From positions 160,001 through 224,000 of the forward strand of contig JAEOTA010000004.1 of NCBI GenBank assembly GCA_016840085.1: a stretch of 64,000 nt of DNA, in the 5' to 3' direction. Numbering within the stretch: position 1 is the first letter of the stretch; every line of letters begins with the position of its first letter. The notes below the pieces were generated by a model that saw only the letters and a list, made by a program, of their open reading frames with translations, was not told where the DNA came from and ran no database searches. Of the stretch, positions 1-64,000 are shown one piece after another. The translations under genes and the position numbers were made by a program. The stretch is from Promethearchaeota archaeon. Its GTDB lineage: Archaea; Asgardarchaeota; Lokiarchaeia; Sigyniarchaeales; SOKP01.

Positions 1-28
1 AGCTCAGCATTGTAAGGACATGGCTGCA

Positions 29-310
29 TTAATTTAATACTTTTACACTTTTATAAATGGTTTTTATTCTTAGACTTACCATTAGATTTATTTCGAATTT
101 ATCATCGAAAATGGTCTTTCCCACAATAAATAAGCTATATTTATTTACCTTATTTCTCCAATCATTTTCAAAGATGTAGGTACTAAACTTCATGGTATCA
201 GAAGTATAGAACATTTCAAGTTCTTTTACATAAGGTGATTGATACAACAATATTTCAGAAGAAAAAGGATTGCTTCTATAGCATTCTATATACAATGACG
301 GAACTATCAT
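29..310 (-). CDS. hypothetical protein (may be spurious or a fragment)
   Basis: 93-aa ORF with no recognisable motif; its TAA overlaps an ATG at 29 that runs off the left edge. Confidence 0.3.
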   Translation of the reverse strand: MIVPSLYIECYRSNPFSSEILLYQSPYVKELEMFYTSDTMKFSTYIFENDWRNKVNKYSLFIVGKTIFDDKFEINLMVSLRIKTIYKSVKVLN

Positions 311-425
311 TAGGATAACTTTCCTAATTTCATGTAAAAAACTTTATTAATTATGTTGAAGAAAATAGACTCATCTTATTGTTGGCTATTGTGTAAAAAA
401 CTAATAATGTTAAAAGTGAAAATTA

Positions 426-1055
426 ATGAGCGAATTTATTGAAAAAATAGTAGATTTAGAAGAAAGTGCTGTAGCAGATCTCTTACAAAAGAAGCTTGAA
501 AGTAACGAAGATCCTTTGAAAATAATGGATGAAATTAAAGAAGCGATGAAAAAAATAGGTGACAAATTTCAAAATAAAGAATATTTTTTACCAGATTTGA
601 TTTTATCTGGAGAAATCTTACGAAATGTGTTTGAAAAAATATCCCCATTGCTTAAAGAACAGCAAAAAACAGAAGTGAAAAAAGGAAAAGTTCTTTTAGG
701 GACTGTGGCAGGAGATATTCACGATATAGGAAAAGATGTTGTAAAATTTATGCTTGATGCAAATGGTTATGAAGTAATGGATTTAGGTGTTGATGTATCA
801 AGTGATGCATTCGTAGAAAAAATAAAAGAATTTCAACCTAAAGTTGTTGCGTTGAGTGGATTTTTAACTCTTGCATTTGATTCAATGAAGGAAGTGATTC
901 AAAAACTAAAGGATGCGGGAATAAGGGATAATATAAAAATTATGATCGGCGGAGGGACTGTCGACGAGAGCATAGTAGAATATGTAGGAGCAGACGCATA
1001 TGGAGAGAGTGCGGTTGATGCTGTTAATTTAACTAATAAATGGATGGAGGTTTAA
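426..1055 (+). CDS. corrinoid (B12-binding) protein, MtbC/MttC-like
   Basis: N-terminal B12 cap (IGDKFQNKEYFLPDLI) and DxHxxG motif GDIHDIGK, plus DLGVDV and IMIGGG. Confidence 0.93.
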   Translation: MSEFIEKIVDLEESAVADLLQKKLESNEDPLKIMDEIKEAMKKIGDKFQNKEYFLPDLILSGEILRNVFEKISPLLKEQQKTEVKKGKVLLGTVAGDIHDIGKDVVKFMLDANGYEVMDLGVDVSSDAFVEKIKEFQPKVVALSGFLTLAFDSMKEVIQKLKDAGIRDNIKIMIGGGTVDESIVEYVGADAYGESAVDAVNLTNKWMEV

Positions 1056-1060
1056 AGAAA

Positions 1061-2347
1061 ATGAGCGAAAAATCGAGTCAAGAACTATATAAAGAACGAT
1101 TAAATAGAGTCTTGAATGCGGTAAGTTTAAAGGAACCCGATAGAGTGCCTATTACACCCATGTCAATGCATTATGCAGCAGTTCAAGCAGGATTAACTAA
1201 AAAAGAAGCCATGTACGAACCAATGAAACTCGCAAAGGCATTTAAAGATGTTTTCGCACCGATGAATTGGGATATGGTGCCTCCCCTATTAGGCGTGTTT
1301 CCTGCGGCAGTTTGGGATGGATTGGGGACTCAAACTTTCAAATGGCCAGGGGCTGCCGAAAAAAAACAAAGATTAGACGATAATATTCACTTTCAATGGG
1401 TAGAAGGAGAATATATGAAAGAAAACGAGTATGAAGCATTTCTAACAGATCCTTCTGGATACTGCTTAAATACTCTCATGCCTCGCCATCATAAAAAACT
1501 AGGGGGATTTTCATTCTTTCCTAGCTTAATTAATTTAGTGCATTCCTATGGTTCTTTTATGAGTATTCCACCTTTCTTTGCTATGCCCCCAAATCAAGAA
1601 ATGCTTAAAAATATTGGTCAAGCAGCAGGAAAGTTATTTGAATATTTAGGAGCTACGGAGAATTATACTAAAGAAATGGCACAACTTGGATATCCAATTG
1701 GTTTTAATTTCTTTGTTCAAGCACCATATGATGTTTGGTCAGAAAGCGTGCGAGGAATGAGGGGGGTAATGTTAGATATGTATAGGCAACCTGAAGAATT
1801 GAAGGAAGCATTAAATAGATTAGTTCCTTCAAGCATTGCCAGTACCGTTGCTATGTCACATATGATTCCTTCAGATAATCCAATCGTGTTTATACCATTA
1901 CATAGAGGTGCTGATGGTTTTATGAGCCGAGATCAATTTAAAGAATTCTATTGGCCTACTTTAACGGCAACAATGGAAGGTTTAATTCAAAATAACTTAA
2001 TTCCTTGTCCATTTTACGAAGGAGGGTATAATGAACGGTTGGACTATTTAACGGAATTTGCTAAAAAGCACAGAGGTAAGCTTATTTATTGGTTCGATAG
2101 AACAGATATAATTAAAGCAAAAGAAATGTTTGGTGAATATGCCACAATTAGGGGTAATGTTCCCGGATCATTGATGGCAACTGGTACTCCACAACAAATG
2201 GAGGAGTATGTAAAGAAGATTATCGAGGGATGTAAAGCAGGCGGAGGGCTAATAATCGACGGAGGTGTTTCTGGAATTGTTGATGAGGCTAAACCAGAAA
2301 ATGTAAAAGCGATGACCGATGCAGTATTTAAATACGGTATGTATTAG
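1061..2347 (+). CDS. uroporphyrinogen decarboxylase-family (MtaA/CmuA-like) methyltransferase
   Basis: EPDRVP N-terminus, RGMRGVMLDMYRQPE, FMSRDQFKEFYWP, GNVP...GTP, AKPENVKAM; ATG at 1061 follows GGAGG; adjacent to the corrinoid gene. Confidence 0.85.
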   Translation: MSEKSSQELYKERLNRVLNAVSLKEPDRVPITPMSMHYAAVQAGLTKKEAMYEPMKLAKAFKDVFAPMNWDMVPPLLGVFPAAVWDGLGTQTFKWPGAAEKKQRLDDNIHFQWVEGEYMKENEYEAFLTDPSGYCLNTLMPRHHKKLGGFSFFPSLINLVHSYGSFMSIPPFFAMPPNQEMLKNIGQAAGKLFEYLGATENYTKEMAQLGYPIGFNFFVQAPYDVWSESVRGMRGVMLDMYRQPEELKEALNRLVPSSIASTVAMSHMIPSDNPIVFIPLHRGADGFMSRDQFKEFYWPTLTATMEGLIQNNLIPCPFYEGGYNERLDYLTEFAKKHRGKLIYWFDRTDIIKAKEMFGEYATIRGNVPGSLMATGTPQQMEEYVKKIIEGCKAGGGLIIDGGVSGIVDEAKPENVKAMTDAVFKYGMY

Positions 2348-2658
2348 AAAGATTATATTAGAAAAATCTAATTCGTTTTAAATTTGGAATTAAATCCCCT
2401 TTTCTTTTTTTTTTCCTAGCTTTAAAAGTACATGAAATATCTTGCGACTTCTTTTTTATATTATAAATAATATTCTTTTATAATACAGAGATTAGTAGAC
2501 AATATGATAATAATCTGAAATTAATATTTAATATATGAAAGTATATTAATTTCAACTGCCAATTATGTTATGCTTCATATGTCTATAAATTCACTAAATT
2601 TATAATATTGGGGATAATAGTAACCATAATTAATAATTACCATAAAAAATGAAATCAC

Positions 2659-3436
2659 ATGTTTAGTTTTATTTTAGGGATTATTTTCGCTACATGGTGT
2701 TTGGTTAACAGGTTTAGTAAGGATGGCAAAGTAGAAGGGCAACCTCTTGGAATGCCCCGTGGTACAGTAAGAGCTTTGATTACAGTTATGATTGTAGCCT
2801 TTCCATTTGGATTTATATTGACAGGAAAAGAAATTCCTGGTTTAATAGTCAATGCGATTTTTATAGCTGTTGCTTTTTACTTTGAAGCAAGAAAAAGTGA
2901 ACGTGAAAAACTAAAAGAAATTGTTGATGAGATAAAAAGTCCGGGAACTAGTTGAAATAGATTTAAGAAAGGAGAAAAAGCCATTATACTTGCCAAAGTA
3001 TAGCGTAAGATTTCTATTAGTTTTTATGTTGATTTTATTTTTAGTAACTAATTACTTTGGACCGCAAGTCCCATTTCAAGGCACTAACACTATCTTTGAT
3101 TTACTGATTATCATAGTTCTTTTTCTTATTGGTGTTTCTTTCAGATCTATTCTAAACTCAAGGGAAAGGAAAAAGATTAAAGAGCGAATAAAAAATATGG
3201 ATGCTTCACTCTCTGATGTTCAAATAATTGAAAAAGTAATGCTTGAAGAGTCTAGTTGGTGGAAGCGAGAAGGGAAAAGTCTTCTCTCAATAATAATGCT
3301 AATAATAGTAGTTGGAGCATTAATCTGTTATACTTTTGAATGGGATTATACATTAATTTCTTTATCTGATTATACTTTATCAGTAGTTGGGATTTTATTA
3401 CTCTTAACAAATGCTTATTATGGCTTCAGAGATTAA
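2659..3436 (+). pseudogene. membrane protein split by a +1 frameshift (or sequencing error); ORFs 2659-2955 and 2990-3436
   Basis: Removing one G from CCGGGAAC at ~2943 gives a continuous ...KSPELVEIDLRKEKKPLYLPKYSVR; the two halves share an internal repeat (QPLGMPRGTVR / KPLYLPKYSVR). Confidence 0.75.
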
Positions 3437-3558
3437 GTATTTAATTAAGCAAATAACTAACTCAATTTTTTTATATTTTTAATTAGATGATTCGATCCTA
3501 TTAAAATCTAATTTAAATAAACACAAGGTTATTAATATTATAAATATTTTTTATTCAA

Positions 3559-4032
3559 ATGATAACGTTCGAAAAGAATAGTTATGTTTTTAGTTATAGG
3601 GTTGTCGGGGTAGCTATTCATGATAATAAGGTACTAGTACATCGAAGCATCATTGATGATTTCTGGTCATTACCTGGAGGACGATGTGAATTTTTAGAAA
3701 TCTCTAAAGATGCGCTTATAAGAGAAATGAAAGAAGAAATCGGTATAAGCATAAATATAACTAGACCTCTTTATTTCGTGGAAAATTTTTTTAATTCCGA
3801 GGGAAAAGATTATCATGAAATTTCTATTTTCTACCTATTGGAATTTCCTGAAGATTCTAAATTGGTTTTTAAAAATGAACCTTTCTATGGAATAGAAGAT
3901 GAACTTGAATTAATCTTTAAATGGGTTGATATAAATACTCTAGAAACATTAAGATTGTATCCATTATTCTTACGTAAAGCGCTAAAAAATATTAAACCCT
4001 TCCCAGAACATATAATAAATCGGGATGATTAA
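3559..4032 (+). CDS. NUDIX hydrolase
   Basis: Nudix box WSLPGGRCEFLEISKDALIREMKEEIG. Confidence 0.92.
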   Translation: MITFEKNSYVFSYRVVGVAIHDNKVLVHRSIIDDFWSLPGGRCEFLEISKDALIREMKEEIGISINITRPLYFVENFFNSEGKDYHEISIFYLLEFPEDSKLVFKNEPFYGIEDELELIFKWVDINTLETLRLYPLFLRKALKNIKPFPEHIINRDD

Positions 4033-4128
4033 AGGGATACAATAAATATATCTAAAGAGGAGATTCTTTTCCTATAACAACTAGATTTTTTTATTGACTA
4101 ATGAAGAAAATAAAAGAAAAATAAATAA

Positions 4129-5151
4129 TTATAAATGGAATTCCGTACCAACAACTCCTAAAGTATGAGATGGGTGTCCTCTTGCGCTCATTATTTTGTT
4201 AAATTCAAAACCAGTGCAATGCATTCCACAGGTTATTTCAGGATTTAAATTTTCTATAAATTTTACTGATTCTTCAATATCTTCAGATTTCTCCCATTCT
4301 TTATGGAAACCCCCAATTATAGCATAAATTTTATTAATGCCAGTTATTTTTTGTCCGTGTTTAATCGTGTTTACAATTCCAGTATGTCCACATCCTGTAA
4401 GAACTACAAGCCCTTTATCCTTAACATTAATATAGATTGAAATTTCGTCTCTAAACGTATTTTTTGCAAATTCCTTCCTACTTTTCATTAGGTACATACC
4501 TTTAGTAACTTCATTTTCATCAAATATTTCTATTTCTCCGCTTGTTGTAATACCATTTGTTAATTTTATTGGTTCAGTAATTTCAACTATTTTAAGATTA
4601 TTTTGATTTACTAAATTTTCGAATATATTTCTATTTAAGACTGGAATTTTTAAATTAAAAAGAAAAGCCTTTTCTTTTAGTAATTCACGATATTTTTCAT
4701 TTAATATATCGGAAGAGAAATATTCTTGACCTGATTTTGGTACTAAGATAATATTTTGATTATAGAAATTGGGTGATAAAATTATCTCACATCCTTCTCT
4801 TAATTTTGGAATTACATTCAAAAGGCCTCCAAAATGGTCTGTATGCCCATGACTCAAGATTAATTTATTATATTCCTCAAAGTTAATACCCAATGCTTCA
4901 GTATTTGGTAATATTGCATTTCTAGGACCCCCTGTATCAAAAAGAAATTTTTTCTTAATTTCATTATGGTTTATTTCAATACTCACAGCAAATCCATGTT
5001 CAGCATATAATTTACTAGCATTGGCATGGGGATGTATTACTTTACCTTTGAATTTTTCATCTGTTAGTAAAGATAAAAGAACTGTATTTGCTGTTAAAAC
5101 TCTAATAATTAAATTACCACTATCTATTCCATCAGAAATATCTACTTTCAA
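4129..5151 (-). CDS. MBL-fold metallo-hydrolase
   Basis: EHGF, LFDTG, SHGHTDHFGG, GCGHTG, GGFH and MHCTG motifs. Confidence 0.9.
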   Translation of the reverse strand: MKVDISDGIDSGNLIIRVLTANTVLLSLLTDEKFKGKVIHPHANASKLYAEHGFAVSIEINHNEIKKKFLFDTGGPRNAILPNTEALGINFEEYNKLILSHGHTDHFGGLLNVIPKLREGCEIILSPNFYNQNIILVPKSGQEYFSSDILNEKYRELLKEKAFLFNLKIPVLNRNIFENLVNQNNLKIVEITEPIKLTNGITTSGEIEIFDENEVTKGMYLMKSRKEFAKNTFRDEISIYINVKDKGLVVLTGCGHTGIVNTIKHGQKITGINKIYAIIGGFHKEWEKSEDIEESVKFIENLNPEITCGMHCTGFEFNKIMSARGHPSHTLGVVGTEFHL

Positions 5152-5373
5152 TTTTTATTTAACCTCATAAATTTTAATAGAAAAATCTATATTTTAGATA
5201 TTTGATTCATCATGTTTTAAGATTATTAATCGGTTCTTAGTTAAAATTTTTTAAAAAAATATTGATAATGAAGGTTACCCCCTTTTTTTCCTATATTAAT
5301 AAAGAATTTAAAAAAAGAAAATTACACTATAATTATTCACATGTGAATCAAATAAAATAAAGATGAATAAGAC

Positions 5374-6492
5374 ATGGCTGATATAAGTTTAGATCAAGAT
5401 AATGATATTTATAGGAAGTTACAGCAACATTTAGATAAAATGCCTGTAGGGTTCCCTTCTGTGAAGTCTGGCGCAGATATACGCTTATTAAAGCATCTTT
5501 TTACACCAGAAGAAGCTAAAGTAGCAATGTTTTTAAAATTCGGATGGGAGAGAGATTTAGAACCATTAAAAGTGATTTATAACCGTGCAGAAAAGACGGG
5601 AATCCCTCTTAAAGAGTTAGAAGAGATTCTAGATCGGATGGTATCAAAAGGATCTATCATGTTTAAAAAAGAAGGGGATAAAAAATATTATGGAAACGCG
5701 CTCCTTATGGTTGGAATGTTTGAGTTTCAAGTAAACAAACTTACAAAAGAATTCATTAAAGATTATCATGATTATAGTGTACAAGGTTGGTTTCCAGAAG
5801 CTTTTAGGGTGAAATCAGCCCAATTACGAACAATTCCAGTAGAAAAAAGTATAGAATTCGAACATAATGTTAGTCCTTTTGATGATGTTGGAAAGTGTCT
5901 AGATAGTTATGATGGACCAATAGCAATCATAAATTGTGTATGTAAACAAGTAAAGGATATTTTAGGAGATCCATGCAAAGTTACTGACAGAAGAGAAGTT
6001 TGTATGGGATTCGGAGTTCTAGCTCAAATGTGTATTGATCAAGGATGGGGTCGTTCGATAACTAAAGAAGAAGCCCATGAAATATTACGAAAAAATCAAG
6101 AAGAGGGGTTAGTAATACAACCAGATAATTCCCAGAAATTATCATTTATCTGTAGCTGTTGTAGTTGTTGTTGCGAAAATTTATCAAAATATGCATTATT
6201 GCCTAACCCTGCTAGTGTAGTAATAGCAAACTATTATGCAGAAGTAGATCCTGATTTATGTATAGGCTGCGGAACATGTGTTGAGATATGTCCAATGAAC
6301 GCAATTTCGCTTAAGGATGAGTTATCTTCAATAAAGAGAAAACGTTGTATTGGATGTGGAAATTGTGTTGCGAAATGCCCTGAAGAAGCGATTTCACTCT
6401 ATAAAAGAGAAAGACAATTCACTCCTTTTCCAACGATGGATGAATTATTTGATAAAGTTATGGAAAGAAAAACTAGATTAAAAGAAAATTAG
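5374..6492 (+). CDS. Cys-rich 4Fe-4S dicluster protein (paralog 1)
   Basis: CVC, ICSCCSCCC and two CxxCxxCxxxCP motifs at the C-terminus. Confidence 0.88.
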   Translation: MADISLDQDNDIYRKLQQHLDKMPVGFPSVKSGADIRLLKHLFTPEEAKVAMFLKFGWERDLEPLKVIYNRAEKTGIPLKELEEILDRMVSKGSIMFKKEGDKKYYGNALLMVGMFEFQVNKLTKEFIKDYHDYSVQGWFPEAFRVKSAQLRTIPVEKSIEFEHNVSPFDDVGKCLDSYDGPIAIINCVCKQVKDILGDPCKVTDRREVCMGFGVLAQMCIDQGWGRSITKEEAHEILRKNQEEGLVIQPDNSQKLSFICSCCSCCCENLSKYALLPNPASVVIANYYAEVDPDLCIGCGTCVEICPMNAISLKDELSSIKRKRCIGCGNCVAKCPEEAISLYKRERQFTPFPTMDELFDKVMERKTRLKEN

Positions 6493-6552
6493 AGCTAAAA
6501 AAAAATAAACATTGTTTATAAAACTAATTCAGATGGTGAAAAATAAATTTTG

Positions 6553-7644
6553 ATGGAAGATAATTATCGAAAATTGCAAGAACATCTTGATAAAATGCCC
6601 ATTGGATTTCCTCCTGCAGAATCAGGTTCGGATATACGTTTATTAAAACATCTATTTACACCTGAAGAAGCAAAAATAGCTCAATATTTAAGATTTGGAT
6701 GGGATAAAGATCTTGAGCCACTAGAGAAAATATACGGAAGAGCAAAAGAATCTGGAATTTCTCTTAAACAATTAGAAGAAAAATTAGATGTCATGGCTAA
6801 AAAAGGCTCCATCACGTCAAAAAGAGAAGGGGAACAAAAATTTTATGGGAATGCAGCGTTAATCGTTGGTATATACGAATATCAAGTGAATAAACTCACG
6901 AAAGAATTTTTAAAGGACTTAGAAGAGTATATTATTGAAATTTGGGGTAAAGAAGCTAACCCTACGGATTACCATCAACTACGTATTATTCCAGTTGATA
7001 TAAGTATTAAACCAGAGCATAATATTTCCCCTTATGATAATGTAAAAAAAATTATAGAAGATAGTAAAGGTCCATTTGTAAAAATCAACTGTATTTGTCG
7101 TCAAGAAATGGATATTCATGGAGACCCTTGTAAAATGACTAAAAATAAAGAAAATTGTCTTGGAATTGGAACTATGGCCCAAAATTATATTGATCAGGGA
7201 TGGGGGACTCAAATTACTAAAGAAGAAACTCTTAAAATTTTGCTCCAAAATCAAGAAGAAGGCTTAATATTTCGACCGAATAATGCCCAAAATATTGATT
7301 TTATTTGTAGTTGTTGTTATTGCTGTGATGGAGGGATCTCTAGCTTATTGAAGATACCAAATCCCGCTAATTATGTTGATTCTAATTTTTATTCACAAAT
7401 AGATCATGAATTATGTACAGGGTGTGGTACTTGTATTGAACGTTGTCAACTTAAAGCTATATCTCTTACTGAGGATGTAGCTTCAATTGATAGAAAAAGA
7501 TGTATTGGTTGTGGAAATTGTGTTGCAGTTTGTCCTTCAGATGCGATCACACTTCAGAAAAAAGAAGATGAGTATATTCCTCCACCAACTATGGATGATT
7601 TATACGATTTGATTTTAGAAGCAAAAACCAAATTAAAAAAATAA
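6553..7644 (+). CDS. Cys-rich 4Fe-4S dicluster protein (paralog 2)
   Basis: Same architecture as 5374-6492 (YRKLQxHLDKMPxGFP, ICSCCYCC, two ferredoxin motifs). Confidence 0.88.
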   Translation: MEDNYRKLQEHLDKMPIGFPPAESGSDIRLLKHLFTPEEAKIAQYLRFGWDKDLEPLEKIYGRAKESGISLKQLEEKLDVMAKKGSITSKREGEQKFYGNAALIVGIYEYQVNKLTKEFLKDLEEYIIEIWGKEANPTDYHQLRIIPVDISIKPEHNISPYDNVKKIIEDSKGPFVKINCICRQEMDIHGDPCKMTKNKENCLGIGTMAQNYIDQGWGTQITKEETLKILLQNQEEGLIFRPNNAQNIDFICSCCYCCDGGISSLLKIPNPANYVDSNFYSQIDHELCTGCGTCIERCQLKAISLTEDVASIDRKRCIGCGNCVAVCPSDAITLQKKEDEYIPPPTMDDLYDLILEAKTKLKK

Positions 7645-7674
7645 AAATCAAGAGAAAGTAGATAATTAAAATTT

Positions 7675-8991
7675 TTATTCTAATTTTATTTTAATATATT
7701 TTTCTTGTAGTTTTAACATCTCTTCTAGTATTTTTTTTGCCTGCCAATAAGTTTCCACTACTGGATCAGCGAGTAATGCCTGTAATGCAAGTTTCTTAGA
7801 TCTTGTTAGTATAGCCTCAACTACTAAATCCTGAACTGAAGCTTGAGTGTTTAACAGTGCCGCAAGCCCTTTAGGATATTCTCCAAGTTTAATACCATGA
7901 ATACCATTTTTATTTATAATTGCAGGACATTCAACAACTAGATCTCGTGGCAAATTGGTAATAATACTATCGTTGGGAATATTTACTGAAGGTTCTTTAT
8001 TGTCAGTATCACTTAAAATACCTTCAATAATAGGTATAGCCCTCTCTTCATCAGGCACTATCAATATAGTGCTCTTTCCCCTTTTTATTAATTTTTTTAG
8101 TCTTTCAAAATTATTTTTTAAATAAGCTTCATAATCTCTATGAAATTTACGGACTGAAGGTATATCTGCTTTTTCCCATGCCCATTGTACATATTCACCA
8201 TAATGGGAGTCTGTAGTATATGGTAAGTATCTATACGTTTCTAAAATAAAAGCAATTAAACCGTAGCCATTATCGAGATAAGGGCCATTTACTATTGATC
8301 TAAGTATTTTTGGTCCATTTTTTCGTATATCTGGATATGCATCCTTATCTGTATCTTTATATTTAATGTCTAATATAACACCAAAATGATTTAAGCCTCC
8401 TGCTATAATCTCTAAATTTGAAATTGATGTTCCAAGAATTCTCTTTAATATCGGGTAGAAATCATGGAGTTCATGGCAAAGTCCAACAAATTTTAAGGAA
8501 GGGTATTTTCTTTTAATTGCTAAACAAATTGTACTCATTGGATTAGAATAATTAATTATTAAAGCATTTGGACAGAATTTCTTAATATCTTCACATATAT
8601 CTAAAATTGGAGGTATAATTCTAAGAGAATGAAAAAATCCTCCTGGTCCTCCATTTTCACCAAAAATTTGTTTATTTCCATATTGTAGAGGTATCTGATA
8701 ATCCATATCTAATAACTCAAATCTAGGAGTAATTTCTATAGAATTAATAATATAAGTAGCATTTTTTAATGCATCTTGTCTAATTAAAGTAGATTCTAAA
8801 GTGAAATCTAACTTCCTCTCATCAATTGCAGATTGGCATGCTCTGAACGCTAAATCAAGAGTTACAGCATTTATATCATGCAAACAGATAGTAGAACCTT
8901 GTAAAATTTCACTGCTTAGAGTCGAACCAACTGTTCCCAACCCGAACTGAAGAGATCCTGCTCCTATTAATACAATTTTTTGTTTTGTCAT
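7675..8991 (-). CDS. family 4 glycoside hydrolase (NAD+/Mn-dependent alpha-glucosidase/galactosidase)
   Basis: IGAGS, GENGGPGG, NYSNP, GLCH, GLNHF, VVECPA, ALLADP. Confidence 0.92.
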   Translation of the reverse strand: MTKQKIVLIGAGSLQFGLGTVGSTLSSEILQGSTICLHDINAVTLDLAFRACQSAIDERKLDFTLESTLIRQDALKNATYIINSIEITPRFELLDMDYQIPLQYGNKQIFGENGGPGGFFHSLRIIPPILDICEDIKKFCPNALIINYSNPMSTICLAIKRKYPSLKFVGLCHELHDFYPILKRILGTSISNLEIIAGGLNHFGVILDIKYKDTDKDAYPDIRKNGPKILRSIVNGPYLDNGYGLIAFILETYRYLPYTTDSHYGEYVQWAWEKADIPSVRKFHRDYEAYLKNNFERLKKLIKRGKSTILIVPDEERAIPIIEGILSDTDNKEPSVNIPNDSIITNLPRDLVVECPAIINKNGIHGIKLGEYPKGLAALLNTQASVQDLVVEAILTRSKKLALQALLADPVVETYWQAKKILEEMLKLQEKYIKIKLE

Positions 8992-9206
8992 TTTAATTTA
9001 CCCGATTTATTAAAGTCAACTAAGTTTTTAAATGATAATGATTCATTACTTAATAGGATTTCTTTAAAGGAAAATATGAATATTTCAATAGATATAATAA
9101 TTAAATTAAGCAAACAAAAATTAGAATTTGAAAAGATTACAAAAAATTAAAAAAAAGAAGGTTCATAATATAGATTTTTAGGTTTGAGTTAAATAATCTT
9201 TTTTCT

Positions 9207-10013
9207 CTATCCTTGAAATCTCTTTTCTAGAGTTTTTTGATGTAAGGTAATAGCTAAGAAGAGGAACCCAAAGCCAAATACTAGCAAAACTCCAAAATCA
9301 ATCAACAGTCCAAATGTTCCAAATGCACTAACATCTCCTAATCCAACATTTATTATATCTATGAAATATGTAAGTGGAGATATAACAGCAATTGGAAGTG
9401 TAGAAATTGGCATAAAAAGGGGGCTTATAAATAACAGAGGAAATTTTATCAATACAGTCAAAATCATTGTATTAGCAGGAGTAGTAGTAGGTGGAACTGA
9501 TAATATAAGACTAAAACTTGCGAAGGATAATGCAGAAATTATCATTCCCACAATTAAAAGAATCAAATTTATCGAAATTGGCAAAGATAAAAAGAAAAAT
9601 CCTAAAATAAGAGGTATCGATGAAAATATCATGCCAAATAGAAATGAGCTCCATAAACTACCGAGTAAAATTGTTTTAATTGAAAGTGGACATGTAATTA
9701 ATCTTTCTAATGTTTTTTGCCTAGTTTCCCATGGAAATATAATTGGACCGATGGATGTTGTTGATAAAAATAGAACCATTGCCATTAACCCGGAAACTAA
9801 ATAAAGAGGTGATATATTTCTTCCTATGGTAAAGGCGAAAAATAATATAACCGGAAATAATATGCCTTGAATTAACACAGGAGGCTTGTTATAATATATT
9901 TTGAAATCCTTTTTAGAAATTATTAAAGATCTCCTCATTTGGGTTTTGAATCTGTTAAATCTAGACTTTTTAATTAATGAATATTCTTCGCTAATTCTTA
10001 TCACCTCTTTCAA
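9207..10013 (-). CDS. ABC-2 type exporter permease
   Basis: Six hydrophobic segments, ETRQKTLERLITCP, SPLTY; downstream of the ATPase. Confidence 0.9.
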   Translation of the reverse strand: MKEVIRISEEYSLIKKSRFNRFKTQMRRSLIISKKDFKIYYNKPPVLIQGILFPVILFFAFTIGRNISPLYLVSGLMAMVLFLSTTSIGPIIFPWETRQKTLERLITCPLSIKTILLGSLWSSFLFGMIFSSIPLILGFFFLSLPISINLILLIVGMIISALSFASFSLILSVPPTTTPANTMILTVLIKFPLLFISPLFMPISTLPIAVISPLTYFIDIINVGLGDVSAFGTFGLLIDFGVLLVFGFGFLFLAITLHQKTLEKRFQG

Positions 10014-10980
10014 CTATTTTTAAAAAAGCCTCTTCTAATTTTGGTTCATGTGTGTTTATTTGTTTTATAATCAAATTATTTGATTTTATATACTCAATAA
10101 TTTCAAAGATAGCATTGTGAATATCTTCTACAATTATATGAAACCCTCCTTTTACTTCTTGAACTTCTTTTACTGTTCTTAAATTCTGAATTTCAGACTT
10201 GCTTGCTCTATTAATGAAATAAAAATCGATAGCTTGATATTCTTGAGTTAAATCTTTTAAGTTTTCTGGAGTATCTAAACTTATGATTTTACCATGATTA
10301 ATAATTGCTATTCGATGGCATAATTCATTAGCAACTTCCATATCATGAGTTGTAAGAAATATCGTCATACCCTTTTCATTATACTCTTTAATTAACTTTT
10401 TAATTATTCGTGCAGATTGAACATCTAATCCGCTTGTTGGCTCATCTAAGAATAAAATTTCTGGATTACTCATAAGTGCCATACATAATAATAATCTTTG
10501 TTTCATTCCCTTTGAATATTTCATCGATTTCAAATTGCGTTTATCAAATAATTCAAATTTTTTTAATAGCATTTCAGCCCTCGCAACTCGGTTTTTCTTA
10601 TCAACTCCGTAAATTTCTCCGATAAAAATTAGGTTTTGCCAACCAGTAAGGTCCAAATATACATTTGCTTCTTCTGGAACATTTCCTGTAATTTGTTTTA
10701 CAGCGATTGTATTTTTCCAAACATCTTGTTTAAATATAGAAATTTTTCCATTAGTAGGCTTTAATACTCCTGTCATCATCCTAATTGTGGTTGTTTTCCC
10801 TGCCCCATTAGGGCCTAGAAAGCCAAAAATCTCTCCTTTTTCTACTTCAAAACTGATATCATCAACAGCACGAATAATCTTTCGACTATTTTGTTGAACC
10901 CTTTTTCTTTCTTTACCCTTACCTCCATATTTAGATGGACTAAAAAATTTAGATAAATTCTTTACTACAATTGCTTCCAT
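9991..10980 (-). CDS. ABC exporter ATP-binding protein (DrrA-like)
   Basis: Walker A GPNGAGKTT, signature YSKGMKQR, LDEPTSGLD, TTH. Confidence 0.95.
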   Translation of the reverse strand: MEAIVVKNLSKFFSPSKYGGKGKERKRVQQNSRKIIRAVDDISFEVEKGEIFGFLGPNGAGKTTTIRMMTGVLKPTNGKISIFKQDVWKNTIAVKQITGNVPEEANVYLDLTGWQNLIFIGEIYGVDKKNRVARAEMLLKKFELFDKRNLKSMKYSKGMKQRLLLCMALMSNPEILFLDEPTSGLDVQSARIIKKLIKEYNEKGMTIFLTTHDMEVANELCHRIAIINHGKIISLDTPENLKDLTQEYQAIDFYFINRASKSEIQNLRTVKEVQEVKGGFHIIVEDIHNAIFEIIEYIKSNNLIIKQINTHEPKLEEAFLKIVERGDKN

Positions 10981-11032
10981 AATTTATACCTCATAATTAA
11001 AAATATAAAAAAAAATAAAAGATTATTTAATA

Positions 11033-11188
11033 TTATTCTTCCTTATTTTCTAATTCTAAATGTCTTAATAGCTTTGAAAGGGGTTGATCACCATGACATT
11101 TAATAATTTGATTTAAGGAACAACCACTTGGATGTTTTTCTTTAATTTCTGGGTATGAACAAATACTAGTTTCTTCTTTTATTTTCAT
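11033..11188 (-). CDS. small Cys/His protein (51 aa), not in the ORF track
   Basis: Translated by hand: MKIKEETSICSYPEIKEKHPSGCSLNQIIKCHGDQPLSKLLRHLELENKEE; first gene of the ABC operon. Confidence 0.7.
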   Translation of the reverse strand: MKIKEETSICSYPEIKEKHPSGCSLNQIIKCHGDQPLSKLLRHLELENKEE

Positions 11189-11243
11189 TTTTAGCCACTT
11201 AACGTCTTATTTCTTAATTTTCACTTATTCAATAAAATTTTTA

Positions 11244-11270
11244 ATTAGTTAAATATTAAACTTAACTAAT
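11244..11270. promoter_or_regulatory. inverted repeat, candidate operator of the adjacent wHTH regulator
   Basis: Perfect ATTAGTTAA-N9-TTAACTAAT between divergent genes. Confidence 0.6.
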
Positions 11271-11318
11271 CAAAAGTTATATTTAAATATTTCCTATTTT
11301 ATATTATAATCATATAGA

Positions 11319-11687
11319 ATGGAAAATTGGGATGTTATGAAAGAAATTGACCTTTCAGAAATAGGCGATTATGTTCGAGCGCTACATTGCGGGATACGGT
11401 GGAAGATAATTGAATTTCTAAGAGATAGTCCAAAATCTTCTGATGAAATTTTTAATCATTTAGTTGAGTTAAGCGAAGAAGTATCAGAAGACATGAATAA
11501 TTGTAAAGGAGAATGTAAAAACGTAATTAAAAAGAATTTGAAAAAACCTACTCTCTATTATCATTTAAGGGAATTAGAATCAGTTGGGATAATAAAATTA
11601 GATGAATACAAACCTAGCGAACAAAAGAGAGCACCAGAAAAAGTATGGAAGCTAAATATGGAGAAATTGACCATAAACTTAAAATAG
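11319..11687 (+). CDS. ArsR-like winged-helix transcriptional regulator
   Basis: ALHCGIRWKIIEFL...TLYYHLRELESVGII...PEKVW, with a CxxxC insertion. Confidence 0.85.
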   Translation: MENWDVMKEIDLSEIGDYVRALHCGIRWKIIEFLRDSPKSSDEIFNHLVELSEEVSEDMNNCKGECKNVIKKNLKKPTLYYHLRELESVGIIKLDEYKPSEQKRAPEKVWKLNMEKLTINLK

Positions 11688-11784
11688 AATTTTCTGCTTT
11701 TTCTTTTTAGGTTATTAAGGATTTACGAATAGAATTATGAAACAATGCAATAAATATTTTTTATTGTTAAAATTCTAGATAAAT

Positions 11785-11919
11785 ATGTTTGCAAAATGTA
11801 AAGAATGTGGAATGATAAGATCTGTGAAGGATCTTGTTTTGTTAGAAGATGGAAATCACATGTGTTTCTCATGTTGGAATCAGTACTTTAAGGAGAGAAA
11901 AGAAAACTCTCATAACTAA
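11785..11919 (+). CDS. small zinc-finger protein (44 aa), not in the ORF track
   Basis: MFAKCKECGMIRSVKDLVLLEDGNHMCFSCWNQYFKERKENSHN; two CxxC pairs. Confidence 0.75.
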   Translation: MFAKCKECGMIRSVKDLVLLEDGNHMCFSCWNQYFKERKENSHN

Positions 11920-11941
11920 ATTTTGTTAACCTTTTTATTTT

Positions 11942-12163
11942 TTAATATGCACACAGATAAGTATATTTTTCCAGGTCAAACTTTTTTATTTTAATCTCTT
12001 CTTCTAAACCTTTTTTAGGAATCAGAGGCATTTTAACAACTATTTTATAATTTTCTAAATAGATATTATTGTAAAACACATTCCTAAATTTATCCCAATC
12101 GATGAACCTTTGAATTTCTTTTTCCTCTTTCTTCACTGTTGGGACTAATGACACAATTTTCAA
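11942..12163 (-). CDS. hypothetical protein
   Basis: 73-aa ORF convergent with the Zn-finger gene; no motif. Confidence 0.5.
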   Translation of the reverse strand: MKIVSLVPTVKKEEKEIQRFIDWDKFRNVFYNNIYLENYKIVVKMPLIPKKGLEEEIKIKKFDLEKYTYLCAY

Positions 12164-12551
12164 TTATTTCTCTGTATAACTTAATTATAATTCAAAAATA
12201 ACTTAAAATTTTTCTACTTATTATTATTAAAAAGCTAGATTTATTCTTATTTTTTGTATAGATGATTAATTCTTATAGATAAGGTTGAATTTATATCATC
12301 AATATTATAATAAATGGCATATTTAAATGTTTCTTTAATCTATTTAAAGAAAATCTACACTTTAAATAAGGATTTAAAATTTTTAATCCAAGAATTCACA
12401 TAAAAAATTAAATTATTTAATAAAAAAGACTCTTATACGATTATTAAAATACTTATTCTGAAAATTCCAAATATTATTAATTTATAATTCACTTCTCGAT
12501 TATGAATTTAAATAGAATAGACTATAATTTAAAGAAATCAAGACAATTAAT

Positions 12552-14516
12552 ATGGGAACAGGGTTCTTTGGTAAAATTCTATGGGTTAATCTTACTGAAG
12601 GGACTTTCAAGGAAGAATCGCTACCCGAAATGATGTATCGTCAATATTTAGGGGGATATGGGTTAGCTGTAAAAATAATTTACGACAATATGCCTGCTAA
12701 AATTGATCCTTTAAGTTCTGAATCAATTTTCGGTTTTTTTCCGGGATTATTAACAGGGACAGCAGCACCATTTTCAGGAAGATATATGGTTGCTGGAAAA
12801 TCTCCATTGACAGGGACATGGGGAGATTCTAATTCTGGAGGAACATTTGGTCCTGAAATAAAAAAGTGCGGGTATGATGCTATATTAATAATAGGCTCTG
12901 CATCAAAACCTAAATATATTTCAATAATAGGAGAAGATAAGGAAATATTAGATGCTACAGATATATGGGGTTTAGATATTATTGAAGCTGAAGAAAAACT
13001 TAAAAGAAAACATGGGAAATTCATTAAAACTGCTGGAATAGGACAAGCTGGAGAGAAGATATCTCTAATTTCTGGAATCGCCAACGATAAAGGTCGAATT
13101 GCAGCTCGCTCTGGCTTTGGAGCAATAATGGGTTCAAAAAAATTAAAAATGCTCGTTTTATCTGGAAAAAATAAACTATCTTTTAATAATAGAAAAAGAT
13201 TTTTAGATTCTGTAAAGATTTATAATGAAGGAAGTATAAAAGGAGAACCTGGTAAATTTATTAAGTCAATTTTAAAAAATGTTCCAAATTTAGCAAAGAC
13301 CATTCGAAGATTTAAAATAAAATTTGCAGGACCACCAAATATGATAAGACAAATATATCGAACTTTTGGGACAAGTGTTGGAAATACCCTTTCCTCAGAA
13401 ACAAATGATTCTCCCATAAAAAATTGGAGTGGGATTGGAATGTACGATTTTCCATTTAAAAAATCTAAAAGTCTCTCAGCAACGAAGATTAAAAAGTTTA
13501 AAATAAGGGAATTTGGATGTTTTGGCTGTCCAGTTCAATGTGGTGGCATTTTAAGTGTTCCAGAATTAAATTTAGAAGAAACTCATCAACCAGAATATGA
13601 AACATGTTGCGCCTTTGGGGCTCTTTTACTAAATAATGATTTATTATCAATTTTTGAGATAAATGATCTCTGTAATCGAGCAGCAATAGATACTATCTCC
13701 ACAGGTGCTACTATTGCTTTTGCTATAGAATGCTTTGAAAATGGCATCTTAACTAAAGAAAATACTGAAGGTTTAGAGCTAACGTGGGGAAATTCAAAAG
13801 CGATTATTGAATTAGTGAAAAAAATAATTGATCGCGATGGAATCGGAGATATCTTAGCTGATGGAAGTAAAATTGCTGCTGAGAGAATAGGGAAAGATTC
13901 GTTCAAATATTCTATGACCTCCTTAGGTTCAGAAATAGCAATGCATAACCCAAGAGTATTTCCATCTTTAGCTTTTACTTATAATTATGATCCTACTCCG
14001 GGAAGGCACACTGCAGCAAGTATTGATTTCATGGATATTGGTCCAATCAATAAATTTCAGAAAGGATTCAAATTACCAAAAGGATGGAACAAAAATGAGA
14101 TAAAGAAACAAAAAGCACAAAAATTAGTCACTGCTTTCCACCAAGTATTAAGTAGTTCTGGTTTATGCTCATTTTCAACTTTATTCGGATCTTATCCGTT
14201 CCTTGATCTTATAAATTCTCTAACTGGCTGGGGTATAAATATTGACGAAATCATAAAAATAGGATTAAGAATTCAAACATTAAGACAAGCTTTCACTTTA
14301 CGTGAAGGGATAGATATTGCAAAAAATAACTTACCCGGAAGAGTAATTGGAGATCCCCCAGATATAAAGGGGCCAACAAAAGGTATAACTGTAGAATATG
14401 AAGATTTTTATAAAGGGTATTGTTATGAAATGGGATGGAATCCTGATAATGGATATCCTTTAAAAGATACATTGAAAGAGCTTGACTTAGAATTTGTTAT
14501 AAAAGATTTATATTAA
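12552..14516 (+). CDS. aor: tungsten-containing aldehyde:ferredoxin oxidoreductase family protein
   Basis: KSPLTG, SNSGG, GYDA, RSGFGAIMGSKKLK, CFGCPVQC, PEYET, DTIS motifs. Confidence 0.93.
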   Translation: MGTGFFGKILWVNLTEGTFKEESLPEMMYRQYLGGYGLAVKIIYDNMPAKIDPLSSESIFGFFPGLLTGTAAPFSGRYMVAGKSPLTGTWGDSNSGGTFGPEIKKCGYDAILIIGSASKPKYISIIGEDKEILDATDIWGLDIIEAEEKLKRKHGKFIKTAGIGQAGEKISLISGIANDKGRIAARSGFGAIMGSKKLKMLVLSGKNKLSFNNRKRFLDSVKIYNEGSIKGEPGKFIKSILKNVPNLAKTIRRFKIKFAGPPNMIRQIYRTFGTSVGNTLSSETNDSPIKNWSGIGMYDFPFKKSKSLSATKIKKFKIREFGCFGCPVQCGGILSVPELNLEETHQPEYETCCAFGALLLNNDLLSIFEINDLCNRAAIDTISTGATIAFAIECFENGILTKENTEGLELTWGNSKAIIELVKKIIDRDGIGDILADGSKIAAERIGKDSFKYSMTSLGSEIAMHNPRVFPSLAFTYNYDPTPGRHTAASIDFMDIGPINKFQKGFKLPKGWNKNEIKKQKAQKLVTAFHQVLSSSGLCSFSTLFGSYPFLDLINSLTGWGINIDEIIKIGLRIQTLRQAFTLREGIDIAKNNLPGRVIGDPPDIKGPTKGITVEYEDFYKGYCYEMGWNPDNGYPLKDTLKELDLEFVIKDLY

Positions 14517-14575
14517 AAATCTATCCTATTTAATAGTTAAATTAATCCGATTAATATATTACAAAAAGATAAAAA

Positions 14576-15046
14576 ATGGAGAATTCGAACCTGAAAGAAT
14601 TGAAACTGTTTATAGAAAAAAATGTAATTAAAAATATGAAGAAAGTAAGAGGAAAACATGCGCCAATTGCTGAAATTATAGATAATAAGTTTTACAATTT
14701 ATCAGTGAAATCAATTTATGATTTAAAAGAAAAATATAAGAATCTATTCCTATTTATTGTTAAAAATTACTCTAAAACCCCAAAATTAAGGTATTTTTTA
14801 GTAATTTCTTTAGCTAATAATAGCTCTGATTTTTTAGTTCAATTAGCAAAAGACTTAGCTATTAAAAATGATTTAAAGTTAATTCAGTATTCAATTTTCC
14901 CAAAAAATTTGAGAATTCAATTACTTTTAATAAAACAAATTAATCAGATTGAAGATTACTATAATTTTATTGAAAGATTAAAATTCTTTCGAATGGAATT
15001 TCGAAATAAATTAGAAAAAATTAAGAATTTAGTAGAAAATAAATAA
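14576..15046 (+). CDS. hypothetical protein
   Basis: 156-aa ORF co-oriented between aor and pyk. Confidence 0.65.
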   Translation: MENSNLKELKLFIEKNVIKNMKKVRGKHAPIAEIIDNKFYNLSVKSIYDLKEKYKNLFLFIVKNYSKTPKLRYFLVISLANNSSDFLVQLAKDLAIKNDLKLIQYSIFPKNLRIQLLLIKQINQIEDYYNFIERLKFFRMEFRNKLEKIKNLVENK

Positions 15047-15143
15047 TTTTTAAGGATAAACATAATAATAATATTAATCATTGTATTGTTATATCTCCAA
15101 GTGAAAATACTGTATAAACCAACTTAAAATTTATAGAAAAGGG

Positions 15144-16616
15144 ATGATAATATTGTTTAGACAGTTTAGACAGAACACTGTAAAAGTTACAGCGACCTTA
15201 GGTCCAGCTTCGAGTTCAAAGGTAATGCTTAAAAATTTAATTGATGCTGGGGTCGATATATTTCGATTGAATTTTTCACATGGTACACATGATGAGAAAA
15301 GAGAATTGGTAAAAAGAATAAGAGAGATTGATCGATATGTTGGAATCTTAGCCGATATCCAAGGTCCAAAAATACGAGTTGGGAAATTTAGGGATGATAA
15401 GGCATATAATCTAAATATTGGGCAAGAAATAAAAGTTTTTGAGAAAGAAATTGAAGGAGATCAAGGTCAATTCTCAATACCTTTAAATGGATTTCTAAAA
15501 TCTGTAAGAAAAGGAGATATCTTTTTTATAAATGATGGAATTATCAAAATTCAAGTAAAAAATAAAGCAGAAGACCATATTATAGGGGAAGTATTAGCAG
15601 GTGGAATGATAAGTAATAGAAAAGGAGTGAATATCCCTACAGGGGAATTACAGCAAAGAGTTCCTACTGAAAAAGATATTAAAGATTTAAAAATTATTGC
15701 TGAATTAGACCCAGAATATGTAGCAATTTCTTTTGTCTCTGATAGCAGTGATGTTCTTCATGTCAGAAAAATTCTTGAAAATTATGGTAATGATAAAATC
15801 AAATTAATTTCGAAAATTGAAAGACCCATTGCTTTAGATAATTTTGATGCGATACTTGAAGTAAGCGATGGAATTATGGTTGCAAGAGGAGACTTGGGGG
15901 TGGAAATTGACCCTGATAAAGTACCTTTATGGCAAAAAGATATGATTTATAAAAGTAATAAGGAAGGAAAACCAATTATTGTTGCTACTCAAATGTTAGA
16001 ATCTATGATAAACGCACCTATCCCTACACGAGCAGAAGCTAATGATGTATTTAATGCGGTTTTTGATGGAAGTGATGCTGTAATGCTCTCTGGAGAAACT
16101 GCCGTAGGGCAATATCCCATTAATGCTGTACGATATATGAATCAGATAGCGAAAACAGCAACTGAGAATATGCCAATGAGGATTCCAGATGAATATGATT
16201 CTGAGAGACTAACTCATACACAGACCCTTGGACATGCTATTCATTCATTAGCATCAGAGATGCAAGAATTAAATTTCAGAGGAAAAATCTTAGTAATTAC
16301 TCGAAGAGGGTATGGAGTGAGAATGATCGCAAAATATCGTCCTCCTTTACCGATTATAGCAATTACACCAATTGAACGGACAGCGAGAGAGTTGGGGCTT
16401 GTATGGGGCGTACAACCAATACATATAGAAAATATTGATTTTTTCAGTTTAAATGCTGAGGAAATAATAGAACAATCTGTAAAACATGCGGTTGAAATAA
16501 AAATACTTGATGAGAATGAACACGTGATAATTTTATTAGTTTCAAGGAAGTTTGAAAGAAGAGGGAATCTAGTAGGTTTTTATTATGTTGGAGAAATATT
16601 AGAAAATAGTTCTTAA
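15144..16616 (+). CDS. pyk: pyruvate kinase
   Basis: ATLGPAS, RLNFSHG, DIQGPKIR, KIE, DGIMVARGDLGVE, ATQMLESM, MLSGETA. Confidence 0.97.
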   Translation: MIILFRQFRQNTVKVTATLGPASSSKVMLKNLIDAGVDIFRLNFSHGTHDEKRELVKRIREIDRYVGILADIQGPKIRVGKFRDDKAYNLNIGQEIKVFEKEIEGDQGQFSIPLNGFLKSVRKGDIFFINDGIIKIQVKNKAEDHIIGEVLAGGMISNRKGVNIPTGELQQRVPTEKDIKDLKIIAELDPEYVAISFVSDSSDVLHVRKILENYGNDKIKLISKIERPIALDNFDAILEVSDGIMVARGDLGVEIDPDKVPLWQKDMIYKSNKEGKPIIVATQMLESMINAPIPTRAEANDVFNAVFDGSDAVMLSGETAVGQYPINAVRYMNQIAKTATENMPMRIPDEYDSERLTHTQTLGHAIHSLASEMQELNFRGKILVITRRGYGVRMIAKYRPPLPIIAITPIERTARELGLVWGVQPIHIENIDFFSLNAEEIIEQSVKHAVEIKILDENEHVIILLVSRKFERRGNLVGFYYVGEILENSS

Positions 16617-16721
16617 AATTTATAATTAGAAATAAAAAATCCTTAGTCTTTTAGTATTTATATATTTCGCACTTCTTTTTGAATTATGTTATAGTACTAA
16701 ATCGATAATTGTGATTCAAAA

Positions 16722-17126
16722 ATGTATAATTCACTCAAGGTACACAACAAAAAACTATATACGGGTATGAGAGTAGGAAGTTCTCATTATTGGAATTATA
16801 ATAATGGTAAATGGTATGAAACTAAAGAAGCCCCGGATAAATGGAGTTTTCAATTCAATTCTTTAAAAACAAGAGTTAATCCTGCTCCAAATAATACAGG
16901 TGCAAGTCTTAATACAAAATATCATTGGTATATTATTGCTGATCAAATAGCAACAAAAAGAGATAATGACTCATATATGACTTCCATGAAAGGTGTAAAA
17001 TTTAAAATTGGCCATAAGCGTCCTTATTGGAAAACTTTTAGTTACAATTACCCAGAACAGATTTCATACAAAGAGAGGGTAATTACTATATTAGAAGAAA
17101 TTATTACAAAATTAAAAGCAGAATAG
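16722..17126 (+). CDS. conserved hypothetical protein (aromatic-rich)
   Basis: 134-aa ORF (YTGMRVGSSHYWNY...YHWYIIADQ) that looks coding; function unknown. Confidence 0.7.
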   Translation: MYNSLKVHNKKLYTGMRVGSSHYWNYNNGKWYETKEAPDKWSFQFNSLKTRVNPAPNNTGASLNTKYHWYIIADQIATKRDNDSYMTSMKGVKFKIGHKRPYWKTFSYNYPEQISYKERVITILEEIITKLKAE

Positions 17127-17150
17127 TTCTTATGAATTTGACTTAATTTC

Positions 17151-17333
17151 CTATTCTAAATCAACATAGGGTTGATACTTAGTTTTAAAACAATAGCAAT
17201 GACAGCAGTAGAATTCTATATATTTACTATTCCAGATTTTTATGAAATATTCTTCAGATTTAGGATCACAATTCTTAATGAAACTTTCAAAATCTAAAAC
17301 CTTGCCACACCTGAAACATTTTCTTTCTCTCAT
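17151..17333 (-). CDS. small zinc-binding protein
   Basis: MRERKCFRCGK...W...FYCCHC; ATG at 17333 avoids overlap with the nitroreductase. Confidence 0.75.
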   Translation of the reverse strand: MRERKCFRCGKVLDFESFIKNCDPKSEEYFIKIWNSKYIEFYCCHCYCFKTKYQPYVDLE

Positions 17334-17379
17334 AATTGAGCTTAATCTAGTGTAGATCAAAAAAGATAATAATTGAAAT

Positions 17380-17895
17380 TTAAAATTTTTCATAATGCAC
17401 TATTTTTTCAATTGGCTTACGGTCTGTTACTTCACCCTTAGATTTAGTAGAATATCCTAAAGGTGTTAAATCCATGACTTTATATTTGTTTGGAATTCCT
17501 AATATCGCTTTTATCTTGTTTTCATTAAACCAACCAATCCAACAAGTTGCAAGTCCTTCTGCTGTTGCAGCTAATATTAAATGTTCAAAACAAATACCAA
17601 AATCAACACCATAATATTTTTCTCCATTTTTATTGGTGCCTGAACTTGTTTCAGCTATAATGCCAACGATAAACATAGGAGCATTCCCAAATTTCTGATC
17701 TTGACCGATTGCTTGCCAAATTGCTCTTACATTTTCTGGTTCTTGAACAACAATATAATGTACTCCCTGCATATTAGCCCAAGTAGGCGCAAGCCTTGCA
17801 GCTTCTAAAATTCTTTCTATTTTATCTTTTTCGGGCATATCAGGTTTGTAAACTCGATAACTTCTCCTTTTCCTAACTACTTCATAAAAATCCAT
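17380..17895 (-). CDS. nitroreductase family protein
   Basis: RRSYRVY, EAARLAPTWANMQ, LAATAEGLATCWIG, RKP...HYEKF. Confidence 0.93.
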   Translation of the reverse strand: MDFYEVVRKRRSYRVYKPDMPEKDKIERILEAARLAPTWANMQGVHYIVVQEPENVRAIWQAIGQDQKFGNAPMFIVGIIAETSSGTNKNGEKYYGVDFGICFEHLILAATAEGLATCWIGWFNENKIKAILGIPNKYKVMDLTPLGYSTKSKGEVTDRKPIEKIVHYEKF

Positions 17896-18229
17896 AATAT
17901 AAACACTCTTATTTTTTTCAATCGTTTTAGGTAGTTAGTTAATTTTGAATTTTTAACTTTACTATCAATTTGACATTTGCAGTAAAACTAAAAGTTTGCT
18001 ATCCAACTTTATCAAACCTTCTTAAGCATTGTTTATTTATATCCGTATTGGCATTATCCAAAATTATTATCAGAAAATCTTTCGTTAAGTAAAATCTAGG
18101 GACAATAAAACTTACCTTAGTTTTTTGCACCTAAACAAAAATATAAAAGTAGATTCTTTTATGTTCTAAGTAAATAATACCTCTAGGTATAAGATTAATA
18201 TTTTATTACCACTTCAAAGGTGATTCAAT

Positions 18230-20146
18230 ATGAGAAAATTTAAAATAAAAAATGTGCTCTTATCGATCTTTCTCCTTACCAGCCCTATATTTACACTTTT
18301 TGGCACGTTATTGATTAATGCGAAAGCAGATATCCCTGTTCCAGAACCTCATCCAAAGAATGCATGGGCTTGGAAAGTTAATTTGGGAGATACATTATGG
18401 TTTGAATTTGAAGTCGAACAATATGATGAATATTCTCACGACAAAATTCACATGTTTAAAAATAGTCTAGGAATTAATATACTAGGAGAGTATATAACTC
18501 CAATGAATTTCTCAGGAGAACTCTACGATGTATCAGTAATTGATGCTGACAGTGTTAGGTTTAATAATGTAACTGGAATGGTTGAACCTGATTTTAATTC
18601 AGGTCCAATTGCCCACTTTGGATTTAATATTTCTTCATCACCTCACGAGTTCTATCAAGGCACTTTATTTACGCCTTTTTATCAGAAATTTGGGTGTGTC
18701 CCTGTGATCCTACCAATTAATGTGACTAGTGGAATTTTAGATGTTGAGTATTTGGGTAATATAATAAATATTACTTATTTAGATCCACTCTATTCAGATG
18801 GAAAAATCAATTATTTTGATTATTTTGAGTTTGATAACATTGAAAGAAGACTCTATTTTGAAAACAGTTTTGAGGGTTATTTTATTGACGCGACATACGA
18901 CGTTAATGGGACACTCGAAACAGTAGAATATTTTATTCTTCAAGAATGGTGGCCAGGATATAAAGTAGAGGTACAAGAAAAAATCTATAGAATATTTGAT
19001 CCAGATATAACTAATGAAGTTGAATGGGGAGTTGATATTGGCTATGTCCTATATTTTGGTGAAAATAGTTATGATAAGAAGTTTGTTGAAAAAAAAATCG
19101 AAATAACTGGATTTAGCATTGGGAATTATGAAGGATATTGGGATTTTGATCCAGGTAATGGACTCTTACCAATGTCTTTTAAGGAAGTATGGGCTAATAT
19201 CTCTGTGTGGGATCCCTCCATGGAAGAATTTAGGTTTCAAAGTCAAGAAGTTGTAGGGATTGCAAATAATTTTTATCCTTCATTACCCTGGCAAGCTACT
19301 TTTCCATTTATGCCTTACATATTTGATCAAAATGCGACAATGGAGGAACTTAAATTTATGCAAAATAAGTTCACTTGTAGATATGTCCATCTAGATGATT
19401 TTCATATGGATTTTGATGGTAAATTCTTGCATTTTGAAGGGATGAATTACTCACAATCACAAACTATCAGAGGAATTGTTGATATGGAAAGTGGTACAAT
19501 GAAGCTAATGCAATTTCTTAGATATGATAATCTAGAATCCATAATGTTTGAAAAGAATTTCGTACCCCTTTTCTCAGGATATAATAACCTAATGCTTATG
19601 TCTGAATTTATACATGAGTTAAGTTTTCGTACCCAAATTACGACAACAACTGGTGGTGTTAATCTTCTTTATGCCATATTACCAGTATCTCCCGTACCTC
19701 AGAGAATACCTTATGGAGAACTATTATTCTATACCGATATGATGGTGACCAATCACTTTTCAGTGAATTCCATGTCAATGACTATCACGTTACCATGGGA
19801 CATTAATTTAAATTCAAGCAGGTTGCTCTTTTTTAGATGGGATTCTTATGATGGATTTCATGGAAATTGGCATGAAATGTCCGAAGAAGAAATTAACAAA
19901 ACAGTGACTTTTGATTATGACTCCAATTCAGTAACAATAGAATTTGATATGAATGAACCTTTTTCTAATGTTTTTGCATTGGGATATGAATCAAAATATG
20001 ATGATGAATATGGCAATGGCGACGATGAATATTATGAAGAAATTCCCGGATATGACTTATTAATTCTAATAGGAATAATTAGTTTTACATCTTTAGCATT
20101 AATTAAAATAATCCGAAAATCAAGGGTAAAGATTTTCAAAAAATAA
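18230..20146 (+). CDS. secreted/surface protein with Loki-CTERM-type C-terminal anchor
   Basis: Signal peptide; two WxVxxG(D/Y)xL repeats; acidic linker, then IPGY, a TM helix and a basic tail; several NxS/T sequons. Confidence 0.85.
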   Translation: MRKFKIKNVLLSIFLLTSPIFTLFGTLLINAKADIPVPEPHPKNAWAWKVNLGDTLWFEFEVEQYDEYSHDKIHMFKNSLGINILGEYITPMNFSGELYDVSVIDADSVRFNNVTGMVEPDFNSGPIAHFGFNISSSPHEFYQGTLFTPFYQKFGCVPVILPINVTSGILDVEYLGNIINITYLDPLYSDGKINYFDYFEFDNIERRLYFENSFEGYFIDATYDVNGTLETVEYFILQEWWPGYKVEVQEKIYRIFDPDITNEVEWGVDIGYVLYFGENSYDKKFVEKKIEITGFSIGNYEGYWDFDPGNGLLPMSFKEVWANISVWDPSMEEFRFQSQEVVGIANNFYPSLPWQATFPFMPYIFDQNATMEELKFMQNKFTCRYVHLDDFHMDFDGKFLHFEGMNYSQSQTIRGIVDMESGTMKLMQFLRYDNLESIMFEKNFVPLFSGYNNLMLMSEFIHELSFRTQITTTTGGVNLLYAILPVSPVPQRIPYGELLFYTDMMVTNHFSVNSMSMTITLPWDINLNSSRLLFFRWDSYDGFHGNWHEMSEEEINKTVTFDYDSNSVTIEFDMNEPFSNVFALGYESKYDDEYGNGDDEYYEEIPGYDLLILIGIISFTSLALIKIIRKSRVKIFKK

Positions 20147-20325
20147 ACAACATTTTTTTATTTTATTTTTTAACCCTTTATAAAGTTTCAATTGGAATTC
20201 ATTCAGTTTCAAATCTAACTATTGTCTCATTTTTAATAAAAAATATCTTAAAAAAATTTTTAATAAGTTAAATTGTTAAAATAAGTAATTAAGATAATAA
20301 ATCTTCTAATAAATGGTGACCTCAT

Positions 20326-21336
20326 ATCTCTGAAATAATTATATTATCACAAGAAGAGGTTAAAAACTGTCTCCCAATGAGTATGGCAATTCAAGCTGTA
20401 AGGGAAGCCTATATTGCATTTACTAAAGGGCGAGTAAAAATGCCACCAGTTATGCATTTAGATTTATCTCAGTTTCATGGTGAAATAGATATTAAATCTG
20501 GTTATGTGGAGGACTTAGGACTCATTGGTACTAAAATTGCTAGTGGATTCTATGATAACTATAAATTAGGATTACCTCCCGGAGTAGCAATAATTGTGTT
20601 AATGGATCTCAAAACTAGTATTCCGCTTGCAATCATGGATGGGACTTATGTTACAGCTTATAGGACAGGAGCAGCTGGAGCTGTGGCAGCAAATGTTCTT
20701 GCAAAGAAAGATTCAGAAACTGTAGGGGTTATTGGTACTGGCACCCAAGCAAGAATGCAGGTAATTGCATTAATGGAAATTTTCCCTTTGAAAAAAATTA
20801 AAGTATGGGGGCGTAATAAAGCATCAAGAAATATATACTCTAAGGAAATGTCAGAAAAACTTGGAGTTACAATACAAGGTGTAGATAACATCAAACAAGC
20901 GGTAGATGGAGTAGATATTATTGTAACCGTTACGCCGTCTAAAAAATCTTTAGTCAATGAAGAATGGATTGATGAAGGAGTTCATATAAATGCCATCGGT
21001 GCAGATGCACCAGGAAAGCAAGAAATTGACCCTAAAATAATCAAAAAGGCAAATAAAATTGTTGTTGATAGCTTTAGCCAATGTCGAGTTATTGGAGAAA
21101 TCCAACATGCCCTTTCCGAAGGATTAATAAAAGAAGATGATATATATGCTGAAATTGGTGAAATTCTCATTGGAGAAAAGAAAGGGAGAGAATCGGAAAA
21201 AGAAATCACACTATTTGATTCAACTGGTCTTGCAGCTCAAGATATAGCAGCTGCAAATATAGTTTATAAACAAGCAAAAGAAAAAAATATGGGAAAAATG
21301 GTGTCTCTTTTAGATATAAGAAGTAGAGGAATATAA
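20326..21336 (+). CDS. ornithine cyclodeaminase/mu-crystallin family protein (archaeal alanine dehydrogenase-like)
   Basis: TAYRTGAAG, IGTGTQA, HINAIGADAPGKQE, FDSTGLAAQD; frame is open upstream of ATG 20377 to ATC 20326 (ISEIIILSQEEVK). Confidence 0.9.
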   Translation: MSEIIILSQEEVKNCLPMSMAIQAVREAYIAFTKGRVKMPPVMHLDLSQFHGEIDIKSGYVEDLGLIGTKIASGFYDNYKLGLPPGVAIIVLMDLKTSIPLAIMDGTYVTAYRTGAAGAVAANVLAKKDSETVGVIGTGTQARMQVIALMEIFPLKKIKVWGRNKASRNIYSKEMSEKLGVTIQGVDNIKQAVDGVDIIVTVTPSKKSLVNEEWIDEGVHINAIGADAPGKQEIDPKIIKKANKIVVDSFSQCRVIGEIQHALSEGLIKEDDIYAEIGEILIGEKKGRESEKEITLFDSTGLAAQDIAAANIVYKQAKEKNMGKMVSLLDIRSRGI

Positions 21337-21347
21337 AAGGTGCAAGG

Positions 21348-22319
21348 ATGAGTAATATAAGTCTTGAAACAATCAAAAATGCTCAGAATCGAATAGTTGA
21401 TTTTATTAAGAAAACACCTCTTCTTCATTCGGAATTTCTGAGTAAATTGTGTAAAGGAACAGTCTACTTAAAGTTGGAAAATCAACAACTTACAAACTCA
21501 TTTAAAATAAGAGGAGCTTTTAACCGAATGTTACAATTAAATGAAGAAGAGATGAGACGTGGAGTTATCACTGCTTCGTCGGGAAACCATGCTCAGGGAG
21601 TTGCCTTAGCAGCAAAACATTTAGGCATTTCTACTAAAATTGTGGTTCCAAAGGAGATTTCAAAAGCTAAATTGGATAAGATAAAAAAATTTGATGTTTC
21701 AATTGTTCAAGAGGGAAATTACGATGAGGTTGAATCCAAAGCAAAGAAGTTATCTATCAATGAAGGTTTAACTTATATTAGTCCATATAATGATAGAGAA
21801 ATTATAGTAGGTCAAGGTACAATCGGTCTTGAGATCTATGAAGAACTCGGTCATGTTGATTCTATTGTGGTTCCAATAGGAGGAGGTGGTCTGGTGTCTG
21901 GAATTTCTGTTGCGATAAAATCTATAGATCCTACTACCACTATTATAGGGGTTCAAACAAAAGGAGCTTCTACTATGTATGAATCGTGGAAAAAGGGTAA
22001 AGTGGTTTCGATAAAAGAATCTTACACCCTAGCGGAAGGGCTTTCAGGTGGACTTGAGCCTAATGCACTAACTTTTGAAATAATAAAAAAAAATGTTGAA
22101 AAGATAAAAATAGTTAAAGAACGCAATATTAAAAAAGCAATTACTCTTCTCTGGAAAAAAGAAGAACAAGTTGTTGAAGGTGCTGGTGCTACCTCTGTTG
22201 CTCATATCATTGAAAATAAAAAGGAATTTAAAGATAAAATTATAGTTGCTGTGATAAGTGGAGGTAATATTGAGGAATCATTATTTCAAAAGATTATAAA
22301 AAAAAGATTGAATCATTAA
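21348..22319 (+). CDS. threonine/serine dehydratase (short form, no ACT domain)
   Basis: KLENQQLTNSFKIRGA (PLP Lys), ASSGNHAQG, PIGGGGL, SGGN. Confidence 0.93.
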   Translation: MSNISLETIKNAQNRIVDFIKKTPLLHSEFLSKLCKGTVYLKLENQQLTNSFKIRGAFNRMLQLNEEEMRRGVITASSGNHAQGVALAAKHLGISTKIVVPKEISKAKLDKIKKFDVSIVQEGNYDEVESKAKKLSINEGLTYISPYNDREIIVGQGTIGLEIYEELGHVDSIVVPIGGGGLVSGISVAIKSIDPTTTIIGVQTKGASTMYESWKKGKVVSIKESYTLAEGLSGGLEPNALTFEIIKKNVEKIKIVKERNIKKAITLLWKKEEQVVEGAGATSVAHIIENKKEFKDKIIVAVISGGNIEESLFQKIIKKRLNH

Positions 22320-22599
22320 GATGATAATCATATTTGAGCTTTAAGGACTTTAAAAATATAATTAGCACCTTTTACGTAATAAATCGTCATTATATATAGC
22401 GTTTAGATTAATTCCTAGTGTCTCATATTTCGAGTCTAATCATTTCCTAAGAAGGAATTATTATGTATATAAATTAATTTCATAAATCTCTCCAGTTACA
22501 GAAGATTTATGGAGTAATTTACAGAAAAATATTTAAATTATTAATATAAGTGTTTATGTAGATAATCATTTTCAATAGTATAGATTATTATTCATCCTT

Positions 22600-22926
22600 A
22601 TGTCGATCTTACTATCAAATAAGTCTAAAGAATATCTAAAAAAAAGTAATACATCTAACTTTTTAGTTGATATTGACTTTATTGAGGAGCCATGTACTCA
22701 AATATACAATCCAACAATAGAAAAAATTAAAGATGTTGATTTAGAAAAATATAATGATTTTGAAAAAGTATCTAAAGATAATTTAATATTATTTTTATCT
22801 GATTGGTTTATTAAAATTTATGGAAAATTAGAAGAATACGAGTTAGATTTAAATGGATTTTTAAAAAAAAGATTAACGATTAAAAATATTGATCCAATTA
22901 TTAAAAATACTTGTAAGGTTAATTGA
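22600..22926 (+). CDS. hypothetical protein, possibly HesB/IscA-like fold
   Basis: 108 aa with EEPC and a C-terminal Cys; first gene of a thiol-redox cluster; fold guess is weak. Confidence 0.55.
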   Translation: MSILLSNKSKEYLKKSNTSNFLVDIDFIEEPCTQIYNPTIEKIKDVDLEKYNDFEKVSKDNLILFLSDWFIKIYGKLEEYELDLNGFLKKRLTIKNIDPIIKNTCKVN

Positions 22927-22968
22927 TAAATACATATAAACAATATATCAAAACTATAGGTAAAATTA

Positions 22969-23634
22969 ATGAAATTGCCTAAAGAAATAAAAGAAAAGAA
23001 AAAACAAAAATTAAAAACAAAAAAATCAAGAAGAACAAAGAAGAAGAAATATAGTCCTAAAACGATTAAATCGGAGAGATACGCTTCTAAACCTAAAAAG
23101 AAGTTTAAAGATACTTTTGCTCCTTATCTAATTATAATTGGAGTGGTTTTTGTGATTATAATAGTTTTTATAACAATTTCTTTTGAAAATAAGGAGGGAG
23201 GCGGAGATAATTCAAATCCTTATAAGACCAATATAACATTTAAAACTATTGATGGTTATACGATTAAATTAGCAGATCATCAAGGAAAAATTGTTATTTT
23301 ATTTTTTTTTGATTTAGACTGTCCACCTTGCGGTCCTGAAGCAAATGTTATAAGTGATATTGATGATGATTATTCGAACAGCCAAGTATATATACTTCTA
23401 ATAACGGTACATTATTGGGACTCAAATGATGGTTTAAACCAATTTAAAGAAGATCATAATTTAAATCGACATATAGTTCGTGATGATAATTCTAATACTC
23501 ATGGGTCATTTTTCAATATTGCATATACACCAACAACTTTAATATTGGATAAGGATGGTGGTGAGGTTGAAAGACTTATAGGGCATGATTCTAATCATTA
23601 TGACCAAATAAAGGATGAGATTAATGGGTTGTAA
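22969..23634 (+). CDS. membrane-anchored TlpA/ResA-like thioredoxin
   Basis: Lys-rich N-terminus, TM helix, CPPC active site, YTPTTLILDKDG cis-Pro loop. Confidence 0.88.
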   Translation: MKLPKEIKEKKKQKLKTKKSRRTKKKKYSPKTIKSERYASKPKKKFKDTFAPYLIIIGVVFVIIIVFITISFENKEGGGDNSNPYKTNITFKTIDGYTIKLADHQGKIVILFFFDLDCPPCGPEANVISDIDDDYSNSQVYILLITVHYWDSNDGLNQFKEDHNLNRHIVRDDNSNTHGSFFNIAYTPTTLILDKDGGEVERLIGHDSNHYDQIKDEINGL

Positions 23635-23691
23635 AATAAAAATAAAAATTAATTATAAATTTGTAACATAAAGAAAACATTTTTCTAAAGA

Positions 23692-24456
23692 ATGATTGAT
23701 ATAGTTCTCTTTTTTTTAGCTATTTTTGGCGGTTTAATATCTTTTTTAACACCATGTAATGTAGTTACACTTCCATCGTTTATGCTTTATTTAGCAAGTC
23801 AAACCAATACTCCAAAAAAGGCTTTGTTAATGAGTTTATTTTTCTCATTAGGATTTATTTTGATGTTTTCATTAATTGCTACCTTATACATTATTATTTC
23901 TGGTTTCATAAGATTTACCTTTTGGTTAAAATTGTTCTCCGGTTTGATAATAATCATTTTATCAGTTTATATTTATTTTGCAAAGCAATTTACGAGAACT
24001 GCACAGATTTTAAGTCCAGCCCAGAATCATAATAATAACCAAAACGAGTTAGAATACAATGAAAAAGAAACTAATTCAAATACAGTCGATGCAAGTACTT
24101 TTGATCATGAATTAATGAAGTATGAAGGGTATAGCGGGTCATTCATGCTTGGATTTTCAATGGGATTTTCATGGATTGGATGTATAACTCCAATTTATCT
24201 GTCAATAGTTTTAATTGTGTCTGATCAAGCAGATTTTGTTACAGGGATTATTTTATTTACATGCTATGCTTTAGGAATTATGATTCCTTACTTACTTATT
24301 GGAGCCTCAATAGGAAAAATTAAACAAGTATTTTTTGTTAAATTAATTAAGATTGGTTCCAAACTCCAAAAAATATTCGCAATAGTTTTATTATACATCG
24401 GAATTGAGATAACTTTAGCTGCATTTGGAATTCCTGGTTTATTACCTTTTATTTGA
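23692..24456 (+). CDS. ccdA: CcdA/DsbD-type transmembrane disulfide reductase
   Basis: GLISFLTPC and WIGCITP motifs; YALGIMIPY; six TM segments. Confidence 0.9.
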   Translation: MIDIVLFFLAIFGGLISFLTPCNVVTLPSFMLYLASQTNTPKKALLMSLFFSLGFILMFSLIATLYIIISGFIRFTFWLKLFSGLIIIILSVYIYFAKQFTRTAQILSPAQNHNNNQNELEYNEKETNSNTVDASTFDHELMKYEGYSGSFMLGFSMGFSWIGCITPIYLSIVLIVSDQADFVTGIILFTCYALGIMIPYLLIGASIGKIKQVFFVKLIKIGSKLQKIFAIVLLYIGIEITLAAFGIPGLLPFI

Positions 24457-24533
24457 TTAATTAAAATAATGTTATTTAGAGTGAAAGCCCTCATATATTC
24501 CAATTCTCTTTTAGTTGGGAATAGTATTTTATA

Positions 24534-24782
24534 TTACTCCTCTTTATTCAAGTCTGATATGCATGTATAAACAATGTCCGTTGGGGATTTTGGTTTTAAT
24601 TCGTCAAGAATTACTATTTGAGTTCTATGTCCTCGATGTGTTTTCTCAAATTGCTGTAATAATTGTATAGCTTTATAATTATTAACATTAATAATGCAAT
24701 ATACATGGCAATCGAAACAAGCTCTCGCTCTTGTTTTTTTTAATTTATTATTAATTGATTCATTCAGATCCAATTTCATCAT
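24534..24782 (-). CDS. small CxxC/HxxH zinc-binding protein
   Basis: RACFDC...FEKTHRGHRTQ. Confidence 0.7.
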   Translation of the reverse strand: MMKLDLNESINNKLKKTRARACFDCHVYCIINVNNYKAIQLLQQFEKTHRGHRTQIVILDELKPKSPTDIVYTCISDLNKEE

Positions 24783-24960
24783 TCTCTTTTTTATGGTTTT
24801 CTAATGTATCACATATCAACAGTATAAGTATGGTAAGTATGAAACTCCATATTAATAGAAATATCATCTCTTGAAGTGATAATGATTCTAGGAAACAAAA
24901 TATAACCCAATATAACATATAAAGCACGATACCAATCTAATATATTGTAAACCATCTCAT
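24760..24960 (-). pseudogene. small two-TM protein with in-frame TAG at codon 8
   Basis: MRWFTIY*IGIVLYMLYWVIFCFLESLSLQEMIFLLIWSFILTILILLICDTLENHKKENDEIGSE. Confidence 0.4.
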
Positions 24961-25235
24961 AAGGTTTCATACTCATTTAAAAAAATCATTTATTTTTTTT
25001 ATTATACCTTTACTCTTTATTTTTTCATATCTTTTTTCAAGTTCATTAGGAATTTCATAGACTCCCTTATTATGAGCAATTTCCTTTAATTTATCTATTA
25101 ATTACAGAGAATAAATATTCGGTAAAATATAAAGAAGGAACTAAAGACGTTGATATAGGTTTTTTAAAAGCATGTGATGCGTTTTTGATTAGTATTTTAA
25201 AAACAATATATTCGGTTGTATCATACTTTTTTTAC

Positions 25236-25809
25236 TCAAATGTTGAGATACCTTCTAACAAGTCGAATGTAAAACCTATAATTATATAGATTCCATTTAT
25301 CACATGCTTTGGGTAAATTTTCATTTGCTACAATATCGGCTCTCATTTTGGATAATTTTCCAGCCTTAGTCAATGATGAATCCCAAAAAGATTGTACAAC
25401 AGCTAAATCAATGACAGAATTTCCAATTAAAGCCAAAACATCAGCAGCATCGCCCGAAGAACCTAATTCTATAAATTCATCAGGATTTAATGTTTTTCTT
25501 GTTGATATTTAAAATGTTTTTGCATATCTTCATATATATTTCGAATACTTGGGCGGGATAAAGCAAGCATAATTAATTCTGGTGTTTTGAACTCTAATCG
25601 AAATATTTTTCTAATTCAGGTATTAAATTATTCTGAATTTTATTCATAGTATCTAAAAGGTGATTTAACTCGTCTAAAAATCCCTGAAGTTTTTGGTGCT
25701 TTTTTGAATTAGTAGAGGATTCATTCTCTTTTTCTTGCATAATTTTTTCTTGTAAAATTTTCGTCTTTAATTCTAATCCAATAGCATTCCATTTTAATCG
25801 TTTATGCAA
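25236..25809 (-). pseudogene. RNase III-domain protein pseudogene
   Basis: Adding one A in each of two GAAAAA runs (~25608, ~25495) joins the ORFs; degenerate signature LALIGNSVIDLAV...GKLSKMRADIVANENL; C-terminal catalytic region missing. Confidence 0.7.
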
Positions 25810-25845
25810 TTTTTTCCCCCATAGTAATAATTCTAATTTTTTTTT

Positions 25846-26238
25846 TCATGTGTAGGTACTGTTAAGTTCTTTTAAAAAATTATTATAATTTCTGATATTT
25901 TCTTCAAATGTATGTTTAGATTTAATAATTTTTTCAATTTGGGCAAAATTTTCTGATTTTTCATACTTATTAATTAGAAAATCTTTAAATTGTTCAAAAT
26001 CTAATTTATTAAAGTTTTTAGGAGAAAAATTATCGTGGTCTTTATAATAGTAAGTTAAGAGCTCAAAAGGATATAAAGCAAATTGATCTAGCGGAATAAA
26101 ATTATATTGAAATATAAAATTCTCAGAACCTGCTTTAAATTTTAACTCATGTGATTTTAGAACATAAGTCAGTTCACTCTCTTCTTTAAATAAATTTAAT
26201 TGCTTTTTACTAATTTTTATATCAATTTTGGAGATCAA
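25846..26238 (-). CDS. hypothetical protein, probably a 3' fragment
   Basis: The TTG start falls inside a 13-bp tandem duplication; no convincing start or motif. Confidence 0.4.
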   Translation of the reverse strand: MISKIDIKISKKQLNLFKEESELTYVLKSHELKFKAGSENFIFQYNFIPLDQFALYPFELLTYYYKDHDNFSPKNFNKLDFEQFKDFLINKYEKSENFAQIEKIIKSKHTFEENIRNYNNFLKELNSTYT

Positions 26239-26246
26239 TTTTGGAG
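26221..26246. repeat. 13-bp tandem duplication ATCAATTTTGGAG x2
   Basis: Seen directly, at the junction of two back-to-back gene fragments. Confidence 0.85.
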
Positions 26247-27092
26247 ATATTATTTATTAGTCAAGATTATCAGCATGATTGCAAGTGTATTGAAGCTCTT
26301 GAAGATTTCTATATGGTTATTTCTAGGAGCCAATATCCAGAAGGTTATAATATAGCCACAGGAGCGGCTGGTCCCCATGTGCGAGAAGAAATAAGTGGGC
26401 ATGCGTTAAAGCGTATGAAGGAGGCATTAGATACTTTGATTTCTAATGGTTTTTCCAGAGCTGACCTAGCTTTCTATTTGAAGCTAGGGAACGAGGCTCG
26501 TGTTGATAAATTGATACAGAATGCCTATGAAGGCAAGAAATTTACAGTAGTCCAGAGGGAATTAATAGAGGGTAAGATATTCGATTTAGTGGAAATAGGT
26601 TATGTAACGCCCGGAGACCTTTTTCCATATTTCAAGGGCTTTACTCCAAACGAACTCTTTAGCTTTATAGTAAAGAGTGAGAAGGGTAGAAGATATATGA
26701 AGGCCCTAGTAGCTTCTTTAATTAGCAAGTATGGAATCGATAGATACGCAGGTTTATTGGAACATCTAGGTATGCAACCTACAAGGCTTTATAGGGCTAT
26801 TCCTGGTAGCCTACAAGCACTCGTTAAAGATATGGGTGGGTTGAGGAATATTATATACGAGAATTATCTAACCCCTCTTGCTATTCGAATGCTAGAAAGT
26901 TCTAAAAATGCGCATGATTTATTGATAAAGATAGGATGGGATATTCCTACAGGTCCAACATACAGATTAACTAGTGGTAAGCCAAGTAAGACAGGAATTC
27001 GTATAATTGAAGATAGGATCTTTAAACTATTTGGCATGTCATATGAGGAAGCGAAGGTTAGGTATTTCAATGGTTATTTGGGAGATCACTAA
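26241..27092 (+). CDS. probable 3' fragment of a larger protein beginning with the C-terminal half of a GIY-YIG-like nuclease domain
   Basis: LEDFYMVISRSQYPEGYNIATG matches the E...(P)xGYN motif of GIY-YIG nucleases; GIY/YIG motifs absent; visibly more GC-rich than its neighbours. Confidence 0.5.
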   Translation: MEILFISQDYQHDCKCIEALEDFYMVISRSQYPEGYNIATGAAGPHVREEISGHALKRMKEALDTLISNGFSRADLAFYLKLGNEARVDKLIQNAYEGKKFTVVQRELIEGKIFDLVEIGYVTPGDLFPYFKGFTPNELFSFIVKSEKGRRYMKALVASLISKYGIDRYAGLLEHLGMQPTRLYRAIPGSLQALVKDMGGLRNIIYENYLTPLAIRMLESSKNAHDLLIKIGWDIPTGPTYRLTSGKPSKTGIRIIEDRIFKLFGMSYEEAKVRYFNGYLGDH

Positions 27093-27115
27093 CAGCTTTA
27101 TTTTTAACTTAATTT

Positions 27116-28102
27116 TTATTTCAATATAATAGAATATTTAGTATTTCTAAGAAATTCAGGAATTTCTTTTATTTTATTTTTTCTTATATTTAAGAATTTT
27201 AGAGAGTTTAGATTATTTATTGTTCTTGGTAATTCTGAAATATAATTATAATCTAAAGCAAGAGTCTTAAGTGATTTCATATCTTCTATTGACTCTGGAA
27301 TAGATGAAATAAAATTATAGTCTAATCCTAAAACTTCTATGGAGGGTAATCTGATTATTGATTCTGGAATATGCTTGAATAAGTTATGGTTCAGATTAAG
27401 GTATGTTAATGATGATAAATTTAAAAGTGAAGAGGGTAAAGTTGTTATTTCATTATATTCTAAATTTAAATACTTTAATGACTGTAATTCTGAAATATCT
27501 ATTGGGATATTAGTTATTTGGTTAAATTCTAGACTTAATGATTCTAATTTTTTCAATTCATATATTTCTTCAGGGATAGTCTTTAGATTCCAGCCATCTA
27601 GTTTGATATGTCTAATTTTATCGATCTCCCCTGATTTTAATGCGTTTTTGAAATCTTTAACCCCAAAAATAGCTTCTGAGAGGTTTAGATTACCAAAATA
27701 TTTTAGTTTTACTGGACGAAACTTTAGATTTGGTCTATGAGTTTTGATTTTTTCCCTAAAATCTTTAAGACAAATCTTCCTTTCAGGTACAAAATAATTT
27801 GCCCAAATTCCGTCTTCATGTTCCCATTTTGCGGCTTCTAATATTTCAGAGCGTAGATCCTCAGGCATTCTGGATCCTGTTATGAGAATGAAGTATCCGA
27901 AAACAAAATAAGGTGCTCTTCGAAAAGAACGACTGTCAATCATTTTCTTGAGAAATTTAAAGTTTTTTTCGAAGTTTTCTCTTGTCAAAATTCTTTCATC
28001 CAAATAAAAATCAGTGTAATCTATACCACACGCATCTAACATAAAGGTAGCTAAGTCGATTTCTTCGTCGTCAACCAAAATCTGAGCAGAGCCTCGTGCC
28101 AT
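27116..28102 (-). CDS. leucine-rich repeat protein with an uncharacterised N-terminal domain
   Basis: About 7 LRRs of 23 aa (LxxLxLxxNxIxxIPxxI) after a ~150-aa non-repeat region. Confidence 0.9.
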   Translation of the reverse strand: MARGSAQILVDDEEIDLATFMLDACGIDYTDFYLDERILTRENFEKNFKFLKKMIDSRSFRRAPYFVFGYFILITGSRMPEDLRSEILEAAKWEHEDGIWANYFVPERKICLKDFREKIKTHRPNLKFRPVKLKYFGNLNLSEAIFGVKDFKNALKSGEIDKIRHIKLDGWNLKTIPEEIYELKKLESLSLEFNQITNIPIDISELQSLKYLNLEYNEITTLPSSLLNLSSLTYLNLNHNLFKHIPESIIRLPSIEVLGLDYNFISSIPESIEDMKSLKTLALDYNYISELPRTINNLNSLKFLNIRKNKIKEIPEFLRNTKYSIILK

Positions 28103-28223
28103 GATTTTTTTCTCAGAAAATATTGATTTTAATCTATTATTATAATAATCTTTTTAATCCTATTTATAATTATGTTTTCATAGATTAACAATTTACTGGT
28201 CTAATCTGTTTATGAAAATTAAA

Positions 28224-28280
28224 CGAAAGATTTATATATGCTAATTCACATAGTTTTATTGTCAACCGAGAGTTGACAAT
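28224..28280 (+). promoter_or_regulatory. BRE/TATA promoter and palindrome upstream of grpE-dnaK-dnaJ-tfb
   Basis: CGAAAGA-TTTATATA (28224-28238) followed by perfect ATTGTCAAC-N5-GTTGACAAT (28258-28280). Confidence 0.65.
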
Positions 28281-28340
28281 GAACAGTTATATTGAATAAA
28301 AAATGGGGTTTTAAAAATAAAACCTTAATATATGATATGA

Positions 28341-29072
28341 ATGTTAGAAAAAGAGAAGGAAAATATGAAAAATATGATATTTGAGGATTATTTTGATAAA
28401 TTTTTAAACGAGCGAGGATATAAAGGGAGATCGACAAATTCAATTTCAATTTCTAAAGATGAATATCAGACCCTCAAGACGAAAGCTGAAAAATTTGAAG
28501 CACTTGTCGAAGAACATAAGAAAGTGAAAACATGGAATGATCAATTGCTTAAGGAGCTTGATGATATGAAGGAGGATGCGAGAAAGTTTAAGAAATTAGA
28601 GGAAGAAAAAGAAAAGTTTTTGAAGTCACTTTTACGTGTGCGTGCAGATTTTGAAAATTACAAGAAACATAATGAGCGTGAAAATGCTAAGTATAAAGAG
28701 TATGCATTAGAGGGTATCTTGAAAAAATTAATTAATCATTATGATGATTTGGTTCGGGCATTGAACTTAATTAAGATGCTAGAGGGTATGGATGGAATAG
28801 AAAAGGGATTTGCAATTGTTGTTAAAAATTTTAAGAAAATACTTGAAGAAGAGGGTGTTAAGCCGATGATTTCAGAGGGTGAAAAATTTGATCCATATAG
28901 GCATGAAGCAATAATGGTTGAGGAGGGTAGAGATGGTCTTCCTGAGAACACAATAATAGAAGATTTAGAGAAGGGTTATTATTTTAATAACAAAATATTA
29001 CGACCTGCGAAGGTCAAGATATCAAAAAAATCAAAATTAGAAAATTTAAATAAAAAACAAGAAATAATTTAG
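28341..29072 (+). CDS. grpE: nucleotide exchange factor GrpE with extended N-terminal coiled coil
   Basis: LRVRADFENYKK, GEKFDPYRHEAI, KGY...ILRPAKV; exact start uncertain. Confidence 0.95.
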   Translation: MLEKEKENMKNMIFEDYFDKFLNERGYKGRSTNSISISKDEYQTLKTKAEKFEALVEEHKKVKTWNDQLLKELDDMKEDARKFKKLEEEKEKFLKSLLRVRADFENYKKHNERENAKYKEYALEGILKKLINHYDDLVRALNLIKMLEGMDGIEKGFAIVVKNFKKILEEEGVKPMISEGEKFDPYRHEAIMVEEGRDGLPENTIIEDLEKGYYFNNKILRPAKVKISKKSKLENLNKKQEII

Positions 29073-29117
29073 AAAAATTAAAATTAAAAAATAAAAAAAT
29101 AGAAAGGAGTGAAAGAA

Positions 29118-31019
29118 ATGGGAAAAATAATAGGAATTGACCTTGGAACCTCGAACTCAGCAGCCGCTGTATTGATTGGAGGGAAACCTACAATTATTCC
29201 AAGTGCTGAAGGTTTAACATTAGGAGGAAAAGCATTTCCTTCAGTTATAGCCTTTACAAAAGACGGCCAAAGACTTGTTGGAGAACCAGCAAGAAGACAA
29301 GCAATTTCTAATCCAGATCGTACAATTACAGCAATTAAGCGGAAAATGGGCACTTCGTATACAATTAAAATTGATGGCAAGGAATATACACCACAAGAGA
29401 TTTCAGCTATGATTTTAAGGAAAATTAAAGAAGATGCGAGTGCCTATTTAGGAGAGGAAGTTACTGAAGTGATAATCACTGTACCTGCATACTTTAATGA
29501 TAACCAGAGACAAGCTACGAAGGACGCGGGAAGGATCGCGGGATTAGATGTTAAACGTTTAATTAACGAACCCACTGCCGCAGCTGTAGCTTATGGCTTG
29601 GATAAGAAAGATATAAGAATAAAAATTGCTGTGTTGGATCTTGGTGGTGGTACATTTGATGTGACGATAATGGAAATGGAGGGTGGTGTTTTTGAGGTAA
29701 TTTCTACCGCAGGAGATACGCAATTAGGTGGAACAGATATGGATAAGATTCTTGTTGAATATCTTGTTGGAGAATTCAAGAAAGAAGAGGGAGTTGATTT
29801 AACTAAAGATTCAATGGCAATGCAGAGAGTTAGAGAGGCTGCTGAAAAAGCAAAAATAGAACTTTCTACGTCAATCACAACAGATATAAATTTACCTTAT
29901 ATTACAGCAACTGATGCTGGTCCAAAACATCTTAACGTGACACTCACACGAGCTAAGTTAGAGCAATTAATCGATCCTGTATTGAAAAGACTAGATGCAC
30001 CTATTTTGAAGGCACTTAGAGATGCGGGTATGGCAAGAGGAGTAGTTGATAAAATAATTTTAGTCGGAGGACCAACAAGAATGCCAATAATTCAGAAGAA
30101 ATTTGAAGATTTACTAGGGAAAACACCTGAACGTAGTATTGATCCAATGGAGTGTGTGGCTATGGGTGCTTCCGTCCAAGGTGGTGTATTAACTGGTGAG
30201 GTAGAAGATTTATTACTACTCGATGTTACTCCGTTATCTTTAGGCGTTGAAACTTTAGGCGGTGTATTTACTAAATTAATTGAAAGAAATACCACAATTC
30301 CAACAGAAAAAAAACAGACTTTTAGTACAGCAGCAGATAATCAACCAGCAGTAGAGATTCATGTATTACAAGGTGAACGACCGAGAGCAGATGATAATAT
30401 TACATTAGGAAGATTTCATTTGACAGGAATCCCCCCAGCACCTCGAGGAGTTCCTCAAATCGAAGTGAAATTTGATATTGATCAAAATGGGATTTTAAAT
30501 GTATCAGCAGTTGATAAAGGAACTGGACGAAGTCAATCAATAACTATCACAGCATCCACAAAAATGGCTGAGGATGACATTGAACAAAAAATTCGCGAAG
30601 CTGAAATAAATGCTGAAGAGGATAAAAAATTTAAAGAGTTAACTGAAGCTAAAAATCATGCAGAAGCCTTAATTTATCAAACTGAGAAATTATTAAAAGA
30701 AAATGAAGCAGTTATCGGAGATTTAAAGTCTAGAATTTTAGATAAAATTTCTAACTTGAGAAGTGCCGTGGAATCCAATGATGTAGTTAGAATCAAGAGT
30801 GCTATGGATGAATTACAAAATTCTTTACATGAAGTTTCATCTCGAATTTATGGACAGCAGCAAGGAGCTCATCAAGGAGCACCACCCGGGGGAATGGGAG
30901 ATGTTCCTCCTGGAGCAACATATGGTTATCAAGGAAAAACTCAAGATGAAATTGAAGAAGAGCAATTCAGAAAGGCAACAGGTCAAGATGATAATGTAGT
31001 TGATGCTGAGTATGAGTAA
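29118..31019 (+). CDS. dnaK: chaperone DnaK (Hsp70)
   Basis: [43 protein letters not shown]; lacks the ~23-aa proteobacterial-type insert. Confidence 0.98.
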
Positions 31020-31104
31020 GTTTGATCTTTTTTTTTTTTTAACTTTTTTAAGAATTCATAATTATACAATTTTTATTCATGATTATTAAAAGAGGTTGTA
31101 ATGT

Positions 31105-32115
31105 ATGGCAAAAGATTATTATAAAACACTAGGAATAAATAAAGGAGCTTCAAAGGAAGAAATTAAAAGAGCATTTCGAAAAATGGCTCGAAAGTATCAT
31201 CCAGATGTGAATCCAGATGAGCTTAAATCAGGGGAAAAGTTTAAAGAAATTAATGAAGCGTATAATATTTTAAATGATGATAAAAAGAGAGAAATGTATG
31301 ATAAGTTTGGTGTTGTAGAAGGTGATGCATCAACATATCAGCAGTGGGGAGGGGCTCCTAGAGATTCAAGAGGATATAGTAGTCCAGACGGAACAACCTA
31401 TTATTATTCAACATCAGGTTCACCGGGTGGATTTGATTTTAACGAAATTTTTGGAAATCGTAATAATTCGAGAAGTAGTTTTGGTGGATTTGATTTTTTT
31501 AATGATTTAGGAGATATTTTTGATGTGTTCTCGAGAAGAGGTAATGGGAGCACAAGAGCAAGATCTCCTAATTATAACAATTCTCCTAGAGAAGGAGATG
31601 ATTTAAGATACGATATGGAAATTGATTTTATGGATGCGTTTTATGGAGGAAAGAAAAAAGTTCAATATAAAGATCCCATAACTGGACAAATGAAAACATT
31701 AAATGTTAATATCCCAAAAGGAATTAAGGATGATCAAAAATTACGTCTAAAAGGAAAGGGTATGCCAGGAGAGAATGGAGGTCCTCCAGGTGATTTATAT
31801 ATTGCCATACATATTAAAAAAGACCCTAGATTTGAAAGAAAGGATGATGATATTTATATAGAACAAGAAGTTCCATTTACTACAGCGGTGCTTGGAGGAA
31901 AAATTCAAGTGCAAGGAATTGAGAAAAATCTCAATGTTTCTATTCCTCTAAGAACTAATGATTCTTCTTTATTAAGATTAAAAAACCAAGGATTTTATAA
32001 AATTAATTCTAGTCAAAGAGGTAATCTATTAGTTAAAATTAAAATTAAAATTCCTAAAAAATTAAATAAGAACCAGAAAGAACTATTAGAAAGATTAAAA
32101 GAATCTGGTTTATAA
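31105..32115 (+). CDS. dnaJ: class B J-domain protein (DnaJ/CbpA-like, no Zn finger)
   Basis: KYHPD J-domain, G/F region, C-terminal domain (GPPGDLY); no CxxCxGxG repeats. Confidence 0.92.
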
Positions 32116-32150
32116 AAATGAGGGATATTTTGGAGGTTTAAAAGTTAGAA

Positions 32151-33032
32151 ATGATTGCAAATAGAAGTAAATATTCAAATCTTTGTTCAGAATGTGGAGG
32201 TTCAATTCTTTTCATAGAAGAAAAAGGGGAAACCGTTTGTGGGCAATGTGGTTTAATTATAAATGATCGAATTGTAGATTTTTCTCATAGTGGAAAGAGG
32301 GCATATACTAATCAAGAAAAAATTAATAGAGAGCAGACAGGATCCCCAATTTCAATTTTAATGCCCGATATGGGTTTAAGTACGGTAATAAACAAGGAAA
32401 AAATTAATAATCCTGATTTAAAAAGAGCAGCTAAATGGAATACTAGAATAACCTGGAAAAAAAGGAATTTGTTAATTGCGTCTACCGAATTAAAAAGAAT
32501 TGCCAGTAATTTAAACTTACCTAATCATATTAAAGAGGATGCTATGCGTCTTTATATAGAAGCATTTAAGAGAAAATTACTACGAGGACGTTCTATAAAT
32601 GCTATGGTCGCAGCTTGTTTATATTTAGCTTGTAGAAGAGAAGAATTTCCGAGAACACTTCAAGAAATTTTAGATGAAGCTTCTGCTAGTGCTAAAGACG
32701 TAAGAAGAAGTTTTAGTGTATTAATAAGAGAATTAAATTTAAAGACTAATTCCACTGATCCTATTTCTTTAATTCCAAGATATATTACTGAATTGGGATT
32801 GGATGCTGAAATAGAAAGAATAACTATTAAAATTTTAAAAAGATATGGTTTGAAATATTCTATAAGTGGAAAAGATCCAAAAGGGTTATGTGCTGGAGCA
32901 ATATATCTTGCATGCAAAATAAAAAGTTTGAGTCTTACTCAACAGCAAATTGCTAATTCAGTTGGAATTACTGAAGTTACACTTCGCTCTAGATATAAAG
33001 AATTGAAAACTAAACTAAATATAACTGTATAA
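32151..33032 (+). CDS. tfb: transcription initiation factor IIB paralog
   Basis: Zn ribbon CSEC...CGQCG, LLRGRS, GKDPKG, ITEVTLRSRYKEL. Confidence 0.96.
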   Translation: MIANRSKYSNLCSECGGSILFIEEKGETVCGQCGLIINDRIVDFSHSGKRAYTNQEKINREQTGSPISILMPDMGLSTVINKEKINNPDLKRAAKWNTRITWKKRNLLIASTELKRIASNLNLPNHIKEDAMRLYIEAFKRKLLRGRSINAMVAACLYLACRREEFPRTLQEILDEASASAKDVRRSFSVLIRELNLKTNSTDPISLIPRYITELGLDAEIERITIKILKRYGLKYSISGKDPKGLCAGAIYLACKIKSLSLTQQQIANSVGITEVTLRSRYKELKTKLNITV

Positions 33033-33138
33033 GTCATTTATAACTAATACTTAAAAAGCAACTACACTTTTTTTTCATTATTTTTTTTTTTCAAGTTAAA
33101 CTGAATTCTTAAATTTTATTTATATCTGAAACATAAAG

Positions 33139-34454
33139 GTTATTTTTAATTTCCCTTCATGAAATTAAAATTGTATTCTATATTTAATTTCAGCTATGAA
33201 ATCGTAATAGAATATGGGTGTAACCCTACACCCTCTATCCCATCTGCCGATATGGCTTTTGGGACTGCTTTTTTAAGGATATTATATGCTCCATTCACAT
33301 CGGCATTGATAATGATCCCTTCTTGACTGCGAAATAACCCTCTACAAATACGCTTTCCCCGATATTCTACATGCCTTTTAATAGATTCATTATCTAAGAA
33401 ACTGCATCTCGAAGTGAAAGATTCTGTCTCTAAAATAACATCAATCCCGGCTAACTCTGATTTGTATTTAATTTGGGACACTAATTTGAAAAAGGGAATC
33501 TGGACAAAGTTCTGGTTATTACGCCTCCCAATTTTTATCTTGTATTTCCAAGTTTATTTATAACCGATGATTATTGTTCCAAAATCATGTTCAATGCAAT
33601 ATTCAATCACTTCTCTCGAAATTTTATGAAAAATATCATTTATTTTATTGTTTCGTTTTCTAGTAAGTTGTTGCATTCTTTTTGTTTTAGAACTAATCCC
33701 TTGCTTATCCTTTATACTTTTATATTTGGCAAGTTGTTTGTTGTAGAATTGATTAATAGATTTGACAATACCACCTTTAATAATAGCAGGTTGTAACCCC
33801 GCATTATTTACTATAGTTATGATATTGTTCAACCCTAAATCAATTCCAATAACTCTCTCTTTATCCAAATTCAAATCTTTTGCTTCTTTTTGATAAATAA
33901 TTTCTAATACATAATACAATCTTTTTGGAATAATTCTGACGTGGTGTAATTTACTTTTTATACGTGTTTTAATAGGGGGTAATTGAGTTTTTTTAGGAAA
34001 ATAAAGAAAACCTCCCTTGATCCTGCATTGTTGATTCGTGAAAACAACCATACAACCACCATCTTTCTTCTTATAACGTGGCGGTTTTGGAGTTCCTACA
34101 TATCTCTCCGGATGCTTTTTATGGGTTTTAAGAGACAGAAAAAATGATTTCCAATTTTTATCCACGATTTTTAAAGTTTGCTGAGCAGTCTGTGAAGGGA
34201 GTTTTTTATATGGTTCTTTCTCTTTTAGCATATACCATAAATCGTAATATCTCAACCAATTTCCTAAATAAAAATATTCTTGTCTCACACAAAAGTTAGC
34301 AAAATTGTAGAGATTTTTTGATAAATGACATAAATAAGATAATTGTGCAGTGTTCTTTAATTGAATTTGTTCTGTCAGTCTCATTCCCATAATATTGAAG
34401 GAGAGTATCAGATTTAAAAGAAAAGAGACTGAAGATTTATATTTGATAAAAGAA
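33139..34454 (-). mobile_element. IS200/IS605-family (TnpB-only, IS1341-like) element, copy 1
   Basis: Bounds from homology with copy 2; right-end hairpin TTTTAATTTC-N7-GAAATTAAAA (33144-33170) followed by AATAAC; left boundary approximate; no tnpA. Confidence 0.85.
33194..34390 (-). pseudogene. tnpB: TnpB interrupted by a single in-frame TAA (33554-33556)
   Basis: ORFs 33554-34390 and 33194-33481 are in the same frame; AAA TAA here vs AAC AAA in copy 2; GIDLG, ESFTSRC and NADVNGAYNI present. Confidence 0.9.
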
Positions 34455-34530
34455 AATTAAAAATAAAAGGAAATTAAAAATACTCCTTAGTTATAAAAAT
34501 TAACATATTAAAAAGTAGTAGACGATTAAA

Positions 34531-35511
34531 TTGGTATCATATAAAGAATTAGGGTTATCTAGTACAAAAAAGATGTTTGAAGTCGCTTTAGAAAGGAAAT
34601 TTGCAGTTCCGGGATATAATTTTAGCAATTTAGAGCAATTACAAGCGATAGTTATTGGATGTGGAGAAGTTAATTCTCCAGTCATTCTTCAAAATAGCCC
34701 ATCAGCTCGAAAATATGCAAATCAAACTATAGTTCGATACTTAGCACAAGGAGTGGTTGAGATGGCAAGAAATCAAAACTATGATATACCAATTGCTTTA
34801 CATTTAGATCATGGGAATTCATTTGAATTAGCTAAATCATGCATTGATACTGGTTTTTCCAGTGTTATGTTTGATGGAAGTCATATGAAATATGAAGAAA
34901 ATATAGAAATTACCAAAAAAATTGTGGAATATGCTCATGAAAGAGATGTTAGTGTAGAAGCAGAATTAGGTGTAATTGCTGGTATCGAAGGACATGTAAA
35001 AGCAGATAAACATTTCTATACGGATCCAGATCAAGTAGAAGATTTTGTAAATAGAACTAGTTGCGATTCATTAGCTATCGCTATTGGAACATCCCATGGC
35101 GCATATAAATTTAAAGTAGAAAAAGAAGAAGATATACCTGAATTACGATTTGATATTCTTCAAGAAGTAAGAAAGCGATTAGGTAAATTTCCAATTGTCT
35201 TACACGGTTCATCTTCTATACCCCAAAAATATGTGAATATAATAAATCAATATGGGGGTACAGTAGCTAAAGCTTTTGGAATTCCAGAAACTCAATTAAA
35301 AAAAGCAACCCAATATGGTGTGTGTAAAATTAATATAGCAACTGATTTTAGATTAATCTTTACTGCAATGATACGAAAATTCTTATCAGAACATTCAGAT
35401 CAAATTGGACCAAGACAATATTTAGGTTTAGCTCGTCAAGAGTCGATCGAGATGATAAAAGAAAGAAATTTAAAAGTTTTAGGTTCTGCTGGTCAAGCGA
35501 AATATATTTAG
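34531..35511 (+). CDS. fba: class II fructose-bisphosphate aldolase
   Basis: LHLDHG, SVMFDGSH, VEAELG, GTSHGAYK, VLHGSS, KINIATD. Confidence 0.95.
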   Translation: MVSYKELGLSSTKKMFEVALERKFAVPGYNFSNLEQLQAIVIGCGEVNSPVILQNSPSARKYANQTIVRYLAQGVVEMARNQNYDIPIALHLDHGNSFELAKSCIDTGFSSVMFDGSHMKYEENIEITKKIVEYAHERDVSVEAELGVIAGIEGHVKADKHFYTDPDQVEDFVNRTSCDSLAIAIGTSHGAYKFKVEKEEDIPELRFDILQEVRKRLGKFPIVLHGSSSIPQKYVNIINQYGGTVAKAFGIPETQLKKATQYGVCKINIATDFRLIFTAMIRKFLSEHSDQIGPRQYLGLARQESIEMIKERNLKVLGSAGQAKYI

Positions 35512-35713
35512 TATTATTTTCAAAATTAAATTAAGCCTATCTCTTCAGGTGTGAGATTGCGAAGTCTTATATACTCCCCAGATTGTAACTTTTGAAAAAA
35601 TATAATAGTTCAATATCATATGCATGTGGCGTAAAAAGCATACTAGTAATAGGATTTTTAGAACTTTTCATTACTCTTTATCCTTTAATGAGTTTAAAAG
35701 TATGAATGGGATT

Positions 35714-35983
35714 TTAACCTTTTTCAATTACTATCCCTGTTCCTCCTTCAGGATATTGGAATTGAATTGCCCCAGTATCACAAACTTGATAACAAGCTGC
35801 ACATTCTAAACATTTAGACTGGTAATCATCTACAATCCGAATTATTCCATCTTTTTTTCGCCATAAATTCATTATGCATATAATTAAACAACGTTCACAG
35901 TTATTGCATTTATTATAATCTATTGATATAAAGTCTCCTGTACCGGGTATTCGTTTAGTTAGCCCGTCTAATTCAATATTCAA
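35714..35983 (-). CDS. ferredoxin (FixX-like)
   Basis: CNNCERCLIIC and CLECAACYQVC; YPEGGTG C-terminus. Confidence 0.9.
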   Translation of the reverse strand: MNIELDGLTKRIPGTGDFISIDYNKCNNCERCLIICIMNLWRKKDGIIRIVDDYQSKCLECAACYQVCDTGAIQFQYPEGGTGIVIEKG

Positions 35984-35985
35984 TT

Positions 35986-37389
35986 TTATTTAACACCTCT
36001 TTTCTTTTTTTTCTGCGGTAACATATCTAAAAGTTTAGGTAGAACTCTCATAATCTTCTTTGGATCCATTATCTTATCTACATCATCTTCAAAAATCTTA
36101 GCAACCAGAGGAAATACATATGCCATTATAAATGGTGTTGCTTTTGGCATATATGATTTAACATGACTCACAATTTGTCGTATACGTTTTGCGTGGGGTT
36201 GGGACCAATCAAAAATTCCACCAAGAATTTCCATAATCATTGGAACAAACCATGACATAGTTTCTTTTGGACTGAATGGTAAGGCTTTCCAAATAGTCCA
36301 TAACTCTTTCCCTGCTTCAAATTCTTCTCCTATACTTGTTTTTTGCCATTCTTCATCAAACTTTTTTAATGCCATTTTAGAAACATCACCAGAAGAAATC
36401 GTTTCGGCAGCTATTTCTGCAGCAATTTTTCCAGTTACCATCGCAGGATAAATTCCTTCCGCCTCAAGAGGACATGGAAAACCACCAGCATCTCCAATCA
36501 ATATTACCCCATTAGTATGAGTATTATGAGGATAATCTAACCAAGGTAGTAAGTGAGCTTGCAGTTCACGTGGTCTAGCTTCGAGGATTTTTAACAATCT
36601 TTGATAATATTTTAGATTAATGACACGATTTAAATAATACAATGGATTGTTATCCCACCAATTCATCCAGTTTCCCAATCCTTGATGAAAACCATCATTA
36701 AAAAAGACTTGATATGAAGCTGGAAAATTTGACCCCCACCAAACTGCTAATGTTTCATCACCCATAATATCATCGATTTTATCCGAAGATGCGTGAAAAT
36801 CGTACTGTAGTGTTAATGTAATTTGTTTTTGAGCCCATTTATTTCTTAATCCAGATTTCTGTGCTACAATTGATATGGCTCCATCTGCGCCAATAACAAG
36901 TGGTGCTCTATATTTTTCACCTTTTTCATCAATTACACCACATACTTTTCCCTCATCTTTTATTAGATCAATAACCAGAGTTGATGTCTTTAATTCAGCG
37001 CCAACATCAGTCGCAAATTTAGCAATCCATGGATCAAACTCACTACGATAAACATTCATAGTAATCCAACTTTTTGCGGGTTCATATGAAACAGATTCAG
37101 TCGGACGGGCCATTATATAACCCGCTACTATATCATCTTTATTAACAAAATAGTTACGGGCCGCAGTACCTGCTCTCATTGAGGGACATTTTTCTGGAGT
37201 TAGTTCTTTCATCATCTCAGGAAAATCTCTGAACATTCTTGGTCCTAATCCACAACCAGAAGAATTTTTTTCACCAGGTTTCCGACCGCGCTCAAAAAAA
37301 ATTGTTTTAAGACCTTTTTCTGCAGCGGTTTTAGCAGCAACAGAGCCTCCAGGGCCAGCGCCAACTATGATTATATCATAAGTTTTCAT
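35986..37389 (-). CDS. FAD-dependent oxidoreductase, FixC/geranylgeranyl reductase family
   Basis: VGAGPGG, ERGRKPGEKN, RSEFDPW, GADG, IGDAGG...EGI; cotranscribed with the ferredoxin. Confidence 0.9.
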   Translation of the reverse strand: MKTYDIIIVGAGPGGSVAAKTAAEKGLKTIFFERGRKPGEKNSSGCGLGPRMFRDFPEMMKELTPEKCPSMRAGTAARNYFVNKDDIVAGYIMARPTESVSYEPAKSWITMNVYRSEFDPWIAKFATDVGAELKTSTLVIDLIKDEGKVCGVIDEKGEKYRAPLVIGADGAISIVAQKSGLRNKWAQKQITLTLQYDFHASSDKIDDIMGDETLAVWWGSNFPASYQVFFNDGFHQGLGNWMNWWDNNPLYYLNRVINLKYYQRLLKILEARPRELQAHLLPWLDYPHNTHTNGVILIGDAGGFPCPLEAEGIYPAMVTGKIAAEIAAETISSGDVSKMALKKFDEEWQKTSIGEEFEAGKELWTIWKALPFSPKETMSWFVPMIMEILGGIFDWSQPHAKRIRQIVSHVKSYMPKATPFIMAYVFPLVAKIFEDDVDKIMDPKKIMRVLPKLLDMLPQKKKKRGVK

Positions 37390-37454
37390 TTGAATTTCCT
37401 ATTTTATTTCTTTTTGAAAAATATATTTGTTTTATATTTTTTGTATTATTAATG

Positions 37455-38770
37455 TTCTTTTATCCAATATAAATCTTCAGTCTCTTTTCTTTTAAATTTG
37501 ATACTCTCCTTAAATCTTATTGGAATGAGGCTGACAGAACAGATTCAATTAAAAAACACTACACAATTATCTTATCTGTGTCATTTATCTAAAAATCTCT
37601 ATAATCTTGCCAATTATTATGTGAGACAAGAATATTTTTATTTAGGAAATTGGTTGAGATATTACGATTTATGGTATATGCTAAAAGAAAAAGAACCATA
37701 TAAAAAGCTCCCTTCACAAACTGCTCAGCAAACTTTAAAACTCTTGGATAAAAATTGGAAATCATTTTTTCAATCTCTTAAAACCTATAAAAAGCATCCA
37801 GAGAGGTATTTAGGAGCTCCAAAACTACCGCGGTATAAAAAGAAAGATGGTGAGTGTTTGATTGTTTTTACGAATCAGCAATGCAGGATCAATGGTAGTT
37901 TTCTTTTTTTCCCGAAAAAAACTCAATTACCTCCTGTTAAAACACGTATAAAATTTAAATTACACCAAGTCAGAATTATTCCGAAAGGATTGTGTTATAT
38001 TTTAGAAATAATTTACCAAAAAGATGTAAATAATTTAAATTTGGATAAAGAAAGAGTCATTGGAATTGATTTGGGGTTGGACAATATCATAACTATGGTA
38101 AATAATGCTAGGCTTCAACCTGCTATTATTAAAGGTGGTATTGTTAAATCTATTAATCAATTCTATAATAAACAACTTGCCAGATATAAAAGCATAAAGG
38201 ATAAGCAAGGGATTGGGTCTAAAACAAAAAGAATGCAAAGACTAATCCAGAAAAGAAACAACAAAATAAATGATATCTTCCATAAAATTTCGAGAGCAGT
38301 GATTAATTATTGTATTAACCACGATTTTGGAACGATAATCATTGGGTATAACAAAACTTGGAAACATAAAATAAAAATTGGAAAGCGTAATAACCAGAAC
38401 TTTGTCCAAATTCCTTTTTCCAAATTAGTATCCCAAATTAAATATAAATCACAGTTAATCGGGATTGATGTTATTTTAGAGACGGAACATTTCACTTCGA
38501 GATGTAGTTTTTTAGATAATGAATCAATTGAAAAACATGAAACATATCAGGGAAAGCGTATTTGCAGAGGTTTATATTACAGTCAACAAGGGATCATTAT
38601 CAATGCGGATGTGAACGGAGCATATAATATCTTAAAAAAAGCAATCCCAAAAGTCATATCGGTAGATGGGATAGAGGGTGTAGGGTTACACCCATATTCT
38701 ATTAAGATTTCGTAGCTGTAATCAGATATAGAATACAATTTTAATTTCGTGAAGATAAATTAAAAATAAC
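37455..38770 (+). mobile_element. IS200/IS605-family (TnpB-only, IS1341-like) element, copy 2
   Basis: Homologous to 33139-34454 including non-coding ends; hairpin TTTTAATTT...AAATTAAAA (38739-38765), then AATAAC; left boundary approximate. Confidence 0.87.
37525..38715 (+). CDS. tnpB: RNA-guided endonuclease TnpB (intact)
   Basis: GIDLG (RuvC-I), IIIGYNKTWK, EHFTSRC, NADVNGAYNI (RuvC-III); ATG 37525 is shared with copy 1. Confidence 0.93.
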   Translation: MRLTEQIQLKNTTQLSYLCHLSKNLYNLANYYVRQEYFYLGNWLRYYDLWYMLKEKEPYKKLPSQTAQQTLKLLDKNWKSFFQSLKTYKKHPERYLGAPKLPRYKKKDGECLIVFTNQQCRINGSFLFFPKKTQLPPVKTRIKFKLHQVRIIPKGLCYILEIIYQKDVNNLNLDKERVIGIDLGLDNIITMVNNARLQPAIIKGGIVKSINQFYNKQLARYKSIKDKQGIGSKTKRMQRLIQKRNNKINDIFHKISRAVINYCINHDFGTIIIGYNKTWKHKIKIGKRNNQNFVQIPFSKLVSQIKYKSQLIGIDVILETEHFTSRCSFLDNESIEKHETYQGKRICRGLYYSQQGIIINADVNGAYNILKKAIPKVISVDGIEGVGLHPYSIKIS

Positions 38771-38874
38771 CTAATACTTATCATTTATAAAAAATTTAGT
38801 TTTTTCAACACCAAACACCTTAATAGATAGTAATATTTTAAGAAGAAAGCACCTGTTATTCATATAAATTAACT

Positions 38875-40338
38875 ATGACTAAAGAGCAGATATATCAAAA
38901 ACTAGTTAGAATCTGTGGTTCTAAAAATATTTCAGACAGTCCTACAATTATTAAGGATTATTCAAAAGATCTAAGCTTTTTTCCCGAGAAATCACCTTTA
39001 TATGTTATCAGGCTTAAAAATAGAGATAAAATTCAAAAGGTTTTGAAATTAGCTAACTCTTTAAATTTTTCTGTTATTTCTGTAAGTTCTAATTCGGGTC
39101 CTCGGCACCATGGAGATACAATCCCTCGAAATGATAATTGTATTATAATGAATCTTTCTAAATTAAGAAAAATTCGTAATATTGACAAGAAAAATAGAGT
39201 AATTATGGTGGAACCTGGAGTGACATTTGGTGAATTAATTCCTAATCTCCAGAAAAAGGGATTAAGATTAATGATTCCTCTACACCCTAGGGCATCAAAA
39301 TCTGTTCTTACAGCAGCTCTTGAAAGAGTGCCTATTACTATACCTCGTTATATGTGGGATAGCTCTGATCCTTTATTATGTACTGAAGTTTTTTTTGGAA
39401 ATAGCGAAAGGTTTAGAACGGGGACTGCTGCAGGTCCTGGAAGTATAAAGCAACAGAAAAAATCAGGGCAAGCTCAAATAAATCCTATGGGCCCCACCCA
39501 ATTTAGTCCTTTTAGGGTGATACAAGGAGCTCAGGGAAGTATAGGGATTGTAACATGGGCTACATTAAAATTAGAATTGCTTCCTTCGATTCAAGAAGTA
39601 TTTCATATCTATTCAGATAATATTCAAGAGTTATTGGACCTTCAATATGAATTATTAAAATATCGTTTATGTGATGAATTACTAATTCTAAATAATTTAA
39701 ATTTAGCTTGCTTAGTTAAACAAGAATCAAGTGATATCATACAATTAACTAATAATTTACCTAAATGGAATTTAATTTATGTATTATCAGGAAGGAGTAA
39801 ATTTGCGAAAGACAAAATATCATATTTAAAAGAAGATATTAGCGATATAATGAAAGAAAAGAATTTATTACATCTAAAAAGAGCTAATATCATTAATAAT
39901 GATACTATTTTAAATTTTCTAACTCAAGCTGATATGAATCCTTGGAAGTTAAGATTAACTGGAGGATATCAAGATATATTCTTTATAACTAACTTTGAAA
40001 AAATTCCAGAATTTATCTCAATTATAGAAAAACTAATCCCCCTTAATTTAGGAGTATATATCCAAGCAATCAATCAAGGAACTTCATATCACTGTGAATT
40101 TGATATTTTTTATAATCCTTTTGATAAACAAGAAACTATGAGTGTTAAAGAGAAATTCTTAGAAGCTAGTATTAAATTAATGGATTCTGGTGCTTTTTTT
40201 AATAGACCCTATGGTATTTGGGCAAAAGAAGTCTTTAAAAGACATCAAGATTCAACACAAATAGCTCTGAAAAAAGTAAAAAGGATTTTTGACCCTAATA
40301 ATGTATTAAATCCCGGAGTTTTATGTTTTGACAATTAA
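38875..40338 (+). CDS. FAD-binding oxidoreductase (VAO/PCMH, GlcD-like)
   Basis: VEPGVTFGEL, GAQGSIGIVT, KRIFDPNNVLNPG. Confidence 0.9.
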   Translation: MTKEQIYQKLVRICGSKNISDSPTIIKDYSKDLSFFPEKSPLYVIRLKNRDKIQKVLKLANSLNFSVISVSSNSGPRHHGDTIPRNDNCIIMNLSKLRKIRNIDKKNRVIMVEPGVTFGELIPNLQKKGLRLMIPLHPRASKSVLTAALERVPITIPRYMWDSSDPLLCTEVFFGNSERFRTGTAAGPGSIKQQKKSGQAQINPMGPTQFSPFRVIQGAQGSIGIVTWATLKLELLPSIQEVFHIYSDNIQELLDLQYELLKYRLCDELLILNNLNLACLVKQESSDIIQLTNNLPKWNLIYVLSGRSKFAKDKISYLKEDISDIMKEKNLLHLKRANIINNDTILNFLTQADMNPWKLRLTGGYQDIFFITNFEKIPEFISIIEKLIPLNLGVYIQAINQGTSYHCEFDIFYNPFDKQETMSVKEKFLEASIKLMDSGAFFNRPYGIWAKEVFKRHQDSTQIALKKVKRIFDPNNVLNPGVLCFDN

Positions 40339-40421
40339 TATAATTCTTAAAAGATACAATTTTATTCTATTAAAAATTTAGGAAACATAATTTTTATAAA
40401 TTTGGATAAATTATATTAATT

Positions 40422-41189
40422 ATGGAACCTCAAAAATTAATTTCCTTAACCAAATCATTACTTAAGGAAATCAGGAACAATGATAACAATATCAGAGAAT
40501 ATTATTTAACAAAAATTAAACATCGAAAGATTAAAACTCAAGTCCATTATTTAATTTGTTTAAAACATCTATTCGATATAACAGGTAAAACAAGTGAAAA
40601 ATTATTAGAAAAAGAAGATATATTAAAAATTTGGGAAAGTGAGTGGTATAATTCTTTAGCAGAATCATCAAAAGTAATATATCTTTTCAGATTCAAAGAT
40701 TATTTGAAATTTTCTAAGAGAAAAGATTTAATAGAATATTTTCCCCAGAAACTAAAATTAGAAGAAAGATACATAAATAAGAATGAATTAGTTTCAAGAG
40801 ATAATTTAAATCTTCTACTTGAAAATACATCACCCAAATTAAAAGCTTTAATAATTGTTTTATATGAAGGAGCATTGAGAAAAGGTGAATTATTAAATAT
40901 TCGTTTACGCGATATAGTATTTTCCGATGATTTAGTTGAAATTGAAATCAGAAAATCCAAAACAAAGAAAAGAAGAATAACATTAATAGAATAAGTTCCA
41001 TATCTTAGAGAATGGATAAGAAACAAAGGAATTAGAGAAAACGACTATATTTTTCAATACCAAAACGAATCAGGTTTAAATGCCACTTTTAATCAAATAA
41101 ATAAATATATGAAAAGAAAATATCCAAAAAAATGGAAACTCGAAAAACTTTATCCACATTTATTTAGACATTCAAGATTAACGTGTTAA
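40422..41189 (+). pseudogene. tyrosine recombinase/integrase pseudogene
   Basis: LYEGALRKGELL and KSKT, in-frame TAA at 40992, frame continues VPYLREW...YPHLFRHSRLT, then ends before the catalytic Tyr. Confidence 0.88.
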
Positions 41190-41343
41190 TGATCAGTATG
41201 TTGGAGCATTCTGGGAAGAATTATGTGAAAATGAGGGGACAATTCGTTCAGCAACAATAGCTTTATGTAATGACTATGGTCATAATTGGAATCTTGGTGA
41301 TGAATGGAAAATTATGGGAGACCAATATGCTACACTTCTATAA
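41185..41343 (+). pseudogene. orphan 3' gene fragment (52 codons, no start)
   Basis: VNDQYVGAFWEELCENEGTIRSATIALCNDYGHNWNLGDEWKIMGDQYATLL*, starting where integrase homology stops. Confidence 0.55.
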
Positions 41344-41424
41344 ACAATATAATAGATGAAAAACCAACATAAATAAATCCTTTTTTTTTATAAAAATATT
41401 TAATACAATAAATTTACTCAAAAA

Positions 41425-42156
41425 ATGAATGATTCAAAGAAATTAAGACCGAAATTTATAGCTTTAATAGAAAAGTTAACTTTTTGGATATGTTCAGTAA
41501 TATCATGTCTCCCATTAGTAGTGGGAATTCTTGTTCCAATGGTAATTATGATTCCATTAGCTTATATTTCATGGTATATCTTTTCTTTTTGGACAGGAGG
41601 CTATTGGTTTGATGTCTGGATTTCAGTTTCTCCAGATTATCCAATTAGGTTTTTATTAGTGATTATTATTGAAATTTCAATTTTTATTGGAGGATCTTTA
41701 CTGTTTATAACAGGGTTGTATCATCTTGTTAAAGGTAAAAAAAGTGGACAAAATATTATTCAGACAGGTCCATATAGACTAATTCGGCATCCTCAAAATT
41801 TTGGTATACTTTTAATCGCTTTACCCTTTGCTCTTTATATTCCTGGACTCAATGATTTAGGAATTCGAATAGGTGAAATATTATCATGGACCTTATTCGG
41901 TCTAATTTTAATTATCTATTCTGACATTGAAGAGTACAAACTAAGTAAGAAATTTCCTGAAGAATTTAGTAATTATCAGGTAAAAACTGGTTTTTTTTAT
42001 CCAAAACTAAATTTTCGAAAAAGTAAGAATGATAAACCAATCTATTATCGTAAAAGGTATTTATTTTTATTACTTGGTTATATACTACTGGTTTTTACAG
42101 TCTTTATTTTAACTAACTTTTTAACGACTTTAGGTATATTTATTATTTATTTATAA
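41425..42156 (+). CDS. isoprenylcysteine carboxyl methyltransferase/PEMT family membrane protein
   Basis: IIQTGPYRLIRHPQNFG and EEYKLSKKFPEEFSNY...TGFFYP. Confidence 0.85.
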   Translation: MNDSKKLRPKFIALIEKLTFWICSVISCLPLVVGILVPMVIMIPLAYISWYIFSFWTGGYWFDVWISVSPDYPIRFLLVIIIEISIFIGGSLLFITGLYHLVKGKKSGQNIIQTGPYRLIRHPQNFGILLIALPFALYIPGLNDLGIRIGEILSWTLFGLILIIYSDIEEYKLSKKFPEEFSNYQVKTGFFYPKLNFRKSKNDKPIYYRKRYLFLLLGYILLVFTVFILTNFLTTLGIFIIYL

Positions 42157-42401
42157 TAGTACAATTTTTTCCGGTTCAAGATAAAAATTTAAAAATAAAA
42201 AATTTATAAATTTAGAGTTTCTAAGGAGACAAAAGAAAGAATTAAAAAAAAAGCAGATAAAATAATGATTTTTTTTAATTTTTTTCTGGAGATAATAAAT
42301 GTTATTAATAAATGTTATAACTCTACAAAGAAAAAAATTTGAAAAAATTATTTTGGTATTTTTGAAAATACCAATAAAACTAAGGAAAGAGGTAGGAGAA
42401 T

Positions 42402-42878
42402 ATGAACATATCATTTGAAATGATTATGAATTACATTTTAGATTACCTATTAAAGGAAAAAGAAATAATTCCAACAGAAGAATTAGCAAATAGATTAAAG
42501 AGATATTTTATTAAACAGTTTGAGCTTACAGAAGAAGAATTGAATAATGTGAGGAATCAATCTTTTGATAAAAAACTTAAAATAAGAATGAGAAAAGTCT
42601 GTAAATATTTTGAGGAATATGGCTTAGTTCTTCAATTGGATTCAGATTGTTTTAGGGTTACTGAATTAGCTTCTAAACTCAAAGAAGAAAATAATACTAT
42701 TGATAAAAATGCTATTATAAGAAATAGAGATCTACATCATAATCTATATGCCAAAATAACTGGAGATGAAAAATATTTATATGAAGATGATGTTGTTAGC
42801 CTTTTAGATATGGATGTTGTTGAAGAAGAGGAACCAATCATAAAAGAAAAAAAGAACGATACAATTCCATTAATATAA
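42402..42878 (+). CDS. Mrr N-terminal-like winged-helix protein without a nuclease domain
   Basis: FELTEEEL...RMRKVCKYFEEYGLV...FRVTE pattern; no PD-(D/E)xK domain follows. Confidence 0.6.
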   Translation: MNISFEMIMNYILDYLLKEKEIIPTEELANRLKRYFIKQFELTEEELNNVRNQSFDKKLKIRMRKVCKYFEEYGLVLQLDSDCFRVTELASKLKEENNTIDKNAIIRNRDLHHNLYAKITGDEKYLYEDDVVSLLDMDVVEEEEPIIKEKKNDTIPLI

Positions 42879-43216
42879 TTTTTTCATATTTTTTTCTTTA
42901 AAATTGAAGTCAAAATGAATTATATTAATATTTAGATTATGTAAATATGAAACTCTTAATGGAAAATGATGGGATTTTTAAAATTGGAGTTTTTGAAATT
43001 ATTAAAATTAAAAAATCAAATTTATTTGTTCTCTTATATTTTGTTGAATTTAATTTTTAACAAATAGAATATTATCAATAACAAGTGAAAATTAAAAAAA
43101 TAAAAATTATGTTCACTAAATTTTATTCTATTAAAAATTACTTTATTTCACTAAGATTAATTGAATTATCATTTAAATCTAAAATATTATAATAAATAAA
43201 GGGGATCTTTTATTCT

Positions 43217-44521
43217 TTGAATGAAGAAGAATACAAACAGATGATTAAACGCTGTCTCCGTTGTTCTATATGCAAGTGGATTCCGCAGCTACAAATCAAA
43301 AGCCAAAAGTATGCAACAATATGCCCGTCCATAGATTTGTTTAATTATCATGCATATAGTGCAGGAGGTCGTATTATTTTAGCTTTAGCTTTAGAAATGG
43401 GAAGACTAAAACCCTCACCAGAATTACGGGATATTGTGTATAAATGTACTGCATGTGGTGGCTGTGATGTTGCTTGTAAGTTTTTGAATACTTTAGAACC
43501 ACTAGAAATCATCATGAAACTAAGAGAAAGATTAGTCAATGCTGGATATGGTCCTATGCCCAAACAACAGCAATATATCGAAGCTGTAAAAAAATTTAAT
43601 AATCCCTATAATGAACCTCATGAAAAGAGAATGAATTGGCTCCCTGATGATATCAAGCTTGATCCAAACGCAAAAATTCTGTATTTTGTAGGCTGTACTT
43701 CATCTTATAGAAGGAAAGAAATAGCTGTAGCAACTACTAAGATTATGCAAGCTGTGGGAGTCTCTTTCAATATTATACAACATGAAGAATATTGTTGTGG
43801 TAGCCCTGTTTTAAGAACTGGAGATGTTAAGACTTTTAAAGAATATCTTAACAAAAATCTTGATGTGATTGAATCAAAAGGAATAGAAACGGTAGTTTTT
43901 AGTTGTGCTGGGTGTTATGATACATTTAAAGTCGATTATCCTCTCTATAGAAAATATAATTTTCGCGTCCTTCATACAGTAGAATTTTTTAATGAATTAC
44001 TTGAGAAGGAGCATTTACACTTTACAAAAGAGGTGCCTTTAACAGTCACATATCACGATCCATGCCATTTAGGTAGAAATGCTGAAAAGTATGAGGAATG
44101 GGATGGTGATACCGTAAATTTAATGTCGCTGGTGTCTATTAATATTCCACCTAAACCTAAACGGACGGGTTCACAAGGTATCTATGATGTTCCACGAAAT
44201 ATTTTGAAAAAAATACCTGGATTAAATTTTGTTGAGATGGAAAGAATCAAAGAATACTCTTATTGTTGTGGAGCGGGTGCTGGAGTTAAATCTGCTTTTC
44301 CAGACTTTGCACTTAAAACAGCTAAAATTAGAATAGAAGAAGCACAAGATACAGGAGCAGAAGTCATTATATCAGCATGTCCCTTTTGTTCAACAAATTT
44401 ACAAGATGCAATTAAAGAAAGTGGCTCCAAATTAAAATTTTATGATATCAGTGAATTAATCCTAATGGCTCTCAAATTTGATATTAAAACTTCTAAACAA
44501 ATAGCAGAGGAGGTAACATAG
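43217..44521 (+). CDS. Fe-S oxidoreductase with CCG domains (GlcF/HdrD-like)
   Basis: CLRCSIC...CP, CTACGGC, YFVGC, CCGSP, YHDPCHLGR, CCGAGAG, ACPFC. Confidence 0.92.
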   Translation: MNEEEYKQMIKRCLRCSICKWIPQLQIKSQKYATICPSIDLFNYHAYSAGGRIILALALEMGRLKPSPELRDIVYKCTACGGCDVACKFLNTLEPLEIIMKLRERLVNAGYGPMPKQQQYIEAVKKFNNPYNEPHEKRMNWLPDDIKLDPNAKILYFVGCTSSYRRKEIAVATTKIMQAVGVSFNIIQHEEYCCGSPVLRTGDVKTFKEYLNKNLDVIESKGIETVVFSCAGCYDTFKVDYPLYRKYNFRVLHTVEFFNELLEKEHLHFTKEVPLTVTYHDPCHLGRNAEKYEEWDGDTVNLMSLVSINIPPKPKRTGSQGIYDVPRNILKKIPGLNFVEMERIKEYSYCCGAGAGVKSAFPDFALKTAKIRIEEAQDTGAEVIISACPFCSTNLQDAIKESGSKLKFYDISELILMALKFDIKTSKQIAEEVT

Positions 44522-46087
44522 ATGGTTCTTAAGAAGGAGATTTACAAGGATTTCGAAAAAATCGTTGGGACTGAAAATATAAATGATGGTGAAGTAATGA
44601 CTAATGTCTATGCATATAATTGGTGCATGGAAATCTTCAATTATATGGATGATAAAGAACCAATTCCCTTTTCCCCCGTTCCAAAAGCAATTATTTTGCC
44701 ATCAACAACAGAGGAAGTTCAAAACATTGTAAAATTATGTAACAAATATGGAATCCAATTTAAAGTCCAATCTACGGGTCTTGGGCCTTGGAACCAGCCC
44801 TCTACTGATAATTGCATCATTTTTGATATGCGTAGGATGAATAAAATCGTTAAAATTGACGAAAAAAACCTTTATGCCGTAATAGAACCATATGTGAGTG
44901 GTGCACAACTACAGGCAGAACTAATGAAATATAATCTTAATTGCCACATGCCTGGTGCTGGACCTATGGTTTCTCCATTAGCAAGTCATACTTCGATGAA
45001 TGGTCCTGGTTTTACTTCTCCTCAAACAGGACATTCTGCTCGTAATGTGTTAGGTGTCGAATGGGTATTACCTGATGGAGAGATTTTAAGATTAGGTTCT
45101 CTTGGTCTTAAAAATGGATCTGATTGGTATTATGGTGATGGTCCAGGTCCTAGTTTAAGGGGGATCATGCGGGGTTGGGCAGGTGCGAAATCTGGTATTG
45201 GTGTGTTCACTCGAGTAGCTATAAAATTATTTCCCTATCCTTGTAGTACAGAATATAATATTAAAGGATGTTCTCCTGATTATGATTTTGATATCCCTAA
45301 TTTTATGAAATTATATGTAATGGATTGCGGGAACTTTAAGAAGCTCGAATCCACTATGCTAAGAGTGGAAGAGGAGGAAATTTCATTAATGTGTAGTTAT
45401 TTAAGTGGTTTTGCGGTAATGGCCATTTTTTCAAATTCTATTGAGAGTTTAATGGATAAACTGACTATCGGAAGGATGAAAACCCCTATTGTAGTGTTAA
45501 TCACTGGTCGCACAAAAAGAGAATTTGAATATAAACAAAAAGTTATGGAACAAATTTTACAAGAGTTTAAGTTAAAGAACATAATTGGAAAAATTTATAC
45601 ACCCAAACCAATTTTTTATGCTGAAGCTTTACGCTCTAATCTAGGATTGCATGGATTCATAGCTACGGGAGGTTTTCAGTCATCTAAAGGGGGAGCAGAT
45701 ACAGCAGCGGTATGCCTTCGCAGCACGAAAATGAATATTCCTTTGAAGAAAAAATATATTAAAAAAGGAGCACTCGCCAATGATTTAGGAGAAGGCACAT
45801 GGATGACTTCTTACGAATCTGGACACTATTTCCATATGGAATCACCCACTATGTTTGATCAAACAGATGAAAATAGTGTTAAAGGAATGGCAGAATATAT
45901 GGAAGAAAGTAATCAATTAGACCTACTTAAGCATCTAGGTGCTCCATTTTTCGTAGAAGGAACGCGAATGCATGATTTATTTGGACCCCATATGTCTAAT
46001 TATCATATATGGCTTAGAAAGATTAAAGAAGTATTTGATCCAAATAATATTGCGGATTCTGGATTTTATATTTCACCAAAGAATTAA
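44522..46087 (+). CDS. FAD-binding oxidoreductase (VAO/PCMH, GlcD-like)
   Basis: LPSTTEEVQ, DMRRMNKI, IEPYVS, EWVLPDGEI, KEVFDPNN. Confidence 0.9.
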   Translation: MVLKKEIYKDFEKIVGTENINDGEVMTNVYAYNWCMEIFNYMDDKEPIPFSPVPKAIILPSTTEEVQNIVKLCNKYGIQFKVQSTGLGPWNQPSTDNCIIFDMRRMNKIVKIDEKNLYAVIEPYVSGAQLQAELMKYNLNCHMPGAGPMVSPLASHTSMNGPGFTSPQTGHSARNVLGVEWVLPDGEILRLGSLGLKNGSDWYYGDGPGPSLRGIMRGWAGAKSGIGVFTRVAIKLFPYPCSTEYNIKGCSPDYDFDIPNFMKLYVMDCGNFKKLESTMLRVEEEEISLMCSYLSGFAVMAIFSNSIESLMDKLTIGRMKTPIVVLITGRTKREFEYKQKVMEQILQEFKLKNIIGKIYTPKPIFYAEALRSNLGLHGFIATGGFQSSKGGADTAAVCLRSTKMNIPLKKKYIKKGALANDLGEGTWMTSYESGHYFHMESPTMFDQTDENSVKGMAEYMEESNQLDLLKHLGAPFFVEGTRMHDLFGPHMSNYHIWLRKIKEVFDPNNIADSGFYISPKN

Positions 46088-46099
46088 TAAGTTAGTAAT

Positions 46100-46516
46100 A
46101 TGTCAGAATTGAAAGTAGAAAATAAAAAAGTAAGAGGTTTTGCGGGGCTAGTTAAAAATATGCTTGCCCCTTTAAATGAAAATGAGAAATTCAAGGAAAA
46201 ATTTCAAAATATTGATGTGAAAATTCTCATAAACGCAGTAAATGTAAATTTTGCAGCATTAATTATCATTGATAATGGAAAATTAACAGTAGAGAGTATC
46301 CCAAATAAACCAAAAGAAAATTTAAGAAAGAAAAATACGGGTTGGAGTGCATTCATAGAGATGGATACACAGATTTTTCTTGCATTTGTTATGAATCGAA
46401 TTTCTTTATTTGGAATAGCTAAAAAATGGGTAACTCGCAAAATAAGACTGAAGGGAATCATGAAATTACTCAATTTATTGAAATTGTTGAGACTATTAAT
46501 AAAAAACAATAAATAG
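46100..46516 (+). CDS. SCP2 sterol-carrier-like lipid-binding protein
   Basis: C-terminal pattern IEMDTQIFL...WVTRKIRLKGIMKLL typical of SCP2 folds. Confidence 0.65.
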   Translation: MSELKVENKKVRGFAGLVKNMLAPLNENEKFKEKFQNIDVKILINAVNVNFAALIIIDNGKLTVESIPNKPKENLRKKNTGWSAFIEMDTQIFLAFVMNRISLFGIAKKWVTRKIRLKGIMKLLNLLKLLRLLIKNNK

Positions 46517-46558
46517 ATTATGTTTTGTAAAAACTAAGAAATAAGAGAGAATATTATT

Positions 46559-47605
46559 ATGAGTGAAAAGATTAAAGAAAAATGGTTGGGGCCTGGTCGA
46601 AAAGATGGAGAAATAAAGCCTATCCGACCAAAAGATGATGCATTACATATAGATATGAAAAAGAGAGGTACTATAGAATGGTGGTATTTTGATGCTCGCC
46701 TTGAAAATGGATATACAATTGTTGGTTTTTTTCGTGCAAAACACGAAAGAACAGGGAAGACTGGGGTAGAAATAACGGTTTATAAACCAAATGGTGAAAA
46801 AATCCAGAAAATTTTCGATTATAGCCATTCTGATTTTAATGCTTCTCAAGATTTAGCTGAAGTTCAAATTGGCAAAAATTATATAAAGGTTGGTTATTCT
46901 AACGAAAGTTTTCCTGTATATAAAGTGTTTATAGATGAAGGTGAATATGGTTTTCACTTAAAGTATACTGCATTAGTTCACGGCTGGAAACCTGGAACTG
47001 GATACATTGAGTTTGGTAAATCAAATTATTTTGGATGGTGCATAGCTCTTCCTCGAGCAAGTGTAGAAGGAATTATTAAAGTTCACAATCAAACAATTCA
47101 AGTAAAAGGAATTGGATATCACGATCATAATTGGTTAAATTTTAATTTTGCTTTAATAATAGATTATTGGTATTGGGGACGGATATACTCTGAAAATTTC
47201 ACAGTTGTTTTTGCATATATTAAATGCAATAAAAAAATGCATAATTATCCAATTAAAGTGCTTATGATTGCTAAAAATGAAAATATTATCCTTAGTACAG
47301 GAGAATATGAGTTGATCCAAGATAATTTTAACTACAATGATAGGGCTGGGAATAAATATCCAAATCTTCTAAAGATCATTGTTCCTCAACAGCATGAAAT
47401 TATTCTTAATGTTCAAGAGATTATTGATGCTGATAATTTGCTTTTTGAATTAAATCCCATCACACGTTTTATAGCAAAAAACCTCTTAAAATTAAAACCT
47501 GGGTATTTTAGGTTAAATTCTAACTTCATACTTAATATAACACATGAGGGGAAATCATATAGAGAAACAGGAAGCACACTGCACGAAATGGTTATTACAA
47601 AATAA
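46559..47605 (+). CDS. CrtC/AttH/lipocalin-like protein (hydratase/cyclase fold)
   Basis: EWWYFDA, GYHDHNW and WYWGR motifs. Confidence 0.8.
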   Translation: MSEKIKEKWLGPGRKDGEIKPIRPKDDALHIDMKKRGTIEWWYFDARLENGYTIVGFFRAKHERTGKTGVEITVYKPNGEKIQKIFDYSHSDFNASQDLAEVQIGKNYIKVGYSNESFPVYKVFIDEGEYGFHLKYTALVHGWKPGTGYIEFGKSNYFGWCIALPRASVEGIIKVHNQTIQVKGIGYHDHNWLNFNFALIIDYWYWGRIYSENFTVVFAYIKCNKKMHNYPIKVLMIAKNENIILSTGEYELIQDNFNYNDRAGNKYPNLLKIIVPQQHEIILNVQEIIDADNLLFELNPITRFIAKNLLKLKPGYFRLNSNFILNITHEGKSYRETGSTLHEMVITK

Positions 47606-47654
47606 GCTGATGCTATTTTATATAAATTTTAAAAAACAACTAACTTTCTTTTCT

Positions 47655-48347
47655 TTATTTTTCGTCTAAAGCTTTTTTAGGAAATAATCGCTCTTTTAAT
47701 TTAACTGTACTTGTTTCCATATCATAATCTACAAGTCCGACTTTCGCTAATTCCTGAACAGCCCTTAAAACAAACGCACCAGAAATTCCAGTAGTGTTCT
47801 TTATTTCCTCTCGCGACATAGATTCTTTATCACCGTGGAGAATTTTTAAAATACGATAATGTGGCTGGCCCTCCCAGATTTCTGATACTAAAACTGTATA
47901 AATTGAGAGTAAAGCGCGTACTCGTTCAAAATTAAATTCAGCTTCTTCAGCTTCTTCAGCTACCTTCATAAATTTCTCTAATTCAACCTTCACTTTTTTA
48001 TATTCATCTAATAATTTTATTTGTTCTTCTGTTAAAGAGCCAATTTTTTGATCTCTCTCTTGTTTTTCTAATTCAAGTTTCTTTGTCTCTTCCTCTAATT
48101 TTTTCTTATCGATCTCTAATTGTTGCTTTTCATTTTCCAACTTACTTTTTGCTTCTTCTAATTGTATTTTCTCGGTTTCAAGTTTCTCCTTAATTTTACT
48201 TAACTCTACTTTATCGGTTTCAAGTTTAATTAATGCAGTTCTAGAGGTTTCCAAAATATCTATAAATTCTTTAAAACTTGATTCAGCAGCTTGAATTGTT
48301 TCATCAATAATATTTAAGGTCTTATCTTTATCTGACATTGGAATCAC
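47655..48347 (-). CDS. coiled-coil protein with C-terminal winged helix
   Basis: LExEKxK heptads followed by ILKILHGDKESMSREEIKNTTGIS...VQELAKVGLVDY. Confidence 0.8.
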   Translation of the reverse strand: MIPMSDKDKTLNIIDETIQAAESSFKEFIDILETSRTALIKLETDKVELSKIKEKLETEKIQLEEAKSKLENEKQQLEIDKKKLEEETKKLELEKQERDQKIGSLTEEQIKLLDEYKKVKVELEKFMKVAEEAEEAEFNFERVRALLSIYTVLVSEIWEGQPHYRILKILHGDKESMSREEIKNTTGISGAFVLRAVQELAKVGLVDYDMETSTVKLKERLFPKKALDEK

Positions 48348-48444
48348 ATTTATTATTTTTTATTAATACTAATAAAGATTCATTGTCTAATTAAAAAGTT
48401 ATATAAAATAATTATACCTCATATTAAGAACTTAATTTTATTTC

Positions 48445-48768
48445 TTATTCTATAACCTCATTATATAGTTCCTTAAGATATTCTTTAATTTTCTCAAAAT
48501 GATTTTTCCCCAATTCTGTAATAGAGTAATATTTTCGAATTCTTCCACTTACATTTCGTTTTTCTAAAGATAAAAAACCTGAAAATGTTAATCTATTTAA
48601 CCATGGATACAATGTCCCATCTGAAATATTATATTCATGCACAGTTAACTCATTTTTTAACCATGAACCATAAAACGGTTCTTTACTAGCATGATATAAA
48701 ATGTGTACTAAGATCGAACCTTTTTGAAATCTTCTTAAAGGATTTATTGACTTCATTTCAAGAGTCAC
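48445..48768 (-). CDS. PadR family transcriptional regulator
   Basis: HILYHA...YG, ISDGTLYPWLNRL, RKYYSITELG. Confidence 0.92.
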   Translation of the reverse strand: MTLEMKSINPLRRFQKGSILVHILYHASKEPFYGSWLKNELTVHEYNISDGTLYPWLNRLTFSGFLSLEKRNVSGRIRKYYSITELGKNHFEKIKEYLKELYNEVIE

Positions 48769-48840
48769 AATTTTTTACTTTTTAGTCAATTATAATCGAA
48801 AATTCAATAATATTAATAAAAAATAATATATATTTAATAT

Positions 48841-48868
48841 TATCGAAAATCGATATCGTTAATCGATA
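48841..48868. promoter_or_regulatory. two overlapping TATCG-N5-CGATA palindromes, candidate PadR operator
   Basis: TATCGAAAATCGATA (48841-48855) and TATCGTTAATCGATA (48854-48868) between divergent padR and MFS genes. Confidence 0.7.
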
Positions 48869-48913
48869 TTAATGGAATTTAATATAATAATATAGTCATA
48901 ATACTAATTGAAA

Positions 48914-50152
48914 ATGTCTGAAAATAATGAATCAAATGAAAAGACTGGTCAAAAACAGAAAATGGTTTTAGGAGTCTCAATACCTGTTTTCATTATGGGA
49001 CTCGTTTCATTTTTTACTGATGTATCATCAGAGATGATTCAAGCGATTTTGCCTTTATTTATTGTTTCTATTGGTGGAACTGTGTTAATTTTAGGGCTGA
49101 TTTCAGGAGTTACTACTGCACTCTCAAATATTATGAAGGGACTTTCAGGCTGGTTGAGTGATAAAATCAACAAGAGAAAGCCATTTGTTGTTGCAGGATA
49201 TTCTATCTCTAATCTTTCTAAACCTTTTATTGGTTTTAGTCCTTCATGGCAATATATTCTGGGATTAAAAGCAACAGATCGCTTTGGTAAAGGCTTACGA
49301 ACATCTGCAAGAGATACGCTAATTTCTTATTATGCTGTTGAGAGAGGTAAAGCTTTTGGAATACATCGCGCGATGGATACTTTTGGAGCTGTGGTTGGTT
49401 CTCTCTTAGCATCTATATTCCTGCTTTGGGCATGGGCTTATTCACAAATAATCTTTTTTTCAATTTTCCCTGGTTTATTTGCGATTTTTTTTATTTTAAT
49501 AGTAAAAGATGTTGATCCAACTAAATTAGACGAAACCAAGTTTAAGTATTATGGAGTACCAAAAGTAGATAAAATAGACAGAAATTTTATAAAATTAATT
49601 ATCATTTTAGGAGTAATAGAATTTGCAAGCTTAGATATTGCATTCCTTATTATTAGATCATGTGATTATGTTGGATCACTACTTTTCATAATACCACTGT
49701 TATATCTCCTTAGTAATGTAGTTTATATGCTTCTTTCACCTATAACAGGGACAATCTCAGATAAGATCGGACGCAAGTCTGTCATTGTTGTCGGTTTATC
49801 AGTATTATTATTTTCTTGTATTTTATTGGCATTTTCTATTGAAGTTTCATTGTTTTCCTTAATATTGATTATTATAATTTACATATTGTATGGCTTCTAT
49901 CTGTCTTCTGTAGATCCAATTTCGAGAGCGTATATCGCCGACTTAGCAGGTAAAAATAAGCGAGGTAGAGCCTACGGATATTATTATTTATCTGTTGGAC
50001 TTATATCTATGGTAGAGTCTTTGATTTTTGGGTTAATTTACGATTTGTTTTCGTTTAGTTGGGCCTTCATTTACATTTCAATTTTGTTGTTCTTTTGTAT
50101 AATAGTATTTATTATAACTGATTTCTCGAAGATTATTCAAAAGAAAGATTAA
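48914..50152 (+). CDS. MFS transporter
   Basis: VSFFTDVSSEMI, GWLSDKINKRK, DRFGKGLRT, GTISDKIGRK; 12 TM segments. Confidence 0.93.
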   Translation: MSENNESNEKTGQKQKMVLGVSIPVFIMGLVSFFTDVSSEMIQAILPLFIVSIGGTVLILGLISGVTTALSNIMKGLSGWLSDKINKRKPFVVAGYSISNLSKPFIGFSPSWQYILGLKATDRFGKGLRTSARDTLISYYAVERGKAFGIHRAMDTFGAVVGSLLASIFLLWAWAYSQIIFFSIFPGLFAIFFILIVKDVDPTKLDETKFKYYGVPKVDKIDRNFIKLIIILGVIEFASLDIAFLIIRSCDYVGSLLFIIPLLYLLSNVVYMLLSPITGTISDKIGRKSVIVVGLSVLLFSCILLAFSIEVSLFSLILIIIIYILYGFYLSSVDPISRAYIADLAGKNKRGRAYGYYYLSVGLISMVESLIFGLIYDLFSFSWAFIYISILLFFCIIVFIITDFSKIIQKKD

Positions 50153-50183
50153 ATTAATAAAATAAAATTTAATATTTGCTTTT

Positions 50184-50969
50184 ATGAATAATAAATATTG
50201 TTTAACCTCTGAAGATGTTATAAATGTTGCAATTGAGTCTTCTGGGAAAAGTAAAAAGGATTTTGAAGTTGATCCTAATATTTTCTTAATATTTTCAAGT
50301 TCTTTATTAGAATTTTTAACGGAAAAAGCTAAATTAGAACCTTCTGAATGGTTAATGCCATTTCACCCCTATGCAGGTCCAGAAAAAATCTTTAGAGGTA
50401 AATATCATGATATCCCCATTACTGTGTTAATTCCACCAATGGGTGCTTCGCCAATAGCTTCAATCGCAGAAGATTTAATTCAATGTGGAGCAAAAGTCAT
50501 TCTTCTTGTATGTGGTTCTTGGGGCATTGGCAAAGAAGTAAAAGTGCTTGATTACTTAATACCAACTCATGGCTTAGGTCCTGATGGAACATCAATCCAT
50601 TACGGAAGAAAAATAGAAGAAGAAATAGAGATTGATAAAGATATAAAGGATATTCTTGCTGTAGAAACTCAGAAAAGAACTGAAAAATACCACATTGGGA
50701 AAAATTACTCAAAAGAAGCATTCTATACAATAACACAAGAGGAAGTTTACAATCTTCAAGAAAGAGGATGCATCTCGATGGAAAATGGGGAACTAAATGT
50801 ACTAGCAACAATATGCAAAAAAAAAAATGTAAAATTTGGTGCTATTTTTTATAGTTATTACAATCCTCTTGAAGGATGGAGAATTCCATGGATTGAAGAT
50901 CAGTATAAAAACTGTGTACATATTGAAGGAGAAATTGCTCTAGCAACGCTGGAAAAAATCATTAGCTGA
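50184..50969 (+). CDS. nucleoside phosphorylase (PNP/UDP family)
   Basis: MGASP...EDLIQCGAK...GSWG, DGTSIHY, SMENG. Confidence 0.8.
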   Translation: MNNKYCLTSEDVINVAIESSGKSKKDFEVDPNIFLIFSSSLLEFLTEKAKLEPSEWLMPFHPYAGPEKIFRGKYHDIPITVLIPPMGASPIASIAEDLIQCGAKVILLVCGSWGIGKEVKVLDYLIPTHGLGPDGTSIHYGRKIEEEIEIDKDIKDILAVETQKRTEKYHIGKNYSKEAFYTITQEEVYNLQERGCISMENGELNVLATICKKKNVKFGAIFYSYYNPLEGWRIPWIEDQYKNCVHIEGEIALATLEKIIS

Positions 50970-50978
50970 ATATCTTTA

Positions 50979-52238
50979 TTATTGTGTCCATAATTCAGCT
51001 AAATATATTAGCACCTCAGCGGCTTTTTGTAAAGCCAAAGTAGGTATATACTCTTTTCTAGAGTGAAATAATTCTCCTCCAGTAAAAATATTAGGTGTAG
51101 GAATTCCTTTAGCACTGAGTTGAGCCCCATCAGTACCTCCTCTAATAGCGTGAATTTTAACTTCTAGTCCAGCTAGTTCTATTGCTTTTTGAGCTAAATC
51201 TATGACTTTTTGTTCTTTCTCTAAATATCTAAACATATTTTCATATTGATGTTCAAAATTTAATTCAATTTCTAAGCCAGGATACCGAATTTCATATAGA
51301 TTTTTCATAGTTTTGAGATAATCCAGTCGCCTTTGATTTCTTTTTATATCAAAATCTCTAATCAATAGTCTTGCTGTAGCCTCTTCTGCTTTTCCTTGAA
51401 GTTTGGTTAAATGAAAAAATCCTTCCTTTTCTTCTGTATGTTCTGGTGATTCAGATTCAGGTAATTCACTAAAGAATCTGCAAGCAATATGTATTGCATT
51501 TAACATTTTATTCTTTGCATATCCGGGATGAACACTTAGACCTTTAAACTTAAACGTTGCCAACCAAGCGTCAAAACATTCGAATTCTAATTCACCCATT
51601 TCACCTCCATCTAAAGTATAACATATTTTAGGAAGCCTTTTCTCATCAACCTTAAGAATTGAATGTTTTCCTGTTTCTTCATCGGTTGTAAAACAAATTG
51701 TTATTGGTCCATGCTTTAATTCTGAATATTTTTTCCAAGAAGCACACGCTGCCATAATTTCTGCAATGCCTGCTTTGTCGTCAGCACCAAGTAGTGTATC
51801 ACCTTGTGAAGTAATTATATCAAGACCAATATAATTTTCTAAATTAGGGGAATCTGTAATTGTTAAACTTAAATCTTTATTTTGGACGTATTTTATTTCA
51901 CTTACATCATAATTTTTATGAATAACAGGTTTTACATCTTTACCATTTACAGCAGAGGAGGTATCTAAATGTGCTAATAACCCTATAGTTTTAACCTGCT
52001 CACAACCTTGACTTGGTGGAAGATCAGCATATACAAATCCCAAATCATCTTGAATAACATTTTCTAACCCAAGTTGCTTTAATTCTTCTACTAATATTTT
52101 TCCTAATTCAAATTGATTATCTGTTGATGGAAAAGAAGAGGAACTCTCATCCGAGGTCGTCCAAATCTTAACATATCGTAAAAATCTTTCTAATGCATCA
52201 TTTAATAAAAATTCTTGAATCTCTTTCGATATAGCCAT
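50979..52238 (-). CDS. pepT: peptidase T (M20B)
   Basis: AHLDT, TLLGADDKAG, DEE, HPGYAK, IRGGTDG, PNIFTGG, FHS. Confidence 0.95.
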   Translation of the reverse strand: MAISKEIQEFLLNDALERFLRYVKIWTTSDESSSSFPSTDNQFELGKILVEELKQLGLENVIQDDLGFVYADLPPSQGCEQVKTIGLLAHLDTSSAVNGKDVKPVIHKNYDVSEIKYVQNKDLSLTITDSPNLENYIGLDIITSQGDTLLGADDKAGIAEIMAACASWKKYSELKHGPITICFTTDEETGKHSILKVDEKRLPKICYTLDGGEMGELEFECFDAWLATFKFKGLSVHPGYAKNKMLNAIHIACRFFSELPESESPEHTEEKEGFFHLTKLQGKAEEATARLLIRDFDIKRNQRRLDYLKTMKNLYEIRYPGLEIELNFEHQYENMFRYLEKEQKVIDLAQKAIELAGLEVKIHAIRGGTDGAQLSAKGIPTPNIFTGGELFHSRKEYIPTLALQKAAEVLIYLAELWTQ

Positions 52239-52279
52239 TATAATTCATTCTTAACTTTTTAGTTATTATTAAGAAATTT

Positions 52280-53074
52280 TTATCTTCCTTTAAATTTAGG
52301 ATCTCGTTTTTTAATAAAAGATTTCATTCCCTCTCCAAAGTCATAAGTCCTAATGTTTTTCAAGTATAACATAAATTCATACTGTAAGGAGGGAAATAAC
52401 TCATTAAATTGTGAATAGTTTAACATAGCTTTATTATATCCAAGACATTTTGTTGGCAATTCTGCTACTTTTTGAATGAATTCTAAGGCTTTTTTTTTAA
52501 ATTCTGAAGTAGGATAAATCTTATTTATCAATCCTATCTTTAAAGCCTCCTTTGCATCAAGATGTCTCCCAGTTAAAATTATCTCTGTAGCACGACTAAA
52601 TCCTACTATTCGTGGAAGAAACCAACTCATACCACTCATAACACATTGAGCTATAGAAGCCCGATGATCTCCAATTTTCAAATCATCTGCTGCTAATCGA
52701 AAATCACAGGCAAGTGCCAATTCAAAACCTGCTCCTAAGCAATATCCGTGTAGTAATGCTATGACAGGTTTTTGAATTTCTCGTATTAAACGTACAACTT
52801 TATGATGTGGTAATCTTGACCCATCCTCTAATGGAGCAAATCGTGCACCTTCTGGTCCCAAGTTTATCAGATCATCTCCAGAGCAGAAACTTCTTCCTGC
52901 CCCTTTAATAACAAGGACTCGGACTAGCTTTTTTTTCTTCACATACTCTAACACATCTACAACTTCCATTAATAAAGGATATTGTAAAGCATTGAGTTTA
53001 TCAGGACGATTTAAAGTAATAGTGGCAATACCATTCTCGAAATTGTATATAATGCATTTATAATTTTTACTAAT
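52280..53074 (-). CDS. enoyl-CoA hydratase/isomerase family protein
   Basis: FCSGDD, KPVIA, GAGFELALACD; frame extends 35 codons upstream of ATG 52969 through IATITLNRPDKLNAL to ATT/ATA. Confidence 0.92.
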   Translation of the reverse strand: MSKNYKCIIYNFENGIATITLNRPDKLNALQYPLLMEVVDVLEYVKKKKLVRVLVIKGAGRSFCSGDDLINLGPEGARFAPLEDGSRLPHHKVVRLIREIQKPVIALLHGYCLGAGFELALACDFRLAADDLKIGDHRASIAQCVMSGMSWFLPRIVGFSRATEIILTGRHLDAKEALKIGLINKIYPTSEFKKKALEFIQKVAELPTKCLGYNKAMLNYSQFNELFPSLQYEFMLYLKNIRTYDFGEGMKSFIKKRDPKFKGR

Positions 53075-53223
53075 TATGATAATCCTCTCTTGATTAGATG
53101 AATTAAATTATCAAATAATAATAGATTATTTTAATATAGTAGTATGTAGTATAAATTTCTTTAATTTATCTTGAAATACTCTTAAATGTGCACTAATAGA
53201 AAAAAAAAGAAATTAAAAAAAAA

Positions 53224-53856
53224 TTACCAAATCTCAAATTTTTGGTCTATTTTTGTTCCAAATACGATAAAATATGGAATCACTAAATCCCATACACTTG
53301 TCAACGCATTAAGTAAAATTACTATAAATATCCAATATTCTAATCCTGTTGAGCCGTAAAAAGCCAAATAAACGATAATGTTTAAAATAACCATCACGAT
53401 TATTCTGAATGCAACACCTTGTAATCCATAAATTATGTAAGTCTTCGGATCTTTTAATTTTTGACTCAATCTTCCCCCTCCTCGTTTCTTATACCAGTAT
53501 AACATCAATATTGGAACAATTATTAATGAAAAGGTAGCAGAAAACTTCATAAGAGGACCAATAGGTGTAAAGGGATCAAATGGAAAAAGCGTAGCCATAC
53601 CAATTATACAACATAAAATCCCTGCTAATGGACCAAATATTAGGAAACAAGTGACCCAAATAATCGAAACAGGATCGAAATAAGCAAAACCCTCGGGAGT
53701 CCTTGGCAAAAATGGAACTACAAACAATGATAATACTAAAGACAATGCCCCAAAAATAGCCGCTCCTACAATTTCTAATGTTAAACGTGCTTTTGGAGAC
53801 ATAGATACTTCTTTTTCCTCATAAATTTCTACATCAGAAGTTTTGATATCAGACAT
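53224..53856 (-). CDS. ECF transporter S component
   Basis: AIFGALS, YFDPVSI, FGPLAG, IGPLMKF; multiple TM segments. Confidence 0.75.
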   Translation of the reverse strand: MSDIKTSDVEIYEEKEVSMSPKARLTLEIVGAAIFGALSLVLSLFVVPFLPRTPEGFAYFDPVSIIWVTCFLIFGPLAGILCCIIGMATLFPFDPFTPIGPLMKFSATFSLIIVPILMLYWYKKRGGGRLSQKLKDPKTYIIYGLQGVAFRIIVMVILNIIVYLAFYGSTGLEYWIFIVILLNALTSVWDLVIPYFIVFGTKIDQKFEIW

Positions 53857-54199
53857 TTTCTATACTTTAATTTTATATTATAATTATGGGGGAAAATAAA
53901 CATTTATTTAAATCATTTATGAGGAATAAATTATTTCAAATTAAAGAATTGAAACATCTAAAAATAGTGAAAAATTTTTCTATTATTAAAATTGAAGTAT
54001 TTAATGAATAATTAATTAAGAAATCAACAATTATATCAATACAATTATCTTAGCATTTCAAATTTTTAAAAATTCAATCTACCCATTTTTGGAGATATAG
54101 AAAAGATTTAATTAGAGAAGGAATAATTTGATATATGCTATTTTTACTGAATTTCAATTCTTATAAAATTAAAAAATTTAATAATAAGGTCGAAAATCA

Positions 54200-55095
54200 A
54201 TGATTAGTAAAGAAATGGAAAATTTAATTAATTTATTAAAGCAAAATCAGGGAGATCCATCTGAACAGAGCGTAGAAGCATTACGAGAGAGTTTTGAACA
54301 AATAGGAAATATGACTATAATACCTAAAGATGCAAAATGTGAGCCTTTAGATGCCGCAGGAGTCCCTGCTGAATGGATTTCTGTCCCAGAGTCGGTAAAT
54401 GATCATGTTGTGCTATATTTTCATGGTGGTGGTTATGTTGCAGGGTCTATCAATTCCCATCGTGAAATGTGTGTCCGATTAGCTCGAGCGTCAAAAACTC
54501 GAGTTTTATTGATTGATTATCGACGGGCTCCTGAACATCCTTTTCCTGCAGCGTTAGAAGACGCAACAAAAGTATATCAATGGCTCATTTCTTCTGAGGA
54601 AATTAAGCCAAAAAATATAATAATAGCGGGAGAATCTGCTGGAGGAGGTTTAACAATAGCAACTCTTATAAAATTACGAAACGATAAAATAGACTTACCT
54701 ACAATTGGGTAATTCTTTCATCTTTCATGGATCTGGCAGTTACAGGCGATTCAGTAAAAACTAAGGCAGAGATCGACCCGCTCGTCACCCGAGAAAATCT
54801 TGAATTTTGTGCAAAAACATACTTAGGAGATGAAGATAATAAAAATCCTTTAGCATCACCTCTATATGCAGACCTTCAAGGTTTGCCTCCTCTATACATC
54901 CAAGTTGGAACATCAGAATTACTACTTGATGATTCAGTTCGCTTTGCAGATCGCGCTAAAGCTGCTGGCGTTGAGGTTACACTTGATATATGGGATGATA
55001 TGATTCATATGTTTCAAGTTTTCGCTTTTTTTGCACTAGAAGGTCAAGAAGCAATTAATAAGATTGGTGCTTTCATCCAAAAATCTCTACATTAG
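54200..55095 (+). pseudogene. alpha/beta hydrolase (HSL-type esterase) split by a -1 frameshift (or sequencing error)
   Basis: HGGGY and GESAGG in the first ORF; ASPL, ELLLDD and MIH in the second; one extra G at ATTGGG (~54708) restores GVILSSFMDL. Confidence 0.85.
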
Positions 55096-55099
55096 CTCT

Positions 55100-56461
55100 T
55101 TATTTTAATAACTTTTTTTCTTTAGCATCTAAATCTAACCAATCACTAACATTTTTGAGCTGTTTTCTTGATGTTCCACATAAAATCTTTAAGAAGGGAA
55201 GGAAATTTTGTATAAATTCAATAGGAGAGATCTCGTATTTTATTCTAATCTTCTTCATAAACTCTTTCTCATTACTACTTAAAGAAAAATAAGCTCCGGT
55301 AGTATATCTAGGAAATGCAACGTTTCGGAAACCTTTAGCTATGGGAGTTTCTTTGCGAGATAAAGCAACGCCTCCAGCAAAAAGGTCAAAAAAATAAGGT
55401 AATAACCCCCAATATTGATTAATTCGGATCCTGCCAAAAATTTCATCCGCTAATGAGAGATTTTCGTATGCCTCGGCGATCTCTCTATTAGATTTTATAA
55501 ACTTAGGGAGATTTTCATTTATCCATTTATATAAAAAATTATAATCTACATCAGATTTATCTGTTAAGTTCCGAGCTTCTCTTAACGAGGAGACTTGGAA
55601 CAAATCTCGTATTAAAGAAAAAATTTCTTCTAATCTATCTCGATGTAAACTAAGGATTAACTTTTTAGTATCTTCTTCAACTTTTCCTTGACCAATTCCT
55701 TGAAGGTCATTAATAATTCCTCGTAAATCTCCATTATTCTTTTCAATAAGTAGTTCTAAATCTTCTTCTTTAATACTTGTAATCTTTTCTTTCTTGAGAA
55801 TTTTATGTACAATTTTAGTTACTTCTTTTTTAGGTAAGGGTTTTACCTCAAATCTTCTAATTTTATTATATATTGGTTGAAGATTTGTTTTGTATTCGTT
55901 AGAACACATAATAATAGGAAATTGAGTATTTTGAATTAAATCAATAACTGTTGGAATTGCTCCTCTATCTTGCACCCCATAAATCCCATCAATCTCATCA
56001 ATCAAAATTAACTTTTCTTTAGATTGAGTTATAAAATCCATTATACCTCGAGTTTTAGTTGTTTCTTTTAATTTTCTCTCTAGTGCAGCTCTAGTTCTAG
56101 TATCAGAAGCATTAGTCTCAATCACTTCCATGTTTAGATCATTAGCAAGTGCATATACAATCGATGTTTTGCCGATTCCAGGAGGACCTTCTAATAGAAC
56201 AGCTGCTTTTTCAGGAGAAATCTTAATTTCTTCTTTTTGCTCCTTTTCGATTGCGGTCCTGTTAAAATTTCTAATTTTAGTATTTTCTTTATTTATTTGA
56301 TTTCTCTCTCTAAAGAAAGTTACAACAAAATTTTTTAATTCCTCACCCAAATTTACTCTTTGACCACTAACTCTCGCTGTAGGTAATGCCATTTCTTTTA
56401 GACTTTTTGGTCGATATTTCTCTACCCATGGGATTTTAGCAACATTACTCATTTGATTCAC
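55100..56461 (-). CDS. rfcL: replication factor C large subunit
   Basis: PWVEKYRP, GPPGIGKTS, ETNASD, LIDEIDG, GDLRGIINDLQ, WINEN, LSLAD. Confidence 0.92.
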   Translation of the reverse strand: MNQMSNVAKIPWVEKYRPKSLKEMALPTARVSGQRVNLGEELKNFVVTFFRERNQINKENTKIRNFNRTAIEKEQKEEIKISPEKAAVLLEGPPGIGKTSIVYALANDLNMEVIETNASDTRTRAALERKLKETTKTRGIMDFITQSKEKLILIDEIDGIYGVQDRGAIPTVIDLIQNTQFPIIMCSNEYKTNLQPIYNKIRRFEVKPLPKKEVTKIVHKILKKEKITSIKEEDLELLIEKNNGDLRGIINDLQGIGQGKVEEDTKKLILSLHRDRLEEIFSLIRDLFQVSSLREARNLTDKSDVDYNFLYKWINENLPKFIKSNREIAEAYENLSLADEIFGRIRINQYWGLLPYFFDLFAGGVALSRKETPIAKGFRNVAFPRYTTGAYFSLSSNEKEFMKKIRIKYEISPIEFIQNFLPFLKILCGTSRKQLKNVSDWLDLDAKEKKLLK

Positions 56462-57508
56462 CTATAAATATTCGCTAAATAAACAAATTTTAGATAGTAA
56501 ACCAGAAATTTGAATATCAGTATCTCTAGCAGCAAGTGCTCGAAAATCAGAATCTGCAATATAATTAATTAATTTAATTCTTGTGTATTTACTTAAAGGT
56601 AATTTATGTAATTCATCAAGAAGTAGCTTAAAGAGCTCATGAGAATTATATTTATAATTTGATAGAATTTTACGTGCTAATTCTCTGGTTTTTGGAAAAT
56701 CTCCTTTTAAAGCCATCATTAAAAGACTTTTTATTAAATCATTTTGAAACATCTGAGAATTTTCATACAGTTTATTCTTGTCAATAATATTCCCAGTAAT
56801 ACTACTTAATTGTAAAAGATCTATTGCTCGAGTGAATTTCCCTCCAGAAATTTTATATAAAGTCTCAATTGTTTCATCAGAAATCTGTAATGATTCCTTT
56901 TCAGCGATATCAAGGATTAAATTTTTGAAACTCTTTAATTTAACGCGTGGGATCAAAAATATCTGACATCGACTAACAATTGGATCAATTATACTTGAAA
57001 TTTTAGTCGTTATTAGAATCATCCTGCAATTAGTTCCGTATATCTCCATCAATCTTCTAAAACCCTGTTGGTTTGTTCCTAAAGCTTCAAAATTCTTTAC
57101 AATTAAAATTTTGAAAGGAGTATCTCCTAATACTTTTAATTGCACAAAAGGTTTTACCTTAACTTGAATAAATGCAGGAGTAGTTATTCTTTTTCCTGCT
57201 AAGCTTCCAATTTTACTAGTTGAGATATATGCTTCAGATCTTGCTTGTTTTCTTTCCTCATCACTCAGGGGAACATTTGCATAGACTAACTTTAAATTGG
57301 CATCAAAAGTTTTCCCAAGAAACTTTTTTGAAAATAAATATGAAATAGTTCTTTTGCCAATACCCTCAGATCCTACAAACAATAAATGTGGAAAATTTTT
57401 TAGTTTAATAGTTTGATTCAGCCTTTCTATAATTTCTTTTCTTCCACAAATTTGGTCAAGATTCTTAGGATGATATTTAATTCGCCAAATTGGAATATCT
57501 TCGCTCAA
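56462..57508 (-). CDS. divergent RFC small subunit paralog with degenerate ATPase motifs
   Basis: WRIKYHP, PHLLFVGSEGIGKRT, Walker B replaced by ILIVKNFE, RRLME, intact SRC. Confidence 0.85.
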   Translation of the reverse strand: MSEDIPIWRIKYHPKNLDQICGRKEIIERLNQTIKLKNFPHLLFVGSEGIGKRTISYLFSKKFLGKTFDANLKLVYANVPLSDEERKQARSEAYISTSKIGSLAGKRITTPAFIQVKVKPFVQLKVLGDTPFKILIVKNFEALGTNQQGFRRLMEIYGTNCRMILITTKISSIIDPIVSRCQIFLIPRVKLKSFKNLILDIAEKESLQISDETIETLYKISGGKFTRAIDLLQLSSITGNIIDKNKLYENSQMFQNDLIKSLLMMALKGDFPKTRELARKILSNYKYNSHELFKLLLDELHKLPLSKYTRIKLINYIADSDFRALAARDTDIQISGLLSKICLFSEYL

Positions 57509-57552
57509 ATTTGTATTCTCTCTATTAATATGGTTAATAAATATTATAATGA

Positions 57553-58524
57553 TTATGATTTTATATTCTCCAAAATATTTGCTAAAAGAGCTGAAACTTG
57601 GATATTCTCATCAGCACCTTGACTTATTCGGTAGTCTATCTCTCCAATATAGGATCGTATTTCTATTATCTTTTCAGGTTCAATTTTTAATTGTGGTAAT
57701 ACTTCTAATAATTGTCTTATAAAATTTCGGCTGTCAAATGATTCAATTGTGTCCACAATCTCTCTTGCTTCTATAAAATCTTTCTTTTTAAGAGCTTGTA
57801 TTAAATCATTCAAGGTTTTTTTGTCTAAAAATCCAGATATTTTTAAAATTTCATCCAAATCTAAGTTTTCTAATAATTCAAGAGATACTGACATTTGAAG
57901 AGTATTTATCCCTTTTCTTAGATCTCCTCCTGAAATAAAAAATAATAAATTAAAAAATTCTTCTGATATTTCAGGAGCAATCTTTAATTTTTCCTTTTCA
58001 GCGATGAATTTTAACCTTTCTACAATATTTTCCTTAGCTAAATTCACAAATCTAAATACAGCGCATCTTGAAATAATTGGATCTATTATTCTATTTATAT
58101 AATTACATAATAAGATAAATTTAACATTATAAGATGCTTTCTCAATAATTCTTCTAAGAGCTTGTTGAACTTGTCCAGGGATATTATCAGATTCATCTAG
58201 GATCACGAATTTTAAAGACCCATTTTTAATTAGATTTTGATTAACAAAATTTTTCAAAACATTTCTTACAAAATCTATTCGTACTGTATCAGAAGCATTT
58301 AATTCTAATAGGTTTGTGTCTAAATCTTTTGTTTCTAAGAAATTTTTTGCTATTATTAAAGCAGTACTAGTTTTTCCGGTTCCCGCGGGTCCAGTGAAAA
58401 TCATATGAGGCATATTGGGGGTTTTCAAAAACTCTCTTAGACGATTTATCGCGATACTCTGGCTCACTATTTCATCAAATGATTTTGGACGATATTTCTC
58501 AACCCAAGGAATGTCTAAACTCAT
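57553..58524 (-). CDS. rfcS: replication factor C small subunit
   Basis: PWVEKYRP, GPAGTGKTS, LELNASD, ILDESD, QQALRR, SRC, GDLRK. Confidence 0.95.
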   Translation of the reverse strand: MSLDIPWVEKYRPKSFDEIVSQSIAINRLREFLKTPNMPHMIFTGPAGTGKTSTALIIAKNFLETKDLDTNLLELNASDTVRIDFVRNVLKNFVNQNLIKNGSLKFVILDESDNIPGQVQQALRRIIEKASYNVKFILLCNYINRIIDPIISRCAVFRFVNLAKENIVERLKFIAEKEKLKIAPEISEEFFNLLFFISGGDLRKGINTLQMSVSLELLENLDLDEILKISGFLDKKTLNDLIQALKKKDFIEAREIVDTIESFDSRNFIRQLLEVLPQLKIEPEKIIEIRSYIGEIDYRISQGADENIQVSALLANILENIKS

Positions 58525-58542
58525 TTTTTTTATTATAATTAT

Positions 58543-59016
58543 TTAACTTTTGGGTTTTTCTTTTGTTAAATCTAATTCTAAAACCTCATAAACCCTTTTA
58601 AAATTCATCTTTTCATAAAGACTTGAGGCATCTACTGCTCTTTCTTTAATATTAACTTTTATCTTTTCCACTTTTATTTTTTTTAAATGTTCAAGCGCTT
58701 TTTCTAGTAAAAGATGCCCAGTACCTCTTTTCCTATATTTTTCCTTTAAGAAGAATTGTTTAATATACCCTTCAGATGATCCAAATGGGTCTATTCGTAG
58801 CTCAGCAATAATCATTCCAACCACTGTATTATCATCTTCATCAAAAGCAATGAGTATGCCATGACGTTGGAGTGGATCATAAAGTCGACGACGAATACCC
58901 CAATCAAAACGCTTTGGATCAAATTCTTGTCCAAGTCCTTCCACCAATAGCTTAGTCAAATTCTTTAAATCCTCGATCTGCTCAGGGGAGGCTATTTCTA
59001 CCTTTATATTGGTCAT
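58543..59016 (-). CDS. GNAT family N-acetyltransferase
   Basis: YRKRGTGHLLL acetyl-CoA motif, LYEKMNF. Confidence 0.88.
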   Translation of the reverse strand: MTNIKVEIASPEQIEDLKNLTKLLVEGLGQEFDPKRFDWGIRRRLYDPLQRHGILIAFDEDDNTVVGMIIAELRIDPFGSSEGYIKQFFLKEKYRKRGTGHLLLEKALEHLKKIKVEKIKVNIKERAVDASSLYEKMNFKRVYEVLELDLTKEKPKS

Positions 59017-59235
59017 ATCTAACCATTGTAAAATTATTATTTATAGAATTATTATTGATTCTTTATAATTAAAACTTTTTTGACTTATATTTAATAAAGA
59101 ACTTAAAATATGTTAATTTAATCAAAGCTGATTAACTTTTAACTTTACACAGTTCCTAAATTATTTGAATTTATGAAGTTAGAAATTTATTTATTAAAAT
59201 ATTAAAAAATAAAGCATCTATTAAAAAAACTTCTG

Positions 59236-59520
59236 TTAAAAATGACGAGCGGATGTTCCGTCCCAAGCTTTTACATCATTATTTACCCATCCACATTTAG
59301 GACATTTATCTGGAAGCTCCCAAGCCTCAAGAGCGGGATGTATGCGACAATATAAACCTCCACAATTAGCACAGACCAAATATTTTGCTCCACACCCAGA
59401 ACACATTTTAAGCTGACCTTGCTCTACAAAAAGAAATGCTCTTCTCATCCACTCATCATGAGCAAGGGAGAATTGCTCTTTTCCACAAACTATGCAATGA
59501 ACACCATCCTCCTTTGACAT
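59236..59520 (-). CDS. multi-CxxC zinc-binding protein
   Basis: CIVCG, CSGCG, CANCG, CPKCG. Confidence 0.8.
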   Translation of the reverse strand: MSKEDGVHCIVCGKEQFSLAHDEWMRRAFLFVEQGQLKMCSGCGAKYLVCANCGGLYCRIHPALEAWELPDKCPKCGWVNNDVKAWDGTSARHF

Positions 59521-59747
59521 ACCTTTACTTCAGCTCTTTCTTTTAGTTATTTTTTTAAATAGATTAGTTAAATCGTTTTTCTAATAATAGAATATTCTAA
59601 TTGAATTTTATAATTACTATTTTATAATAATAAATAAATTATGCAATTAAAAATTAAGCAATACTAATTTTTTTTTAATTATCTTATTATTAGTAACAGT
59701 TTAAAGAAGTCTAAAATTTAAAATAGAAGAAAAAAACAAAAATAATT

Positions 59748-60071
59748 TTACATTTTCAATTTTTTAGTTGCGCCATTAGCGGATACTTTTGGGTTAACTT
59801 TTTCTATTTCTCCGATTAATTGAAATGTTTTGTCATCGTTTAAAGCTTCACCAAATTTAATGAGTATTTCCTTATTACCAACAAATAATCCTTTTCTTTT
59901 TAGTGGCTTACCATCCTCTTTTAAAGGATTTATTTCTAAAAATAACAATGCAGGTCTTGTTTTTGTTGCAGGAACTTTAACAACACTAACACCTTCAACA
60001 GGAGTCTCCATTTTTTCCCAATCTTTTCCATTCTTTAAATGTTCTTTTAATTGAATTTCAATATCTGCCAT
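59748..60071 (-). CDS. hypothetical protein
   Basis: 107-aa ORF that looks coding; no recognised motif. Confidence 0.7.
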   Translation of the reverse strand: MADIEIQLKEHLKNGKDWEKMETPVEGVSVVKVPATKTRPALLFLEINPLKEDGKPLKRKGLFVGNKEILIKFGEALNDDKTFQLIGEIEKVNPKVSANGATKKLKM

Positions 60072-60136
60072 GATTATTCAATTTCCATTTGTTTTTTTTA
60101 TATGATAATTATAATCCATAATAAAAATTGTGAGTG

Positions 60137-60150
60137 TGTTACATGTAACA
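60137..60150. promoter_or_regulatory. perfect 14-bp palindrome TGTTACATGTAACA
   Basis: Between divergent genes; related half-sites GATACAT (~60156) and TGTTACAT (60216). Confidence 0.55.
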
Positions 60151-60397
60151 TATAAGATACATATAAAAATTTTTGTATAATAGTTATTTCAAATAATTCG
60201 GTAAAAGTATTGAATTGTTACATATAAACTAATATCTCCCCTTTCTTAGCTCAAATTTATAAATAAAGGATGAAAGAGCTTTCTGTCGGACTTCTAGAGG
60301 TCAATTTCGATTGAAAAATTTAAATATAACCGAGGTGATATCTAGTGTATTGATTTATAAATATCACTAATAGAAAATAAATTTGGAGTGTATATCA

Positions 60398-60619
60398 ATG
60401 AAATTGATATCTGTAAATTTACCTGAATCCTATTTAAAAGTGTTAGAAATCTTAGTATCGGAAGCAAAATTTCCAAATCGTTCAGAAGCGATTCGCGTGG
60501 CAATTAGAGACTTAATTAAAACAGAATATCTGATAGAAGAATCTATTGAAAGAAATATTTCTCCTAGTTTACTAAAATCTGAAATTTCAAATGAATTAGA
60601 CGAAAAACTTTTAACTTAA
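60398..60619 (+). CDS. ribbon-helix-helix (CopG/Arc/MetJ) regulator, CdrS-like
   Basis: MKLISVNLP...FPNRSEAIRVAIRDLI. Confidence 0.88.
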   Translation: MKLISVNLPESYLKVLEILVSEAKFPNRSEAIRVAIRDLIKTEYLIEESIERNISPSLLKSEISNELDEKLLT

Positions 60620-60748
60620 TTAATTTTTATCCTTTTTTCTTTTTCTTTTTGAACTTGATTTTATAATTAAGAACTAATCGTAGTTTAAAATAAATAAAAA
60701 GGGTGAAAATTAGACTTTTTTAGAAAAAGAATAACTATATAAATTCTA

Positions 60749-64000: not shown

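Follow-up and report, generated by a model that had tools for sequence, protein, structure and literature searches.

An rfcS3-rfcS2-rfcL operon of Lokiarchaeales and its predicted ATPase-dead subunit RfcS2, probably the E-position member of a PCNA clamp loader

The Lokiarchaeales clamp loader has been described by Feng et al. (2025; Nat Ecol Evol 9:2333, PMC12680538), who reported an rfcS3-rfcS2-rfcL operon with rfcS1 located elsewhere, and an RfcS2 protein that is RfcE-like and has no Walker B motif. Tandem purification with tags on RfcL and RfcS1 yielded all four Ca. Harpocratesius repetitus proteins, AlphaFold3 models place RfcS2 opposite RfcL, the E position being a prediction, and the stoichiometry of RfcS1 to RfcS3 is either 2:1 or 1:2 (PMC12680538). 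Phylogeny and topology tests in the same study tie RfcS2 to RfcE and RfcS3 to RfcB/C/D (PMC12680538). The euryarchaeal RFC of Methanosarcinales and Halobacteria, built from RFCS1 (three copies) and RFCS2 (one copy) (Chia et al., 2010; PMC2880001), resembles this arrangement in that a single specialised small subunit ends the chain. Bacterial delta-prime (HolB) is likewise an ATPase-dead terminal subunit with an SRC arginine, acting as a stator, but it belongs to a distant family with another collar, and its loader has no RfcL-type subunit.

Here we analysed a stretch of 64,000 nucleotides (the window) from contig JAEOTA010000004.1 of a Promethearchaeota archaeon. ORF calling identified three abutting genes on the minus strand at 55100-58524, at exactly the coordinates at which an earlier note on this DNA had placed two RFC small-subunit paralogues and RfcL:

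58543-59016, minus strand: GNAT acetyltransferase gene, 18 nt upstream of rfcS3, a conserved neighbour
57553-58524, minus strand: rfcS3, 323 aa, small-subunit paralogue specific to Lokiarchaeales
56462-57508, minus strand: rfcS2, 348 aa, TTG start, dead Walker B, arginine finger kept
55100-56461, minus strand: rfcL, 453 aa, GTG start with an ATG 9 nt downstream, large subunit
56033-56047, minus strand: GIMDF, internal PIP-like motif of RfcL, residues 139-143, within TRGIMDF (137-143)

We interpret these genes as the Lokiarchaeales rfcS3-rfcS2-rfcL operon which, together with rfcS1, probably encodes the PCNA loader with RfcS2 as its E-position pseudo-ATPase, a reading to which we assign a probability of about 0.9. 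The operon, RfcS2 and the clamp-loader system are already known, having been published and reconstituted in 2025, and the earlier note was right to suspect that RFC complexity in Lokiarchaeales had been reported before. The locus resembles that of Ca. Harpocratesius repetitus in taxon and in gene order with rfcS1 elsewhere, and the two RfcS2 proteins share a retained Walker A motif and arginine finger, a lost Walker B motif and an insertion in the stretch that joins the two Walker motifs. It differs in coming from another genome of the order, in a local arginine after the P-loop lysine, and in its conserved upstream GNAT gene, which is absent from the main text of PMC12680538.

The genes are separated by 44 nt (rfcS3/rfcS2) and 0-9 nt (rfcS2/rfcL), and the rfcS3-rfcS2-rfcL order is unchanged in every related locus that reaches all three genes (48 related loci, 45 with a full or partial rfcL match and the remaining three ending before rfcL). 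The GNAT gene lies upstream of rfcS3 in 46/46 of the related loci that cover this position, in one of them at 2.8 kb, as well as in the majority of loci from the sister family within the order, which also has the S3-S2-L order; it is possibly the first gene of the rfc transcription unit. In a survey of 301 genomes of the phylum, close RfcS2 orthologues are restricted to the two families of the host order, and the relatives are named as Promethearchaeota or Lokiarchaeota MAGs. More divergent relatives have S3-S2-S1 or S1-S3-S2-L adjacent. Some uncharacterised lineages have all RFC genes in one cluster. Divergent members of the RfcS2 clade also occur on ORFan-rich contigs, for which IMG/VR gave only partial matches at 19-30% identity and PHROG matched 0/10 neighbouring proteins, lending no support to a viral origin of these members.

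The first gene of the operon, taken for an ordinary rfcS in the earlier note, instead encodes RfcS3. It retains intact ATPase motifs (GPAGTGKTS, ILDESD and SRC), which are conserved across 47 orthologues, its score against the RFC small-subunit model NF001679 is 311 bits (curated cut-off, 303), and it forms its own clade in our archaeal small-subunit tree (SH-aLRT 99). RfcS3 shares 39% identity with the canonical RfcS1 of the genome (P0005), which is encoded on another contig (G000:C4:32401-33336), scores 430 bits against NF001679 and in the tree joins the RfcS proteins of other Asgard families that have just one. Since contamination of the assembly is 7.6%, the assignment of this contig to the genome rests on its low G+C content and on the three-match pattern of the relatives. 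A further Rep_fac_C match on contig C35 (19.5 bits) was dropped as an unrelated 466-aa ORF without RFC motifs. RfcL exceeds the cut-off of the archaeal large-subunit model NF003229 (299.9 bits; cut-off, 280). As had been noted from the sequence, it has no obvious C-terminal PIP tail: its C-terminus, KQLKNVSDWLDLDAKEKKLLK, is without the canonical Qxx[ILM]xx[FY][FY]. The internal GIMDF, previously likened to Rfc1, does align with SIKGF(Y) of human RFC1, which is the internal PIP box of that protein (Tyr703), and is at least 90% conserved across 45 orthologues.

Based on this inventory, the four genes rfcS3, rfcS2, rfcL and rfcS1 specify a PCNA clamp loader with four subunit types, so that the L:S1(3):S2(1) composition proposed earlier is inapplicable. 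A different division of labour, in which RfcL, RfcS3 and RfcS2 make up a second, specialised loader separate from a canonical RfcL-RfcS1 loader, would suit the constant company of rfcS3, rfcS2 and rfcL and the position of rfcS1, which has no linkage to the operon and sits some 12 kb away from the gene for PCNA. The whole genome, however, has only one copy each of rfcL and the PCNA gene, divergent relatives (L074, L076 and L077) have rfcS1 within the cluster, and purification via tagged RfcL and RfcS1 brought down the full set of four orthologous proteins (PMC12680538), and we therefore regard two separate loaders as improbable. By analogy with those orthologues, a single four-protein complex would be expected here as well, with the E position of RfcS2 carried over from the published models.

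The motifs of RfcS2 were located in its translation as follows:

57347-57373, minus strand: Walker A, GSEGIGKRT, residues 46-54
57176-57268, minus strand: insertion, approximately residues 81-111, after the NASD-equivalent strand
57086-57115, minus strand: degenerate Walker B, FKILIVKNFE, residues 132-141, with Lys-Asn in place of Asp-Glu
56966-56974, minus strand: arginine finger SRC, residues 179-181

The translation bears out the earlier description of this gene: GxxGxGKRT, no Walker B Asp-Glu, an insertion, RRxME and SRC are all present. RfcS2 has 627 relatives; the best 120 share 71% identity or more with it and range from 348 to 365 aa, with 348 the usual length. Within the family G46, G51 and K52 vary little or not at all, the KNFE form is found in more than 90% of the best 120 relatives, and FRRLME (residues 150-155 of RfcS2) and SRC are each kept in 119/120 of them, S179 and R180 being invariant. 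The arginine following the P-loop lysine, which had been likened to GKKT, is no family trait: it occurs in just 2/115 relatives with a readable motif, the family consensus being GKTT, and Arg53 is a local variant.

RfcS2 exceeds the cut-offs for PF13177 and PF08542, indicating an AAA+ module and a Rep_fac_C collar. It matches NF001679 in two stretches at 222.8 bits, below the cut-off of 303 for canonical RFC small subunits, and the euryarchaeal RFCS2 model NF009067 at 168.7 bits, below the cut-off of 317. The latter match runs in one stretch over residues 6-341, which points to an extra segment in the same region of the euryarchaeal family; the archaeal tree includes no verified NF009067 member. 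Matches to holB models are weak (31-43 bits). The AF2 model of RfcS2 (pLDDT 88) has the RFC small-subunit fold, and its superposition on RFC small subunits extends beyond 300 residues (VIA-align Z 22-27). Its look-alikes in the ESM Atlas are Asgard and other archaeal RfcS clusters and two giant-virus clusters, and no eukaryotic RFC3/Rfc5 cluster was found among them. The search of representative proteins listed 150 proteins, all of archaeal type, down to 98.7 bits; as the eukaryotic PDB chains score at most 86 bits, below the end of this list, the small-subunit tree comprises archaeal sequences only. For ten representatives, cluster records yielded a single organism name, Helarchaeota. In this tree RfcS2 falls within a deep clade of 34 rows (SH-aLRT 97), in which the Walker B residues are always dead.

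The lost catalytic residues and a score under the curated small-subunit cut-off are also what a decaying, functionless duplicate would present. The pattern of conservation effectively refutes such decay: the reading frame is intact and its length fixed at 348 aa in 47/47 complete orthologues of the related loci, the family is 66-95% identical with the Walker A lysine, FRRLME and SRC near-invariant, the AF2 model is confident, and the orthologue co-purifies with the complex (PMC12680538). We instead consider RfcS2 most likely to be a pseudo-ATPase that ends the small-subunit chain in the E position and faces RfcL across the gap. Nucleotide binding is probably retained, given the conserved P-loop lysine, and ATP hydrolysis would be precluded by Lys-Asn in place of the Walker B Asp-Glu. 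The arginine of its SRC motif would serve in trans at the ATP site of the active subunit next to it, either RfcS3 or RfcS1.

The insertion is the other distinguishing feature of RfcS2. Between Walker A and Walker B, residues 72-113 comprise 42 residues compared to 14 in A. fulgidus RFCS, a surplus of 28. The insertion itself (about 81-111) is predicted with moderate confidence (pLDDT about 67-83) to form a helix (83-93) and a loop. The segment at this site is 30-42 residues long in 28/28 clade members inspected, and 42 in 24/28. The 28-residue insertion probably projects into the DNA-binding chamber, where it may act as a plug. When residues 1-140 of RfcS2 were searched against the PDB, every alignment ended at residues 65-72 and none crossed the insertion.

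The earlier note held that RfcS2 has the same profile as yeast Rfc5 and human RFC3, the eukaryotic RfcE subunits, a likeness that we find to be partial. Both sides have a retained P-loop and SRC arginine finger, a non-canonical Walker B, additional residues separating Walker A from Walker B, and a proposed place beside the gap; residues 7-219 of RfcS2 align to residues 3-217 of RFC3, so the overall spacing is nearly equal. The details diverge. The Walker B glutamate is kept in RFC3 (LLTEVD) and in Rfc5 (IINEAN), whereas the KNFE of RfcS2 has lost both acidic residues. The insertion sites lie on opposite sides of the corresponding strand: the E-plug of human RFC3 is a beta-hairpin (residues 67-89, tip K79-81) that precedes the NPSD strand (92-99, NPSD at 96-99), whereas the RfcS2 insertion is a predicted helix and loop that follows the NASD-equivalent strand, and its placement is not that of the E-plug. 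Unlike Feng et al. (PMC12680538), our alignments put the insertion after the NASD strand, away from the E-plug site.

These differences raise the question of whether RfcS2 is a functional analogue of RfcE by convergence, neither its ancestor nor its sister, with loss of catalysis and gain of a chamber-filling insertion occurring independently in the two. In addition to the differing insertion points and Walker B changes, the N-terminal HMMER alignments of RfcS2 to E chains end at residue 65, leaving the insertion without sequence likeness to the E-plug, and E chains are the weakest eukaryotic matches to RfcS2 both by sequence (52-62 bits compared to 71-86 bits for the B, C and D chains among the eukaryotic PDB chains) and by whole-chain fold (Z 22-23 compared to 24-27). 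Post-NASD insertions combined with a partly degenerate Walker B are seen in several further archaeal RfcS paralogue groups as well, which suggests that this path recurs. Against convergence, the link between RfcS2 and RfcE has been reported from phylogeny and topology tests (Feng et al., PMC12680538), both proteins are fast-evolving, so that low raw scores are expected even between true sisters, and RfcS2 retains more RfcS1-relative similarity to E (62/110 bits) than to B, C and D (about 80/230 bits). We therefore view convergence as a tentative alternative. We are equally doubtful of the broader proposition that a dead, plugged fifth subunit arose more than once, with RfcS2 a parallel case and not the direct precursor of RfcE or, at a minimum, with an E-plug that does not derive from the RfcS2 insertion in the way that has been proposed. 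The differences in insertion point and Walker B do weaken the shared-feature argument for direct descent, and leave the case to phylogeny. As for the earlier proposal that the operon marks a step toward the eukaryotic heteropentamer with a dedicated E subunit, its core idea stands, with the E position probable, and matches PMC12680538, but some of its details need correction.

Because the evolutionary point is already in print with biochemistry, the window provides only another example of it. Of specialist interest are the absence of a common insertion point between the RfcS2 insertion and the E-plug together with their unlike Walker B changes, the membership of the dead subunit in a deep and diverse clade, and the GNAT acetyltransferase gene as a constant neighbour of the operon. 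The system as a whole is relevant to the origin of the eukaryotic clamp loader, whose five subunits all differ, from a two-type archaeal loader.

The window, which has a G+C content of about 30% and is placed on contig C19 of an assembly totalling 4.68 Mb, carries three contiguous minus-strand ORFs at exactly the coordinates claimed in the earlier note, with a GNAT acetyltransferase gene upstream:

58543-59016, minus strand, GNAT acetyltransferase gene (157 aa), 18 nt upstream of rfcS3
57553-58524, minus strand, rfcS3 (323 aa)
56462-57508, minus strand, rfcS2 (348 aa, TTG start)
55100-56461, minus strand, rfcL (453 aa)

The rfc genes are separated by 44 nt (rfcS3/rfcS2) and 0-9 nt (rfcS2/rfcL), and all three products are assigned to RFC families by Pfam and NCBIfam. 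Translation revealed GPAGTGKTS, ILDESD and SRC in RfcS3, and GPPGIGKTS and LILIDEIDG, with TRGIMDF in between, in RfcL. All motifs ascribed to the middle gene are present in RfcS2 (GSEGIGKRT with its GKRT P-loop, FKILIVKNFE, FRRLME as RRxME, and SRC), as is the proposed insertion between Walker A and Walker B, with 42 residues at a site that holds 14 in A. fulgidus RFCS. RfcS2 stays under the curated cut-offs of two NCBIfam models, with 223 bits in two stretches for the small-subunit model (cut-off 303) and 169 bits in one stretch for 'small subunit 2' (cut-off 317). The RFC operon is confirmed and its earlier interpretation is right in outline, with several details in need of correction. Convergent with rfcL, two consecutive plus-strand ORFs (54200-54712 and 54727-55095) match Pfam Abhydrolase_3 positions 1-96 and 118-209, its first and second half, which suggests an esterase gene that is either split or frameshifted.

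One correction concerns the first gene of the operon, which had been taken for an ordinary rfcS. The genome encodes a fourth RFC protein that was missed, P0005 (323 aa, contig C4), in which every motif is intact. Against the small-subunit model it reaches 430 bits, and against solved archaeal RFCS chains 306-340 bits, compared to 311 and 218-234 bits for RfcS3. In an archaeal-only tree of 118 small subunits with SH-aLRT support, P0005 clusters with the sole RfcS of other Asgard families, and RfcS3 falls in a separate clade (SH-aLRT 99), almost all of whose members are sequences of this order plus two unplaced representatives. We therefore designate the first operon gene rfcS3 and P0005 the canonical RfcS1. 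The genome has a single rfcL and a single PCNA gene; rfcS1 (G000:C4:32401-33336), unlinked to the operon, lies about 12 kb from this only PCNA gene (G000:C4:45738-46106).

The system is already known, since Feng et al. 2025 (PMC12680538) describe in Lokiarchaeales RfcL, RfcS1 and two further paralogues, with an rfcS3-rfcS2-rfcL operon and rfcS1 elsewhere, as well as an RfcS2 with Walker A and arginine finger but without Walker B, and the co-purification of all four Ca. Harpocratesius repetitus proteins. Their AlphaFold3 models place RfcS2 opposite RfcL. The GNAT gene, for which we found no mention in the main text of that paper, precedes the operon in 46 of the 46 related loci covering the position and in most sister-family loci.

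Across 48 species-genome loci, the order GNAT-rfcS3-rfcS2-rfcL never varies as far as each locus extends (46 include GNAT, and 45 have an rfcL match, whether full or partial), and the sister family of the order retains S3-S2-L at 36-45% identity. Among 301 genomes of the phylum searched, close RfcS2 orthologues are limited to these two families. The best 120 of the 627 relatives of RfcS2 share at least 71% identity with it, have a length of 348 aa with few exceptions and stem from Promethearchaeota-type MAGs; KNFE is kept in more than 90% of these 120, and SRC and FRRLME in 119 each. The basic residue after the P-loop lysine, which had been read as an Rfc5-like trait, does not hold for the family, as Arg or Lys occurs there in only 2 of 115 relatives and the consensus is GKTT. 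In the tree, RfcS2 forms a clade of 34 rows (SH-aLRT 97), and each of the 28 members inspected carries a 30-42-residue segment (of 42 residues in 24 cases) along with a non-acidic or altered Walker B.

Several records stand apart. One MAG that contains an operon copy with 68% identity (L043) goes under the name Candidatus Nanopelagicaceae bacterium, and the taxon names given to proteins of 72-76% identity are Thor-, Hermod-, Hod-, Heimdall- or Odinarchaeota; all of these appear to be errors of binning or labelling. At another locus, the GNAT gene is found together with codons 1-68 of rfcS3 (L029:1689-2387), and a complete rfcS3 follows about 2.6 kb downstream (L029:4992-5957), which suggests an insertion with partial duplication. 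In the closed genome CP070805.1, rfcL is matched in one piece over residues 9-122 only (L025:7078-7419) and may be interrupted.

We compared RfcS2 with solved chains, using phmmer and, with an AF2 model (pLDDT 88), VIA-align. RfcS2 scored 149-177 bits against archaeal RFCS, 71-86 against eukaryotic B/C/D chains and 52-62 against E chains, and Z was 27 for P. furiosus RFCS, about 26 for B chains, 24-26 for C/D and 22-23 for E. The Walker B glutamate is retained in both human RFC3 (LLTEVD) and yeast Rfc5 (IINEAN), whereas RfcS2 has K-N instead. Feng et al. 2025 (PMC12680538) liken the RfcS2 insertion to the E-plug, the hairpin of subunit E; in human RFC3, however, this hairpin (residues 67-89, tip K79-81) lies before the strand HLEVNPSD (92-99), whose counterpart in the alignment is canonical LELNASD, whereas the corresponding RfcS2 strand, LKLVYANV (in the sister family, KIVYASD), directly follows the P-loop helix and the insertion, predicted to be a helix and loop, comes only after it. 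Because E chains are the weakest of these matches and differ from RfcS2 in Walker B residues and insertion site, the 'same profile' earlier claimed for RfcS2 and Rfc5 is a likeness of design, not of detail. Post-NASD insertions and a partly degenerate Walker B in several other archaeal paralogue groups leave some room for a convergent origin of RfcS2 and the eukaryotic E subunit, which we consider rather unlikely and against which the published phylogeny stands (Feng et al. 2025, PMC12680538).

RfcL has, as proposed, no obvious C-terminal PIP tail: the tail is conserved, yet holds no canonical PIP box. Its internal GIMDF, at least 90% conserved, aligns with SIKGFY, the internal PIP box of human RFC1, whose second aromatic residue is Tyr703.

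Another Asgard family (f9) encodes an RfcS paralogue (370-375 aa; L065-L068; genomes G167, G188, G227 and G037) that stands alone, adjoining no other RFC gene, and scores 228 bits against NF009067, under the cut-off. Its Walker B is intact (LDEAD or LDESE), and the segment that follows its NASD strand has 64 residues, more than the RfcS2 insertion. Metagenomic contigs (L074:4025-6999, L077:4024-7237 and L076:3054-7219) harbour three divergent members of the RfcS2 clade, at 28-34% identity. These contigs carry many ORFs without a family match and intein-bearing genes, one of them a PolB, and yielded neither a close match in IMG/VR nor any hit in PHROG. On these contigs the RFC genes are adjacent, in the order S3-S2-S1 or S1-S3-S2-L, an arrangement that fits a single four-type loader.
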